A DNA stretch of 64,000 bases from Oikopleura dioica. Taxonomy: Eukaryota; Animalia; Chordata. Positions 1 to 64,000 of this stretch are shown piece by piece. A program made the position numbers and the translations under genes. The notes under the pieces are model-generated. The model saw only the letters and a list, made by a program, of their open reading frames with translations, made no database searches and had not been told where the DNA came from. Position 1 is the stretch's first letter. Each line of letters starts with the position of its first letter. Location: contig OU015569.1 of assembly GCA_907165135.1 (NCBI GenBank), positions 1,612,001 through 1,676,000 of the forward strand, read 5' to 3'.

Positions 1-378
1 AAGGTAAGACTGGTGCTTTATAAAGCCTTTTTGTGTGATCGCGAAACTCGTCCTTTCTTTCTTTATATTAACTTATAGGTTTCTGCGCAATCACTTACCT
101 CTCATTCTCTTTGGGTCTCAACAGTGCGGTGGAATCCAAACGACAAGAATCAGCTGTTGAGTGGAAGCTACGATAATGTTGTAAAAATGTGGGACGTGCG
201 CAGTACCAAGACGCCACTGTATGACATGCAAAAGCATGAAGATAAGGTACGTCTAAGTTATAAAAAGCGGATGTTGACGTATTCACTTATTTAGGTCCTT
301 TGTTCGGATTGGTCCAGGTCGAAGTTGGTTGTTTCCGGTGGCTCTGATAAACAGATTCATAGCTACCGTGTCAAGTAG
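1..378 (+). CDS. WDR12: WD40 ribosome biogenesis protein WDR12/Ytm1, last exons (gene starts before the window)
   Basis: Exons 79-246 and 295-378 joined by GT-AG introns give [20 protein letters not shown]...[36 protein letters not shown]...[14 protein letters not shown], matching the WDR12 C-terminus. Confidence 0.9.
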
Positions 379-650
379 AATGTTATTTTTTGCGAATAAA
401 TGCTGCCCTGCCTCAAAGTTTTCAAGAAGAAATGAACCTCATGCTTTTTCATGCATGAGTATCATAGTATGCTTTCCTTGTTTTGAGTTGTTGAGCGTTG
501 TGTAGACAGAAGTTGATAGAAGTGAACTTTGTGAAAGAGAAACAAGATCAGGATTGTAACTTTTTAACTGAAGGAAAACTGCGGAGGCATTGATTGACTT
601 TTTTAGACAGCGGATTTAAATTTTCTTTGGAAAGATTGATTAAGGAATGA

Positions 651-3133
651 TCAGCTCACACGCCAGTTGTTTTGAATCGGACTCATCTTTGGCTCGTCTA
701 AATCGTCGCTAGAAGGCTGCGAGGAAGGTTCTGTTTGCTCTTCGACCGCGCTCAAGTTTCTTGAGTTGACGAGGTCGCCGGAAGAAACCGCTGGGTCATT
801 TGGATTGTTCAGTACTGTGGTGATTGTCGGCGGCGCTGGCACTTCTCTTGTCTGCCCGTCGCAGAGCGTGACGACGCGGTTCGAAACTGGTTCAACGGGC
901 GAACCTAGGGCAGAATCAGCATTGCTCGGCTGCTTTTCGGACTTGAGATCCAAGTTCATTGATTCACGATTGTTTTGCGATGCTTGGAACTCGTGCTCAT
1001 CCACATGGCTATCGCCTTCAGATCTTGCAGAACCTAAAATTTCACGGTCTTAAATTCAGCATGATATTTCAAAGTATCAACTTAATTCTACTCACCGAAT
1101 CTATCTCCTTTTCTAAACGAGTGCTGGTGGACGAACTCATTGGGCCCACCGCGTTCTCGGTACGGATTGATGATCCTACTGCTGCCAATAAACGATTCAG
1201 AACCGTCGCTTCTATTGGACTCAGCGTAGCTCAGCAATCTACGACGCTGATTCCGCTCTGAGCCGCGTGAACGAATAGACATTTTCGACATTAGATGATT
1301 TGACTCCAGATGCCCCGCCAGAAGATGCGAGCGACTATTTCCAATGTCTCCTTCGTTTAAATCGAGCACGGACTCTAGGGGCACAAAGTCTGCATCTGGC
1401 TTCACACCAATATTCGCCGTCGATCCTAGAAACAAAAGACTGGTAAACGGATGAATCTCGGTCTTATTTACCGAGGAATGGCTCTTTCTTGTGTTCTAGC
1501 GCGTCTTCAGTGTATGGAGCTTCGGCGAAAGTCTTTCCAACCCAAATATCTTCGTCGTCGGAATCGGTGGGTGAGACATTATGAAGGGTATCGACGGCGA
1601 GGAAAGATACTTCCAAGTTTCTATCGATAATCATGTTCACTTCATAATCTTCGTCGTCCATTCCGAAAGGATTGATCAGCTGCTCTGCGACCTTCATCCA
1701 TCCCATGTAGAAAAAGAATTCTAGCAGCGTATAAATCGGTAGGATTCCATAGAAATGCTCGTCCGAGTCTGAAACTCTGGTCGTATTCAGTGGAGAACAA
1801 TCCTCTGTGCCGAGCATTTTCTGGCGGCCAAAAAGGGCAAGCACGAAGTATCCATAGACCGCCACGCAGACCACTTAAAATGATGGTAAATTTCAATTTC
1901 CTTCGTAACTTCTATTCTTGTAGATTCTTACCTTGCGTGTAAACAAGTGGTATACAAATCCAATCATAACTTTGAAGCATTCCCAAATTGCCTCGATAGC
2001 CTTGCATCTCATTCACAAGCCTGTCCAAAGTAATATCGCTAGCTACAAAGAAAGAACTGTTAGATGATTTGTTAAGTGAGCTAGAACAAACATATTAGGC
2101 CTTCTTTTCGGGCACGATTCAGCGTGTTGATGTACCAAGTGAAGGGAATCCAGTATTTCAGTTGAGTGGTTTCAATTGAATCGTAGGTTTCTCGCTCCGA
2201 CTCTGTCATAAAACCGGCAGAGTACACGTGTTCGATTGTGGGAAATCGAGTTTTCACTGACGCAGCTCCTCAAGGTTCGCATTGTTCTTATTACAGGCTG
2301 AAAACAGTTCCTTTCTTGCTCTTTACATTTGAGTAAATGCGTTGAGTTATCGATGAGAACCTTTCCTACGTCACGAAACGTCAGTATCGCTGCCAGGTTC
2401 AGCCATCTCACGAGTTTTCGACGATAACTGACGGCCTTCTTGCATTTCTGACATTCTTTTTTACGGCACGAGCCGTCTGAGTCTATCAAATCTGTTTAAT
2501 TTGCGGCAAATAAACCCAAATAAGCGTCTTTAGAAATTTCCAGTCTGTCTATCTGCCAAGACTGGAGATTTAAGGTAAACGTCTCTTTTGAAAAGTTCAT
2601 AGACTGTCCATAATTGATATACCTTTATCTGTGACGTGATGCCTCAAGTATAAACTGATAAAAAGCATATTTCTATCAGGCCAAGGAATATTCATGTACT
2701 GATTCCACCACCTTCCAATGACGACCGAAACGAAGAAGCCAAGAATGAAACTGAGCGGCACATAATTGGAGAACTCGTTTACTTCCACGCAAAAGTCCTC
2801 GAATACACCGCGAAGACTCGGATATTTGCACAGGGCTGGATCGGAGCTCGGACTGTAACTCAATTATTTATAAAACTGTTCCATTGTCAAAAGAAAGTTG
2901 GCCTTTCGCCAATGTGCTAAGTCCGACCCTTTCCCATTTTGTTCACCATCGCGATCGAGTAATAAATTCCCAGCCACGTGAGCAGCTCCCTAAAATGCAA
3001 CTGTATTAACTATAGAATCTTATTCGCCCTACCTCCAAAATAGCTTGTAAACGCTTCCTCTCCACTTGAAGAGTAGCTTTCCAAAACCCATGAATTTGAC
3101 TTCGGCGACATCTTGACTGTAAGTGATTGTCAT
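651..3133 (-). CDS. BEST: Bestrophin Ca2+-activated chloride channel, multi-exon
   Basis: N-terminus MTITYSQDVAEVKFMGFGKLLFKWRGSVYKL; VPLSFILGFFVSVVIGRWWNQY..IPWPD; YDWICIPLVYTQ; FFFYMGWMKVAEQLINPFGMDDEDYEVN; low-complexity C-terminal exons ending at the stop at 651. Confidence 0.92.
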
Positions 3134-4181
3134 TCTCTATGTATTTGGGCACGCTGCTGCCGGGCCTGTCAGCCAGCAATCGGTCCGCGACGCAATTTCA
3201 AAGATCTTTTCTTCTGAGAGCAATGAAGGGAGCTTGAGGGCGACCCGTTTTCGTTGCGCAACCACCCCCCTTATCCAGTCTGCGGCGCCACCCTACAACT
3301 GGATCATCCTGAACTACCGCAGCCACCCTAAAAAGTATATTTCGAGTACACTTTTAGAGTGTAGAAAAGTGGGCGTTAAGCTATTTAAGTACTGACAACC
3401 CTTAAAATCGTTCCTTATTGACCTAGAAATACGCAGTATCCACGATGATAAGTATAAATTCCTTCGCTTTGATATTCACTGGGAAATTAAACAGCTGAGC
3501 ATTAATTTGATCCGGTAAATGACCCAAATTAGATTGAAAGAGATCAAAAGACGAAATGAGACTTTTGCCTTTAGGATTAGTCGCGGCTCAATCAGAGTAC
3601 TATTTTCAGCACTGGTGCGGTGCTTATTACCTTCCTATGCTCGATGATGCTAATTGCGCCAAGGAGGGCTCGATGAATTACTTCTACTCTTAAAATTAAA
3701 GCCTTAAAATAATTGTTTTGGATAATGATGCAGAGAATTGATTTAAGAGCCTCTGACTCAAGAAACTGGTTCATACTAGCTCCGCCCACCCTTAATTAAT
3801 TTACAATCATCGTTCCGATTTTAATTTTTCACGCCGATAATTAACCTTTGCGAAGTCATTGACGTAGCTTGCATCTTATCGATGAAAATTCGATTTTCAA
3901 TCGATTTACACGTTTTCTAGGAACAAGTTGTGTAAATAAGGACTTGCTGATTAAGCTTGCCTATCCAAGCAGAAGACGATCAGCGCGCCGGCAAAGTTTG
4001 CACATGATTTGTAAAGGCCGTAACAATCATGAACTTCTGGAGAAAGTTCGTCAATGACTTCGTAAAAGAAAGACTTTCCCTTCCGATTTGACTCGCGGCG
4101 AGTGTCCGGTGCCCGTGCTCACATCCGTCCCCAGTGGATACGTAGGCCAGTCTTTGAATAGAGAAGCAGCTCCATTGCCCC

Positions 4182-5401
4182 ATGGGGAGCCACTTTCTTT
4201 CAAAGCCGAAAAAAGCTGATACAGCTTTGGATCGAATTCAAGTGGACACTTCAAGGCTTAGTCACGTCACCGGCGCTGATGTCTGTATTGTAATGACGAA
4301 AAGGGTGAACATCAATGGAAAAGTTCGTCCTTACAACAAATACTTCTGCAATTCTAGTGCAGCTGCTAATACTGCTTATGAGACGTGGTCTTCTTCGAAA
4401 GTATTTGCAGCAGCAAATGCGGGAAGCAACATGCGAAAAGGTTCACCAACTTGCTCTAGCGGACGCTTTGGACTTGACGCCAAAGTCTGGGGCAAAAACG
4501 GATACACACAGCTTGCAGATCTCGTTACCGCCGTCGTTGCTTACGACGAAACAGCTGGTTATAGCTCCAATGGTCTCTCTGCCTATTTCCACGATATTGG
4601 TGGGAGAGATTCAATGAACTCCCTCGTCAAGGAAAGGGTCCTTGTTGTCTTCAAGCTTCAACAAGTACACTTTATTGATCCATTAAAAGTCTCCGTGGCT
4701 TGGGCAGTCCCAGAATTCGTTGGGTGGGAATTATGGCGAGTCAGTCCCCTAGTAAGCGATTATTACTTTCATCTGCAAAAAAGGAGAATATTTATTGATT
4801 ATTAGCGATCTGGGGTTGACATTTATCGACGAATACGGCGAAGCTTGCGTCGTATCAAGAGACAATCCATCTCAAGTGTATCCCAATTCACTGACGTTGC
4901 TTGCTCAGAGTGAGCTTTTAAGAAGACTTGTCCAGCACAACATCGTTGATGAAGGTGTCCAGTGGCCCAACTTAGAAGCTCGAGATCTCGAGCAAATCCT
5001 CTACGGAGCTGACGAGACGGGTTTATTCGGCTCTCAGCAGTGGGGAGGAATGACCGCGGATACAGCCATCTACCTACAGAACTCACTGAACATGCCAGAA
5101 GTAGAGAGGCTTTCTGGGGGATCGTGGCGAATTTACTCCAAGCTTGGCGCGGGTTATTCGAGCTCTCGAAGAGTTGGAGAGATCATTACACTCGCTTATG
5201 GGTGTTTCCCAGATCTTCTAAGTAAAATTCGTGTTGCTGCTATGAAATTAATTGCTTTCAGATGATCGCGAAAATTTCGAGTTTACAGTTGCTGTAAGAG
5301 GTTCAGTTGCCAACGATAGCTTTTTGTTCAATGCTGAGCAGCGGGTCAAGGATGCAATGGATAGAACTATTCAAGCTGTTTGGGAAGGAAGACTAAACTA
5401 G
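4182..5401 (+). CDS. Serine beta-lactamase/penicillin-binding-protein-like protein (class A-like motifs), spliced; 5' end unresolved
   Basis: SSSK (SxxK) at 4389-4400, SSN at 4563-4571, NSLTLLAQSELLRRL helix, GSWRIYSKLG (KxG) at 5140-5148; at least three short introns; stop TAG at 5399-5401. Confidence 0.7.
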
Positions 5402-7686
5402 TAACAAACTGGTATTGACTGCTTCAAATAAAAGATTAGTCAAATTTACTTCTGATTTATGTAAAAATTCGAAAGGTAGGGTGAATCAACGTACGAGGAC
5501 AAGGATGCCTGACGATGATTTACAGAATAGAGTTCTAGTGATGAAGAGATCCATGGGAGTTCTGGGACGAGTGAGTGACGAGCTGGAGTAGCGCCAGGAC
5601 GGGTCAAAGTTCGTAACGCGTTACGATGAGTTAACTGGGCGGGGAGGAGACTTTGCCACTCGATCAAGAGGCTACCAATGACAAACATTTGCCAAAAACA
5701 GAAAAGCAAAAAGAAAAATGAAAATGGTGAGCTGAAGAGAATCGAATTCCGCCGGAAGCGCATTTCCTACAGACACATTTTGAAGCAAATTCGACGTGGA
5801 AATTGATCATTTTTATGACCAAAATGTCAGAAAGTCTTCATTAGACTTGCTAAACTTTAAAAAAATTGAAAAATTCTTTAGATGTAATTAATAAAAATTC
5901 TCTCGCAGATAATTAAGAAATAAATGTTCATCGTAAATAGCCTTAAAAATTCAAAAGTAGAAAATTTAGCTGAATCGCGAATCAAATATGATAATTTTTA
6001 AATGAAAATTGAGAATCTTCAATGACAAAAAAAAACGAGGTCTTTGAAAAACGTGTCAGTTCACACTAAACTCGAGATAAGCGTGTTTGATGAAAACCTG
6101 CCTAGAAATTGAAACAGTAGGAATCAGGACAGAAGCAGAATTAGGTTGCCGTTTTGAATCGAGTGATTCTGGCCCGAGGAATGGTTTTTATCATTATTTT
6201 GTTTTGATTGAAAATGAAGGAATGTTTGGGTGGTCAACTGGCATATTTAGGGACAACAATGCTCCGATTTTTGGCCAACCGGTGTGGTGCAGAGGCAGGT
6301 GAAAAGAACCGGTGCAGTACCATCCGGCTGGCGGTAACACACCGCTTCTTTTACTACTCTGAGCCTCCTCTAGCAGCTCCACCTCCGCCACTTTCCGCCA
6401 TTCTCAATTTTTCTTAAGGAGCTCCCCAATTAACAAAGGAATTTCGCCAGCGAAGCCGCCAGAGAAAGCCGCAACGAGAAGCCGCAATCGAGAGAGAAAA
6501 AAATGAGAAACAATCGACGTTAACTTGGCCTGTGCAAAGCCCTAACATGTCTAGTAGCCCGGGGGGAGTGTGTAGACATGAAGGGAGTAGCACCCGCCAA
6601 GCGTTCGAACCCTCGACTAACTTTGAAAGAGAATACAGCGAAGATTAGAGAGCCTAGAGACAGCACCTCGCCTCTGAACTCGCAAACCGGCAAAGCGCAG
6701 CAAAGTTATTTTGGCTTTATTCAGCGACCTTTCCAGTTTTCCAATTGTGCGCCTCGTTTTACACCAATTCGATCGTAATTTAGCCTGTACACACGTGCAA
6801 ACGCAATGCTCAATTGGTCGAAAATGCCGCTCTAGCTCTAGCCTAGGTTAGAGCGGTTTTAATTTGAACGTTCAACCTCTACGACACTTACTGCCGGGCT
6901 TGATATTCAATTTGTCACATGCAAAAATCAAAATAAACGTTGGAAATTTTAAACTTGTTTTCACAAAGCACGAACTTGTCTAGTCTTTAAAATATCGACT
7001 TGTGCTGGAAAATCGGCAAGGCCGAAATACTCTTTTGTGAGATACAAAATTTCTGTAGCGAATTTTTAACATTACTTTTACAAAAAAATGATGAAAGAAA
7101 ATGCAAGCTTGGAGCAATTTCTGATCGTGATAGAAGCAGGCCGCTCCCCTGCCAAGATGAAAAATCCTCAGCAGCTGTCCGGACTCCGGAGCATTCCGGA
7201 AATTCAACCATCTGCGGCCACGCGATGTCCGGTGGAACATTTAATCACCGCGAATTTCGTAAAAGCAGAAAACAATCAATTTAGCAAACAATCAAAAAAA
7301 TAACAACGATGATCTCTAAGAACAGCATCAAAAACTTTTTCTCCAAGAAGCACGAGCGGTTCGACAAGAAAGAGAAGAAGCTGAACTCTTCCATGATTTC
7401 ACTGCCTTTTGGAGCAGTGAAAAACAGCTTTGACACGAGCTACAGGCAGTTCGACAGTGGCAAAGGCGATACACAAAGAAGACCCAACAACTCATCCTCG
7501 AATGGCTACCAACAACTGTAAACGCTACCGCTTATCATGATTCAAATGCAAATAAAAAAAGAAAAAAAAAACTAATTGATACCAAAAACGTATGATGATT
7601 AAATTTGAAATTTATTGAGAGGAAAGAGGCCGAAAAGTAAATCAAAGCTGAATGACTAGGATGACCGTATATGCCGGAATCGTCGT

Positions 7687-8716
7687 TTAGAAGAGTTTTT
7701 GTACTTCGGTCGTTTCGAACGGCTTTCTGCAGATTGGACAGCTTTTTGGATTGACGGATTCGAGACAGGAGAGGCAGAAAGTATGCCAGCAAGACTTGAT
7801 AACCGCCCGGTGATGCTGGTTCTTGTCGAAGGGCGAGAAGCAGACTCTGCAGCAGTTTTCATCAGCTTCATCTAAAAAAGATATAATAATTTAATATTAT
7901 ATATTATTATATTAAATATTATTATTTTACAGTGCCTCTGATTTGTATTACAAAATAAAAATTTTTCTGTGCCTTACCTGCTTGCCCCTGGTTATCCCGG
8001 TTGAGCTCTGGTCTCTCTTCGAAACGCATAATTCTTTCGTCTAAATATTATTATACTTAAAATAGATATAGAGAGTAATAATTCTGAATCCTTAATTCAG
8101 AACATTTATTCTATAATACATATTTTAATATGCAGAACTCAAATTATTACGCGCAAAGAAAAATACCTGCCCGATTCCGGTTTTCGAATATCTCTCGCAT
8201 GAGTGTTTGCCTTATGTTTTGAAGTTGAATTTCGTAACTTTTCGGCGAGAAACAGACTCTGCAGCAGTTTTCATCAGCTTCATCTAAAAAATATTTAATA
8301 ATTTAATATAATATATTTTACAGTTATTATTTTACAGTGCCTCTGCTTTGTATTACAAAATATAAATTTTTCTGTGCCTTACCTCCTTGTTTAAACTGGC
8401 TTGTTGAAATATTATATATTATATATATATATTATATATATAGAAATATTATATAGATATAGAGAGTAACGATTCATATAGAGAGTAATAAATTATTACT
8501 AATAATTCAGAACATTTATTCTATGATACATATTTTAATAGACTGAACTCAAATTTTTTACGTGCAACGAAAAATACCTGTCTGGATTCGCATAATGCAA
8601 GAATTTCTTCCTTCTGAAGTTTCGCATAATTCTCGCATGCGTCTTAGCCTTATGCGTTGAAGTTCAAGAAATTGAAGTTCGTCGTCATCGCTCAGTTTTC
8701 CCACTTTTCTCGACAT
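7687..8716 (-). CDS. C3HC4 RING-finger protein with an internal tandem duplication
   Basis: Exons 8716-8578, 8283-8167, 8040-7978 and 7871-7687, all joined in phase 1; last exon CCRVC...KSCWHTFCLSC...SCPICRKPF. Confidence 0.8.
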
Positions 8717-9362
8717 CCCGCAAAAAGCTCGGGCTAGAGTGAACAATTTTCGGTTTAGGAAAGCAACAACCGGTGCAAAAAGCCTCGGAGCACAGATTAA
8801 AGACAAAAATTGTTTTTTTCAGATTGAAAATCGCACTGAAAAAGGGGTCAGAGTTAACTAGGGTCGATTCATTTGTTATGATTTCACTAACGGCAGCCCT
8901 AAGATTGTAGGGCCGCGTTCAAAACTTGAGAATCTAAGTGTCGACCACATGAGCTAAAGACTACGCCACCGGTTTTGAGTTTACAAGGTTTTTCGATGAA
9001 GGTTCCCCGTTTTCGATTCCTTGTTGTGAGCAGAGTGTTATCCCTGTTAGGAAGGTGGTGGCTCAGTAGTCTCGCTCTTGTGGCACACAGCCTAGTCCTC
9101 CGGGTGCTGCGCACTTGGTCGGATAAACTCTGCGAACAAGTCAACTAGATGCATCGGAGATGCTTGTACAAAGACCGGGCGGTAGAAGAGCAAGACTGTT
9201 TATGGTCTTCGAGGAGCGATAAGTCGAATGAAAAAAGCTGTGAGGATCAAAAAGGGGGGTTTTATGAAATAGCAACGTTTAATTTAGGCAGAATCTCTGC
9301 CCCAGAGATGACTACTTTTAGTGATCAAGAAAATCTTTTTTTCAGAAAATTTCAAAATTAGA

Positions 9363-9436
9363 TGCCCTCTGTGAGGCTCGAACTCACGACCTTCAGATTA
9401 TGAGACTGACGCGCTAACCAACTGCGCCAAGAAGGC
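9363..9436 (-). tRNA. tRNA-Met (CAT), elongator type
   Basis: Reverse complement GCCTTCT TG GCGC AGTTGGTTA GCGC G TCAGT CTCATAA TCTGA AGGTC GTGAG TTCGAGC CTCAC AGAGGGC A folds to a full cloverleaf with CAT anticodon. Confidence 0.95.
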
Positions 9437-9820
9437 AACTGATCAGGCCACTGTTGCTGAGCACAATAAGGACAAGGAAGAGAGACGGGTTTGTTTCGTT
9501 TTAAAATGTATCCGACAACTTGTGCGTTTGTGTATTAATGTTTACAGTATTTACAAAAAGAAGTGTTTCAAATGGATCGTCTTCGTCAGCGCGCGGCGAA
9601 ACTCCTTGGCGATGTTGTCTTCCGGGAGTCGAGAGCTTGTCTGTTTCATCAAGTTGATTTCCAGAAGAGAGAATGAGTTAAGTCGCCAATTATTTGGTTT
9701 TCGCCGGGCCACGCTGTTCCCGTGACGAGCATTTTCATTAGCCCCCAAAAAGACGTTTTTTAAATATATAAAAAAAATCCATCGGAGTTGATATAAATTT
9801 TAACCCATAAAAAACAAATA

Positions 9821-10078
9821 GCCGGGGTTGGACGGACCGCGAGTAGTAAATCGCCGGTCGGGTCGGACCGAGTAAGAAGGAAACCGGGCGGTCGGGAAAG
9901 AGAGGAGTCGAGGATCGAGATGGGGGCCGAACGGGCGCGGGAATTGGTACCGTCCCGGCCTGTTCAGCAGTGGTACCGGTTAACCCACCGCGGCCGCGAC
10001 TGCTGACTCCGCCGCGCGAAGCGATCTTACCAGGCGCCAGACCTGACTAGTGGAAAAACTACAGGTAGCTAATCCAAC
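9821..10078 (-). ncRNA. Candidate structured RNA or GC-rich element of unknown identity
   Basis: GC-rich island in AT-rich flanks, several hairpins, complementary ends, and a T-run just downstream on the minus strand; no family recognised. Confidence 0.3.
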
Positions 10079-10260
10079 TCAGACGATTAAGTTTTAAGCG
10101 CTGGGAGAAAATGGCTGGAGCCGAAAATGTTGAGCTCCAAGTCAAAAAAAACAAAATGAATCGTAGAAGCAACAAAAAATAATTATACAATATCCAGTGT
10201 GTCCTTAGAGTGAGAATACAGCCATCTCCAGAGAAATAAGTAGGGCCACCATTGATTCTT

Positions 10261-12228
10261 TTAACAATCGACGGCGCGGGATTTCACCTCGCCGTTGCAG
10301 CACTGCAACCATTTCTGGTCGTATGTCTGTTTTGAGGTACAAATATGACTAACTTCTTATCTAAGGGTAAACTACTTATTCACTAGATTAGGAGAGAATC
10401 GAGAGTGTGACTGGAGTACCAAGCTTGTTGCCGCAGCAGCCCTTGGTCTGAGAGTCGAATGGGAATCTGTGGCTGGCGTAGTCGCCACAGCACTGGGTGT
10501 TGTTGTCTTTTCCAGAGCTTTTGAGTTGGACGGGGCTGACCAATTTGGCGCGGATGTTGGTGTTCGCGTTGGGGTCTACTCCGCAGAGATCTTCGCGCTC
10601 CATCGAGTACTTCGAGAAGGCGAGATTCCACTCAAATGCGGCGCTGAAAAAAACAAAATGAAAAAAAAAGGTCTTGAGTGAAAGCGGGAATCGGGACAAA
10701 AGTCCAGCACCAACTCCTGGCCGAGCTACCACACCGCGATACAGGCCCTCGCTGAGTAGCGCTCGCGAGCAACACTCTCGCTGCAAGAGCCGCTCGATTC
10801 AAACCCGCTTCTCTCGCCTCCCTCTACTACGGGGCCTGTAGTACAGGCGTTTTTATTGTAAATGAATTAATCAATATTATAATTGGCTTAAATTAATGGT
10901 TGGCTTAAATTATTGATTGGCTTAATTTAAAGGTTAGGGTTAGGGGGCACCGCGCAAAATGACAGAACAGTCTCACCCGAGGGGGATAGGCTAGGGTTAG
11001 TTAGGGTTACCGAAGGTAACCCTAAGTAACCCTAGACTAGACCCCGGCATTTTAGGACCTAAGGGGCGAAGCCCCGTGGTAAGGGGCAATTAGATTTATC
11101 ATTTTCTGCTCATATCATTATTAAAGGGTCAATTGAAAACATAGAATTAATGATGAAGGCAAGAATATTGAACCCGTTATAATTGTGGGCCCCTTAATAA
11201 TAGTTATTATTAATAAAAGTTATTATATATAATTTATATCACTTCTTCTGGTTCAAAATCTGAAGATGGTAAGCTTTTATTTTCCATCAAGTGCTTTTGA
11301 TTTCAGCGGGCGCGCTCCGCTGCGCCCCCCATATCTTGGCTAGTAGCGCAGTGTGGTAGCTCGGCCAGGCGTTGGTGCTGGACTTTTGTGGTCCACTTAC
11401 TCTGTTTCTACACGCTGCATGTCTTTGGCAAAAGCGACCGAGCATTCGCACAGGTTCCGTCCACAGCTGTTTTCCTCGTCGTGGCACTGTGCGGACTTCT
11501 CCAAAGTGATAGGATCTTCCTCGAAAGTGATGTTGTACTGATTCAAGTTGTAAGAAACTCAAGCAAAGTCGCGATCAAAGAATTACCTTTGTGAGATGGT
11601 CGCATTGCTTTCCATTGTCGATTCCGAGACACCGTTGACACTAGAAATGAATTTTAGAGAATTGACAATTGCCAAAATATTATTGCGCCTCTTGAAAAAT
11701 CATCAATCTTGGTTGCATTCTATTACGAGCGCGAAAGCCGCGATTACGATAGACGGGCTGCGTAACCACTCTATCTACAATAGATAGAGGCCCCGACTGA
11801 TCCTGCAACGTAACCATTGGAAACTGATAACTATCTTGGTGTCTTTAAGGATACTCGTGATCTAGGGTGATACTCTTCGTTGATTGCAGATCTGACAAAC
11901 CTGGTGAAACTTGAAACAAGCGGAATCTGCTGCATCGAGCCTCTCGCCGTGGCCGGAGAAGAAGGCGTTCTCGAGACCGTTCTGGAAGCAGTAGCATCCG
12001 TAACGGTCGTACTTGTGCCCAGTGAAGAACTTGGTCAGTTGGTGAAGCTAAAATTGCGTTAACCTAAGGCCAAACGAAAAGTCTTTACCGTATCCATAAG
12101 CTGACGAGCCGCTCCCGCCTGGTCGTCATGTTTGACGCCCAGGGTAAAGGGCACAAATGTAGAGACTAGAATCAACTTTTAACCAAAGTAATTTTTGATC
12201 TATTAATTTATATCCTACTAGACACCAT
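10261..12228 (-). CDS. Secreted phospholipase A2-like protein with C-terminal CC (galaxin-like) repeats
   Basis: YGCYCF...GHGERLDAADSACFKFHQ; CGRNLCECSVAFAK; QCCGDYASHRFPFDSQTKGCC; TYDQKWLQCCNGEV..DC*; hydrophobic N-terminus. The ATG micro-exon at 12228 is tentative. Confidence 0.75.
10694..11394. mobile_element. Inverted-repeat (MITE-like) element filling intron 10644-11400 of the PLA2-like gene
   Basis: About 48-bp inverted arms at 10694-10742 and 11342-11394; internal TTAGGG-type hairpin at 10991-11035; no clear TSD. Confidence 0.65.
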
Positions 12229-12300
12229 AAGTAAAGTGTTTGATTAGTTTGCTGGCAAAAGAGAAATTAAAAAAAAAAATATTGAAAATTTGAATTTTTT

Positions 12301-12389
12301 GAAATCCTGGATCGCCCGGAATCCTGAATCCCCCGATTCGGGCGATCAAGGAAAACGGGCGATTCAGGATCCGGGTGATCCAGGATTTC
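12301..12389. repeat. Short imperfect palindrome (mini-MITE-like)
   Basis: GAAATCCTGGATCGCCCGGAATCCTGAATC ... GATTCAGGATCCGGGTGATCCAGGATTTC. Confidence 0.6.
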
Positions 12390-13841
12390 GGGCAATCCAG
12401 GAGCAGCCATTTCAGATACCAAAATATCGAACAAATTTAAATGTCTTTAACAAGGAATCCTTATTTTGGTGTTCTATATTTTGATATCCGGAGTTATTGG
12501 AGTAGCGATTACGCAAACCAATAGCCTTGAAAATTACCGATATCCGAAATAGTTATCAACGAGGAGAATTAAATTATAGCTAATTATCTAAGGATCGTTG
12601 AATAAGTAAAGAGTTGATATAACGTGAATGAGTGGCTGAATAGTCGTTGAGTTTTCGAGTGGTTATATTAATTGGTTTCGGTTGGAGTGTTTAATTGTAT
12701 GAAATTATTCGATTGATGCAACGTTTGGTTAGTTGATCGACGCCGAAATCAATTTTGAAAAGGAGGGCGCCGTAAAAACAAAAACGCGCGCAGCTGTGGT
12801 CAAATAAGCCAACTAATTGGGATTCACGTTGTCAGCCTTTTTTAAGGCGCTAAGCGTGCGCGTTAACTAAACACCGGTTACAGTTCAATAATATTGACAG
12901 AGGAAGCTTTTCCCAGAAGAAAGCAGGAGTTAGGCGACAGAAACGAAAATATGAAAAAGATTCAAATTTTTAATCTAGATCCGCTCGAATAATATTTACG
13001 CTTGTGGGTGATCTTAAGGTCTTGACAAAAGAATTGATTCTAAGAAAAATTTGATAGGAAAGACGTATGCCTCGGAAATTCTGGAATATTTATTAGACTT
13101 ATTAATAAAAATATTACATAAGAAGCTCCAAATGCATTAGGTCTATTCCTCTCTAAATCTTACTATGGCTCTTGAAATTTCAATTTCTAATCATGAATTC
13201 AGAAATATAAGGGAGTCACCATGCTACTAGGGCTAGGGCTAGGGCAAACAATAATCATTTTTTATGATAAATACACCCTTTATTGCTGCTTAAAAATTTA
13301 AATAAATCGTAAATTCGATGATTTTTTTTTCTAAAAATGAATTTTCATGAAAAGTTTCAATGAAGAAAATCTGTCTTTCTGTCAAAGACATTCGATTTTT
13401 TCATCATTTGGGGTTTGAAGAAGGCGTCGACGGGTGTTTTCTCTCGAGTCTCTTTCGGTGTTACTTACGGATTGAGCATAAAAGTTTCATCGTGGCGCTT
13501 TCTGTTTCTTTTTCAAGTGTGAGATAGAAAAGAGGGCTAGAAAAGTAGGTATCTGAAGAGAAAGCAAGAAAGGCCGGAAACTTTGTTCCAAATGTCCGGA
13601 CGAAGCCGATGCAGCAAAAAAATCAAACTCGGAAAAGTTTTAACACTTTGGAAGCAAAGCGCGCTTTTATAGTCGACGCAGCGCGCCACTCGCGGACTAT
13701 GCGCGCTCGCGAACGCTCATCGCGCGCGATGGCACTAGTGAGCTAAACATGAGATAGGCGGTGGAGAAGAGCGCGCGATCGAATTCTATGCGTCACACGG
13801 TGGGAAAATTATCGTTCCCGTAATAATACATTTAGGGGTTG

Positions 13842-14735
13842 TCCACTTTGTGTCGGGGTCAAAACTTCGCACCTGGAAAGAACGGGCAGGATCTCCAGCC
13901 GAGCAAATAGGATGCAAGGGTCGGCCGACATGTGCTAACTCCTACAGAGACTGCTCTCAGCGCAAAATCGAAGCTGCACTCGGCACGAGATGTGTGAGCC
14001 ATTGAGTAAGTACAGTATATGATCACAGGGCATATTGAGTCCAAGATCAGGATCAAGCTCAGCCGCGTATAACTTATATATACGGTATAAGTCTCAATTA
14101 ATTATTGACAGTTATGCGAAAAAATATAAGTTGGACAAATCTTGCCTAATTTTTAGCTTGCGATTGGCGAAATAAGGGTGAAATAAAGGTTATTATACAC
14201 CTCCTGAGGCACGAGAGTCGAAAAATTAGCTTTCGCGCAGAAATGCGTTGAAGTTTTGAAAAAAGTAAAAAAAACTGTAGATATCTATCGCTTAGCTATT
14301 TTTAGATTACACTTCGACTACTCTTGGTTAGGGTTAGGGTGAGGGTTGCTGAGGTGTTTTGGCGGGTCGGCTAAAAATGACAATTCTGAAGGGTAAGATT
14401 AATTAAAAAATATTTACTTGATACCCTTAACCCTGGTTTTCACGATTACCCCTAGAGGCAAGAATTGAGCAATTTTTATTTTTGAGTCTTCCATTTTTTC
14501 ATATTTGAAGCTTATCCGCGGCTGAGATTGATCCTAATCTTGAGCTCAATCTGCCCTGTGATCATATTTACTTAATGGCTCATACATCTCGTGCCGAGTG
14601 CAGCTCCGATTTTGCGCTGAGAGCAGTCTCTGCAGGAGTTAGCACATGTCGGCGGACCCTTGCATCCTATTCGCTCGGCTGGAGATCCTGCCCGTTCTTT
14701 CCAGGTGCGAAGTTTTGACCCCGACACAAAGTGGA
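13842..14735. mobile_element. Non-autonomous DNA element with about 230-bp terminal inverted repeats
   Basis: TCCACTTTGTGTCGGGGTCAAAACTTCGCACCTGG... at 13842 mirrored by ...CCAGGTGCGAAGTTTTGACCCCGACACAAAGTGGA ending at 14735; no long internal ORF; TSD unclear. Confidence 0.8.
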
Positions 14736-14833
14736 GTGTGCCTACATTTATTCAGGGCTCAATGAAGTTTATTTTTCGGAAGATAATTTTCAATGCAGAA
14801 TTTTCAATGTCTCAGTTTTGAATAATTTTCTTT

Positions 14834-15572
14834 TCAGTAGTGTAATCGTTGAAAGAAGTTTCGTAGTCCTCGATTGTAATTTTCCTTATGAACAAGTTTC
14901 TTGTAGTCTTTGATCTGCTCTTCCAAGGCATGTTTCTTTTCTTGCATCTGTATTTTGAGGAGTTCGGCGCAAATATGTTTGTCAGACCTTCTTACAACAT
15001 CTGAACATCCGGGGCAGCTAAAGATATTAAAATATTTGTAGAGATACTTATTTAATTTACCTGAATTTTCGATTGCATTCTTCTTCCCAGTGGTTCTGCC
15101 TGTCCATGTAGTTCACAATTGCCTTTTTCACATTTTATTATCTTATTAATTGATAGTAGATTACCTTGCAATCATCTCCCAAGCAATGGTACATAAACGA
15201 CTGCTTATAAAGTTGCCTTTCAATGGGATAGATTGGCTTGAGAATGTCCATAATTCCACCGAGATAATTCCGCTTTAATTCAAATTTCCATTTATCATCG
15301 CTCCGAAGATATTCGATAAGAGTTTCGTTGGGCACAATTTTTTCGCAGCACGGATATCGATAGACGTTCTCTTGTTTAAATGGACCCTCATTAGTATGTG
15401 GAACTTGGATTGATTCAACTTGGAAACGGTAGCAATCCAAGCAAGTAAGTTTGTCACAGCACATGGTTTTGTATTCTTCCTCCATGAAATCAGACCATTT
15501 GCTGCAGAAAATGCATTTTTCGTCCTTTTGGAAGGGATTTATTCTCTGAAAAAATTTGAAGAAATCTGTCAT
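14834..15572 (-). CDS. RING-like + IBR-like zinc-finger protein with C-terminal coiled coil, copy A
   Basis: CIFC...CCDKLTCLDC...YPCC; HCLGDDC...CNRKFSCPGC...HIC; two short introns; stop at 14834. Confidence 0.7.
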
Positions 15573-15809
15573 TCTATTACTTTGAGAAGTAAAAAATGAG
15601 TCGGTTGCGATTTGATGCGAGCTTTTATACCCGCTTTAAAATATCTCTCGATATTTCTTGTACAATTCCTATTAGCCACTTTCGAAATAGATTGATCATG
15701 GAGTTTCGAATATTGAATGTTGATGTATTCAGGGCTCAATGAATTTTATTTTTTGGAAGATAAATTTCAGTGCAGACTTTCAATGCTTCAGTTTTGAATA
15801 GTTTTGTTT

Positions 15810-16588
15810 TCAGATAAATAATTGTGGAAAGTAGTTTCGTAGTCGTCGACTGCAGTTTTCCCGCTCATCAAGCTTCTTGTATTCTTTGAACTGCTCTTCC
15901 AACTCATCTTTCTTTTCTTGTATCTGTATATTGAGGAGTGCGACGCAAGCATGTTTTTCAGCCCTTCTAAAAATCCGAGCATCCCAGGCATCTAAAGATA
16001 TTTCAATACTTACGATTCGTTACGATATATAGTTACGAATATAATTGTTCAATTTACCTGAATTTTCGATTGCATTCTTTTTCCCAATGGTTCTGCCTGT
16101 CCACATAATCCACGACAACCTTGATTTATCGAAATGTTATGCCATATATATTAATAGCAAGTTACCTTGCAATCCACGCATTGGTACACTAACGACTCTA
16201 TATACGGTTGCGTTTCCAGAGGGAAGACGGGCTTAAGAGTCTCCATAATCCCGGCGAGAAACCGATATCGGAAGAACCATTTGATGTCCTTTTCTCCGAC
16301 ATAGTCACAATTTGTGACTCTTTGTGACTCATGAAGAATATGGTTAGGCACCTCGTTTTCACAGCACGGATATCGATAAACGTTCTCGGAGCCAAATATC
16401 GAATCATAATTTGGAGGCAGTTTGATTGATTCAACTTTAGAGCGGTAGCAATCCAAGCAAGTAAGTTTATCACAGCACATGGTTCTGTATTCCTCCTCGA
16501 TAAAATCAGACCATTTTCTACAGAAAATGCATTTTTCGTCCTTTTTTTCGGGAAGTATTCCCTTAAAAAAATGGAAAAATTCTTTCAT
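15810..16588 (-). CDS. RING-like + IBR-like zinc-finger protein, tandem copy B
   Basis: Clear paralog of copy A (KDEKCIFCRKWSDFIEEEYRTMCCDKLTCLDCYR); the repeat unit of about 1 kb includes the 3' flank. Confidence 0.7.
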
Positions 16589-16989
16589 CTTAGTTTGAAA
16601 AGAAAAAAAAATGAGCTGTTTCCGATCTAAGGCGACTTTTATACCCAGTTTAAATATCTCACGATTTTTCCTTTCCAGACACTTTAAAAGTTTGACGATT
16701 TGATTCTAAGGAAGTTTATCTTTCAAAATTAATTTCAAATGTGAATGCAGAACTCTAAGATGAGCCAAAATTTGGCTGATGACCTTGAGGATAAGTGGCA
16801 GTTGAGCAGCGTATCTAAAAAGCGCCGCAGCTGATGTTCACAGAAGATAAACGCTATCGGAAATACACGCCATTTGTATCACTCTATTTAAATAAATTTG
16901 ACTAAACAGGCCTCATGTGTATAAGCGCTCGCCCGTTCCAAAGTCGCGTTGTTCTTAGTTAGTAGCAAAATCGAGCTATTGAATCGAAG

Positions 16990-18037
16990 AAACGTGTTTG
17001 TATTTTGGGGCGGAGGGATACGTGAAGATTGGGAATTCGGATTTTCCGTCTCCGGCTTATGTAAACGCTAGAGCTCTGAGCTGTTCACGGGAAGTCTCAA
17101 GAGTCGCTTCTGCTTTGAGCCCTGTTGACTCGCTACAACCAGCTTTTACCCAGATCTAGGTGCACTTCTAACTTTGCGAGAGAAGATCAATCCCTGTCTA
17201 AAAACTGTTCATCGAGCGCGCACACCATAAATAAGTCTCAGATCGAAAATCAACATTGAGATGCCGCGCTCGTGAAATGATAAAATGAATTATCAGAATT
17301 TTTCTTCTCGCAGTACATGACGCAATAGACGACTACACCCCCAACTACTGTTAAGTCGCAAGATGCACTCGTTGCCGGATTCCGCTTTCACTTGGACAAA
17401 CGTGCCCGTCTTCCCAAGCTCTTAAACGCTGCGGTTTTAATTCCAATGCGATCAACATCCGATCAGACGCGTTTCGTTTCTCTTTTGTGGAACATCTGAG
17501 CAATTTCTAGCTATGTGTTGGATCATTTCCCGTTTGATGAAGCGCATTCCACGAAGAGGAGCTAGCAAGCCCATTCCAACATGTTCAAAAAGCGCGCCCG
17601 AAAAACAGCTCATTGATCCTCTTGGAAAAAACTAACACAAATTGAACTGAATCTGAATCTGCTGGTCACCAGATCGGGTAAAAATTGCGGCTCTCAAGAA
17701 ACTCGAGCTTGGTGGATCTTTATTGCACGTTCGTCTTTGAACAGTTACTGTGGGAAGCCACGTGATGCAATTCTAATTTAGTCGAAATTGGGAAGTCGCA
17801 AAGAGTCGCTTTAAAAACGTCGCAACTTTTCGCCGGAACATCGTGTTCACTTGAGAACGTGAAAATGAGATGAGAACTGAACTAATAACCAACGCGGCCG
17901 GCGGTATCTTTCCTTGTTGCTACAGTAGTGTGCTGTTCATTGATGGTTCAAAAAACCGCTGCGAATTATGCATTGATGACGTAGACAAAGCCTGTTGCTG
18001 TCGAAGAAACATTTCTAAGTGCCATTCTCGTGTCTAA
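16990..18037 (+). CDS. Possible multi-exon gene of unknown function
   Basis: Open exon-like segments (CLYFGAEGYVKIG; HDAIDDYTPTTVKSQDALVAGFRFHLDK; Cys-rich end CELCIDDVDKACCC); no family recognised. Confidence 0.25.
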
Positions 18038-18168
18038 ACAAAATTCTTGCGCTGCGCCCCTTTGACATTCAATTTTCGAATATTTAGACTCATAAAAGCA
18101 TGCTCAAATAAATAAGTCATATTTTTGTCAATATTTTTGATACCCTTTTCTGGCCGCTAAACTTGAGT

Positions 18169-18426
18169 CAGAGTTGAAAATTTTTGAAAATTTCTTCTGA
18201 GCTAGCTGAGCTGAGCTGAGCTGGCGCCTTTTAAAAACCACTGAGCTGAGCTGGGGCTTATCTGAAAATTTTGAGCTGAGCTGACGATTTCTCGAACTGA
18301 GCTAGCTGAGCCGAGGTCAAATTGAGCTGAGCTGAGCTGAGCTGACCCTCAAAATTGCTGAGCTGAGCTGTAGCTCAGCTAGATCAGATAGCTCAGCTCA
18401 GCAAACTCACAAAATTTGTAACTCGG
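18169..18426. mobile_element. hAT-type MITE family 1, (GAGCT)n array, degenerate copy
   Basis: Degenerate CAGAGTTG...TTTGTAACTCGG ends and internal GAGCT pentamer arrays. Confidence 0.7.
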
Positions 18427-18920
18427 GCCGGAGTCAATTTTAGATAAAATCCAGAAAGTCTTGGGATGTGTTAAGAACGTAGTAATTACAATAATTTATA
18501 CGGTTGGCATTCCAGTCTAGCTCATTTGCTACGTTTTTATCCAAATTCCAACAGGCGGGGTCTCATTTAATTCCTTCTCCGAAGTTGGTCCCTTGGTTGA
18601 GCAGCAGACTCCCTTAAGACAGCCGGGTCAAGCCAGGCTACTTAGCTCTGATCCTCTTAGTTATATAATTACTTAACAAAAGGGTAGTTCTGAGGAGCGA
18701 AGTTTGCGGAAGCCCAGTTTGGCAAGGCGTAATTACGATAAAGACTCCTTCTAGATTACGAAAGACGGGCCGGCCATTTGTTGGCGCTGGAAACGTGAGT
18801 CACACTGCTGGACTTCCTCTCTTATCACAAATACACTCATCAGGGCAGATTTAATCGCGATTCGGGAGAAAGTACTTTCGCAGGCAAAAGAAAGAACGAA
18901 CTCCGCCAGTCGAAAATATA

Positions 18921-19127
18921 CCGCGATTCTGATTTCTGACTGACTAATTTTTGATCGAATTTCCATTGTTACAAAGAACAGCTGAAAAAGAGAAGCCGCT
19001 TGCGGCTTCGAGCAAAGATACGGAATAGCCGCGCTTCGCGCGGCTTAAGTTTGTTCTTGCTCGAAGCCGCAAGCGGCTTCTCTTTTTCAGCTGTTCAAAA
19101 TTAGTCAGTCAGAAATCAGAATCACCG
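18921..19127. repeat. Foldback palindrome built from the GAAGCCGCNNGCGGCTTC motif (related to MITE family 2)
   Basis: Outer arms GATTCTGATTTCTGACTGACTAATTTT and inner arms AACAGCTGAAAAAGAGAAGCCGCTTGCGGCTTCGAGCAA are both inverted. Confidence 0.75.
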
Positions 19128-19149
19128 TGAAAAGTCCAGCTAAATTGTA

Positions 19150-19690
19150 TATTTGCGAGTTCCTTACTGTAAAGAAAAAACTACTATAAGATGAGGGGAG
19201 AGGATGACGTACGTTGCTAAATTTGGTTTCTACGTCCAAGCTCTTCCTTCTTCCCTGAAAAGCGCATCTCACGTAGACTTACGAGTGATAGGCGCAGATT
19301 TCGACGTCCAAGATAGTTAACGCGTAAATATTTACTTTCATCGCCTCCCGAATACGTTCATTTCGTCTTCGTTCGTTGGAAAATAGCTTGGTGCTCAGCA
19401 AGATCCTCGCAAAGTGTGTCGTCAAATCGAAGTGCGATTTTCTGGGTTCCTGGAGAGTGTGGAAACGCGCTTCCACGATGGAAATTGCTTCCTTCCGCGC
19501 TGTTGGAAAAACAAAGCTCACTTTGTGATGTGGGAAATTGGCGGGCTCTGCGTGAACTGTGAAAATATAGCTGCCGATAGCTTACGTAGTCGGACTTGGA
19601 GCGAACGTGGAGCTCTTCTTCTACTGCAGAGTGCTCTTGTTTAGCCGACGCAGTTATAGAAGGCTCAGCGCATGTTGCATCAAGTTCCAA
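19150..19690 (-). CDS. Exons of an uncharacterised gene
   Basis: Open segments with GTAAG/GTGAG donors and TTTCAG acceptors (ARKEAISIVEARFHTLQEPRKSHFDLTTHFARILLSTKLF). Confidence 0.35.
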
Positions 19691-19751
19691 TTAGTAGCTC
19701 AACACTAAACCCTCCCTTGTTTCTGCTTCAAATATTTTGCGACATGAAATT

Positions 19752-19996
19752 AATGAGCATCTTTAGAGCGCTAAATATTTTTGATTCGAAATTTATTGTC
19801 TGAAGATTGTCTCGGCAACCTGTGTAGAAAACCTGAGTCAGGCTCTGAGAGATCTTTTTTTATAATAAATTACCATCTCAATTCTTTTCTTAGGCTTTCT
19901 CAGAGCCTGACTCAGGTTTTCTACACAGGTTGCCGAGACAATCTTCAGAAAATTAATTTTGAGTCAAAAATATTTAGCGCTCTAAAGATGCTAATA
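19752..19996. repeat. Long palindrome containing MITE family 2 terminal sequence
   Basis: AGCATCTTTAGAGCGCTAAATATTTTT...CTCGGCAACCTGTGTAGAAAACCTGAGTCAGG mirrored on the right side. Confidence 0.8.
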
Positions 19997-20164
19997 AACT
20001 TCAATCTATAGATTTTTGCCTTTTTTTTAATCGAAATACGCCGAGTGGAGACTAGCTTCAATTCTGGAAGAAAAATCTTCGATTTCTAGTCGAAATTATT
20101 TCCACTCAAAAAAAGTAGGCAACTACCTCATTCAGGAAAAAAAGAAAAGAGAGGAGAGAGAGAA

Positions 20165-22480
20165 ATGCAAAACTTTTCATTTTCACCGGATCGATCTCAC
20201 TCAGGAAGCTGGTCATTTTCGAGGGATGAACCGCGCTCGGCTCCTTCTATCTCAGCAACGAGCAACCAGTCGGCGAGGAGAAACATAATTTTGCGAGATT
20301 CGGCTCGAGATCAATTTAGAACTCAGCTCAATCGAAACAGGAACAAGTTTTTTTAATTACATTATACACGTAGCGCTTTTTTATAATTATATGAGACCAA
20401 CCTTAGAAACTTTTAATACTTGATGCTGGGCTCGTAGAAAGCCTGAGTCTTCTTCTTTTCTCAAAAACTTGCAAAAGTCAATTTCATCGCTCATTTCCGA
20501 GAAGTTATTCTCAAGTGCTCCAGCCGCGTCAAGACTCTTTTCCGCAGCGAGAAAGTCGCGAAATTCGCTCGACCAGCTTCATCGAAATTGCACAACCTGT
20601 TCCGTCGGTATCTCCGATTAATCGGCCAAGCTGGGCAGTTCGCATCAATCATCACAACGAACAGAATCGTCAAGAGTCTCTGAGTCAACAAAGTCTGCAG
20701 CCTTGGCCAAGTCAGCTAACTGACAGTCAGAGATCGCATAGAAGAACCACCGGATCTATCATCATTGACTCGCTACAACGTCTTGAAGATGACATCATTG
20801 AAGGTATTTTCCCACGTCTTTGAAAAAAAAGATAGAAAATCTCTCTTCTAGCTGAAGAAAATGCAGTGCCAATCTATCTGTCCGATTTGGTCCCTCACTT
20901 CCAGGTACAATCATTTCCTCTTTTTGAATATGCTAAACAGCCTTTTTTTTAGACAAGAGGACAAATGTCTGTCTTCCCGAATCCTTTCTCAAGAAAGAGT
21001 TTCATTAATTAATTATTTGATAAGCCTAAACAATAATTTCGGAACTCGAACAAAAGATGCGAGAATTCAGAGTGCGGAAACAAAGATCTTGATCTTCTAT
21101 TTGGCGTAAAAAGTATGTTTGAACTTAGGGAATTATTGAGAGTTCAAAATTCAGAGAGCTGTTATCATATTCTTTGTTTGGATTGCCTTCAAATTTCGCC
21201 GAATTCGCAACATGCGCGGAGCCGACTTCGCTCCATTTTCAACTCTATCAGGAAAAGGGTGCTTTAGACACGATCTTATCAGGGAAACATATTTCTCGAG
21301 CCCCTAAAAAGAGGACTTGGCACTTGTGGCTCCACTGCTTCCGGAAGAAGTTCAACCAGAGGAAGTTTCTCTGCTTCAGAGTCGCAGGAAGTGGATCTCT
21401 TTATGAATCTTCTATCCTTTTAGTATTTGACAATATTGAATATTCTTATCCTCAAAAAAGTCTCAACGAAGCGATTTGTCTGGCGCCCAAAAATTGTCCA
21501 AATTTGTCCGACGACTCTTTCCCTTCTTTCGACCAAAAGATTCAGCCACCCAAGGCGACGATGCGCTCACTGCTTTCTGTCCCATGTAGATTATTCTTTC
21601 AATTGAAGTTCAGACTGAACGATGATTTTAGTTGCAAAACGGAGACCTCTTTTGAGCCTCTTTTCGAACCTGGGTTCGGCAACCTGACTAAAAAACCTGA
21701 GTCAGGGTTCATAAAATTACAAATGAAAAGCCGTGTAGCGGCTTTTTTAAAAACGAAGCCGCGAAGCCGCTTCGCCAGAAATTAAAAATAAGATTGAGGA
21801 ATAACATTGCGAAGCCGCTTCGCGGCTTCGTTTTTAAAAAAGCAGCTACGCGGCTTTTCATTTGTAATCTTATGAACCCTGACTCAGGTTTTTTACTCAG
21901 GTTGCCGAGCCCAGCTACGAACATGGCGACAAACTCTGCGATCCAGAAACTTACCAGCGTGAATACGAGCTTACCCGACAAGTCCAGGCTGCTTTCCTAG
22001 CCAGGTACAGTTGTTAAAGAGTTATTCTAACGATAACTCTTTGTTTCTAGAGAGAACGAGTTCGTGGAAATGGTCGAAGAAGGCAAACGAAGCTACCAAG
22101 AAGCATCGGAACTGCACGGCAGCCAAGACTCGAATAGATTTTCGTGAAATTTGAAATTTGAATAAAGTGTTTTCAAATCGTGACTGTTTTAATTTCAGTT
22201 CCATCAGATTTATTGCCGGAGGGGCGCCTTTGCGGTGGTTGAAAATTGAATATGCCAGAAAGTGGAAAATCGTGAAGGGAGAAGATGTAAACATTGGTTA
22301 GCACAGGAGCACACGGCGGGGCTTCTAGAGCTCATTGAGGCTCATGAGCTGCTAGAGAGAACACCGACTCCCTGGAATTATGCTCAAGCTACGGAGTTCT
22401 AGAATATAAGCTACGATTATAGAGAGTGGAAGTCTCGAACTCTGGCGGAGGAAAATGTGATCGAAGAATTCGCAAGTTGA
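20165..22480 (+). CDS. One or two uncharacterised multi-exon genes
   Basis: Open exon-like blocks with short introns, e.g. SLQRLEDDIIE/AEENAVPIYLSDLVPHFQ and YEHGDKLCDPETYQREYELTRQVQAAFLAR/ENEFVEMVEEGKRSY. Confidence 0.45.
21670..21914. mobile_element. hAT-type MITE family 2 copy, apparently exonic
   Basis: TIR CTGGGTTCGGCAACCTG / CAGGTTGCCGAGCCCAG; 8-bp flanks TTTCGAAC / CTACGAAC (6/8). Confidence 0.9.
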
Positions 22481-22609
22481 AATTTTCAAGTAAAATCAGT
22501 TTATTTTAAAAATAATTAATCGACGTTTCTATTATTTCAAAATGACACGAATCGCAACGTGCTGGAAATGAGCTAGCGGTGCAATTACTTCTATTTTGTA
22601 ATCTCACAA

Positions 22610-23283
22610 AACTATTTGCGAGCTCGACACCTTCACAAAGCTGATCCCCTTTTTGGCATTTCACGCCAGCGCCCGTTTGGTCAAATTTAGATTCCCCGGT
22701 GAGCTTCTTTTTAAAAGGCGCAAATTAGAAATTCGTCTATCTTTTTTTTAATTTTCTTCAAACGGTCTGCTTTTAAGATCCCGCTACAAATACTGCTCCC
22801 TTTTGCGATTTGCTCCCGCTGATCAAGTCGAATGCTTTTATTCGTTGCACGAACTCGTCCTTCCATGGCTCGAGCTGTGCGTTTAGATGTCAAGGTGAAG
22901 ATCGTCTTCTGGACGAGTATGGACAGGAAGTGAACAGGTACACGACTTGCTTCTGCGACGAGAAAGATTTGTGCGACTGGAGAGGCGTCGCCCAAGAAGC
23001 GAAATGCAAGAACCCAGAGAAGGTGCGCGAAGAACTCGTTTCCAGCGTCAACAAGGGCTTCGTCAAAGCCTATCTCAAAGAAGAAATGACGCCGATCATG
23101 CTGAAGGTCTCGAAAAGCACTGGTGGAAACATCCGCCGCGTCATTAAAAAGTCGAAAAAGCTCCGGAAGCAAGTTTTGAAGGCGATTCCATCTTCGGATG
23201 ATGGTTTGACCGAGTTCTTCGACCAAAAGGACAAACTGCAGATCATCAATGACGTTCCGCAAAGGGCTCTAAATATTGATTGA
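22610..23283 (+). CDS. Sushi/CCP-like domain protein
   Basis: FCDLLPLIKSNAFIRCTNSSFHGSSCAFRC...TTCFCDEKDLCDW...AKC followed by a helical tail; start not resolved. Confidence 0.6.
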
Positions 23284-23329
23284 GCTTGGGTAGAAAATCG
23301 AAGCTGTCCAAAGTGAAAAATCTTTGGCG

Positions 23330-26300
23330 GAATTATGATAATGCTCTTTGAACGAGAGAGAGACTTGTGAGCCCGGTCTAGATAGATGTAGAGGAACTTG
23401 AGCGGAACATCAAAGCGGACAGCAGCGGCAGTTGCAAACCGCTCACTCTCAGTCAAGGGGCAAAACCGCTAGCTTTTTTTGCTTAGATAACATAAGGGGG
23501 TCAATATCAAATAAGAATATGCGATGATTTTATCCTTTCCAGATTCGGAAGCGTAGAATGCTCAAATGGCTTCGTGGAGAACTCAGAATGCAAGAATGTC
23601 TGCAAAGAAGGCTATGTTCTCCACAGAAAGTCGCCTGGAAAACGCGTTTGTATTTGTACAAAATGGGGCTGCACATGGCTCAAGAAAACGCCCGCACGAT
23701 GCCAGAGACGGACAAAACGTGGCAGAGTCAAAGCAAACTGGTTAAAAATTTTTTCGATTCCGATTTATTCGGCAAATTTCTTAAAATACACTTTTTAACC
23801 AAAGACAGGCGGCGTGAATCTTCCTTCCTGCGTGCACATTGCCAACGGTGTCAAGGTGAGAGCGGCGTCGATACTAACCAGCGCGTTAAGAGATCTCAAT
23901 TTGCGGATTTAAGCTTTCCGTCTTTTGCTTTTTTTGCTGAGCAGGGATTTACGTGGCTCATCAGATCTCCTGGCGCTGGGATTCGACCGAATATCATTTC
24001 GTTCTTTTATTAGGTTCTTGTTCGTTCCAATCGATGTGTGTGCCCAAGCGGATGGCGAAACAGCGACAGGTGTGCCTCGCCAAACGACGATTGGACCGAG
24101 CCGTGTCGCTTCTCTCACCCAGCTAGTCTCGTTAAATACCGGTAAATCGGAAGATAGCAAACGTAAAAGGGCACCTAACGTGTTCACCCAACTCCTTAAA
24201 AAAGGGCAAGGCAATTTAGATTGGCCGCACCCTCTGCCAAATCTATTTAATTGCTAATTTTGTAGGGAGGAGGAGTTCGGAAACGTCAAAGTGAAACTAG
24301 ACTGCTCGAACACAAGAATATCAACGCCGATTTCGGAGGATGGAAACGAAGAGTCTTTCCAAGGGCCTTTCGTAAAAATGATAGTTCCCGGCCATACGAC
24401 CCAAGTGGACTTCCACAGTTCCGGCCTCACCATTCTCAAGCGAGAGCTTCTTGAAGGTAACGCAATCCAAATCATGAAATAAGCAGTGAGATTCTCTGAA
24501 TTTTAGAGGGCTCGTTTTTTATTTAAATCCCCCTCTTTTTGTCTGTTCTAGCGGAGTAAAAGCTTACTTTCTGATTGTGCAACGTGGCGATTTAGGTTTG
24601 TGTACTTTTCGCGCGGCCGCAAATTTAACGCCCGTGTATCGGATCCGCGAATTTCAGTAGCTCTTAGACTGACCCCATGATTTGGCGCGAGCACGGGCGA
24701 ATTGATTTCACGCTTTTCTATTTATACCCTGCTTTCATCAGATGATGACCATTTCCACTCTGACTCGATTTCGTCATTTTGAGATAATCGCATTTAGGCG
24801 CTTTCCGTCTTCAGACAGCCGACTTCTCCGAAAACTTTCTTAAAAATTTGCCCTTTGACTTATTTGTCAAAAACCAGGAACAGTTCCATCTTCACTAAAA
24901 AACCCTAGAACCCAAGAATCGAAACAATAGGCCCATCGATTGAACTGCCCAAAGATCATCTCGGAAATCAACCTTTCGAAAAATCAGATTCATTCTGTTC
25001 CACCGCGACTCTTCCTTGGACTCAACCAGTTGAAATCGATTGATCTTAGTCACAACCAAATCACTACTCTCAACAAACTTCTATTCAAAGACGCCAATTC
25101 AGTCACACATCTGGATCTTTCTAACAACAGACTTCTCTCAATAACGCGTGTTACGCTGATGAACATGATAAATCTGCAGGTAAATGAAAATAGATCGAAT
25201 ACCAGTGTCGCAAATTTTACTTTGTTTTTGCTCAGCTGGGCTGGTCTGAGAAAAAAATTTTCTTAGCTGAGCTGAGCTGGCCTATCTCGGAGGTAACTGA
25301 GCTGAGCTGAGTTAAGCTGGCCTTTTTCTGAGATCATTGAGCTGAGCTGAGCTGAGCTGAGCAGACTTTTTTTTAAGGTAGTTGAGCTGAGCTGAGCTGA
25401 GCTAATTTTACTGTGTTTTTGGTAGTTAAATTGTGTAAAAATCATTGAGCTGAGCTGAGCTAAGTGATAATTGTCTGAGCTGAGCTGAGCAGAACAGATC
25501 ATGTTTAAAAATATTTGAGCTGAGCTGAGCTGAGCTGAGCTGAGTGAAAGTTGTCTGAGCTGAGTCGAGCACATCAGATCATTTTCAAAAACCACTGAGC
25601 TGAGCTGAGCTCAGCTCACTCAGCTCAGCAAATTTGCTATCTGTCGAATACTATGGTATTACCACGGTGTTAAAATAGCTAGGAAAACGTGGGTTTGCGA
25701 CGTTTACCCCTTCAAGTGAACAGTTGTACCTTGTAAACTTATAGAGCCTGGATCTATCAAGCAACCGGTTCCGCGATCTAAGCCCGCTGAAGTTTGACGG
25801 GAAGCAGTTGGAGAGCATCAAGTTGGACCATAACAACGTGAGTCTTATCAAAACATCTTAGAAGTAGCTAAATGTAAACAACGATGATCCTCTAATGCGA
25901 TCGTTTTCAGCTGGACAAGCTCTCGATGACCATGTTCAAGTATTTGGACAATGTCAAGGAAGGTGCTCTTTAAAATTCAACTCGGAAAAATCGGAACTGT
26001 AAAAAGCACATAAAAGACTTTCTCGGCGCGCGGAAACCGACTGGAAGCAATTCCCTCTTTTATTTCGAACAAGCTTCCTTCTGCCATTGCGATGGATTTC
26101 GGGGAGGGTTGAACTGCAAACGAATACGAAAGAGTAACGGAAAACGAGGAGCACTTATCGTGTCCCCGCTCGAGCGGCTAAAGCTTTCCAAAGCTCTTTT
26201 TCTTGCTTCTCTGAGGCCGCCGCGCGTATCGTAACGTGTATCCTTAATTTTGAATTCATCCGAACCCAAAAAACCCAAAAAAGCGCAAAACAAAATTTCG

Positions 26301-28400
26301 GAGATAAAAGAAGACCAGTTCAAAAACGCGACACGGCTGAAGCGGCTCTTTATGGAAGACAACGCCATCAAGGATATCCCAGAAAGCGCCTTTGGCGAGT
26401 GCGAAACGTTGGTATTCCTTGACTTTCGAAGAAATAGGTTCAAACGCGTCAAGAATGACTGGATCAAGTAAGTGCGAAGATTGGTTAATTCGATCTTCTG
26501 ATATACTTTTTGGCCCCTTCTTCCAAAGTGTGAGGATTTTTGTTATTAGGGGGGGTCTAAAATCATTTGATAAAAATTAGTTTTAGGGGGTCAAATAAAT
26601 AAAATTGATAAAAAATGACCATTTTTGGTGCATTTTCGCGAAAATGGCCCTACTTCGAGTGGATTTTTGACCGATTTTTTCCGGCCAAAATTTTTTCTAC
26701 TTCTCCCTGCCTGATTTTTCAACCCTTTTCTATCCACCAGTTACCTCAGATTTTGCCTATCTCATCTGGTTTTCCCGCATTTTTGGTCACGGAAATCCCG
26801 ATTCTCGTCGACCCCCCCCCTTAATTTGAGGAAAACGCTGATACATATGATAGGTAATATTGTTAGTAAAATATGGTTAGCGTCCTGGACCAGGAAGTTG
26901 TAAATTTTTAGCAAAAGTGGTAGCAAAGTGGTTTAGGCATGAATATTATTCATGAGCCAAATACTAGTAGGAAAATCTTATTAGAAATAAAAACCTTTTT
27001 ATTCTGGTAAGACTCTTATGACAAGTCTGACTTTCTAAGAGCTTGAAAATGACCAGCTAGCAGCAATCGAGCATGTTAGTAGAATGAGCGGACGCGGGCT
27101 TTATCTAACAATAATACTTTCTACGTAATAATTAAGGAAGTGCGCTAATTTGACACACGTGTTCTTCGGCCAGAACGACATCCAGGAAGTGCCGAAAGCC
27201 TTGTTCAACCCGCACGAAAATCTCCGCACCTTCGATCTGAGCAACAATCGCATCAAGAAGCTGCCGGTCGAGTTCGCCGAGGAGAACCAGGAGCGGTGTT
27301 TCTTTTTTCCCAAAATCGTACGATAATCCAAACACGTGGTTTAATTTTGTGATTGAAATTGCTCACCTGAATGAAGGACCTGGCCCACATTTTTCTTCAA
27401 AATAATTTGATCAAACGGCTTCCAACGCACCTTTTCTATGGCTCAGGACAGGGTCCCAAATTAGAAAGAAACTTCTACACTGTAGATTTTATAGATGAAG
27501 CTCATTTTACCAGAAGTTTTCCGCAAGATTTTCGACTACTAAGCTTGTGGCTTCAGGATTGTCGATCAAGATTCCAAAAAGGTGTCCAACTTCATCGATA
27601 AAATTCCAAAACCTGGGCGAAAGATTGACAATCTTGGACCTAATTTTCGAGCTTTTCTTGACTTCTAGTCGAAAATCTTGCGGCTGGTTTTTCGCAAAAA
27701 AATCGTTGAAAGAGTGCAAGAGTACCCAAAGTACAGAGAGGCTCAAGTCAATCGACTTGGCGAATAACCGGTTATTGACAGGTGCGTTGAACGTTTATCG
27801 CTTTTTTTACAAATGTGATTTGTCCGCTTTAGTCGGAAACGTGCTGCCCCGCGACCTCAATATTCGCCCGGATCACGTCAACCTCATCAATCTATCCAGG
27901 AACAAGAACGTCGGCGAGGAGCTCAACAAGGCAAGATTATGTCATTTTGGCTGGAGCTGACTAAAACATGAATTCTAGCGCTGGGCCGGCTACGACTCCT
28001 GGCACTACAAGAGCGGCGCCGTGTTGCATCCCGTCGAAGACCCCATGACCGCTTTCGAGAACGCACTCAAGGAGTCCAGTCACCACTTACGGTAGAGCGG
28101 CTTCTCTTATCGCTCGAGTTCATTAAATTGACGCTTCAGATCGCTAAATCCCACTGGTGGCCTCGTTGAGCGCTTCGGCTTTACGCCTTTCGAAGACGAC
28201 CAGGTAAATCACAAATTTACACGCTCTAAACTAAAATATAAACGCATGCATTCGTACGGGGATGAGCGTCGATTAGACCGACGAAATTTCTGACGAATAA
28301 TTTTTAGGAAGAAGCTGGAGCTCTTGGACTTCGTCGCGCGCTCGACAATCTTTCTGGCACTTCGTTCGGAAGCTCCGCGCTGCCGGAGAACGAGCTCTAG
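23330..28400 (+). CDS. Leucine-rich-repeat protein preceded by sushi-like and EGF-like exons (may be more than one gene)
   Basis: VECSNGFVENSECKNVCKEGY...CICTKWGCTW; RCVCPSGW; many LxxLxLxxNxI repeats (LKSIDLSHNQI, LKRLFMEDNAI, LRTFDLSNNRI); last exon ends ...LPENEL* at 28400. Confidence 0.75.
25203..25643. mobile_element. hAT-type MITE family 1 in an LRR-gene intron
   Basis: Perfect 8-bp TSD TCGAATAC; CAGTGTCGCAAATTT / AAATTTGCTATCTG ends; (GAGCT)n arrays. Confidence 0.9.
26549..26820. mobile_element. PIF/Harbinger (Tourist)-like MITE in an LRR-gene intron
   Basis: GGGGGGGTC ... GACCCCCCCCC ends flanked by TTA on both sides. Confidence 0.65.
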
Positions 28401-28960
28401 CGAATCTGTCCTTTCGTTATCGCCTTCCCTTGCTTTCTTTCTTTCTGACCTTCTAATTGTTCATCGCGCCACTCAGCTGGACTTATCTTGCCCCTCTTGC
28501 GGCGCGTCTGCATGAATACGCAATAAACATGCCACGACAGACAACAAACCACTTTTACGAATATCTTTTCATCTTCTTCCTTTTTGGAAATGCTTCCTGT
28601 CAGAAAAAGTCTCCATGATGACTCGATCATCCTTTTTCGGCAGTTTCAAAAACCTAGTCATAGGCTGCTGGGCTCAGCAACCTGTGTAGAAAGCCTGAGT
28701 CAGGGTCTGAAAGAGCTGAAAGAGCAGCGGCTTTTTTAAAAACGAAGCCGCGAAGCGGCTTCGCCAAAATTTTTGATAGATTGTAATGGTAGTATTAGCG
28801 AAGTCGCTTCGCGGCTTCGTTTTTAAAGAAGCCGCTGCGCGGTTTTTAATTTCAGCTTTTTCGGACCCTGACTCAGGCTTTCTACACAGGTTGCCGAGCC
28901 CAGATAGGCTGGGCAGAGTAGGAGAATACTTACTCTTTGCGAGTTCTTTTTTTTTCTTTG
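28397..28960 (-). CDS. 3' exons of a small basic protein gene convergent with the LRR gene
   Basis: In-frame join KKKKELAK/RSISKKEEDEKIF/TRRKRGKISPAEWRDEQLEGQKERKQGKAITKGQIR* across GT-AG introns. Confidence 0.45.
28668..28903. mobile_element. hAT-type MITE family 2, intronic
   Basis: TIR CTGGGCTCAGCAACCTG / CAGGTTGCCGAGCCCAG; perfect 8-bp TSD ATAGGCTG. Confidence 0.92.
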
Positions 28961-29427
28961 CTGAAAGTTCACAGAAAAAAAAATCTGAAAATTGAGAGTT
29001 GAGTTATTAACTAGGCTAAATGGAGGGATTTTTTATGAGGTGAAAATTGCTGAAATGGGCCATCGAGATGATATAATAACTTGCGCTGGAATCTCTAATT
29101 AGAGAAACGAAGAAAAAAAGAAGTGGAAATGAAAAGAAGGATTGAAGTCTTTGAATCAGAAACTTTGCAAAAGGTAGGTAAAGTCGTTAAATTAATTTTT
29201 TTTCACGATACAGATCCCGAAAATATATTTGATAATTAGTTTTATGCATTTGACGGAGGTGTTTTTAGATGCAGTAAAATAAAAATAGGGAAGTTAGGAC
29301 TTGATCTAACGCTGGTAACGCATGCTTTCAGCACCTGTGCTTGATGCTCTGCGTCATTTTTAATGACCATTCTAGAATTAGCAAATTAATTAAAGAAAAT
29401 TGCAACTTGTCCCTTTTATTTAATTTT

Positions 29428-32400
29428 ATGAGAAGTCCGAGAGCCAGAAGAGCGGCAGTTCTTTCCGGCGAGGAGCTAGAGCTCGACCATGCGGAGAAAT
29501 TTAGAATTCACAGGACAGAGGCAAGCTTTTTCTTTTCAATAATTTTTTCAATCGCTAAAATGTTATAATTAAATATTTTAAGACAATGCGCGAATTCGCA
29601 TCGCGAAAACAGCACTTCGTGATTCTCAACTGCTCCGGCCAAAAATTCAGAATCGCTCGATTTCTTTTGGATAAGGATTGCCTCCGAAATCATCAACTTA
29701 CCATAATTACTTCCAATGAAAGAAAGTAGTGAATCCAAGAGTAGTACCCCAACACGCTTCTGGGCACGGAAGAAAAACGTGCTCCTTTTTGGTTAGAAGA
29801 AGGTAAAAATCGGAAACTGCGGTCGATAGTCTTAGTTTTAGATAATGAATTCTTCCTCGACCGTCATTACTCTGCCAATGGGCTTCCAAACACGTTTTCT
29901 TCGCCGCAGATAGCGCCTCTTTCTTACTTAGCCGCGCAATTAAAACACAGTAGTACTGTAGTCGAAAACGGCGACAGTAGTAGGTAGCCCTGTTTGAGCA
30001 TTCCGCGCGATTTTCGACTTCTATAGAACTGGGAAGCTGCGGCGACCGTTGGATATCCCTCTCAATATTTTTATACAAGAAGTTCAATATTTTGAGGTGC
30101 GACTCGCTAATATTTCCACTTGAGCTTGTTTAGCTCCACAAAGAGATTATTGGACAAGAATACCTCGAACTGCCATCTGAAAAGCTTCTCGACGCGACTG
30201 TGAGGAGCTACGAGCTCAATTATGATGGGATCAAGTCGTACATCAGGGACATCGTGGAACAGGATACAGACAGGAATACAGTTACGCAATCAAATGACAA
30301 GAATGACTACAAAAATCTGAGACTTGATATCGATAACCGAGCTCCAAAAAAGTCGGTAATACTTCGAAAGTTGTTCCCAAGATTGTCCATTTTTAGATGC
30401 TCTGTGCTTTCATTGGCCGATAGTTCTTTGTTATTATGTAATCCGAAAATCGAAAATCTTGGACTCAAATTCCGAAGCCTTATCGACAAATTTAGACCCC
30501 CCTCTTCAATATTTGACCAAGAATGTCGGTGTCTAGTGGACATTGCGTTGAAAGAGATAGTGTCACTATCACAGTTAGTCGTTTTGCGTAACTTGTAATG
30601 AGCTGGCCGGCGAAAATTTTCTTCTTCATGCAAATGAGCTTCATCCTGATTTCAGTCGGGAACTTTGTGCTCGCAACGCTACCGCAGTATCGCGACGACT
30701 CAGCTTTGAACACTCTGCCGATTCCGAGTCCGGACTCTAAGCAGTTTCCCTTCTTTGTCGTGGAGATTTTCTGCATTCTATATTTTGTTCTCGAGGTGAG
30801 ATGCTTTGCGCACGTGGTCTGATTGAGCACAAAAAGAGCACTTTTCAATTTCGTGGCTTACGTATTCTTTTCAGCTTCTAATTCGATTTTGGGTAGCGCT
30901 CTCGCCTGCCGAGTTCTTTGCCGACATTTTGTAAAAGCTTTCGAAAAAAATAATCTCAATTTAGAAAAATTATTTTTAAATTTCAAATATAAAAGTTGCA
31001 GCTATGAGTTGCAAATTTGCTGAGCTGAGAAAGCTGAGCTGGCTGAGTGAAAATTTCTCTGAGCTGAGCTGAGCTGGCCTATCCCGGAGGTAACTGAGCT
31101 GAGCTGAGCTGGAGTTTTTCTGAGATCATTGAGCTGAACTGAGCTCAGCAGACATTTTTTTAAAGTAGTTGGGCTCAGCTGAGCTGAGCAGACCCTAATT
31201 TGAGCTGAGCTGAGCTGGTTGAGCTGTGTTTTTAGTAGTAAATTTGTCATTGAGCTGAGCTAAGTGATAATTCGCTGAGCTGAGCTGAGCAGATCAGATC
31301 AGATCATTTTCAGAAACGACTGAGAAAAACTCCAGCTCAGCTCAGCTCAGCTCAGCTCAGCTCAGTTACCTCCGGGATAGGCCAGCTCAGCTCAGCTCAG
31401 AGAAATTTTCCCTCGGGCCAGCTCAGCTCAGCAAAAATAAAGTAAAATTTGCAACTCTGCAGCTCTGCAATAAAAACGTCATAAAAGCACTTTAGAAAGC
31501 CTTTTACTAGAACCAGATCGATATACTAGCAATTGTGCCATTCTTCACTGATGTTCTTCTGTCACTTGGCTTCAAAAATAACTACCTTTGCATTTGGTGG
31601 AGCGCCTCAATTACAGTGGCTCTAAGAGCATCTAAGAATTTCACCAAACATTGGGAATCACGTGCATAATTTCTCAAAGACTCTGAGGTTTTGATTTCGC
31701 GCGCCAAATCGACCAGAGAGATGAAATTCTTGAGCGTAATAATAGGTTGAACTCGGAGATTAGGAATGACGGAATTTTGTCAAATACAGCGCCAGGAAAT
31801 TGCTGATTTAGGGGAGACACGCAAAAATCTAATTGATGAAGTAACGAGCAATATTTTTTATAACAGAAAAGGATGTTCTAAAAGAGCTGGGTTTAGAGAA
31901 GCCAGGAGAGTAGACTTTTTACGAGATAAGTGGCCACGAAGCGAAATACAGCTTGGTGCTTGTCTTCCGAATCATCCGCGTCTTCAGAATTATTCGCGTC
32001 CTCAAACTACTGCGGTAAGGAACTACATCGTTTCTGATCATATTTCTAATAGACATAACTTTTGCCTCCTCGCGCTCGTCAAAACCTTCAAATACGCTGG
32101 TGCTGATTTGGCCTACGTCAATATCTTCATTTTTGGTGAGTCAAAAAAACACAAAATTAGATAATTTTAAAAATTCAAACGTTTAGTTTTTGGTACGCTT
32201 TTTGCAAGTTTAGAATGGTTTCTTGAGGAAAGGCTTCAGCAGAAAAAAAGAAATAGGGGATAAACACGAATTGCTTTAAAATTTAAAAAAATTGAAATTG
32301 CGAGAAAGCCGCTGCAGGACCACACGGACAGCGAGAATAAATTCCGCTCCATCCCAGATGGCATTTGGTGGGCCATCATCACCATGACCACCGTCGGCTA

Positions 32401-32770
32401 CGGAGACATGTCCCCCTCTTCCACGGCAGGCAAATGCGTTGGTTTTGTTACGGTTACATAAAACGCTTTCGGTTCTGTTCAGCAGCGCTCTTTTCAAATG
32501 TCTTTTTCTCTTATGTAACCATCAACAGCTTGTGCTCTGGTTGGACTGCTATGCATTGCGTTGCCGATTCCCGGTTTCATCGCTAAGTTCCAGATGCTTT
32601 ACGAATACGAAAGCTCAAATCTTCGCGGGCGGCGAGAGTTCACCAAGAGAGTTAAGAAGCTGTCGATTCTGGACGACAGGCAAAGCATCATTCATGCCAA
32701 GAAAGAAGATCACGCGCGTTATCTCATTCAAGAGTATCTCTTCTCTCGGGCGGATATTAAACAGACCTGA
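29428..32770 (+). CDS. Voltage-gated potassium channel alpha subunit (Kv)
   Basis: T1 domain [11 protein letters not shown]...YPNTLLG...EFFLDRH...[16 protein letters not shown]; S4 [17 protein letters not shown]; pore [17 protein letters not shown]; S6 ALPIP. The start codon is tentative. Confidence 0.9.
31004..31459. mobile_element. hAT-type MITE family 1 in a Kv-gene intron
   Basis: GAGTTGCAAATTTG / AAATTTGCAACTCTG ends and (GAGCT)n arrays; TSD degenerate. Confidence 0.85.
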
Positions 32771-33421
32771 CTGCTTTTCACCTTTTTATAATAAAAATGT
32801 ACGTATGAAGCGTTCTTTCAATCAAAGCCTTCTATTGTTTTTGAGTTGATAGCATCGAGTTCGTGGAAAATTGCAATGTCAGCTCTAAGCAGAAACATTC
32901 AAAGGAGCGTTTAATCGACGAATAATATTTACGTTTGCCTGATCGTTTTTTTTCCATTACGATCCATTCTCTCTCATGGCCATCGCGCAATAAATGCCTT
33001 CCGAAATAAGCCACTTATAAGGGGCCTATGATTATGACGAGTTCTTTTTATTCAAAATACACAATAGACGCCTGGCAAAATAGTACTTCGCTGCGTAATC
33101 ATACCCTCGCAGCAAAATTACTGTTCGACCAAAAAAAGATATCTTTTTTTACGTAACAAGCGTTATCAGCAAATATGAAAATGCGCATCACACAGCTGGT
33201 GATTTTACTATTTTGGAAACACTATTTGATCGTTGACCTGATTCAATACCGGTAGGGGGGAGCAGCTGTTGGCGTTTGTCAGATGATTTGACCGGATAAC
33301 CCATTTCCAACTCCTTATAAGGAGCTCTGATCGAGCAGAAGCATTCAATTCTAAATTAGCGTTTTCAACAAAAAACAAAGAGTATATTTTTTATTCGATT
33401 TTCTCTCAACGTTTTAATTCC

Positions 33422-33736
33422 ATGGACAACCAAATGGATGACCAAGATATTTGCGGTCTTGCCGCTGCTATCACTTTGTTGGTGCTGCTGGTTTTGTATG
33501 TGTTCTGTAAATTGTTCGTCTGTGGTTGCGAATTTGTTGCTGTGACTCCGTTCAAAATTGCAAAATGGATCTTCAAGACGATGGCTATGAATCCCTACGA
33601 AAACTACAAGAAGAATCGAGGCGGAGAGACAAGTGAATACAACCCAACGGATCTTGAATTAGGCTATCCTGCTGAAACTCAGATCCTCGACGAATCACTG
33701 GACACATTCAACTTGAATGATTCAAGCAATAGATGA
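33422..33736 (+). CDS. Small single-exon protein with one predicted transmembrane segment
   Basis: 104-aa ORF with hydrophobic GLAAAITLLVLLVLYVFCKLFVC and an acidic tail; AT-rich flanks. Confidence 0.55.
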   Translation: MDNQMDDQDICGLAAAITLLVLLVLYVFCKLFVCGCEFVAVTPFKIAKWIFKTMAMNPYENYKKNRGGETSEYNPTDLELGYPAETQILDESLDTFNLNDSSNR

Positions 33737-34429
33737 ATCTGAAGAAGAAAAAGAAAATGATGATCAACCGTTGATCATCCAATTCTCAAATTTAATAATT
33801 TGAAAATTTGTAAATGTTTCTAACTCTTCGAGTCTTCACTTTTCTTCTGTTTCTCTTTTCCTAGCATTCTTTTTAGATCTATTTTATTGAGCTTATCATA
33901 AATATTATAACTAGGAAAATTAATTATGACAAATTATAACTTGAGACTTCAATATAACAATTACTTCTGTTAAACTGTGTTTAAATAAAATTGATTTCGA
34001 AATTTCATGTTGCGATTGATAGTCACTTTGGAAAATTTGTAAATGCCTGAGTTTCTAATTCGAGTCTTCACTTTTCTTCTGCTTGTTTTTGCTCTTCGGC
34101 CGTGGAAGTCTTCGACTTGTTTTCACAGGACTAATTGCTCCTCTCGACAGCTCTTTACGTTTCTTTTCTAAACTTGTGCAGATCAACCAAATTCCCCGCA
34201 TAAAACTCCTGCGGCCATGCATACATGTGTTATTGCATTAGCAGGCTATTTATGAATCAGTCCGGAAGCGGAAATAATCCAGCTTGAAATATTTATCGAA
34301 TGTTTATGCGCCCGCTTGCATGTTGCTAGACTCGTTTCTGTCAAAAATTAACACACAGATATGCACAAACATAATTTATCCTGCTTTTTGGAGCATTTTA
34401 TAATTTCGCAAACTTGTAAAAAAAATCTA

Positions 34430-34699
34430 AAAAATTTTTCGCTTCGCTTCGCTTTCGAAATTTTGATTTGCTTCGTTTCGCTTTCGCTTTAAATTAAAGA
34501 AAAATTCGCTTCGCTTCGCTTTCGCTTTAAAATAAAGAAAAATTCGCTTCGCTTCGCTTTCGCTTTCGAAATTTTTCGCTTCGTTTCGCTTTCGCTTTAA
34601 ATTAAAAAAAAATCGCTTCGCTTCGGTTCGCTTCGCTTTCGAAATTTTTAAAAAATTTTCGCTTTCGCTTTTCATTTTTGGCCAAAATCCAGAGCCCTG
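34430..34699. repeat. (TTCGC)n-based composite repeat, probably a truncated MITE
   Basis: TTCGCTTCGCTTTCGCTTT units separated by A-tracts; ends in CCAGAGCCCTG, a hAT-like terminus present on one side only. Confidence 0.75.
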
Positions 34700-34968
34700 T
34701 ATGGGTAATTTTCGAGTCTCGAGGACAATTTTAATGGCTCATTTATCTACTAAGTAACTGATTCTCAAAAAAATTATATGCACGTAAAAATACTTCAAAC
34801 AATATAATATCAATCGACACGTCCTTGTAGGGGTTATGAACTCGGTCCGTGACAAAGTGACCCGAAAAGTGTTTTTGAACAAAAACGTTTTTTTTTCGAG
34901 CAGGGTCGATTAGAATCACTTTCCCGGGAAGTCGCCTTTTCTGTTTACAATTTTTTGTTGGAGAGAAA

Positions 34969-36785
34969 ATGAAAGATAAAAGCGAAAACTGCGAAGAGTA
35001 TGAAGAACAAAGTTCGGAGAAATCAGTAAGATTTATTTTCTCTAAAAAGAATAAAGAAGGCGTAGATTGTTCCGCTGCGGCGATACCAGATTGTAGTTCT
35101 GTGCTTATGTTGCTACATCAACTTTATCTCAAACATGTCCTTCACGATTCTAGCGTCGTTTTTCGACGACAACGCGACCAAACACGGCCTGACAAAGACA
35201 GAAGTCGGCTTTATTGTCGCCATCTACGCGGGAATAGCTACGGTCGGCTGTCCAATCTTCGGAATTTTTCTTGCGCAAATTGGCAAAAAGTTCACGCTCA
35301 TAGCAGGTTTGCATAACAACTAACTTTTCTTCTCAGTTGATAAAATAAAAATAAATAACTCCAGATTATGAAATTAGAGTAAATATTCGAATACTTCTAG
35401 GGCTGACATGCGCCGCCGTTTGCGCGGGGTTATTCGCTTTTCTTGACGATATCGAGGATCCGTCCACCTATCTTTGGATTGGTATTCTTCTACGCGGCGT
35501 CCAAGCAGTTGGGGTTTCGGCATACTTCACCGCCACTTATGCTTTACTTGTCGAAGAGTGGCGCGGTTCTCGACTCTCACTCGCACTTGGCGTTTATGAG
35601 GCCTTCACTGGTCTGGGCATGATTTTGGGGCCTATTACAGGCTCTATTTTGTACAGGCAAGATTTGGACAAGTTTAAACGCCCGTAAAAGCTATTCTCTA
35701 GTGTTGGCGGATATCGGCTGCCTTTTTTGGTCGTCTGTGGAATGCTCCTTCTCGCAGCAATAATCAACCTAGCCGCACTGGAAAACAAAGACGTTTTTGG
35801 ACAAATTGGAGCCGACGAAGACGAAGCACTCCTTGGCAACGAAACGATTTCGACCAAAGATGGAATAAAGACACTTCTCTCCAGCGGACTTTTTCTCATT
35901 CCAAATCTCTTGATGATTCCCGTCTGGTCTTGCATGGATTTCGCCATTCCCTTCGTGGGCACTTATTTAGAAGAGTGCGAGCCTGGTAATGTGTTTGAGT
36001 GAACATCTAAATTCTATAATTCGACTAAAAGGAACGACTAAGATCCAAGTGGGTTTGCTCTTTGTGGTCTTTGCAGTTGCGTACATGCTCACTTCGCCAC
36101 TTTGGGGATTCTTGTGCGGCCAATTTCCCGTCTCCCGCTCCCTCATGTTCTGGGGTTCCTTTCTCGCTGCCTTGAGCTACTTTTTTCTCGGCCCAAGCCC
36201 GTGGCTTCAGAACATTGGTCTGTACTACTCCTGCTCCTTCACGAGAATAGCGCTTGTAATGGCCGTTCTTGGCCTCAGTTTGGCCGCGGCTATCATTCCA
36301 AGCTGTAACGAAATGGTCGAAGTCGCGCGAGCAGAAGGAGTAGAAGAACAAAGTAATCACTAGAAGTAAAAACTCTGCACTCATCATTCGTTTTAGCTTC
36401 TGATTTTATCGGAGGGCTGATAAATTCGCTCATTTTTCTCGGTGAATTTGTCGGACCAACTTTCGGTGGCTATATGCTCGACTATGCTCACGGAGACTTT
36501 CCCGTTGGCTGCTCTTTTTTCTCGATCGTTTGCATGGTCATCGTTTTTCTCTGTAAGTAAAAAATGTGTCGCTCAACGAAAGGGTTTTTTTAAGGTGGAG
36601 TTTGGTGGATCGGACTTTTGATGAAGCGAAAATGGAAGCAGAAGAAAGAATCCGCTGCCGAAAGAGATATCAGAAATATCAGAAATACTGAAGAACGATA
36701 CAGTAGAAGAATACGAAGACGGATCCACTCACAACATTATGTTAGAGACCTAAGGAGTTTTCGCCATTTATTTTCCCGTTTTTAG
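34969..36785 (+). CDS. SLC18B1: MFS transporter, SLC18B1-like
   Basis: MSFTILASFF; GIFLAQIGKKF; LLRGVQAVGVSAYFTATYALL; GLGMILGPITG/GGYRLPF; FLGPSP; GEFVGPTFGG. Confidence 0.8.
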
Positions 36786-37276
36786 CAAATTTCGACCGGG
36801 CCCAAATCCTTGACAGAATCTCTTGGAAGCTCTCTTCGGATCCCCATGCATTGTCACGAGCCAAGGACCTCAGAACAAGTGTCGAGTGACGAGTTCCCGA
36901 TTTGAAATGTGAACCGTTCGTGCTTTTGATGATAAGCTCTTCTCGTTTTTTTTCTAAATAACTAAATAAAAGTCAATTGCTTATTCTTTGTATTGGCTAT
37001 TTTCCTTTTGATCTTTGTTGAATCGGAATTTGACGCTTACGCGGGACTGGATTAAGTGCAGTCCCGACATCCGACGATTTGGAAAGGAGATGACGAGGGG
37101 AAGGTACTCACCGCGCTCCACCAGATACTTATCGCCAGGTACCAAATATTTCAAACGAATACCTTTTCCTAACGTGTGTTTCCTCCTTCCTAGACAACGT
37201 AACACTTTCGGCTAATAACTGTCAACTCATTCCTCAGCATTCTTTCACGGCACTGTTCACGCAGAACAGTACAAAT

Positions 37277-37513
37277 CTGGGCTCGGCAACCTGAGTAGAA
37301 ATGAGTCAGGGTTTAAAAATCAAAAATGAAAAGCCGCGTAGCGGCTTTTTTAAAAACGAAGCCGCAAAGCGGCTTCGCCAGAAGTTAAAAATAAGATTGA
37401 AGAATAATATTGCGAAGCCACTTCGCGGCTTCGTTTTTAAAAAAGCCGCTACGCGGCTTTTCATTTTTGATTTTTAAACCCTGACTCATTTCTACTCAGG
37501 TTACCGAGCCCAG
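37277..37513. mobile_element. hAT-type MITE family 2
   Basis: TIR CTGGGCTCGGCAACCTG; perfect 8-bp TSD GTACAAAT; near-palindromic interior. Confidence 0.92.
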
Positions 37514-39835
37514 GTACAAATTCCTCGATGGTACCGATTTCATGCTCTCATTATGGTATCATTATGAGAGCATGAAGTTTTCTCATAGCATAACAACTTG
37601 CCAATCGATGACCTTCTTTGATTGAATCAATCAGCACAGGTGCAAGAGCTGATTATAGTTCGATCTTTTGATGGTATGCTCTCTACTGTCATCGTTTTGT
37701 TACTATAAATGTGTTTGAAAATGCAAATAAGTATTAATTTTAAAATGAACCTGTTCCCGTAAATAGGCTTGCAGCACAAATGTCTTGCTGATTTTTTTCT
37801 TTCTAAATAAGTTTATTCATCGCTGTTAAAATGACTTATCAACAAATTCTACTCCTTCACAATCAAATGCTAGATCCAATAAAATATGTTTTCTTCTGAC
37901 AAGTTATCTAGTGCTATCCTCAAAAGAACACGCCTGTTATAAAAAAATGCCGTGTTCATTTTTGAAGGAGTTCCTTTCGCATTGAGTTATTTGCTTGCAC
38001 AAGTAAGCTAGTTGATGACGACAAATTAAGCCGCTGCAACGCACTTCTGGAATTTACATTCGCACTGGAAGCACTTCGTATAAGTCGAATCAGGGCAAGA
38101 GGATTGTGACTTTTTTGAGGTTTAGATGTCGCTCAAAAAATATTCCTCAGCAGACATTTGCTTCTTTGAATTTTAGTGTTGAATGCTAACGTGTCGCAAA
38201 TACGGACATTTTACCGTTACTGAGTGTGCAAGGGCTGGCTGATCCGGTAGTTGGCGATTATCCGAAAATTGACTCGATCGCGGCACTTTCTGATTGCGCC
38301 TTGAAAAGGATCAAGGACACGTTGTACTTGGAGACTCCTTGATACTAGAAGGTCTTTCGCGAAAGTCGCTACACAAAGGTTTTTCCGAAAAAGAAAATTT
38401 AGATGAACGATCTAATGACTAGGCAAAGGCGGTCGATTTTTCTAATGACTTGAAGACGCGTTGGAAATGACCAATTTGAGATTGGGACTTTCTCATGGCT
38501 CGCTCTTTCTAAGGGCTTCCTATGATCGTTAAGGACTCCATCTGGACTTGAAACGTTCATTAAATGACGAGTTCCTCCGCTTAATATCTTTCTCCGTGCG
38601 ACAAAATGACAATCGAAGGAAAAATTGAAGAATAAGAGGGCTAGGGCAAAGGCCTTATGAAAATTATAATGTAACATCTGTTTGAAGCCGTTGAATAGGC
38701 AAGAATTCCACGAATTTATTCACAGATTGCCTCATTTCAGCTGCTTCAGAACTGGTTCGAACGAGAGATTTTATCTCTCTGCTGGCATCATTCAGAGGCT
38801 ATAAATGGGACCGAAAGCGTAGGAAGGAGACATTTTAAAATGAATCAATTAAAAAAGTAGCTCAAGCGCCAAATACAGTAGCTTTCCATTTTCGAAAAAT
38901 AAATAAAATGATATCATTTTAATTTCGATTTCTGTGATTCGTAACTATTCTGTAATAAAGATAACTCAAGAAAATTCAATCGAAAATTATTTTATACTCA
39001 AACTCTTAAAAAACAATTTTACCATATTAATTGAAACTAAGATTTTCAAAAAAAAATCTAGCCTGATCTCTGCGTCCTTTTCTAACATAGCGAAGAGGGG
39101 ATTAATCAGCTGGAGAATTCTTGTGTTTGGAACACCTCGAAGAAATTTTAATTCGCGCCTTGTGGAGTTGCCGATTAGCTATCTAAGTAAAACATTGTCC
39201 CCGTGGTGTAACTAACGCAAACGTTGGTTTGGGTGAACAGTTTTAGAAAGTAAGAAAGAGAGAAAAAACGATGATGAATTAATTTTGAAAAGAACGGCTA
39301 AAAATTGCCATCAACCAGTTAATTATTTCTGTCAACAAAAAAAAAGTTACATAAGAAAAAGCTTTTCAAATCTTGAAAATGTTATCACAAAGAAAAGTTG
39401 TGCAAAGGCGGCGCGTATCGGCGCGGATTACTTTTAAAATTCTTGTGCATTTCACGTTTGATATGCAGCGCAGCGGATTTGAATGAGCGTCGAGCAGAAA
39501 AAGCAGCGCCGGGGTCAGCACTAATATTTTCGTTTCGCAGGGGTTGAACGCCAATTTGCTAAACAGGCATCAGACCCAGTTTACATAATTTAATTCCAGG
39601 CACGCAGCGGCCAGTTCCACTCGCAAATAGCTACGCTCGGACTGAGCACAGCCGTATTACTTTTCGATTGTTCGTCTAAGAAGTTCTTCCCGCAGAGGTT
39701 CAACCACTTTCCAACCTTTCGACGTGTTTTACTGATCAAGTTTCTATCGGCACTAGAATTGTGCAGCACCTAAATAAGTTTTAACGAAAAGCGGTTTTTT
39801 TTATAACGAAGCCGCGAAACTAATATTACCTTGAT

Positions 39836-40077
39836 TGGGCGACCTGTTCAAAAAGCATGAGCCAGAGTCAGAAAAATAGTTAATGAAAAGCCGCGTAGCG
39901 GCTTTTCTAGAAACGAAGCCGCGAAGCGGCTTCTCCGGAGTTTTTCCAAATCATGTTGGAAAATCATTTTTTTGAAGCCGCGAAGCGGCTTTGTTTCTAA
40001 AAAAGCCGCTACGCGGCTTTTCATTAACTATTTTTCGGACCCTAACTCAGGTTTTCTACACAGTTTGTCGAGCCTTG
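39836..40077. mobile_element. Decayed MITE family 2 copy
   Basis: AAAAGCCGCGTAGCGGCTTTT and GAAGCCGCGAAGCGGCTT hairpins with degenerate ends. Confidence 0.75.
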
Positions 40078-40365
40078 TATTTTGCATATCATCGAAATTC
40101 GATTCAAATGATCTAATAATTGCGTTATGAAAAACAAGATAAGTTCTTTTAGCGGCGCAAAAGCCAACGTGCTGCAGAGGGTGTCAGCTGGAAGATTAAA
40201 GTGTATAAATTTACACTCGCTAAGAGTCCACTAATGAGCTTTTAGTTGAAAAATTCGAAATTGAACCCAACTTCGCTAAAGCGGGCTATTATTTTTGCTC
40301 TGATCCGATTAATTCGACTTTTCTGGGTACAGTTAGCCAACTGCTTCGCGCTTCAGCATGAGCGC

Positions 40366-40750
40366 CAGAGTTGCAAATTTTGGTTTATTTTTGCTGAGCT
40401 GCCGTTTTTCAGAGGTCATTGAGCTGAGCTGAGCAGACCTATTTTTTAGGAAGTTGAGCTGAGCTGTGCTGGGTGAGCTGAGCTGAGCTGAGCTGTTTTT
40501 ACTGTATTTTTAGTAGTAAAATTGTGTTAAAATCATTGAGCTAAGCTGAGTAATACTTGTCTGAGCTGAGCTGAGCAGAACTGATCATGTTCGAAAATTA
40601 TTGAGCTGAGCTGAGCTGAGCTGAGTGATAATTGTCTGAGCTGAGCTGAGATGAGCAGATATGATCATTTTCGAAAATCACTGAGCTGAGCTGACTGCTC
40701 AGCTCACTCAGCCAGCTCAGCTCACTCAGCTCAACAAATTTGCAACTCTG
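40366..40750. mobile_element. hAT-type MITE family 1
   Basis: TIR CAGAGTTGCAAATTT / AAATTTGCAACTCTG; perfect 8-bp TSD ATGAGCGC. Confidence 0.93.
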
Positions 40751-41166
40751 ATGAGCGCAGACTCTTGGTAAGGTTGAAGAGGATTTCGGAGAAAAACGTG
40801 AATATTACGGGAAATCTAAAGAGTGCTTGAAAAGTCCTGAAGAGCAGCCTTTCAATCAATCTGACGGGGGATTCTTTCTTGTTTCCGTTCTTTATGAGAT
40901 TGAGACATCCTTGAGACTAATAGGGTATTCAAAATTCGGAGGAAACATAGGATAAAAGAAGCGTTTATACAAAGCTTGTAACTGAGGCGTAAAAACAATT
41001 ATTTACTTTAAAGAATAGTATGTTTTCTTTTGAAAGAAAGAATAATTTTGTTTGTCTTGGTCAATCTCTTTTACCCCGTCTTTTATTTAGCCATAAATAC
41101 GAAAGCAGAGAATAAGCCAACATTTAAAGATTTTCAGACATTTTTTTTAATATCCGGGTTGGGACA

Positions 41167-42976
41167 ATGCGGACAACGAAACGATGGTCTCGCTTTGCCT
41201 GTTTCAGTCTGAAAACTTTCAGAAGAGAGAAAGCGCTGTGGATGAGTGTTTTTAAAGAAAAGAGAAGCTTTCTCTTGTGGCTTTCGTTTTTGGCGATCAT
41301 TACTTGCACAGCTTTGAATGAATTTTCTGTCGATCAAAAGAGCCTTTTGAAATTTTCTAAAAGCATAAGCACCCCGACAAATAAGGAAAAAAGCTCAACT
41401 ACTGAATGTCGATCATGATTTTGTTTGAATAAATTAGAGCTTTAAAAGTTCTACTCAAATGTACTACCAGCAGAAAGTTATTACGGCCTGAGTTGCGAGG
41501 CGATCATTAACTCTTCTTTATCGGACGCGGAATTGGAGAAATTACAGCAAAGAATACAAAATACGAAGCAAGAAGACAGAGAAGAGTTCTTCGCGACGCT
41601 GTCAGAGTCGAACTTAACAAGCTGGATCGAAAACGAGCGGTGCGACTCCTTCATCAAAAAACGCAAGTACATCACGGCTCCATTGAGCGATCGCGAGGCA
41701 GAGTTCCCCATTGCATATGCAATCGTGGCGTACGAAAAAGCGGGCGAAGTCGAGGTCAGTTCTTTTTAGCTAATATTTTTCAGCTTTATTTCTGCTTTCA
41801 GCGTCTTTTGCGCTCTATCTATCGCCCGCAGAATGTCTACTGCATCCACGCGGATAAGAAATCAGACAATACATTTTACCAAGCTCTGGTAAGGCTAGCC
41901 AGTTGTTTTCCGAATGTGATTCTAGCGTCGAAAAGAGAAACAGTGACTTACGCTCATTATTCAAGGATAGGTTCGAATTCCTAAGCTCAGGAGACTTTGG
42001 CTGATGTTCTTAACCCTTCGTAGACTGCAGGCAGATTTTAACTGCATGGAAGATCTGTTGAATCATCCCATCAAATGGAAATATTACATCAACTTGTGCG
42101 GAACGGACTTTCCCCTGAAAACGAACGCAGAAATTGTCCGCTATTTGTCGTACATCTCGCCGCACAACGAGATCGAATGCGTCCCCATGAGTCCTGGAAA
42201 AGTAGCCAGGCTGACCTGGCATTATCAGCTGGAGAAAGGGGAAAATGGGAAATATAATGTTGTTAACACAAGAGAGGAAAATCCACCGCCACCTCGTAAG
42301 TTGTCAGAAATTCTGGAAATTCTGTTGAATTAATGATTTTTTAAAGACGGAATCGGAAAATACGCAGGCTCAGCGTACAACATTCTCTCCCGCGCCTTCG
42401 TCGACTACACGATGAACAACTCAACGGTGTTCGAGATTCGCCAGTGGAGCCGGGATACGCTCACGCCAGACGAGTTCCTCTGGGCAGCGCTCAGCAGATT
42501 TCCAGGAGCGCCGGGCTATCTTCCGCCAAATCCGCGATACGACAAGAATGAATTCCAGGTTCTCTTTTTTCCTCCCTTTGGTTTACGAAAAACGTGGTTC
42601 AGAGTCTCGCAAGAATCGTAAAATGGTACGACCACGTTCTCAATGGGCTCTATCCTAGATGTTACGGAGCGTATCGCCATGGAATTTGTGTCTATGGGGC
42701 CGGCGACTTACCATGGGTACTTTTCTAATTGATAATTTGATCTCGTTAAAACTTTGTCATAATGCCCTTGTTGAGCCAAATAATTGGACATAGTGGGAAA
42801 CACTAATAGAACAAGAAACACGGCAATTAAAACGTGTCGTTAATTAACGAAATTTCGTGTAGCTACTCGAACAGAAGCACCTCTTTGCGAACAAGTTCAG
42901 CGCGTGGAACGACGATTTGGCCATCCAGTGCTTGGAAAAACACCTGAGGAGAAAGGAGCTTTCCGAAAAGTTTTAA
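41167..42976 (+). CDS. GCNT: Core-2/I-branching beta-1,6-N-acetylglucosaminyltransferase (GT14, GCNT family), copy A
   Basis: FPIAYAIVAY; LLRSIYRPQNVYCIHADKKS; LQADFNCMEDLL; WKYYINLCGTDFPLKTNAEIV; TPDEFLWA; CVYGAGDLPW; HLFANKF. Confidence 0.92.
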
Positions 42977-43041
42977 AGCCTTTTGGATTATTCAGATTAG
43001 ACTATTTTTGAATTATTTCGGCGGTACTAACTATTGGTGAC

Positions 43042-43498
43042 CAGAGTTGCAAATTTTGCTTTATTTTCGCTGAGCTGAGCTGACCTGCGTGAAAAATTCA
43101 CTGAGCTGAGCTGAGCTGAGCTGAGCTGGCCTATTTCGGAGCTCACCGAGCTGAGCTGAGCAGCCATTTTTCAGAGGTCATTGAGCTGAGCTAATTAGAC
43201 CTCTAATTAGAGCTGAGCTGAGCTGGGTGAGCTAAACTGAGCTGTTTTTTACTGTATTTTTAGTAGTAAAAATGTGTTAATATCATCGAGCTGAGCTGAG
43301 TGATACTTGTCTGAGCTGAGCTGAGCGGAACTGATCATGCTCGAAAATAATTGAGCTGAGCTGAGCTGAGCTGAGTGATAATTGTCTTAGCTGAGCTGGG
43401 CTGAGCTGAGCAGATCAGATCATTTTTGAAAATCACTGAGCTGAGCTGAGCGACTGCAGCCAGTTCAGCTCACTCAGCTCAACAAATTTGCAACTCTG
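43042..43498. mobile_element. hAT-type MITE family 1
   Basis: Intact 15-bp TIRs; flanks TTGGTGAC / TTGGTCCC (6/8). Confidence 0.9.
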
Positions 43499-44459
43499 TT
43501 GGTCCCAAAAACAGTACCTGCTTATTATTATTTCTGTAAGAGCAAAAGTAAGTTGAATATATAACTATTTATATCACTGTGCAATAATAAATTGAATCTT
43601 GCCATTCAAAAACAGTCAATTTAAAGTTCCTTCTCAAAAGTTTTTATTGACTTTATAAAGTGTCACTTACACGTGAAAAGAAGAAACATTCCTACATTAT
43701 GAAATTTGCATATGAATGTTCTCAAATAAAACAAAGGCTGGAAAAACTCGCGGAAATTGGGAAATTACGAGATCATTAGGCAGAGAGGTCATTAGGTGTT
43801 TCTTTATAACTTTTACTGCTATCCCTCAGAGAAGATCTTTCGCAATAAGTAATTGCCAATAACCATCTCACGACGTAATCAAATCGAAAAACTATTAACC
43901 CAGCGTTTGACATAGAAGACTGACGGTTTTTCTGAAGAAGGCAAACAACTGAAACTGAACTAGAGTTTGCATATCGCCAATTTTTAATGAGAGATCAGGG
44001 GTTCGTCGTTACTATTAGCAAAAAGACTTTTTCGTTGTACTGCAGCATTCCTAGGGTAAGGGTTAGGGTTAGGAAAAACATAGTGTACTCAATTTTCACA
44101 AAACTTTTACTGTAGATGTAATTTTTTCCGCTGATTCCAAAAATGCCGAAATCATAATGAAACTCTAAGTTTCTGGTTATTTATAGCTGATAAGGTCGCT
44201 TGGTGGTAAGCTCTAGTACTTGGTTGGGTTAGAAAGTAATCTTTGACTGGAGTCGACTAATTCTTAGTAAACCGGTAGCTTACCTCTTCCGGGAACTTGG
44301 GTCAGAAAAAGAAACACTTGATTAATCACTATCATTAATTTTATGCTTTAAAGTCGAGCTGTTAAAACCACGATATGTGCTTTTCTCTGACCATAACAAT
44401 TAAAAATATCAGGTCTAACTTCAAGTGAACCCCTTTTGAGAGAAAATAGAAGAGAAAAG

Positions 44460-46674
44460 ATGAAAACATACGTCAAAGTTTTATTGATACTTCTGGCTAT
44501 TTTTCTTGTTGTCTTTGAAAATTTCGGTTTTCAACGAGTTAAAAGAGAGACAGTCTCGAGAATAAAATGGATTTCTGCGACGTTATCGCCGAAATTGTAT
44601 AATCAAACGCCAGCTAGGGCTCGAAATATATTTATTTTAGGTAGTGGGGGTTTATCGGTCGGGCCCTCTCTATTAGGGTTAGGGTTAGGGTTAGGGTTTA
44701 CCTAGCCCTAACCCTAACCCCAAGGTTTGCCAAGGGGGCTTTACCCTCCTGGACGCCCCCCCCTAACCCGACCGATAAATCCACTGCATTTTAAGATGTT
44801 AGCTGTTTATTTTTTTTTTCGCAGCCTGAATTTAAGCCGAATATTACTACAAAGTTTCGTGCAATCAAATCGCGAGCGAACGCAATTCCACTGAGCTTGA
44901 TAATCTCGAGCAAATAGTCCGGGAAACGTCAGATGATGAGAAAGACTGGATTCGACAGGTCATGCCGGACAGCGTGTTGACGGGAAAACGGGTTAAACAA
45001 AGTTATGCTTAGAAAGCGACGTTTAAATTGGTAGTAACTTTGACGGGTTGTAAATAACCGTTTGAAGAGAAAACTGAACGTGAGTGCAGCGCGTTTATTG
45101 ACGAACGGGGATACATCACTTCGCCACTGTCCGCGGAAGAAGAAAACTACCCGATTGCGTATTCGATTGTGGCCTACGAAAAGGCCGGAGAAGTCGAGGT
45201 TAGTTCTTCACGCATTTTTTCCATTTCTGCTGAATTTTTAAAATTTTCTTTCAGCGCCTTTTGCGCTCCATCTATCGCCCGCAGAATGTCTACTGCATCC
45301 ACGCGGATAAAAAATCAGAAAAGTCATTTTACGAAGCTTTGGAAGGCCTGGCCAGCTGTTTTCCGAATGTGATTTTAGCGTCGAAAAGAGAAACCGTCGT
45401 TTACGCGCATTATTCTAGGATAGGTTGCAATCGTTTATTGTATGAAGAGACGATTACACTTTCAGTCAGAGTTGCAAATTTGTTGAGCTGAGTGAGCTGA
45501 GCTGAGCGACAGTGATTTTCGAAAATGATCTGATCTGCTCAGCTCAGCTCAGACAATTATCACTCAGCTCAGCTCAGCTTAGCTCAATTATTTTCGAACA
45601 TGATCAGTTCTGCTCAGCTCAACTCAGCTCAGCTCATTGATTTTAACATAATTTTACTACTAAAAAAAGAGTAAAAAACAGCTCAGCTCAGCTCTTATTA
45701 GGGTCTGCTAAGCTCAGCTCAGCTCAATGAGCTCCGAAATAGGCCAGCTCAGCTCAGCTCAGCTCAGTGAGCTCCGAAATAGGCCAGCTCAGCTCAGCTC
45801 AGCTCAGCGAAAATAAAGCAAAATTTGCAACTCTGCTTGCAGTAAAATTTAGGATTTACAACCTTTCAAGACTGCAGGCAGATTTCAACTGCATGGAAGA
45901 TTTACTAAACTTCCCTGTCAACTGGAAATACCACATTAATTTATGCGGCACGGACTTTCCTCTGAAGACAAACGCAGAGATCGTCCGCTATTTGCAGTTC
46001 ATCGAGCCATCTAATGAAATTGAAAGCTGGCCGATGAGCAAGATGAAGAAAGACCGAATTGCATTCGCGCACAATCTGGTCGACGGGAGAAAACTCTATA
46101 TTTCAAAGAAAAAAGGAGACGCGAAATCGCCACCTCCGCGTAAGCCAAAAAATAGAGTTGAATATAAAAAAAGATACAATTTTCAAGATGAAGTTCCAGA
46201 GTTCGCAGGCTCCGCGTACAACATTCTATCACGTGCCTTCGTTGATTACGTCATGACTGACGAGAAAATACAGGATTTGAAAGAATGGTCGAAAGATGTG
46301 TTTTCCCCCGACGAGTTCTTCTGGGCTGCTTTAGGTCGCTTCCCACTGGCTCCCGGCAGCATTCCACCAACCGGAATTTTCAACAAGAATGAGTTTCAAT
46401 CCTTGGCGCGGCTGACAAAATGGCAAACGCACGTAAAAAATGGCCAGTATCCGAGATGCCATGGAGAGTACAGACACGATGTTTGCGTCTACGGAGCTGG
46501 AGACTTGTCTTGGGTAAGCAACAGCCGCAAAATGGAAATTGAAATTGCTTTTAGTTGCTGGAGCAGAAGCATCTCTTCGCGAATAAATTCAGCGCGTGGA
46601 CGGATGAATTAGCTCTTCAGTGCTTGGAAAAGATTCTTCGTGAAAGGGAAATCAAAAACAGCCAAGATGTTTGA
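44460..46674 (+). CDS. GCNT: Core-2/I-branching GlcNAc transferase (GT14, GCNT family), tandem copy B
   Basis: Type II signal anchor MKTYVKVLLILLAIFLVV; same motifs and intron positions as copy A; stop TGA at 46672-46674. Confidence 0.92.
44640..44788. mobile_element. Small inverted-repeat element carrying head-to-head telomeric repeats, in the first intron of GCNT copy B
   Basis: AGTGG..TTTATCGGTCGGG / CCCGACCGATAAATCCACT arms enclosing (TTAGGG)4 then (CCCTAA)2; TTTTA on both flanks. Confidence 0.7.
45467..45835. mobile_element. hAT-type MITE family 1 in a GCNT copy B intron
   Basis: Intact TIRs; flanks CTTTCAGT / CTTGCAGT (7/8). Confidence 0.92.
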
Positions 46675-47374
46675 CCATCCGATATCCTTAGCCCACGATA
46701 GTCGGTAAAACTTTGCTAGGTGGACCCTAGACTGCCCATTTCAAAAGCCTATCCTAAGTTTTATCGACAGTCTAACGGACGAGCTCTAGAATTTGATACT
46801 GTACCTTTCTTTCTAGGTTTATTATAGTTCAATTAAATAAATAACTCGAAATTAAAAGAGGAAACCCAACGTGAGAGAATTTTCAAATTGCTTCCGATGG
46901 CGAAATTAGGAGTGTCAAAAGCGACTACTGTATTTTGAAAAGGCGACTTTAAAAGGAAGTTGTTTCTGAGAAGTACCGGGGCAAGAGGATAGTTTGTGTT
47001 GTTTCTAAACGGGGCCAAGTGCAGCGGCCCAAAACGTGGCCTAATCTCGGAGAGTGATTCTTGAATCTCGACTGATAAGTAGAAAACGGGGCTTCTTGCA
47101 ATCTTGCGCGGCGCGGATTTGTGCAAGTACTCTAGCTCTGACAGATCGGACAAACACAAAGAAATTCGCCACTGATAGCCAAGGACAGAGCCCGACGCGC
47201 AGAAACAACAAAGTCCAGATGCTATCCCTTCACTTTTTTTTATATTTGAAAAGCGGCTGACACGATAGAACCTTATCGACTAAAGAATCCCAGCTCAGTC
47301 GGAAACAATCAAACAAACATCACCAAGATAAAATTAAATACGAATGTTAAACTAACCTTTTTTGCCTGTGAAGA

Positions 47375-47625
47375 AACCCTGAGTAAGGATCTGGAAGATC
47401 TCTTTTAAATGAAGCGAAAATTTTCTTTCGAATTCTGGCGAAGCCGCTATGCGGCTTCGTTTAAGAAAAAGCCGCTACGCGGCTTTTCGTTGGGAGACAC
47501 TGACGCCGGCCCCCTGGGGGGCGGGGCGGCCCAGAGCGGCCGTGGGCGGCTGGCGTCAGTGTCCCCGTTTTCGTTAGAGATCTTTTAGACCCTGACTCAG
47601 GTTTTCTACACAGGATATCGAACTC
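47375..47625. mobile_element. Decayed MITE family 2 copy with a nested insertion
   Basis: Family 2 hairpins and the CCCTGACTCAGGTTTTCTACACAGG end. Confidence 0.75.
47492..47566. mobile_element. 75-bp GC-rich mini-element, Mutator-like by TSD length
   Basis: GGGAGACACTGACGCC / GGCGTCAGTGTCCCC ends; 9-bp flanks CTTTTCGTT / GTTTTCGTT. Confidence 0.7.
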
Positions 47626-48990
47626 TGAGTTGGGATATCCATCTTCGACCCTCTAGTGTTAAACTAGGCGAAAAAAGTCTACACAACGACCGCAAAAAGA
47701 ACTGAAAACGACAAAATAAGAGTGCAAAATTGATTTTATTCAGAATGATAAGTATGGTCACATATTCCCATAACAGGGATATGAAATCTCTAACTTTATT
47801 GTAAGAGCACTTTTTCTTCGACTTGGTTTTTCGGTCGACCATGATCTTTGTGTACAGTCCACTTTGACTGTCGATTTCAGAAGCTCTTGGGTGGACTCCA
47901 CTGTGAACTTTAAAATAATTTCTGTTAAAAATTAAAATTCTCTTCATAAAAGAATTTACCTGTAAATTTTCGTCTTCGGACTGTCAAGATCCCAGTAAGA
48001 TCGGGAACTGACTGAAATGGAATTTTAGCCCTGACAACAACATCAGCTCTAGAGACTTTTTTTCTCGAATCTCAAAAATAGCTCTCCCAGAGAAAATAAG
48101 TCGAAAATATCGACATTTTTGTTGATTCTGTGAGTTCCGACGGTTGAAATTCTTTCATTTTTGGTCAGCTTATGGAGAAGATGGTGACGCTTTCAGAAAT
48201 CGACTTTTTGAAAAATTTCATCGGTGAAATTTTTCAAAAATTCAATTTTCAACCTGAAAATGCTTTTTATTCGAAACTTCACTTTTGAATTTTTCTAAAA
48301 CATGGATATTTAAAATCTCCACCATCTATTTTATAAGTGACCGAAAAATGGAAGATTTTTGACCGTCTGAACTCGTAAAATTCACTCGTCATCTTTCTTG
48401 GAATGAAGATTCTTTCAAGTTAAAATTATGAAAGAAGGTTGTCAGAAGATCTTACCTGTAGTGACAGTAAGACGCATTTTCGCATTCTTTATGGCGGGAT
48501 TCTTGGCATTTTCCTTCGCGTCGTTGTAGAATTGTCGGTGAGCAAGATAGTGTTTCAAAAATAAAATTATGTTCAGATGCAAAGATATGATGATAGGAAA
48601 GAAATGGCACGAAAGAGACAGGATTGTGATAATACAAAGTTTTTTCCTAAGAAACTGCACAGAGATAAGGTATAAAAAACAAATTTATAGGATTTAAAGA
48701 ATGAAAGGGACAGCCTGAAGATGGGGCAAATTGCGAATGATCATGGGGAAGGTAGCGAGTGTCAGTATGATGATTTCAAGCATGATACAAGCAAGTACGT
48801 GGTAGAAGAGTGTGAAGTAATCGGATACACGACCAGGGAAGAAGTTCATCTTTTCGTCGACGTTTTTCCCAAAAAGAAAATTTTGAATTTCTCTATTTAT
48901 TGTTTTTCCGAGTGTTTTTCTTTCAAATGGCAACTGAACGATTGGTTGATGAAAATTCGTATGGCCACGTAGCTTTCATTTTTACACAAA
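47606..48990 (-). CDS. Uncharacterised membrane protein, multi-exon
   Basis: Hydrophobic exons (YFTLFYHVLACIMLEIIILTLATFPMII; LCIITILSLSCHFFPIIISLHLNIILFL) with GT-AG boundaries; ends uncertain. Confidence 0.4.
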
Positions 48991-49379
48991 TCGAACCTAT
49001 ATTCATCCTGATAAGAATTAATAGGCTTTCGGAATGTAAGTCTTTTTTTTTCTTCGGTCGGATTCATTTCAAGTAATAAATTCCCGTTTCTCGGAAAAAA
49101 AGGAGCGCTTAGGGCCTAAACTGGACCCGATTGAAGCAAGGGTGCCAATTTACACGTAAAACAGAGTCATAGTTATTTTCCCATTTTCGCGCGAATGGAA
49201 TATTATGGCATTTCGGCAATTATGTTATTCAGTGATTTGCTTTTGATTCGAATTCCCACGAATTTCAAAACGTTAGCCAAGCAGAAATCAATTAATTCCA
49301 GCGCCGGCGTTGCTCTTTCTTCTTTCACTTTTACTTAGAAAAAAGAGTCAGAATAAAGAGTAAAGTCTTTATTAAAAAG

Positions 49380-50509
49380 AAAGAGGATGACGGAGAAGAT
49401 CTGCTTTGACAGGAACTCTGTTAGCTCGGTCCACGACTTTCAAGTCAAAGGAACCTTCAGGATCTTTACGGAGACTTTTCTCAGGTAATCAAGGAACTAT
49501 ACAAAAGTTTGAGAAGAAAATTAAGCGATTTGTTGATCGACAACGAGTGCCAATGCGAAGGCGAGCCAGTGAATCCGGTTCTTCCACTTGAGCTGGTCTT
49601 TGTCATCGACGGATCTGACTCGTTCAACCAAGGAGTTAGAAACCAGCGGGGACTGATTGAAAAGGAGGCGTCTTTCAAGTACACTTGCGAGTGGGTGGCG
49701 AACTTCGTCAAGTCAATCAATCCATCACATTACCCGGCGGTGGTTGTCTCTGTTTTCCAGTTCTCTGGGCAGAAGTCGCACGAGGCCCGCTACAAACCTG
49801 GATCGGGCGGCCTTGCTTCCACCTCGATCGATGGCGTCAAGGACTGGCACTACAAGACGATCCTCAAGCCAACTCTTCTCCGCCCGAACATGTCTACGGT
49901 CAATCTTGTCGACACAATCAAGAAGCAAGAGCAGCTCGACTCCAACTGTCAACTTTTCCTCTGTCTCCAAGATTTGGGTATGAGCAACTTTCTTGCGCAA
50001 ATGGACCAGGTTAGCTCTGAGATACAGTTTATAATTAATTAAACCTCAAATTTTTAGGCAGTGCCGAGAGAACTAGGCGCAACAGCAGTCGAACGGGCAA
50101 TGATAATCCTGACAAACGGAAACAATTGGGACCTCAATACATTGAAGCGATGGGACGAGCCCACTGTCGTCACAGGTTAGAAATTACACGCACGCGGAAA
50201 AACAATCAGAACCGTTAAGATAAGGCACGTGTGGCCGCACTGCTCAGCAAATCGTACAACAACGTCGTCCCAATCTGCGTCCAAGACGAGCCGCTCGACC
50301 CAGAAGCCAAACAATTCGTCAGCTCCAAGGCCCGTTTGCCAAAAAATAGACGTGTCTCTTTCCAAATTTTGAGAATTTGAACGTTTTGCAAACGCGAAAT
50401 CAAGCTTTCCAAGCCGCGCAACACAGGCATCGTCGTCGAAAACAACAAATTTTTCGAGCAATTGGCCGCCGCCAAGACTGCTCTCCTGCAACGACTAAAG
50501 CTCAACTGA
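49380..50509 (+). CDS. von Willebrand factor A domain protein
   Basis: LELVFVIDGSDSF (DxSxS MIDAS motif), VVVSVFQFSG, RAMIILTNG; the start is approximate. Confidence 0.8.
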
Positions 50510-50566
50510 AGATTGCTCTTTTCAAAATAGAAATCGAAATAGAAGAAAATCGTGTTTTTTTTTTGG

Positions 50567-53193
50567 TCACAAAGATTTGTAGCGGCTATCAATGCCTAGC
50601 AGTTGTCGATAGGTTGTGTTTTCCGTTTGGACTTTTTCCGAGTGACGGATTAGTTCCGCGATTTCTGACTGTAGAATTTGTCGTGCCTCGGTCTGAATAA
50701 TTTAAGGGTAGGGCAAGGTAAGCAAGTTTTTTTACCTGTTTTTGCATTTTCTCGGAAATATATCCTTTGATAGTGCCTAGCTCGTCCTGAAGATGTCTTA
50801 TCTGTTTTTTCAGTGCCTCTTCTTTATCTGGACTTGTTTCTACTTTTTCTTCTGGTTCTTCTTTCTTAGGGTCTTCGCCAGGGAGATTGGCGAATTTCAA
50901 GTTCGTAAATTCGGAAAGATAGTCTGTGTCTATTGAAAAGGTTATGAAAAAGACCTCGCTTCATTTGTCTGTTTTTAGCTTAGATTTCCTGAACCTCTTC
51001 CTATCATACAGTCTCTTACGCTCGTAGAAGTCATTAATGAAAAATATTGACTTGTGCAAATATGTTTTTTCAATAAGCTTATTAGCGAGACTGTCAAATT
51101 TATTCAGACAAAATTTTTGAGAACAAAGCGCGAGACACCCACGCTCCGTCATCTGTTTGCCGACTTACTCTACTTAGCTTGTTACTTTTTTTTGGAGGCA
51201 CTGTAGATTGTACAGGAAGAGGCCAGGATTAGAACGCTACAATGGAGGCTTACCTTCTTCATTTTTCTCAGCGCTTTTGTAGGGATACGGCAGCTGAAGG
51301 AATGAAAGTGTTAATAAGAAGAAGTTGGTAATTTTTTGCTTGAATTTATATAAAGAGTTACCTGGGCAAGCCTCTCTGGTTGCTTAGGAGGAAGTTGTGG
51401 GGATGTGGCTGGCTCAGTGTGCGATAAAAGCGACTGTCCGCAAGCCGGCGTGGGTGGCGACGAAATCCCTAAATTGAGGTTTTGAATTTTGCCCGTTATC
51501 AGCTTTCCGCTTCTTTCCTCATTACTACCTGTGTCTATCGCTTTCTCGGCAGTAGTGAACGTCGCCTTGTCAATTACTTCTGGCTCCGTGCAGGTGAAAC
51601 GCACCGTTTTCTGCTTGCTGTCTATTGCTACTGTTTCCTTGTCGAAGTCATTGAACCAGCTTTGGTTGAACTCCGTCAGCTCTTCTTTTTCCTTCAAAAA
51701 TTTCAACATCGGACTTTTTCGCTCACGCAGCGGCGAAATACTCTCGATGCGTCTCGCCGAGCTCTAGAATCACATTCCTCCTCTTTTTTTTGCATAATTT
51801 ATTTCCTACCTCAGATGGCTGCCAAAGTCGCTGCGAGGACTGATCCTTTGAGAAATCTTTTTATTAATTTTAAGCACTGGAATTAGTCTAAATCGTTTTG
51901 ACTCCGCTTAAATCGGGATATCCAATCATATCTCGGTCAAAAAATATATATGAACCCCATTTACAGTAACTCTAGAAATAAACGTCAGTGCATAAACCTT
52001 CCTAATCGCCATTGAAGATCTTCGATATCCGAGTTGAGCTTCGCGAGTCTGTTATTCCAAGCGTCTAAAAAGCAGGATCATCTTGCGGCTTCACCCTGGC
52101 TGACCCGGGGTCGCCGCTTGCTTACCGTATCGCGTGCGCACTTCGTTTAACGCCACATACATCGTCAAATAAGACATCTTCACGAAAAAGAGAAAAAACG
52201 AAAATGAAAAAAAAAATCTTGGCGAAATTCTCTGCCGCGTGAATTCGCCGATTTCTGGCAGCGAGCAATACGGCGATGAATATTTCACCAAATGCTGAAT
52301 TTTTTAGCGATCTCGCTGGAAATCAATTCACACGCTGGAAACAGCGTAGATTAAATTGATCCTGCTTTATATTTTCTGGGGCTTATATCGATGGCTGGAG
52401 TTATTGAATTGTTTATCTCAAGTTGGAGACATAGAGGAGAATTGAAATAATCTATATAATATTGAGCATATTAAAATCTTTCCAAAATAGGGGAGAATTA
52501 AAGTGAAAAGTATAATTCTGATTGTAAGATTTTATTAAATCTTTTCGGCGAATCAAAATGGTAGAAAAGAGACTCCGACTAATCAGAACGCTACTAGTAG
52601 ATTACTCTTTTTTTGCAAATTTTAACTGCAAGGAATTCTCAATTGAACGTCGTTATCAGCATTCGAGAGGCTAAAAAAGTGTTTCTTTCTTAGAGAGTAA
52701 GAGAGCACTTGAAGGTACTTTTGATTTCTCTTAGAGATTTCTGGAACGCGGGCGCGTAAGCTGTTGCTCCGGAAGAGTGGCCCTGTCGAGATCCGACAAA
52801 TTGTGAAAACTATTCTCGTTTTAGAAGCGTGCCCTGTAAGTGCTTATCGGAAAACCTCGGCGGCGTTGATGTAACGTTTCAATTAACGCATAATCGGACG
52901 CAGACCTGTCCCTCTTCTGTCCGCGCCTGTCCGAAGCTGGAGAACTCATCACTCTTTTCTAGCTCCACAAACTCACAATTAAAATGAATAAGAACACTGG
53001 GCGATTTCTCCATGTGTGGCATCACATTTATTATTTGAAAGAGAAAACAGCTGAATATCCAAAACGACGCAGATCAGAACAGAATAAGACACAAATTATT
53101 GACCGGGAGTGGTATCCCCATACCATCATTTTCTCCACGGGATTCTGACTGTAGCTCTGACTGCTTGTCGTTGAAGGTGGTCATCGCGAACAT
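50567..53193 (-). CDS. Uncharacterised coiled-coil protein, multi-exon
   Basis: Exons MTTFNDKQSEL..., AWNNRLAKLNSDIEDLQWRLGR, EEALKKQIRHLQDELGTIK, EARQILQSEIAELIRHSEK; may be more than one gene. Confidence 0.45.
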
Positions 53194-53472
53194 TTGTTCA
53201 ATGTTTGAATGTGAAGAAAATATGTTCTAACGGGTATACAGTCGATGAAACAGAAGAAAACTGAGCTGTATACATTCAGAACATATGGGCAAAAGGTGGC
53301 TCAAAAGAGTGTGCAAATTAAAGTTAGTCAGAAACAGGAAAGTGAGAAGAAAATAAGACAACAAGTTTTCGTGTTGCGAGGGGTCAAGAATAGAAAAAAT
53401 AAGTGGAAAAGATTAAAAGTTAAGAGCGGAGATTCTCGAAAAAGAAGATCTCACTTTTTAAGTTTAGAAGAA

Positions 53473-56400
53473 TTACTGTCGATTACGTCGAGCTCGTCGA
53501 ATGCTGAGAGTAGGCAGTTGAGGCTCGTCGTTCTCGTAGCTATCGTAGTTGGGAGATTCGAAAGAGGAATAGTCATCGAGGATGATGTCCCGGGTCACCG
53601 GTACTTCTAAAATTCGTCGATCATATTTGCTCCTCTTAATTTTCTATAAAACTTACCAACATTGGCGGAAGCGTTGGCATCATCATCTTCTGGCTCAGGG
53701 CCCTTGTTGGGTCCCTTTTGGGTTACCTAAGAAAGCACTTGTTACGACAACTTAAATTTCACTTTAATATACCTCGGGGAATTTAGGGTAGCACTGAGAA
53801 GGATCACACAGACCAGGGGGACCGACAACACCTTGTGGACCTGGCTGACCGAATCCACCTCTTGGGCCGGGCTCACCACGTTCACCGGGTCTTCCGTCTC
53901 GACCAAAGCCTGGAGCACCTCGTGGACCAGCTGGACCCATCATACCAGGTTCACCGCGGATAGACATACCAGGAGGTCCCTATGATTGCGATTGAAGAAT
54001 TCTACTTTTTAGATGCCTGAATACCTTTTCACCTTCTGGACCCTTGCTACCCTTAAGACCTTGTGGACCAATCTGACCAGCAGGACCAGCAGGACCTTGA
54101 GGACCAGCTGGACCAACAGGACCAGGATCACCATTTCTGCCAGCGGGACCAGGAGGACCAGGAAGACCAGGGTAACCACGAATACCAGCAGGACCATTTC
54201 GCTGTTTAGGGAATTCCAAATTCTTGAGCTCATCTCGGATAAGAGCGAGGCAGATTTCCTTGAAAGAAGAATGATATAATTTTCGATCTCAGTAATTTTG
54301 ATACTAACCCTAATAACGTTGTCGTCAGGGTTCATGCCGGGAGGACCCATCATACCCATTGGACCAGGAGCACCTCGTTGACCAAGTGGGCCACGGGGAC
54401 CGACTGGACCTCGACCACCCTGTTCACCTTGTTTGCCAGGGGGACCCATAGGACCTCGGCCACCGTTCTCACCACGTTCACCAGGCTGTCCAGATTCTCC
54501 AGGATTACCTTGGGGACCACGTTCACCAGTTTTTCCAGGAGGACCTTCTGGGCCAGGAGGACCTTGAGCTCCGTCGAGACCGCCGACACCTTGATCACCC
54601 TTGTGTCCCTTGGGACCAGATGGACCAGGAAGACCAGCAATACCTTGAGGACCAGGCAGGCCAGTTTCACCAGTAAGACCGGGACCACCAGCAGGACCTT
54701 GTGGACCGGGCTCACCACGCATACCAGTTTCACCAGTAAGACCTTGTTCACCAGGTCGTCCAGATTCACCGGGGGGACCAGCTGGACCAGTCTCGCCAGG
54801 AGGACCAGCATCACCATTCAAACCAGCAGCTCCAGTTTCACCGGGGGGACCGGGTTCGCCTTGATGACCCTTAGCGCCAGTCTCACCAGGGGGACCAGGC
54901 TGACCATCAGCTCCAGGCTCTCCGTCGTTTCCGTCAGCACCAGTCTCACCAGGTGGGCCAGGCTCGCCATCCTGACCGTCGGCTCCAGCAGGGCCCATAG
55001 GACCAGCAGCGCCGACTGGACCTTGAATACCTTGAGGACCTTGTGGACCTTTTGGTCCAGTCTCGCCAGGTTGTCCAGGCTCTCCAGGCTCACCAGGATA
55101 TCCTTGGTTTCCTTGCTGTCCTCGAACACCTTGTGGACCAGGGGCACCATCTTTTCCTTGCCGTCCAGACTCACCAGGGACACCAGGAGGACCAGCGGGA
55201 CCAATAAGACCTTGTTCTCCAGGAGGACCAGTTTCACCCTGAACACCAGGCTCGCCGGGAGGACCTCGCTTTCCGTCTGGTCCAGGTTCACCACGTCGAC
55301 CGGCGTGACCTTTAGCACCAGCAGGACCGGGTGGTCCACCACCTTCACCAGCTGGGCCGGGAGGACCTGCAGGTCCAGTCTCTCCAGGAGCACCAGGAGC
55401 ACCAGGTTCGCCGTCTCTACCAGGGAGTCCGTCTCTTCCAGGCTCACCCTAAAATAAAAAATTAATATTATAAATTATAGATTCCAATTGTGAAAAATTT
55501 GATGGGTTTAAAAAATTACCGCAGCACTAGAAAATGAAGCATTATCTGAGTCAGGAATAGCTGCTGGGTTATTCGGGATTTCGGTTGTTGTCGGGGGAAG
55601 AGTTGTTGTTTCGTCAACAACAGACTGGACAAAAATAGACTGGTCGAAGTTGGACTGTTGGGAGCTGTCCAAAGAGGTACTAGAAAGCACAAGCGGAACC
55701 GGTTCAGGCTCTGCTGAGGTTGACCCAGCAGAATCTACAATCGGCAACGCAGGCAACTCGTAGCTAGGATCATCTGACGTCTCGTAGCTTCCTGATGCAC
55801 TCGAACTACTACCGAAGTCCGAGTAGGAAGCCGAGGCCGATGATGAGCCATCTGATACGCTGTCAGAGAAGGACTCTGAGGAGGAAGAAGAAGAATTATT
55901 CTGTCGACTTTTTCTCTTGAGTCTTTTCTCTGCCTTGCGCCGCTTTCTGGCTTCCTTCTCAGCCCGCTTCGCTTCTCTCTCTGCCTTTTTCTGTTGCTTG
56001 AGAAGGGCTCTCTCTGACCTAGAAAGGCTCTTGCTGGCGTAAGCCGCAGAGCCCCCGGATCAGCTCCCGCCGCAGCCGAGGCCGAGGCCACGGCCAGGCT
56101 AGCCAACGAGAACAATCGCATCAGAAGACTCTCTCTAGGATGCGATCTGTTTCAAGTTGTTCATCCGGCGTGGCTAGTGTGGCTCAGCCCAACCCGACCA
56201 AGCCCCTTTTGTGAAGAGAGCAAACAAGGAGGAGTTCACTCTGAGACTCTCTTTGTTTGTTCAAGAGCGTGATGGGGGTTGATCAATTACATTTGATTAA
56301 TGAGTTTCTATTCCAGAGCAAGTACGCCGGCCGGGCAACTACCGAAGTTAAATAAACCCCCACGGAACTTTTCGAACTTTTCTCACACGCTACTCTCATT

Positions 56401-58765
56401 CCTAAAAACCTCACCATGGGAAAGGTAAATCTGTAAATTTGTACTTTTTGTGATTACACCGAGGAATAACTTTGAATGTTACTTTTTCAGGCCTTTTTTC
56501 AGATAGGTTACCCATGAAGCTTACCCGAATTTACTAATGATGCTGAAATTAGCTAGTTTTTATATCAATTGATTCATTATAGACCGGAAAACTCGAAGTG
56601 AATCTGATAACATTTAATTGATAAATGGAGGATTTTTCTTTTGAAATCAAGAAGGACCAACCCTACTTTTTTTGATTTTAACTTACTGATAGATCATACT
56701 GGCGCTTTATCCTTTCGTGGGAGCGTTTTGCTTGTGCTCCCGTGGCCACAAGGCCCATAAGGAGTGTAGGCCAGAGCTTCATCTTCGACTCTGCGGGCGA
56801 TTATACCGAATACTGTATCCAAAACAAAAAATCTCTCGCTACAGTATTTGGTATGGCTGCGGTGTTTTCGGTGAGTCCCAGTCGCTAGATGTTTTTGCGC
56901 TCTGGACTGCTCTTGTAGTCCAAAGGGGGCTGTGCAAGGTCGCCACACGGCGGCGTCACGTGTCAAAAAATATCAAAAATCAAATTTTCTCGCACCTTGG
57001 ATCAGCCGCGCACCGAGACTGAAGGATTGAGAGTGCCCGGCAATGTGTGCCCAAATCACACTAGCTTGTGTGACTGGCCATCGCCACTGGGTGGTGTTCA
57101 CTTACATCCCGAAAAATCTTTTAGGATCCCTTTTTTCAGCTCTTTTCCCACAATGGTAAAAACTATTCTGCAAAATTTGTCATTGGCTTACCGGTCGAGG
57201 TCCTCTTGGAGGTCCTTGGAATCCCTCTTCGTCTGGTATCTCGCCAGGTGATGCATTGTCCTCGTCAACGGGTGCTCCAGGCTCGCCTGACAGTGAATCA
57301 ACGTCACCTTCTGGGTTAAACGAATCGTTACTTTCCGCTGGAAGAAGTTGTTGATCAGGAGCTCCTGGAAGTCCTTGGATATTATCATCCTTTCCCATGC
57401 AAGGGTAGCAAGGCTCCTCGTCACCGAATGAATCTCCTCTGTTTTCGCCTCTAGATTTCTGGTTAATTTTCAGTCTAAAATCCGAACAAATTTTAAAGCA
57501 GCTATACGTACGTGTAGAAAGAGCCTTCGTTCTCTGGAGAAATGTAAAGTTCGCTTGAAGAGTCTTCCGGTTGGTCCATGATTTGCAAAATCTCTTCGTT
57601 GTTGCTCGAGTAAGCGTCCATGTAAAGAGCGCTTGCATCGTTGTACTCAGGCCAGCGAGCGTCGCAGTGAATGTTGAAGAATTGAATGTCCACTGGCACG
57701 GAGTTGATGTGTGTGCCACGGCCGGAAGTTGCCATGCTCGTTCTTCGCTCGCCGGAACGAATGTCCTGGAAATCATCAAGCAAGCTGAAAAGGCGAGTGT
57801 TCACATGATGGAAGAACTTTTTGAAAAAATCCCGTGCTAATGGGAAAACAAGTGCCAAGACAAAATTTCAACTTCGCCAAGGTCAAGTCACTCACCTCAA
57901 GGGTAGACCCAACTCTGAGGTGCTAACTTTGTCGCTGTCGATAAACAGGCCGACGCTTTTATCCTCGCGGTTTCCGTACACCTGCAACGAGAGCTGATGC
58001 CATTCCGTGTTGAAGAGAGGCTCCGCGTTTTTGAGCTCGGAGTTGATGAGGACCTTGCCGGAGCTGTCCGCCACGATGAAGCTGACCGTTTTCCGCCGGC
58101 CGTTGATTTGGACGGAGTACTCGGCCAATCCGTCGAAGATCTTGAAGAGGTCCCACACTTGCCCCGTGGTGTACTCGGGCATGCGCAAAATACAGTTGAT
58201 CGAGAACTCCTTTGGCAACACCGGTGTCTGCGCATTCACCAAGCTGGCATCGTTGGAGATTCTATACGCGCGTTGTCGATTAGTACTTCCGGCGATTTCT
58301 GTCACGCCGAGAAGCTGTTCTCGATCTAGAGCGAGTTTAAAACAGTGAATAAATAAGAAAGCTACCGAGTCCAAATTGAGAGATGAAATCGAAGGCTGGG
58401 ATGTCGCCACCTTGAGTGTAGACATCAACGCCTGCGCAGAAGTCCTCGATCTCATCCGCTGTGACAGCGGCGCCGAGGAACAGGCCGCGTATCACAGATT
58501 TTCTCCTGAATAAATTATTTGAAAATATTGGAAGGAAAAACAGTAAGATGATGATGTTCTAATAATCTTGCTGATTAGTTGATTTCCATTTTGAGCACTG
58601 TATGTAGGCCTGTATAATCTAATTAGTACCAAGTGTGGTCCCTAACGAGGAGCTCAGCGTCAAATTCCTCAACGTCACAATGATTCGCCGGTTAAATTTC
58701 CGCTTAAAATTCTCTCGAGCGGGTGCTAATTGGCTCTCTTGTACAAAGTCAATCTCTGTCGCCAT
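53473..58765 (-). CDS. FACIT collagen, collagen IX alpha-like (TSPN/LamG domain plus interrupted Gly-X-Y domains)
   Basis: TSPN exons at 57502-58320 ([12 protein letters not shown]; [13 protein letters not shown]); long intact Gly-X-Y exon 55448-54310; short non-collagenous linker; FACIT motif GLCDPSQC; stop at 53473. The start codon is tentative. Confidence 0.85.
55520..56121 (-). CDS. Alternative first exon (or start of a separate collagen gene): signal peptide, basic helix, Ser/Thr-rich region
   Basis: [16 protein letters not shown] signal-like start; phase-0 GT donor matches the acceptor at 55448; needs one extra base at 56052-56056 or a small intron to stay in frame. Confidence 0.6.
56416..57022 (+). 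CDS. Nested antisense gene for a small, basic, Cys-containing, probably secreted protein
   Basis: CTCACC ATG GGA AAG|GTAAAT micro-exon spliced to 56693 gives [45 protein letters not shown]...GCGVF, then a GTGAGT donor. Confidence 0.5.
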
Positions 58766-59831
58766 CTTCGGGGGCGAAAATGGAAAAATTAATAACGAAC
58801 TTACCACGACATCGTGAAGATGATGAAGTGAGTCTAATCTAATCAGAAAACTGAAGCGAAAAGGGGAGTTTGGACACTCGAAAGCCCCAATTTTGACGCT
58901 TTCACGTGTTAGCACAAATAATCAACCCAAGTCGGACGGCCAAATCACCAATTCAACAACAACTTGAGCTCTACTCGTCTTTCCCAGAAAATTCTAGCCA
59001 ACTAAAGAACTTCAGAATTAAATCATAAATGGTCGACAGTTCGAAACTCATTCTTAGCAAGCAAAAACTCTGCAGTCAATATTATAAATAAAATATTATA
59101 ATCATAATCATGATTTAAAAAGGAACACTTAGACGTGAAACTGGTGGAAGATTTTTATCAACAAAAAAAAAACCGGAAGCTACGATAAAATCCTCAGATA
59201 ATAGCCCGTGTTGATCGATAAGGGAAGCTTTATTGCAGCTGGACCGCTAGAAGCGCCAAACCCTCCATGGGTTTCTCCAATATAAATAGGAAAAGAAAAA
59301 TTGGATCTTCATCTATTCGTTGATAAAATGATACTAATATAAAAAAGTTTTTTGATTCATAACTTAAAAATAAGTTATGAAACATACGACATTATTTATC
59401 TACCTGAAGTTTTCTTCAAGCACGGAACCATTCAGCAACTTTTGACCTTTTGTCTAGTTTCCGATGATTTATTGAATAAAAAAGCATTAATAACTGTCTA
59501 TTCTCGATATTTTTTTTATTATTTTCAATAATAAATTCTGTAATATGATTTGAGTCACAATATATCTTGCCCTTAGTGGCACCCAAACTATTATTGAGTT
59601 CTTTTCCCAACTCAACGGTCTAGCCTAGACTCTAAGGTTATCATTCCCCATTAATACTTAAAGTATTAAATATCGTTTAGCGATGATTTCATTCTTCAAA
59701 CAAGAAAAACGTGAAATGTAAATTTGTTATCGAGCTGAGTCAGAAAAAGAAACTCGTCTGCGCGGGCGAGTTTTCCCTTTTCGCGAAAACCGCCGCTGGA
59801 TTTTTATAAACGACCTCGTCAAAGAGAACTA

Positions 59832-60073
59832 CCTACACCCTGGGCTTATTTGTGACGAGATAGCGGGTCCTTTGATAGCTGCCCTAAGCCAGCATTATCG
59901 AAAATTCCTATCATCCGACCCACAGATTGAATCATTCTGGATGTCGCTTATTAGAGGTTATTGCGCGCGCTTCAAATCAACAATGCTGGCGGATTAAAGG
60001 AATTTTGATAAAGGTTGCTCAGTCATAGTATCAGCGTTTCCTTATCTCGTCACAAATAAGCCCAGGGTGTAGG
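59832..60073. mobile_element. Tc1/mariner-type MITE
   Basis: TIR CCTACACCCTGGGCTTATTTGTGACGAGATA mirrored at the right end; TA on both flanks. Confidence 0.85.
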
Positions 60074-60190
60074 TAACGTAAAATGGGAGAAAGTGAAGAT
60101 TACGATTTTGTGAACGGATCGACAAATCAACCTGGCGGTTCAAATCAGCTCTACCCGAGTCTGTCTCCTTTTGCTTCTTAAAGAGAGGGA

Positions 60191-61440
60191 ATGACTTCAA
60201 CTCGGACGGACTTGTCGACCGAGGAAGGGGATCATCAAAACCGCGATGAGTCGCATTCGCCGATTTCGATGGCCAGCACGGGAATCAGCTTCGAAGAAAT
60301 AGGCCATGACGATATTGAAGATATCAAGTAAGTTCTAGGGCAGTTGTTGATATGACCATCTTTAAGGATTGAAAACTAAGAATCTCGAAAAAAACAATCA
60401 ATTTATTTTTATTTTAAAATTTGTTCAGTAAATCGGAAGCTGGCAAAAAGTCACCGACGATTTCTTCACTTGCTTCTTCCTCCTCAAAAGATGTTTCGAT
60501 TATAGAAGACGCTTCGGAAACAGAAGTCAGCGGCGACGACGAAGAAAGCTCAACTGCCGCCAATCGTAATCTTCGAAAGCAATCGGAAATGCAGTTGGAG
60601 GAAGAGCCAGTCGTTGCTCCAGAGCAACCTCCTTTGCCGGACTCTCCGGCTTACACTCCGCGGGGATTAAACGACTCGCTAGTGAGCAGTGGATCTCTTC
60701 AAAGCCTTCGAGGACGGGGCCGTGGGCGGCTTCGAATGCCGCAGCCGCCAAAAATGACCGACCTTGGAGAATCACTAAAAATTCGTCAAGTCACCAACTG
60801 ATGCCGTGCCTCTAAGGTAAAAGATCTATTTGAGGCTTTACTCAAAGTTGTTTCACCGTAATTCACCTTTTAGAACGAATCATCCTTTCCAGTACTCGGA
60901 TCCAGAGTTGAAAGCCGAGCCTGCTCTAATTGAGAATCTTGAAATAGCAGCACCAAGTCCGCCCCAAAGAGCCACCGTTGAAAGCGACTTTTCTGAAGAG
61001 GATGCGGATGACGAGCGTAACAATTCGAGAGAAGAGAGCCCGGTTCTAGAAGAACGCCCCGAGACGCCGGTCAGAGATCAGAGAGAAGAAGAACGAAATC
61101 ATGGAGGAGAAGCTTCGAATCTACAAGTTCCAAATGAGGAATTTTTTAATTTTGAAGAAATCATTCGGGATTTGCGGGAAGAGCTGGAAACGACTAGAAC
61201 TGAATTTGATCTTCAACAAGACTCCCAAGTTGACGAATTGAACTCTCTGAAGGAAGAAATAAAGCGTCTGATGAAACAAAATACCAAATTAGGTGATGAG
61301 AATGAAGAAATAAGCTAGAATTACGAGAAGCTTCGCGAAAGTTACGATCAAGTTCTGCAGGGGACACGGACTATTAGTCCTTTGAAAGGATCAGTGCATT
61401 TTCAATTCCTTATTATTACTATCTATTTGTCAATAAATAA
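60191..61440 (+). CDS. Acidic low-complexity protein with a C-terminal coiled coil
   Basis: Exons from MTSTRTDLSTEEG to EEIIRDLREELETTRTEFDLQQDSQVDELNSLKEEIKRL; the 3' end is ambiguous. Confidence 0.6.
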
Positions 61441-61622
61441 AATTTACGCCTTGCATCAATAAGTAGATACATCATCATTAGCAGCTTTTGGTGACGGTAG
61501 AGGCGAGTTGGAAGAGGGTCATTGAAGTTTATTCAAGTCCTACAGCTCGAACTATACAAAAGAAAAAGGAACAGCGGATAAGTGTACATGTGCTCTGTTT
61601 TGTTCATGGCTGTGGTGCAGCT

Positions 61623-63290
61623 TCAAGTGTCAGTGTACAGGTTTGGGTGGCCATAATGAACGTCGCACTCAATTTCGCGACAGTGCACGCTTTTTCGAGT
61701 TTTTAATTGTGAAATTAAAATTGTAAAAAGTTGAACTTGAAAACCCGTAGCAAAATCGTCCGGCGTTGTAGTCGTCCATGTCCACTCTTTTTTTCAGCGA
61801 GACTTTGGAAGCAGAATCAACGATCAACGAAATAAGGCCGCCGAGCCAAGAAAGGCCGAGTAATGTCCAGATGTAAACTGAAATGAAAAACTTCAACTAT
61901 GAAATATTTTTTTTACTACTCTAAAAAAAATAATGCTAAGGAAACTGCCAGAGCTATTTTCATTTTCAACTAAATTTTTGGACAATCCCCGCCCAAGATT
62001 CTCGGGGATGGCCACTTGTCAACGTCAATTATAAGTATCGATAAATCGGTTGTTTTACCCGTTACTCTGTAGAAATCGAAATATATCTGTCCAATTTGAT
62101 TATGCTCGTGATCGTTGGTGACGTCTCTGTCCTGGCGATGTTGCTCCTTGTATCGAATGTAGTCCGCTAGTGAAGAAAAAAAACGCATTTCATCAATACT
62201 AAATAAAGATAAAACTCGCTTACATGTTGGGCAGTAGTCGCCGAAGCCGATTGTAAGAAGCGTGATCATCGTGAAATACCACGCTTCAAGCAGCGTCCAG
62301 CCCTCGATGTGATGGAAGACTACGGCTTTTTTAGTGGTTCAAAAATGAACCCGCATTTGTCGAATTCGGAAATATTGTCTTTTGAACCTGGCTGGAATGA
62401 GCGAGCAAAAAATGAAACCGCCGACGACGTAGACAAGCAAGGCAATGGCGGAAGCGAAACGAGCAGTTGTTTTTGCGACTTTGCGTTCTAGTTCTTTGAA
62501 CTTTTCGAGCAAGAAATCCGATGTCCTCTTCATGATGTAATAAAAAAGCGGCACTCCGATCATTGCATAGCAGATGCAGAAGACCTTTCCTGGGTTCGTG
62601 CTTGGATACACATTTCCATATCCTAATTTCTTTACATTCCTTTTCACAGATTACAAGATAGAGTACCTAGAGTTGTGACAACTGTGCCGACAAAGTAGTA
62701 CGAGCTCAGAAACGACCATTTATTTGTGCACCCGTCCGAAATCATGTCAGCATGGTCGACAGCACCAGATTTGACAGTTTTTAGCAGCTCACTGAAGAAA
62801 TAGCTAGATCTTTCGCCAGAACACTTTCCAAGATGGGTGCACTTACTTGTACATTTCTTTGGTCATTGTGATATTGTCGTCTTTGCTCAAGTCCTTTAGC
62901 TCTGTCATGTTCCTGCCGAAGCTAAAGAGAAGTAATTAGCGCTACTGTTCTGAGACTGTTGCGTTAATATTAATCCAGTTACTGTATCCCTCTGAATGCT
63001 CAGAAGGACTCACGTTTGCCAGACCATCTCTTCGCCAGCGACCAAGTAGAGTCTCCCAAACTCATTAACAAATTCGCATTTTTGTTCTTCGACAGGCCTT
63101 TCCAGCTGCATAAACATGTAAGCTCTTTCACCATCGGTTGCTCAACTGAAGATGCCTCTTTCTAGCCGCTAAGCTTTTGATCAACCGGTGCCCAAAGAAC
63201 AAGTACGAGAAATACAGTAGCAAAAGGAACCAGTACGTCCAACATGAGAAGTTTTCGTAAAAGCTGTCGGGGAGACTGTTGTCCAGATTG
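61623..63290 (-). CDS. Two-pore-domain potassium channel (K2P/KCNK family); 5' end unresolved
   Basis: M1 [15 protein letters not shown]; pore 1 [24 protein letters not shown]; pore 2 [24 protein letters not shown]; M4 [13 protein letters not shown]. Confidence 0.9.
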
Positions 63291-63529
63291 AACCTTAATT
63301 GAATTTCAGCCTCTTTTTGCCAGGTCTAAATTTAAATCGAGTTAAAGCTCGACCCCTCTTTCTCTAACTTTGCTCAAGCTGAGATCATCAAAACAGGGCT
63401 GCTATTAAGGATATAGCCGTTCTCAAGGCACTTTCGTAGCGCCGAAATGGGGCGATAAATTTTTTTCATTTCAAGACAGGTCCTACCTAAAATTATGTCT
63501 ACAGTTCGATTCTGATGTTTTTGAAAATT

Positions 63530-64000
63530 TTTTTCAAAGAAAATTTCTCTCTAGACCGATTTGAAATCTTACGATCACTTTTTCTCGAAATTTTTCAATT
63601 AAATCGCTAAAACTAAACCGTGTATTATTATGAAAAACTGTTAATCTAGCTTCGTAGGGCCTCAAAATTTGAAAACTCGAGCAAATTTTAATTCTAGCGT
63701 CTTCTTCTTTTTGGCTCTTCTTTTTCAAAAATGCTGCGTTCAGGGCTCTCGACCAATCAGCGCGCTCTTTCACATGCGCGCCTCACCGCGCGATGGAGGA
63801 GAGCGTCCAGCGCAGCGAACCAGAGCGCTGTCTGACGCTTTGGCTCACTCAAGTAAGCCTCATAAAAATGGCTGTAGAATCATAAATATTTGGAATCTAT
63901 TTAAATTTAGGCCCTAGGAATGTAGAAAAAGGTCCAAATTTTTAATTTATCAAAAAACTCTACCGATTTAATGGAAAATTCTTGAGAAAAAGTGATCGTA
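63530..64000. repeat. Inverted repeat, probably a MITE cut by the window end
   Basis: TACGATCACTTTTTCTC near 63571 is mirrored by GAGAAAAAGTGATCGTA at the last bases of the window. Confidence 0.55.

What the first reader, a model, noticed from the sequence alone, without database searches (positions are those of the whole stretch)
4182..5401. Intron-containing class-A beta-lactamase/PBP-like gene in an animal genome (horizontal-transfer candidate)
Seen: all three catalytic motifs occur in order. SSSK is followed by SSN 58-60 residues later, which matches S70 to SDN130-132 spacing. TQLADLVTAVVAY resembles the helix before SDN, NSLTLLAQSELLRRL resembles the TTP..M..LL helix, and GSWRIYSKLG resembles GWRVADKTG. 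Short spliceosomal introns and animal neighbours (bestrophin, WDR12) argue against contamination. Established: this motif set defines bacterial penicillin-recognising serine enzymes, and this class-A-like form is not a standard animal family. Inference: a domesticated bacterial or protist-derived hydrolase that might act on peptidoglycan or beta-lactams in a filter feeder.
Basis: partly seen in the sequence, partly recalled or inferred. Interest (0 to 1): 0.72.

Follow-up and report, generated by a model that had tools for sequence, protein, structure and literature searches.

The report
Foreign penicillin-binding-fold enzyme gene in Oikopleura
The tunicate Oikopleura dioica carries an intact, intron-containing, selectively maintained gene for a probably secreted serine enzyme with the beta-lactamase/penicillin-binding fold; the gene belongs to an unnamed family otherwise seen only in planktonic microbes and some bacteria, so it was most likely acquired by horizontal transfer.

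Summary
An AlphaFold model of the annotated product (P0063, 404 aa, pLDDT 94.6) has the beta-lactamase/transpeptidase fold, nearest class A beta-lactamases and PBP-A (Z 19-20, rmsd 2.9 A over about 234 residues).

Two corrections.
- **Gene start.** The gene runs from 3556 to 5401 in six exons. The ATG at 4182 lies inside a conserved GC-AG intron.
- **Family.** It is not a class A member by sequence. It gave no Pfam, NCBIfam or PDB sequence hit, and hhalign against TEM-1 plus KPC-3 gave 0.14% probability.

It belongs to an undescribed family of about 640 clusters. These come from microbial eukaryotes (chrysophytes, Arcella, MMETSP, ocean picoeukaryotes), Myxococcota, Alteromonadaceae and, by the ESM Atlas clusters' own taxon labels, Cyanobacteriota.

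The gene sits between WDR12-like and bestrophin genes on one side and RING-finger and PLA2 genes on the other, on a 13-Mb chromosome. It is syntenic and intact in the Norwegian lineage (pN 0.14, pS about 0.8). In the tree it nests among microbial-eukaryote sequences.

The substrate is inferred, not shown. Bacterial operon partners (alanine racemase, MR/MLE epimerase-like enzyme) and cell-wall-anchoring fusions point to D-Ala-containing peptidoglycan peptides. Expression was not tested.

The parts
3556..3663 (+). Exon 1: start codon, short hydrophobic N-terminus (probable signal peptide) and the first part of a conserved Cys-rich N-terminal extension (YYxHWCG..LDDxxCxK)
   Evidence: 100% tblastn match to residues 1-36 of P0063. 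The motif is shared with family members that have clear N-terminal hydrophobic leaders. The Norwegian ortholog has an ATG and a similar leader at the same place. No signal-peptide predictor was run.
3664..4072 (+). Intron 1, 409 nt, non-canonical GA..AG in this lineage (GG at the same place in the Norwegian lineage)
   Evidence: Implied by P0063 (..CAK|TFPS..) and the sequence. No RNA evidence.
4073..4145 (+). Exon 2: TFPSDLTRGECPVPVLTSVPSGYV, the rest of the N-terminal extension
   Evidence: Matches P0063 residues 37-60 and the family consensus FPxxxxRxxxCP.
4146..4215 (+). Intron 2, 70 nt, GC..AG.
   Evidence: Donor G|GC and acceptor AG|C are conserved between the Okinawa and Norway lineages. 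The interior is diverged, with a 4-nt indel, and has stops in Norway.
4216..4631 (+). Exon 3: beta1-beta2, helix alpha2 with S119-x-x-K122 (4389-4400), and Y-S-S-N (4560-4571). The end is as annotated; it may extend to 4637 if the conserved GT donor at 4638 is used.
   Evidence: 100% tblastn match to P0063 residues 61-199. Secondary structure. The annotated GA donor at 4632 is AA in Norway, whereas GT at 4638 is conserved.
4632..4689 (+). Intron 3 (58 nt as annotated, or 52 nt with the GT donor at 4638)
4690..4751 (+). Exon 4: SPWLGQSQNSLGGNYGESVP, the conserved GGNYGE loop (G212 and Y214 invariant family-wide)
4752..4805 (+). Intron 4, 54 nt, GT..AG
4806..5221 (+). Exon 5: helical domain remainder, then strand beta3 with K332-L-G334-A-G336 (K-L-G at 5140-5148) and R341
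5222..5261 (+). Intron 5, 40 nt, GT..AG
5262..5401 (+). Exon 6: strand beta5 and the C-terminal helix; stop TAG at 5399-5401
5427..5432 (+). AATAAA 26 nt after the stop codon, a possible polyadenylation signal
   Evidence: Read directly from the sequence. Not tested.

Best explanation
**Shown.** Window 3556-5401 (+) is a six-exon Oikopleura dioica gene, annotated as OKI2018_I69.XSR.g13698 (404 aa). Its product has the two-domain fold of penicillin-recognising serine enzymes. It carries a nucleophile-type Ser119 and Lys122 at the head of helix alpha2, an S/T-S-N loop, and a K-L-G-A-G strand. It belongs to a family with no Pfam or NCBIfam model, found in microbial eukaryotes and in Myxococcota and Alteromonadaceae, and also, by the ESM Atlas clusters' taxon labels, Cyanobacteriota. 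The gene is chromosomal, syntenic and intact in two deeply diverged O. dioica lineages. It is under purifying selection.

**Inferred.**
1. The protein is secreted. It has a hydrophobic N-terminus and six conserved cysteines.
2. It works through a covalent acyl-enzyme on Ser119, with Lys122 as general base, like DD-peptidases and beta-lactamases.
3. Its substrate is a D-Ala-containing peptide such as a peptidoglycan stem peptide. In a bacteria-eating filter feeder the enzyme would then serve digestion or antibacterial defence.
4. The Oikopleura lineage acquired the gene horizontally from a planktonic microbial eukaryote. The family is ultimately bacterial.
For: **Fold.** The AlphaFold2 model of P0063 with a 62-sequence family alignment has pLDDT 94.6 and pTM 0.93. 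Foldseek top hits are TEM, SHV, CTX-M and KPC, with E about 2e-6. VIA-align gives Z 19.0-19.9, rmsd 2.6-3.3 A over 225-235 residues with class A beta-lactamases and PBP-A; class D enzymes and PBPs score Z 13-16.

**Motifs.** S119, K122, S178, N179, K332, G334 and G336 are invariant in 200 rows. The segment W-x-I-x-x-K-x-G-A-G-x-x-x-S-R matches TEM-1 at 8 of 15 positions, including an Arg at K+9, as for TEM Arg244.

**Real host gene.** It lies on the 12.96-Mb record OU015569.1 between WDR12-like and bestrophin genes on one side and RING-finger and PLA2 genes on the other. The same synteny holds in the Norwegian assembly. Over 357 aligned codons, amino-acid identity is 78%, pN 0.14 and pS 0.80, which is saturated. 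Intron positions differ between the lineages.

**Distribution.** The profile search found 638 clusters at E<=1e-3. Named eukaryotic sources are Pedospumella, chrysophyte H1, Arcella and MMETSP. There are 62 bacterial loci. No named animal other than O. dioica appeared.

**Tree.** Oikopleura is sister (97/80) to a seven-sequence clade that includes a Tara Oceans compact-eukaryote contig. It is nested in clades supported at 97/89, 98/91 and 100/97, with bacteria outside. Forcing it outside costs 53 lnL, with p-AU 0.047.

**Substrate hints.**
- In 13-14 of 30 Alteromonadaceae loci the gene is followed on the same strand by an MR/MLE enzyme, alanine racemase and a Na/solute symporter.
- A BadF/BadG-type ATPase lies upstream in 12 of those loci, and one locus has an NlpC/P60 gene there.
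- One member carries three SLH domains.
- A cyanobacterial Atlas cluster carries PG_binding_1 in 69% of members.
Against: - There is no expression evidence. Four RNA runs labelled with the same species laid essentially no reads, probably because they come from another cryptic lineage.
- The operon context comes from the most distant branch, at 25-30% identity. That branch has D/N/E rather than S/T at position 177 and lacks the N-terminal extension.
- The Leu in K-L-G removes the hydroxyl that binds the substrate carboxylate in PBPs and beta-lactamases.
- Glu216, the only candidate Glu166 analogue, is not conserved in the bacterial clades.
- Most clade members are unnamed metagenome or Logan proteins, so an animal source for some of them cannot be excluded.
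- The AU test is borderline, and the tested group was chosen after seeing the tree.
- The Oikopleura branch is long (0.92).
Confidence: 0.55

Rival explanations
1. The gene is an ancient eukaryotic gene inherited vertically by Oikopleura and lost in nearly all other animals. It was not transferred horizontally.
For: The family occurs in several eukaryotic supergroups: stramenopiles, Amoebozoa and a compact marine picoeukaryote. Most clade members are unnamed, so their hosts are unknown. The AU test only borderline rejects Oikopleura branching outside the other eukaryote-type sequences (p 0.047).
Against: No other animal protein was named in three searches of a 5.8-billion-protein collection that includes NCBI nr and UniRef. 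The best non-Oikopleura identity is 48-52%. Oikopleura nests several supported nodes deep among microbial sequences. Vertical descent would need many independent losses across Metazoa.
Confidence: 0.17
2. It is a working beta-lactamase that destroys beta-lactam antibiotics made by microbes in the animal's house or gut.
For: The nearest solved structures are class A beta-lactamases. The K-x-G-A-G...S-R segment resembles TEM-1, including an Arg at the Arg244 position. A Glu (E216) is conserved in the eukaryote-type clade, in the loop that is topologically equivalent to the omega loop.
Against: There is no sequence-level match to any beta-lactamase model. The Thr/Ser of the K-T/S-G motif is replaced by Leu throughout the family. 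E216 is not conserved in the bacterial relatives. An animal has no beta-lactam target to protect. The bacterial context points to D-amino-acid peptide catabolism.
Confidence: 0.1
3. It is a serine hydrolase of this fold that acts on a substrate unrelated to peptidoglycan, such as an ester or amide (as in family VIII esterases or D-amino-acid amidases). Alternatively it is a non-hydrolytic binding or sensor protein.
For: The fold hosts esterases, amidases and sensors. D-amino-acid amidase 2dns scores Z 14.6, the BlaR1 and MecR1 sensor domains score Z 15-16, and an acyltransferase, 6kjh, also appears. The unusual K-L-G motif and the invariant Tyr170 and Tyr214 suggest non-canonical chemistry. 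Photosynthetic picoeukaryote-like hosts have no obvious need to digest bacteria.
Against: The closest structural matches are class A and PBP-A, not the class C-type esterases. The context with alanine racemase and an epimerase-like enzyme, and the SLH and PG_binding_1 fusions, are cell-wall related.
Confidence: 0.2
4. It is contaminating microbial DNA, an assembly artefact or a decaying pseudogene.
For: A near-identical fragment (P0001, 99% identity) occurs in marine metagenome assemblies.
Against: The gene has five introns of Oikopleura size and type and lies on a 13-Mb chromosome record among animal genes. The same locus is present in an independent Norwegian assembly. The reading frames are intact and pN is far below pS. 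P0001 reads through intron 3 into non-coding sequence, so it is most simply read as environmental genomic DNA of Oikopleura itself.
Confidence: 0.01

Closest known systems
Ambler class A serine beta-lactamases (TEM, SHV, CTX-M, KPC; Pfam PF13354) and the class-A-like PBP-A of cyanobacteria (PDB 2j7v)
   Same: Best structural matches, at Z 19-20 and rmsd about 2.9 A over about 234 residues. The order and placement of S-x-x-K, S-x-N and K-x-G are the same. The spacing from S to S-x-N is 58 residues, against 60 in class A. The K-x-G-A-G...S-R segment is similar.
   Different: There is no detectable sequence homology: the Pfam, PDB and hhalign searches were all blank. About 50 extra residues lie between motif 2 and motif 3, and a Cys-rich extension of about 55 residues is added at the N-terminus. 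Leu replaces Thr/Ser in motif 3. No family-wide Glu166 equivalent exists.
Low-molecular-weight DD-peptidases and D-stereospecific peptidases or amidases of the same fold (PBP4, PBP5, K15, DacD; D-amino-acid amidase 2dns)
   Same: Same fold and the same Ser/Lys acyl-enzyme motifs, with Z 14-16. This is the function suggested by the bacterial context of alanine racemase and an epimerase-like enzyme.
   Different: No match to Peptidase_S11, S12 or S13 models. These are structurally more distant than class A. Activity is untested.
LACTB, the animal mitochondrial serine beta-lactamase-like protein (PF00144, class C type)
   Same: An animal protein of the penicillin-recognising superfamily.
   Different: The subfamily is different, with no PF00144 match. 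LACTB is inherited vertically across animals and is mitochondrial (this rests on my own knowledge). This gene has no animal orthologs on record and looks secreted.
Cellulose synthase of tunicates, the established horizontally acquired gene in larvaceans (Sagane et al. 2010, cited in PMC13342648)
   Same: A prokaryote-derived enzyme gene fixed in the Oikopleura genome and equipped with introns.
   Different: It is a different enzyme, shared by all tunicates. The present gene is so far seen only in O. dioica lineages. Its nearest relatives are microbial eukaryotes, not bacteria.

Membership tests
Penicillin-recognising serine enzyme superfamily (beta-lactamase/transpeptidase-like fold) | Two-domain alpha/beta plus all-alpha fold | tested here: met
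   Model pLDDT 94.6. Foldseek gave at least 500 matches at E<=0.001, and the 50 rows shown are all beta-lactamases or PBPs. VIA-align found 118 chains with Z>=8, the top at 19.9.
Penicillin-recognising serine enzyme superfamily (beta-lactamase/transpeptidase-like fold) | S-x-x-K at the N-terminus of helix alpha2 | tested here: met
   S119-S-S-K122, with the helix spanning 118-135. S and K are invariant in 200 of 200 rows.
Penicillin-recognising serine enzyme superfamily (beta-lactamase/transpeptidase-like fold) | Second motif S/Y-x-N on the loop before helix alpha5 | tested here: inconclusive
   S177-S178-N179 sits at the start of helix 178-189. S178 and N179 are invariant, but position 177 is S/T in eukaryote-type and myxobacterial members and D/N/E in Alteromonadaceae. 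The register could not be checked in 3D because no coordinates were available.
Penicillin-recognising serine enzyme superfamily (beta-lactamase/transpeptidase-like fold) | Third motif K/H-T/S-G on strand beta3 | tested here: inconclusive
   K332-L-G334 lies on strand 328-338, with K and G invariant. The middle residue is L, I or M in nearly all rows and was not T or S among the commonest residues of any clade.
Ambler class A beta-lactamase (Pfam PF13354 Beta-lactamase2) | Significant match to the family's sequence model | tested here: not met
   No Pfam family at E<=10 for the exons or at E<=1 for P0063 and bacterial members. hhalign against TEM-1 plus KPC-3 gave probability 0.14%.
Ambler class A beta-lactamase (Pfam PF13354 Beta-lactamase2) | Omega-loop Glu166 (with Asn170) as the deacylation base | tested here: inconclusive
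   E216 in the GGNYGE loop is topologically placed like the omega loop. It is conserved in only 101 of 141 database rows, and it is A/E/S in Myxococcota and P in Alteromonadaceae. Spatial equivalence was not tested.
Ambler class A beta-lactamase (Pfam PF13354 Beta-lactamase2) | Hydrolysis of beta-lactams | not testable with these tools
   Needs nitrocefin or antibiotic assays.
Class C-type serine hydrolases / LACTB (PF00144) and DD-peptidase families S11, S13 (PF00768, PF02113), PBP transpeptidase (PF00905) | Significant match to the family's sequence model | tested here: not met
   No hit. Structural Z is only 13-16 for these groups, against 19-20 for class A.
Horizontally acquired gene in an animal genome | Physically integrated among host genes and carrying host-type introns | tested here: met
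   The locus lies on a 12.96-Mb chromosome record, with WDR12-like, bestrophin, RING and PLA2 neighbours. It has five introns of 40-409 nt, including GA-AG and GC-AG types. The locus is syntenic in a second assembly. Splicing itself rests on annotation and lineage comparison, not on RNA.
Horizontally acquired gene in an animal genome | Absent from related animals | tested here: inconclusive
   Only O. dioica is named among the animal sources. Most hits are unnamed, and other larvacean genomes could not be searched directly.
Horizontally acquired gene in an animal genome | Nested within a donor group in a phylogeny | tested here: met
   In the careful IQ-TREE it is nested under nodes supported at 97/80, 97/89, 98/91 and 100/97, among microbial-eukaryote sequences. 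The AU test of the alternative gave p 0.047, which is borderline and post hoc.

The most novel reading that the evidence does not exclude
An undescribed family of secreted PBP/beta-lactamase-fold enzymes is widespread in plankton protists and in predatory or scavenging bacteria. Its chemistry is non-canonical: K-L-G in the third motif, invariant Tyr170 and Tyr214, and no universal Glu166. The filter-feeding chordate Oikopleura captured a member from its microbial-eukaryote prey and now uses it as a gut or house enzyme to cleave D-amino-acid peptides of bacterial cell walls. That would be a new animal route for digesting peptidoglycan or defending against bacteria.
Probability: 0.3. Interest if true: 0.75.

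Novelty: new variant of a known kind. Interest (0 to 1): 0.6.

Why it matters
Well-supported gene transfers into chordates are few. For larvaceans, the main text of the published metazoan compendium cites only cellulose synthase.

This gene would add a second, lineage-restricted case. Its likely donor is a microbial eukaryote of the same plankton community, which fits a route through food.

It also brings to light a family of about 640 sequence clusters in a medically important superfamily. The family has no Pfam or NCBIfam model and no solved structure, and every source name seen for a member was "hypothetical", "unnamed" or "uncharacterized". Its third motif and its deacylation machinery depart from the textbook pattern.

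If the enzyme cleaves D-Ala peptides, it bears on two questions: how grazers and bacterial scavengers recycle peptidoglycan, a large pool of marine organic nitrogen, and how an animal can gain a bacteriolytic or digestive function. If it hydrolyses beta-lactams, it would be an unrecognised branch of the environmental resistome.

Tried and rejected
- **Sequence models.** Pfam and NCBIfam scans of each exon, of P0063 and of bacterial members found nothing.
- **Solved structures by sequence.** Profile searches against PDB sequences with A1 and A2 gave only chance hits such as RecX and calmodulin.
- **Profile against class A.** hhalign of the family against TEM-1 plus KPC-3 aligned only one helix, at 0.14% probability. 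I tried to collect diverse class A sequences from plasmids to build a better profile, but the search was saturated by TEM-1 copies and I abandoned it.
- **RNA support.** The only runs offered were labelled with the same species. Three bulk oligo-dT runs and one single-cell run laid 0-1 reads, so this was no test. They probably come from a different cryptic lineage.
- **Intron 2 alternatives.** I considered a 28-nt GT-AG intron and a 64-nt GT-AG intron. I rejected both because the GT at 4142 is TT in the Norwegian lineage, while the GC donor and AG acceptor are conserved.
- **A third donor for exon 3** (GT at 4666) would leave a 24-nt intron and was rejected as too short.
- **Literature.** Searches for Oikopleura or larvacean horizontal transfer of such a gene found nothing relevant.
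- **Earlier scan notes.** Those near the locus were unrelated, and a search by words was blank.
- **Active-site geometry** could not be inspected because model coordinates are not returned.
Full report
**What is in the sequence.**

A search with the first open frame identified the organism and the gene. The best named hit is an Oikopleura dioica protein. A later search returned P0063, "Oidioi.mRNA.OKI2018_I69.XSR.g13698.t1", 404 aa, from a 12.96-Mb record.

tblastn of P0063 on the window gives 100% matches for its exons and shows only one copy in the 64 kb. The gene in the record spans 1846 bases, the same length as window 3556-5401.

The exons are:

| Exon | Window coordinates |
|---|---|
| 1 | 3556-3663 |
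| 2 | 4073-4145 |
| 3 | 4216-4631 |
| 4 | 4690-4751 |
| 5 | 4806-5221 |
| 6 | 5262-5401 |

Their coding lengths add up to 1212 bases, which is 404 codons.

These encode a hydrophobic N-terminus and a Cys-rich extension that is conserved in the family.

**The ATG at 4182 is intronic.**

Alignment with the Norwegian O. dioica lineage shows that the G|GC donor at 4145/4146 and the AG|C acceptor at 4215/4216 are conserved. The interior has a 4-nt indel, and in the Norwegian lineage it carries stop codons.

- Intron 1 has a GA donor here and GG in Norway.
- Intron 2 is GC-AG.
- For intron 3, the annotated GA donor at 4632 is not conserved, but a GT at 4638 is. The product may therefore be 406 aa rather than 404.

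Non-GT donors are a known peculiarity of this species; that statement rests on my own knowledge.

All whole-protein work used the database protein P0063.

**Is it a real, functional Oikopleura gene?**

Neighbours in the record are a WDR12-like gene (NLE plus WD40) and bestrophin upstream, with RING-finger and phospholipase A2 genes downstream. The independent Norwegian assemblies carry the gene at the same place, after WDR12 and bestrophin. There it had only been annotated as fragments of 138 and 216 aa.

All parts of the protein are present and open in the Norwegian lineage, including the three motifs, and there are additional introns. Across 357 aligned codons, compared exon by exon, amino-acid identity is 78%, pN is 0.14 and pS is 0.80. 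Synonymous sites are therefore saturated and selection is clearly purifying.

Fragments at 74%, 85% and 99% identity in metagenome and Logan assemblies suggest further lineages. Contamination and pseudogene readings are excluded as far as sequence alone can exclude them.

Expression could not be tested. The four RNA runs offered, chosen by species label only, laid 0-1 reads.

**What the protein is.**

No exon, and no whole family member, matches any Pfam or NCBIfam model. Family profiles find no solved structure by sequence. hhalign against TEM-1 plus KPC-3, fetched from plasmid pKpQIL, gives 0.14% probability.

The fold is nonetheless unambiguous. With a 62-sequence alignment (A2), AlphaFold2 gives pLDDT 94.6 and pTM 0.93.

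- Foldseek's best matches are TEM, SHV, CTX-M and KPC, with E about 2e-6 and TM about 0.6 by target.
- An exhaustive alignment to 48,161 chains puts class A beta-lactamases and PBP-A first. They score Z 19.0-19.9 with rmsd 2.6-3.3 A over 225-235 residues. Class D enzymes, BlaR/MecR sensors and PBPs follow at Z 13-16.

The motifs sit where they should:

- S119 is at the head of helix 118-135.
- S177-S178-N179 is at the start of helix 178-189.
- K332-L-G334 is on strand 328-338.
- Two more strands and a C-terminal helix follow.

Read side by side, the beta3 segment matches TEM-1 at 8 of 15 positions, following the pattern W-x-I-x-x-K-x-G-A-G-x-x-x-S-R. This includes an Arg nine residues after the Lys, the position of TEM Arg244. 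The Ambler numbering comes from my own knowledge.

**Departures from class A.**

In 200 family rows, the following are invariant or nearly so: W118, S119, K122, D162, Y170, S178, N179, G212, Y214, G301, K332, G334 and G336. Against that background:

- Position 177 is S/T in eukaryote-type and myxobacterial members but D/N/E in Alteromonadaceae.
- Residue 333 is L, I or M in nearly all rows and was not Thr or Ser among the commonest residues of any clade.
- Glu216 sits in a loop topologically like the omega loop. It is conserved only in the eukaryote-type clade.
- The region between motif 2 and motif 3 is about 50 residues longer than in TEM-1.
- There is a 55-residue N-terminal extension.
- Six cysteines are conserved in the eukaryote-type clade.

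I therefore file the protein in the penicillin-recognising superfamily. It is structurally nearest class A but is a separate, undescribed family.

**Distribution and origin.**

An exhaustive profile search finds 638 clusters at E<=1e-3 and 225 at E<=1e-30. Every source name seen for a family member was "hypothetical", "unnamed" or "uncharacterized".

Eukaryotic sources that carry a name are:

- the chrysophytes Pedospumella encystans and "chrysophyte H1";
- the amoebozoan Arcella intermedia;
- MMETSP transcriptomes.

Two unnamed members lie on contigs with eukaryotic genes such as histone H2A, SET, PP2C, SF3b10, Ulp1 and PHD.

Bacterial members occur in Myxococcota MAGs, at 34-40% identity and including the N-terminal extension. 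They also occur in cultured Alteromonadaceae, at 25-30% identity. The ESM Atlas adds Cyanobacteriota clusters with TM 0.78-0.82.

With P0063 as query, the best non-Oikopleura hit is 48% identical and no other animal is named.

In a FastTree of 201 rows, Oikopleura falls inside the eukaryote-type clade, and the same holds in a careful IQ-TREE of 84 rows (LG+C20+F+G4). In the careful tree it is sister (97/80) to seven sequences. These include P0072, from a compact marine eukaryote found in Tara Oceans and other ocean metagenomes. This group is nested under nodes supported at 97/89, 98/91 and 100/97. Myxococcota, Bradymonadia and Alteromonadaceae lie outside.

Forcing the other 61 eukaryote-type rows together without Oikopleura costs 53 log-likelihood units. 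The p-AU is 0.047, which is borderline, and the group was defined after seeing the tree.

The simplest reading is transfer from a planktonic microbial eukaryote into the Oikopleura lineage. The extra, lineage-specific introns indicate long residence in the genome. Vertical descent with massive loss is not excluded.

**Likely function.**

The conserved Ser/Lys pair on this fold implies covalent catalysis through an acyl-enzyme. The substrate is inferred from relatives.

In 13-14 of 30 Alteromonadaceae loci the gene is followed on the same strand by three genes, separated by gaps of 3-75 nt:

- an enolase-superfamily MR/MLE enzyme, the family that includes L-Ala-D/L-Glu epimerases (from my own knowledge);
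- alanine racemase;
- a sodium/solute symporter.

A BadF/BadG-type ATPase lies upstream in 12 of these loci, and one locus also has an NlpC/P60 plus SH3b peptidase.

One family member carries three SLH domains. A cyanobacterial Atlas cluster carries PG_binding_1 in 69% of its members.

Taken together, these point to D-Ala-containing peptidoglycan peptides. The named carriers include bacteria-eaters such as myxobacteria, heterotrophic chrysophytes, a testate amoeba and a filter-feeding tunicate. That distribution fits a bacteriolytic or digestive role.

This is guilt by association from distant relatives. The hydrophobic residue in the third motif warns that substrate binding differs from classical DD-peptidases and beta-lactamases.

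**Verdict.**

The fold claim and the transfer candidacy are supported. "Class A" holds only at the level of structure.

The gene is annotated but uncharacterised. I found no paper on it, and the main text of the published compendium of metazoan transfers cites only cellulose synthase for larvaceans.

I rate it a new variant of a known kind, of moderate to good interest.

Noticed in passing
window 4626-4652 (compared with L070 about 6392-6418): A block of 26 of 27 identical bases (GTCAAG.AAAGGGTCCTTGTTGTCTTC) spans the exon 3 / intron 3 boundary in the Okinawa and Norway lineages, although synonymous sites elsewhere are saturated. It could be a splicing signal or an alternative coding extension (..RVLVVF..). 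In Norway a consensus GTGAGT donor lies further downstream in the right phase.
   Followed up: partly
window 3664 and 4146; L070 about 5313: There are two non-canonical introns in one small gene. Intron 1 has a GA donor (GG in the Norwegian lineage) and intron 2 is GC-AG, conserved in both lineages.
   Followed up: partly
L070 5960-6025, 6300-6347, 7414-7491 compared with the window: Intron positions differ between the two O. dioica lineages. The Norwegian gene has extra introns near residues 90/91, 182/183 and 306/307, so introns have turned over since the lineages split.
   Followed up: partly
L030 3575-9016 (Glaciecola siphonariae) and 13 other Alteromonadaceae loci: A conserved four-gene, same-strand cluster: the new family's gene, an MR/MLE enolase-superfamily enzyme, alanine racemase and an SSF symporter. 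A divergent BadF/BadG-type ATPase lies upstream. It looks like an undescribed operon for catabolism of D-amino-acid or peptidoglycan peptides.
   Followed up: partly
L029 6698-8203 (Alteromonas genovensis): A second serine hydrolase of the same superfamily (PF00144 plus DUF3471) lies about 1.7 kb downstream of the family gene, on the opposite strand.
   Followed up: no
L063 1-824 and 16833-19935 (the same chromosome, flanking the window's gene region): Phospholipase A2 genes lie on both sides of the locus, within about 10 kb.
   Followed up: no
P0197, P0199, P0202 (family members): Bacterial-looking members are fused to a BNR-like beta-propeller (below Pfam's cut-off), to PD40 repeats, or to three SLH domains.
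   Followed up: partly
runs X1, X4-X6: RNA runs labelled with the same species laid practically nothing on this locus at 90% likeness. They probably come from another cryptic O. dioica lineage, so they cannot test expression here.
   Followed up: no
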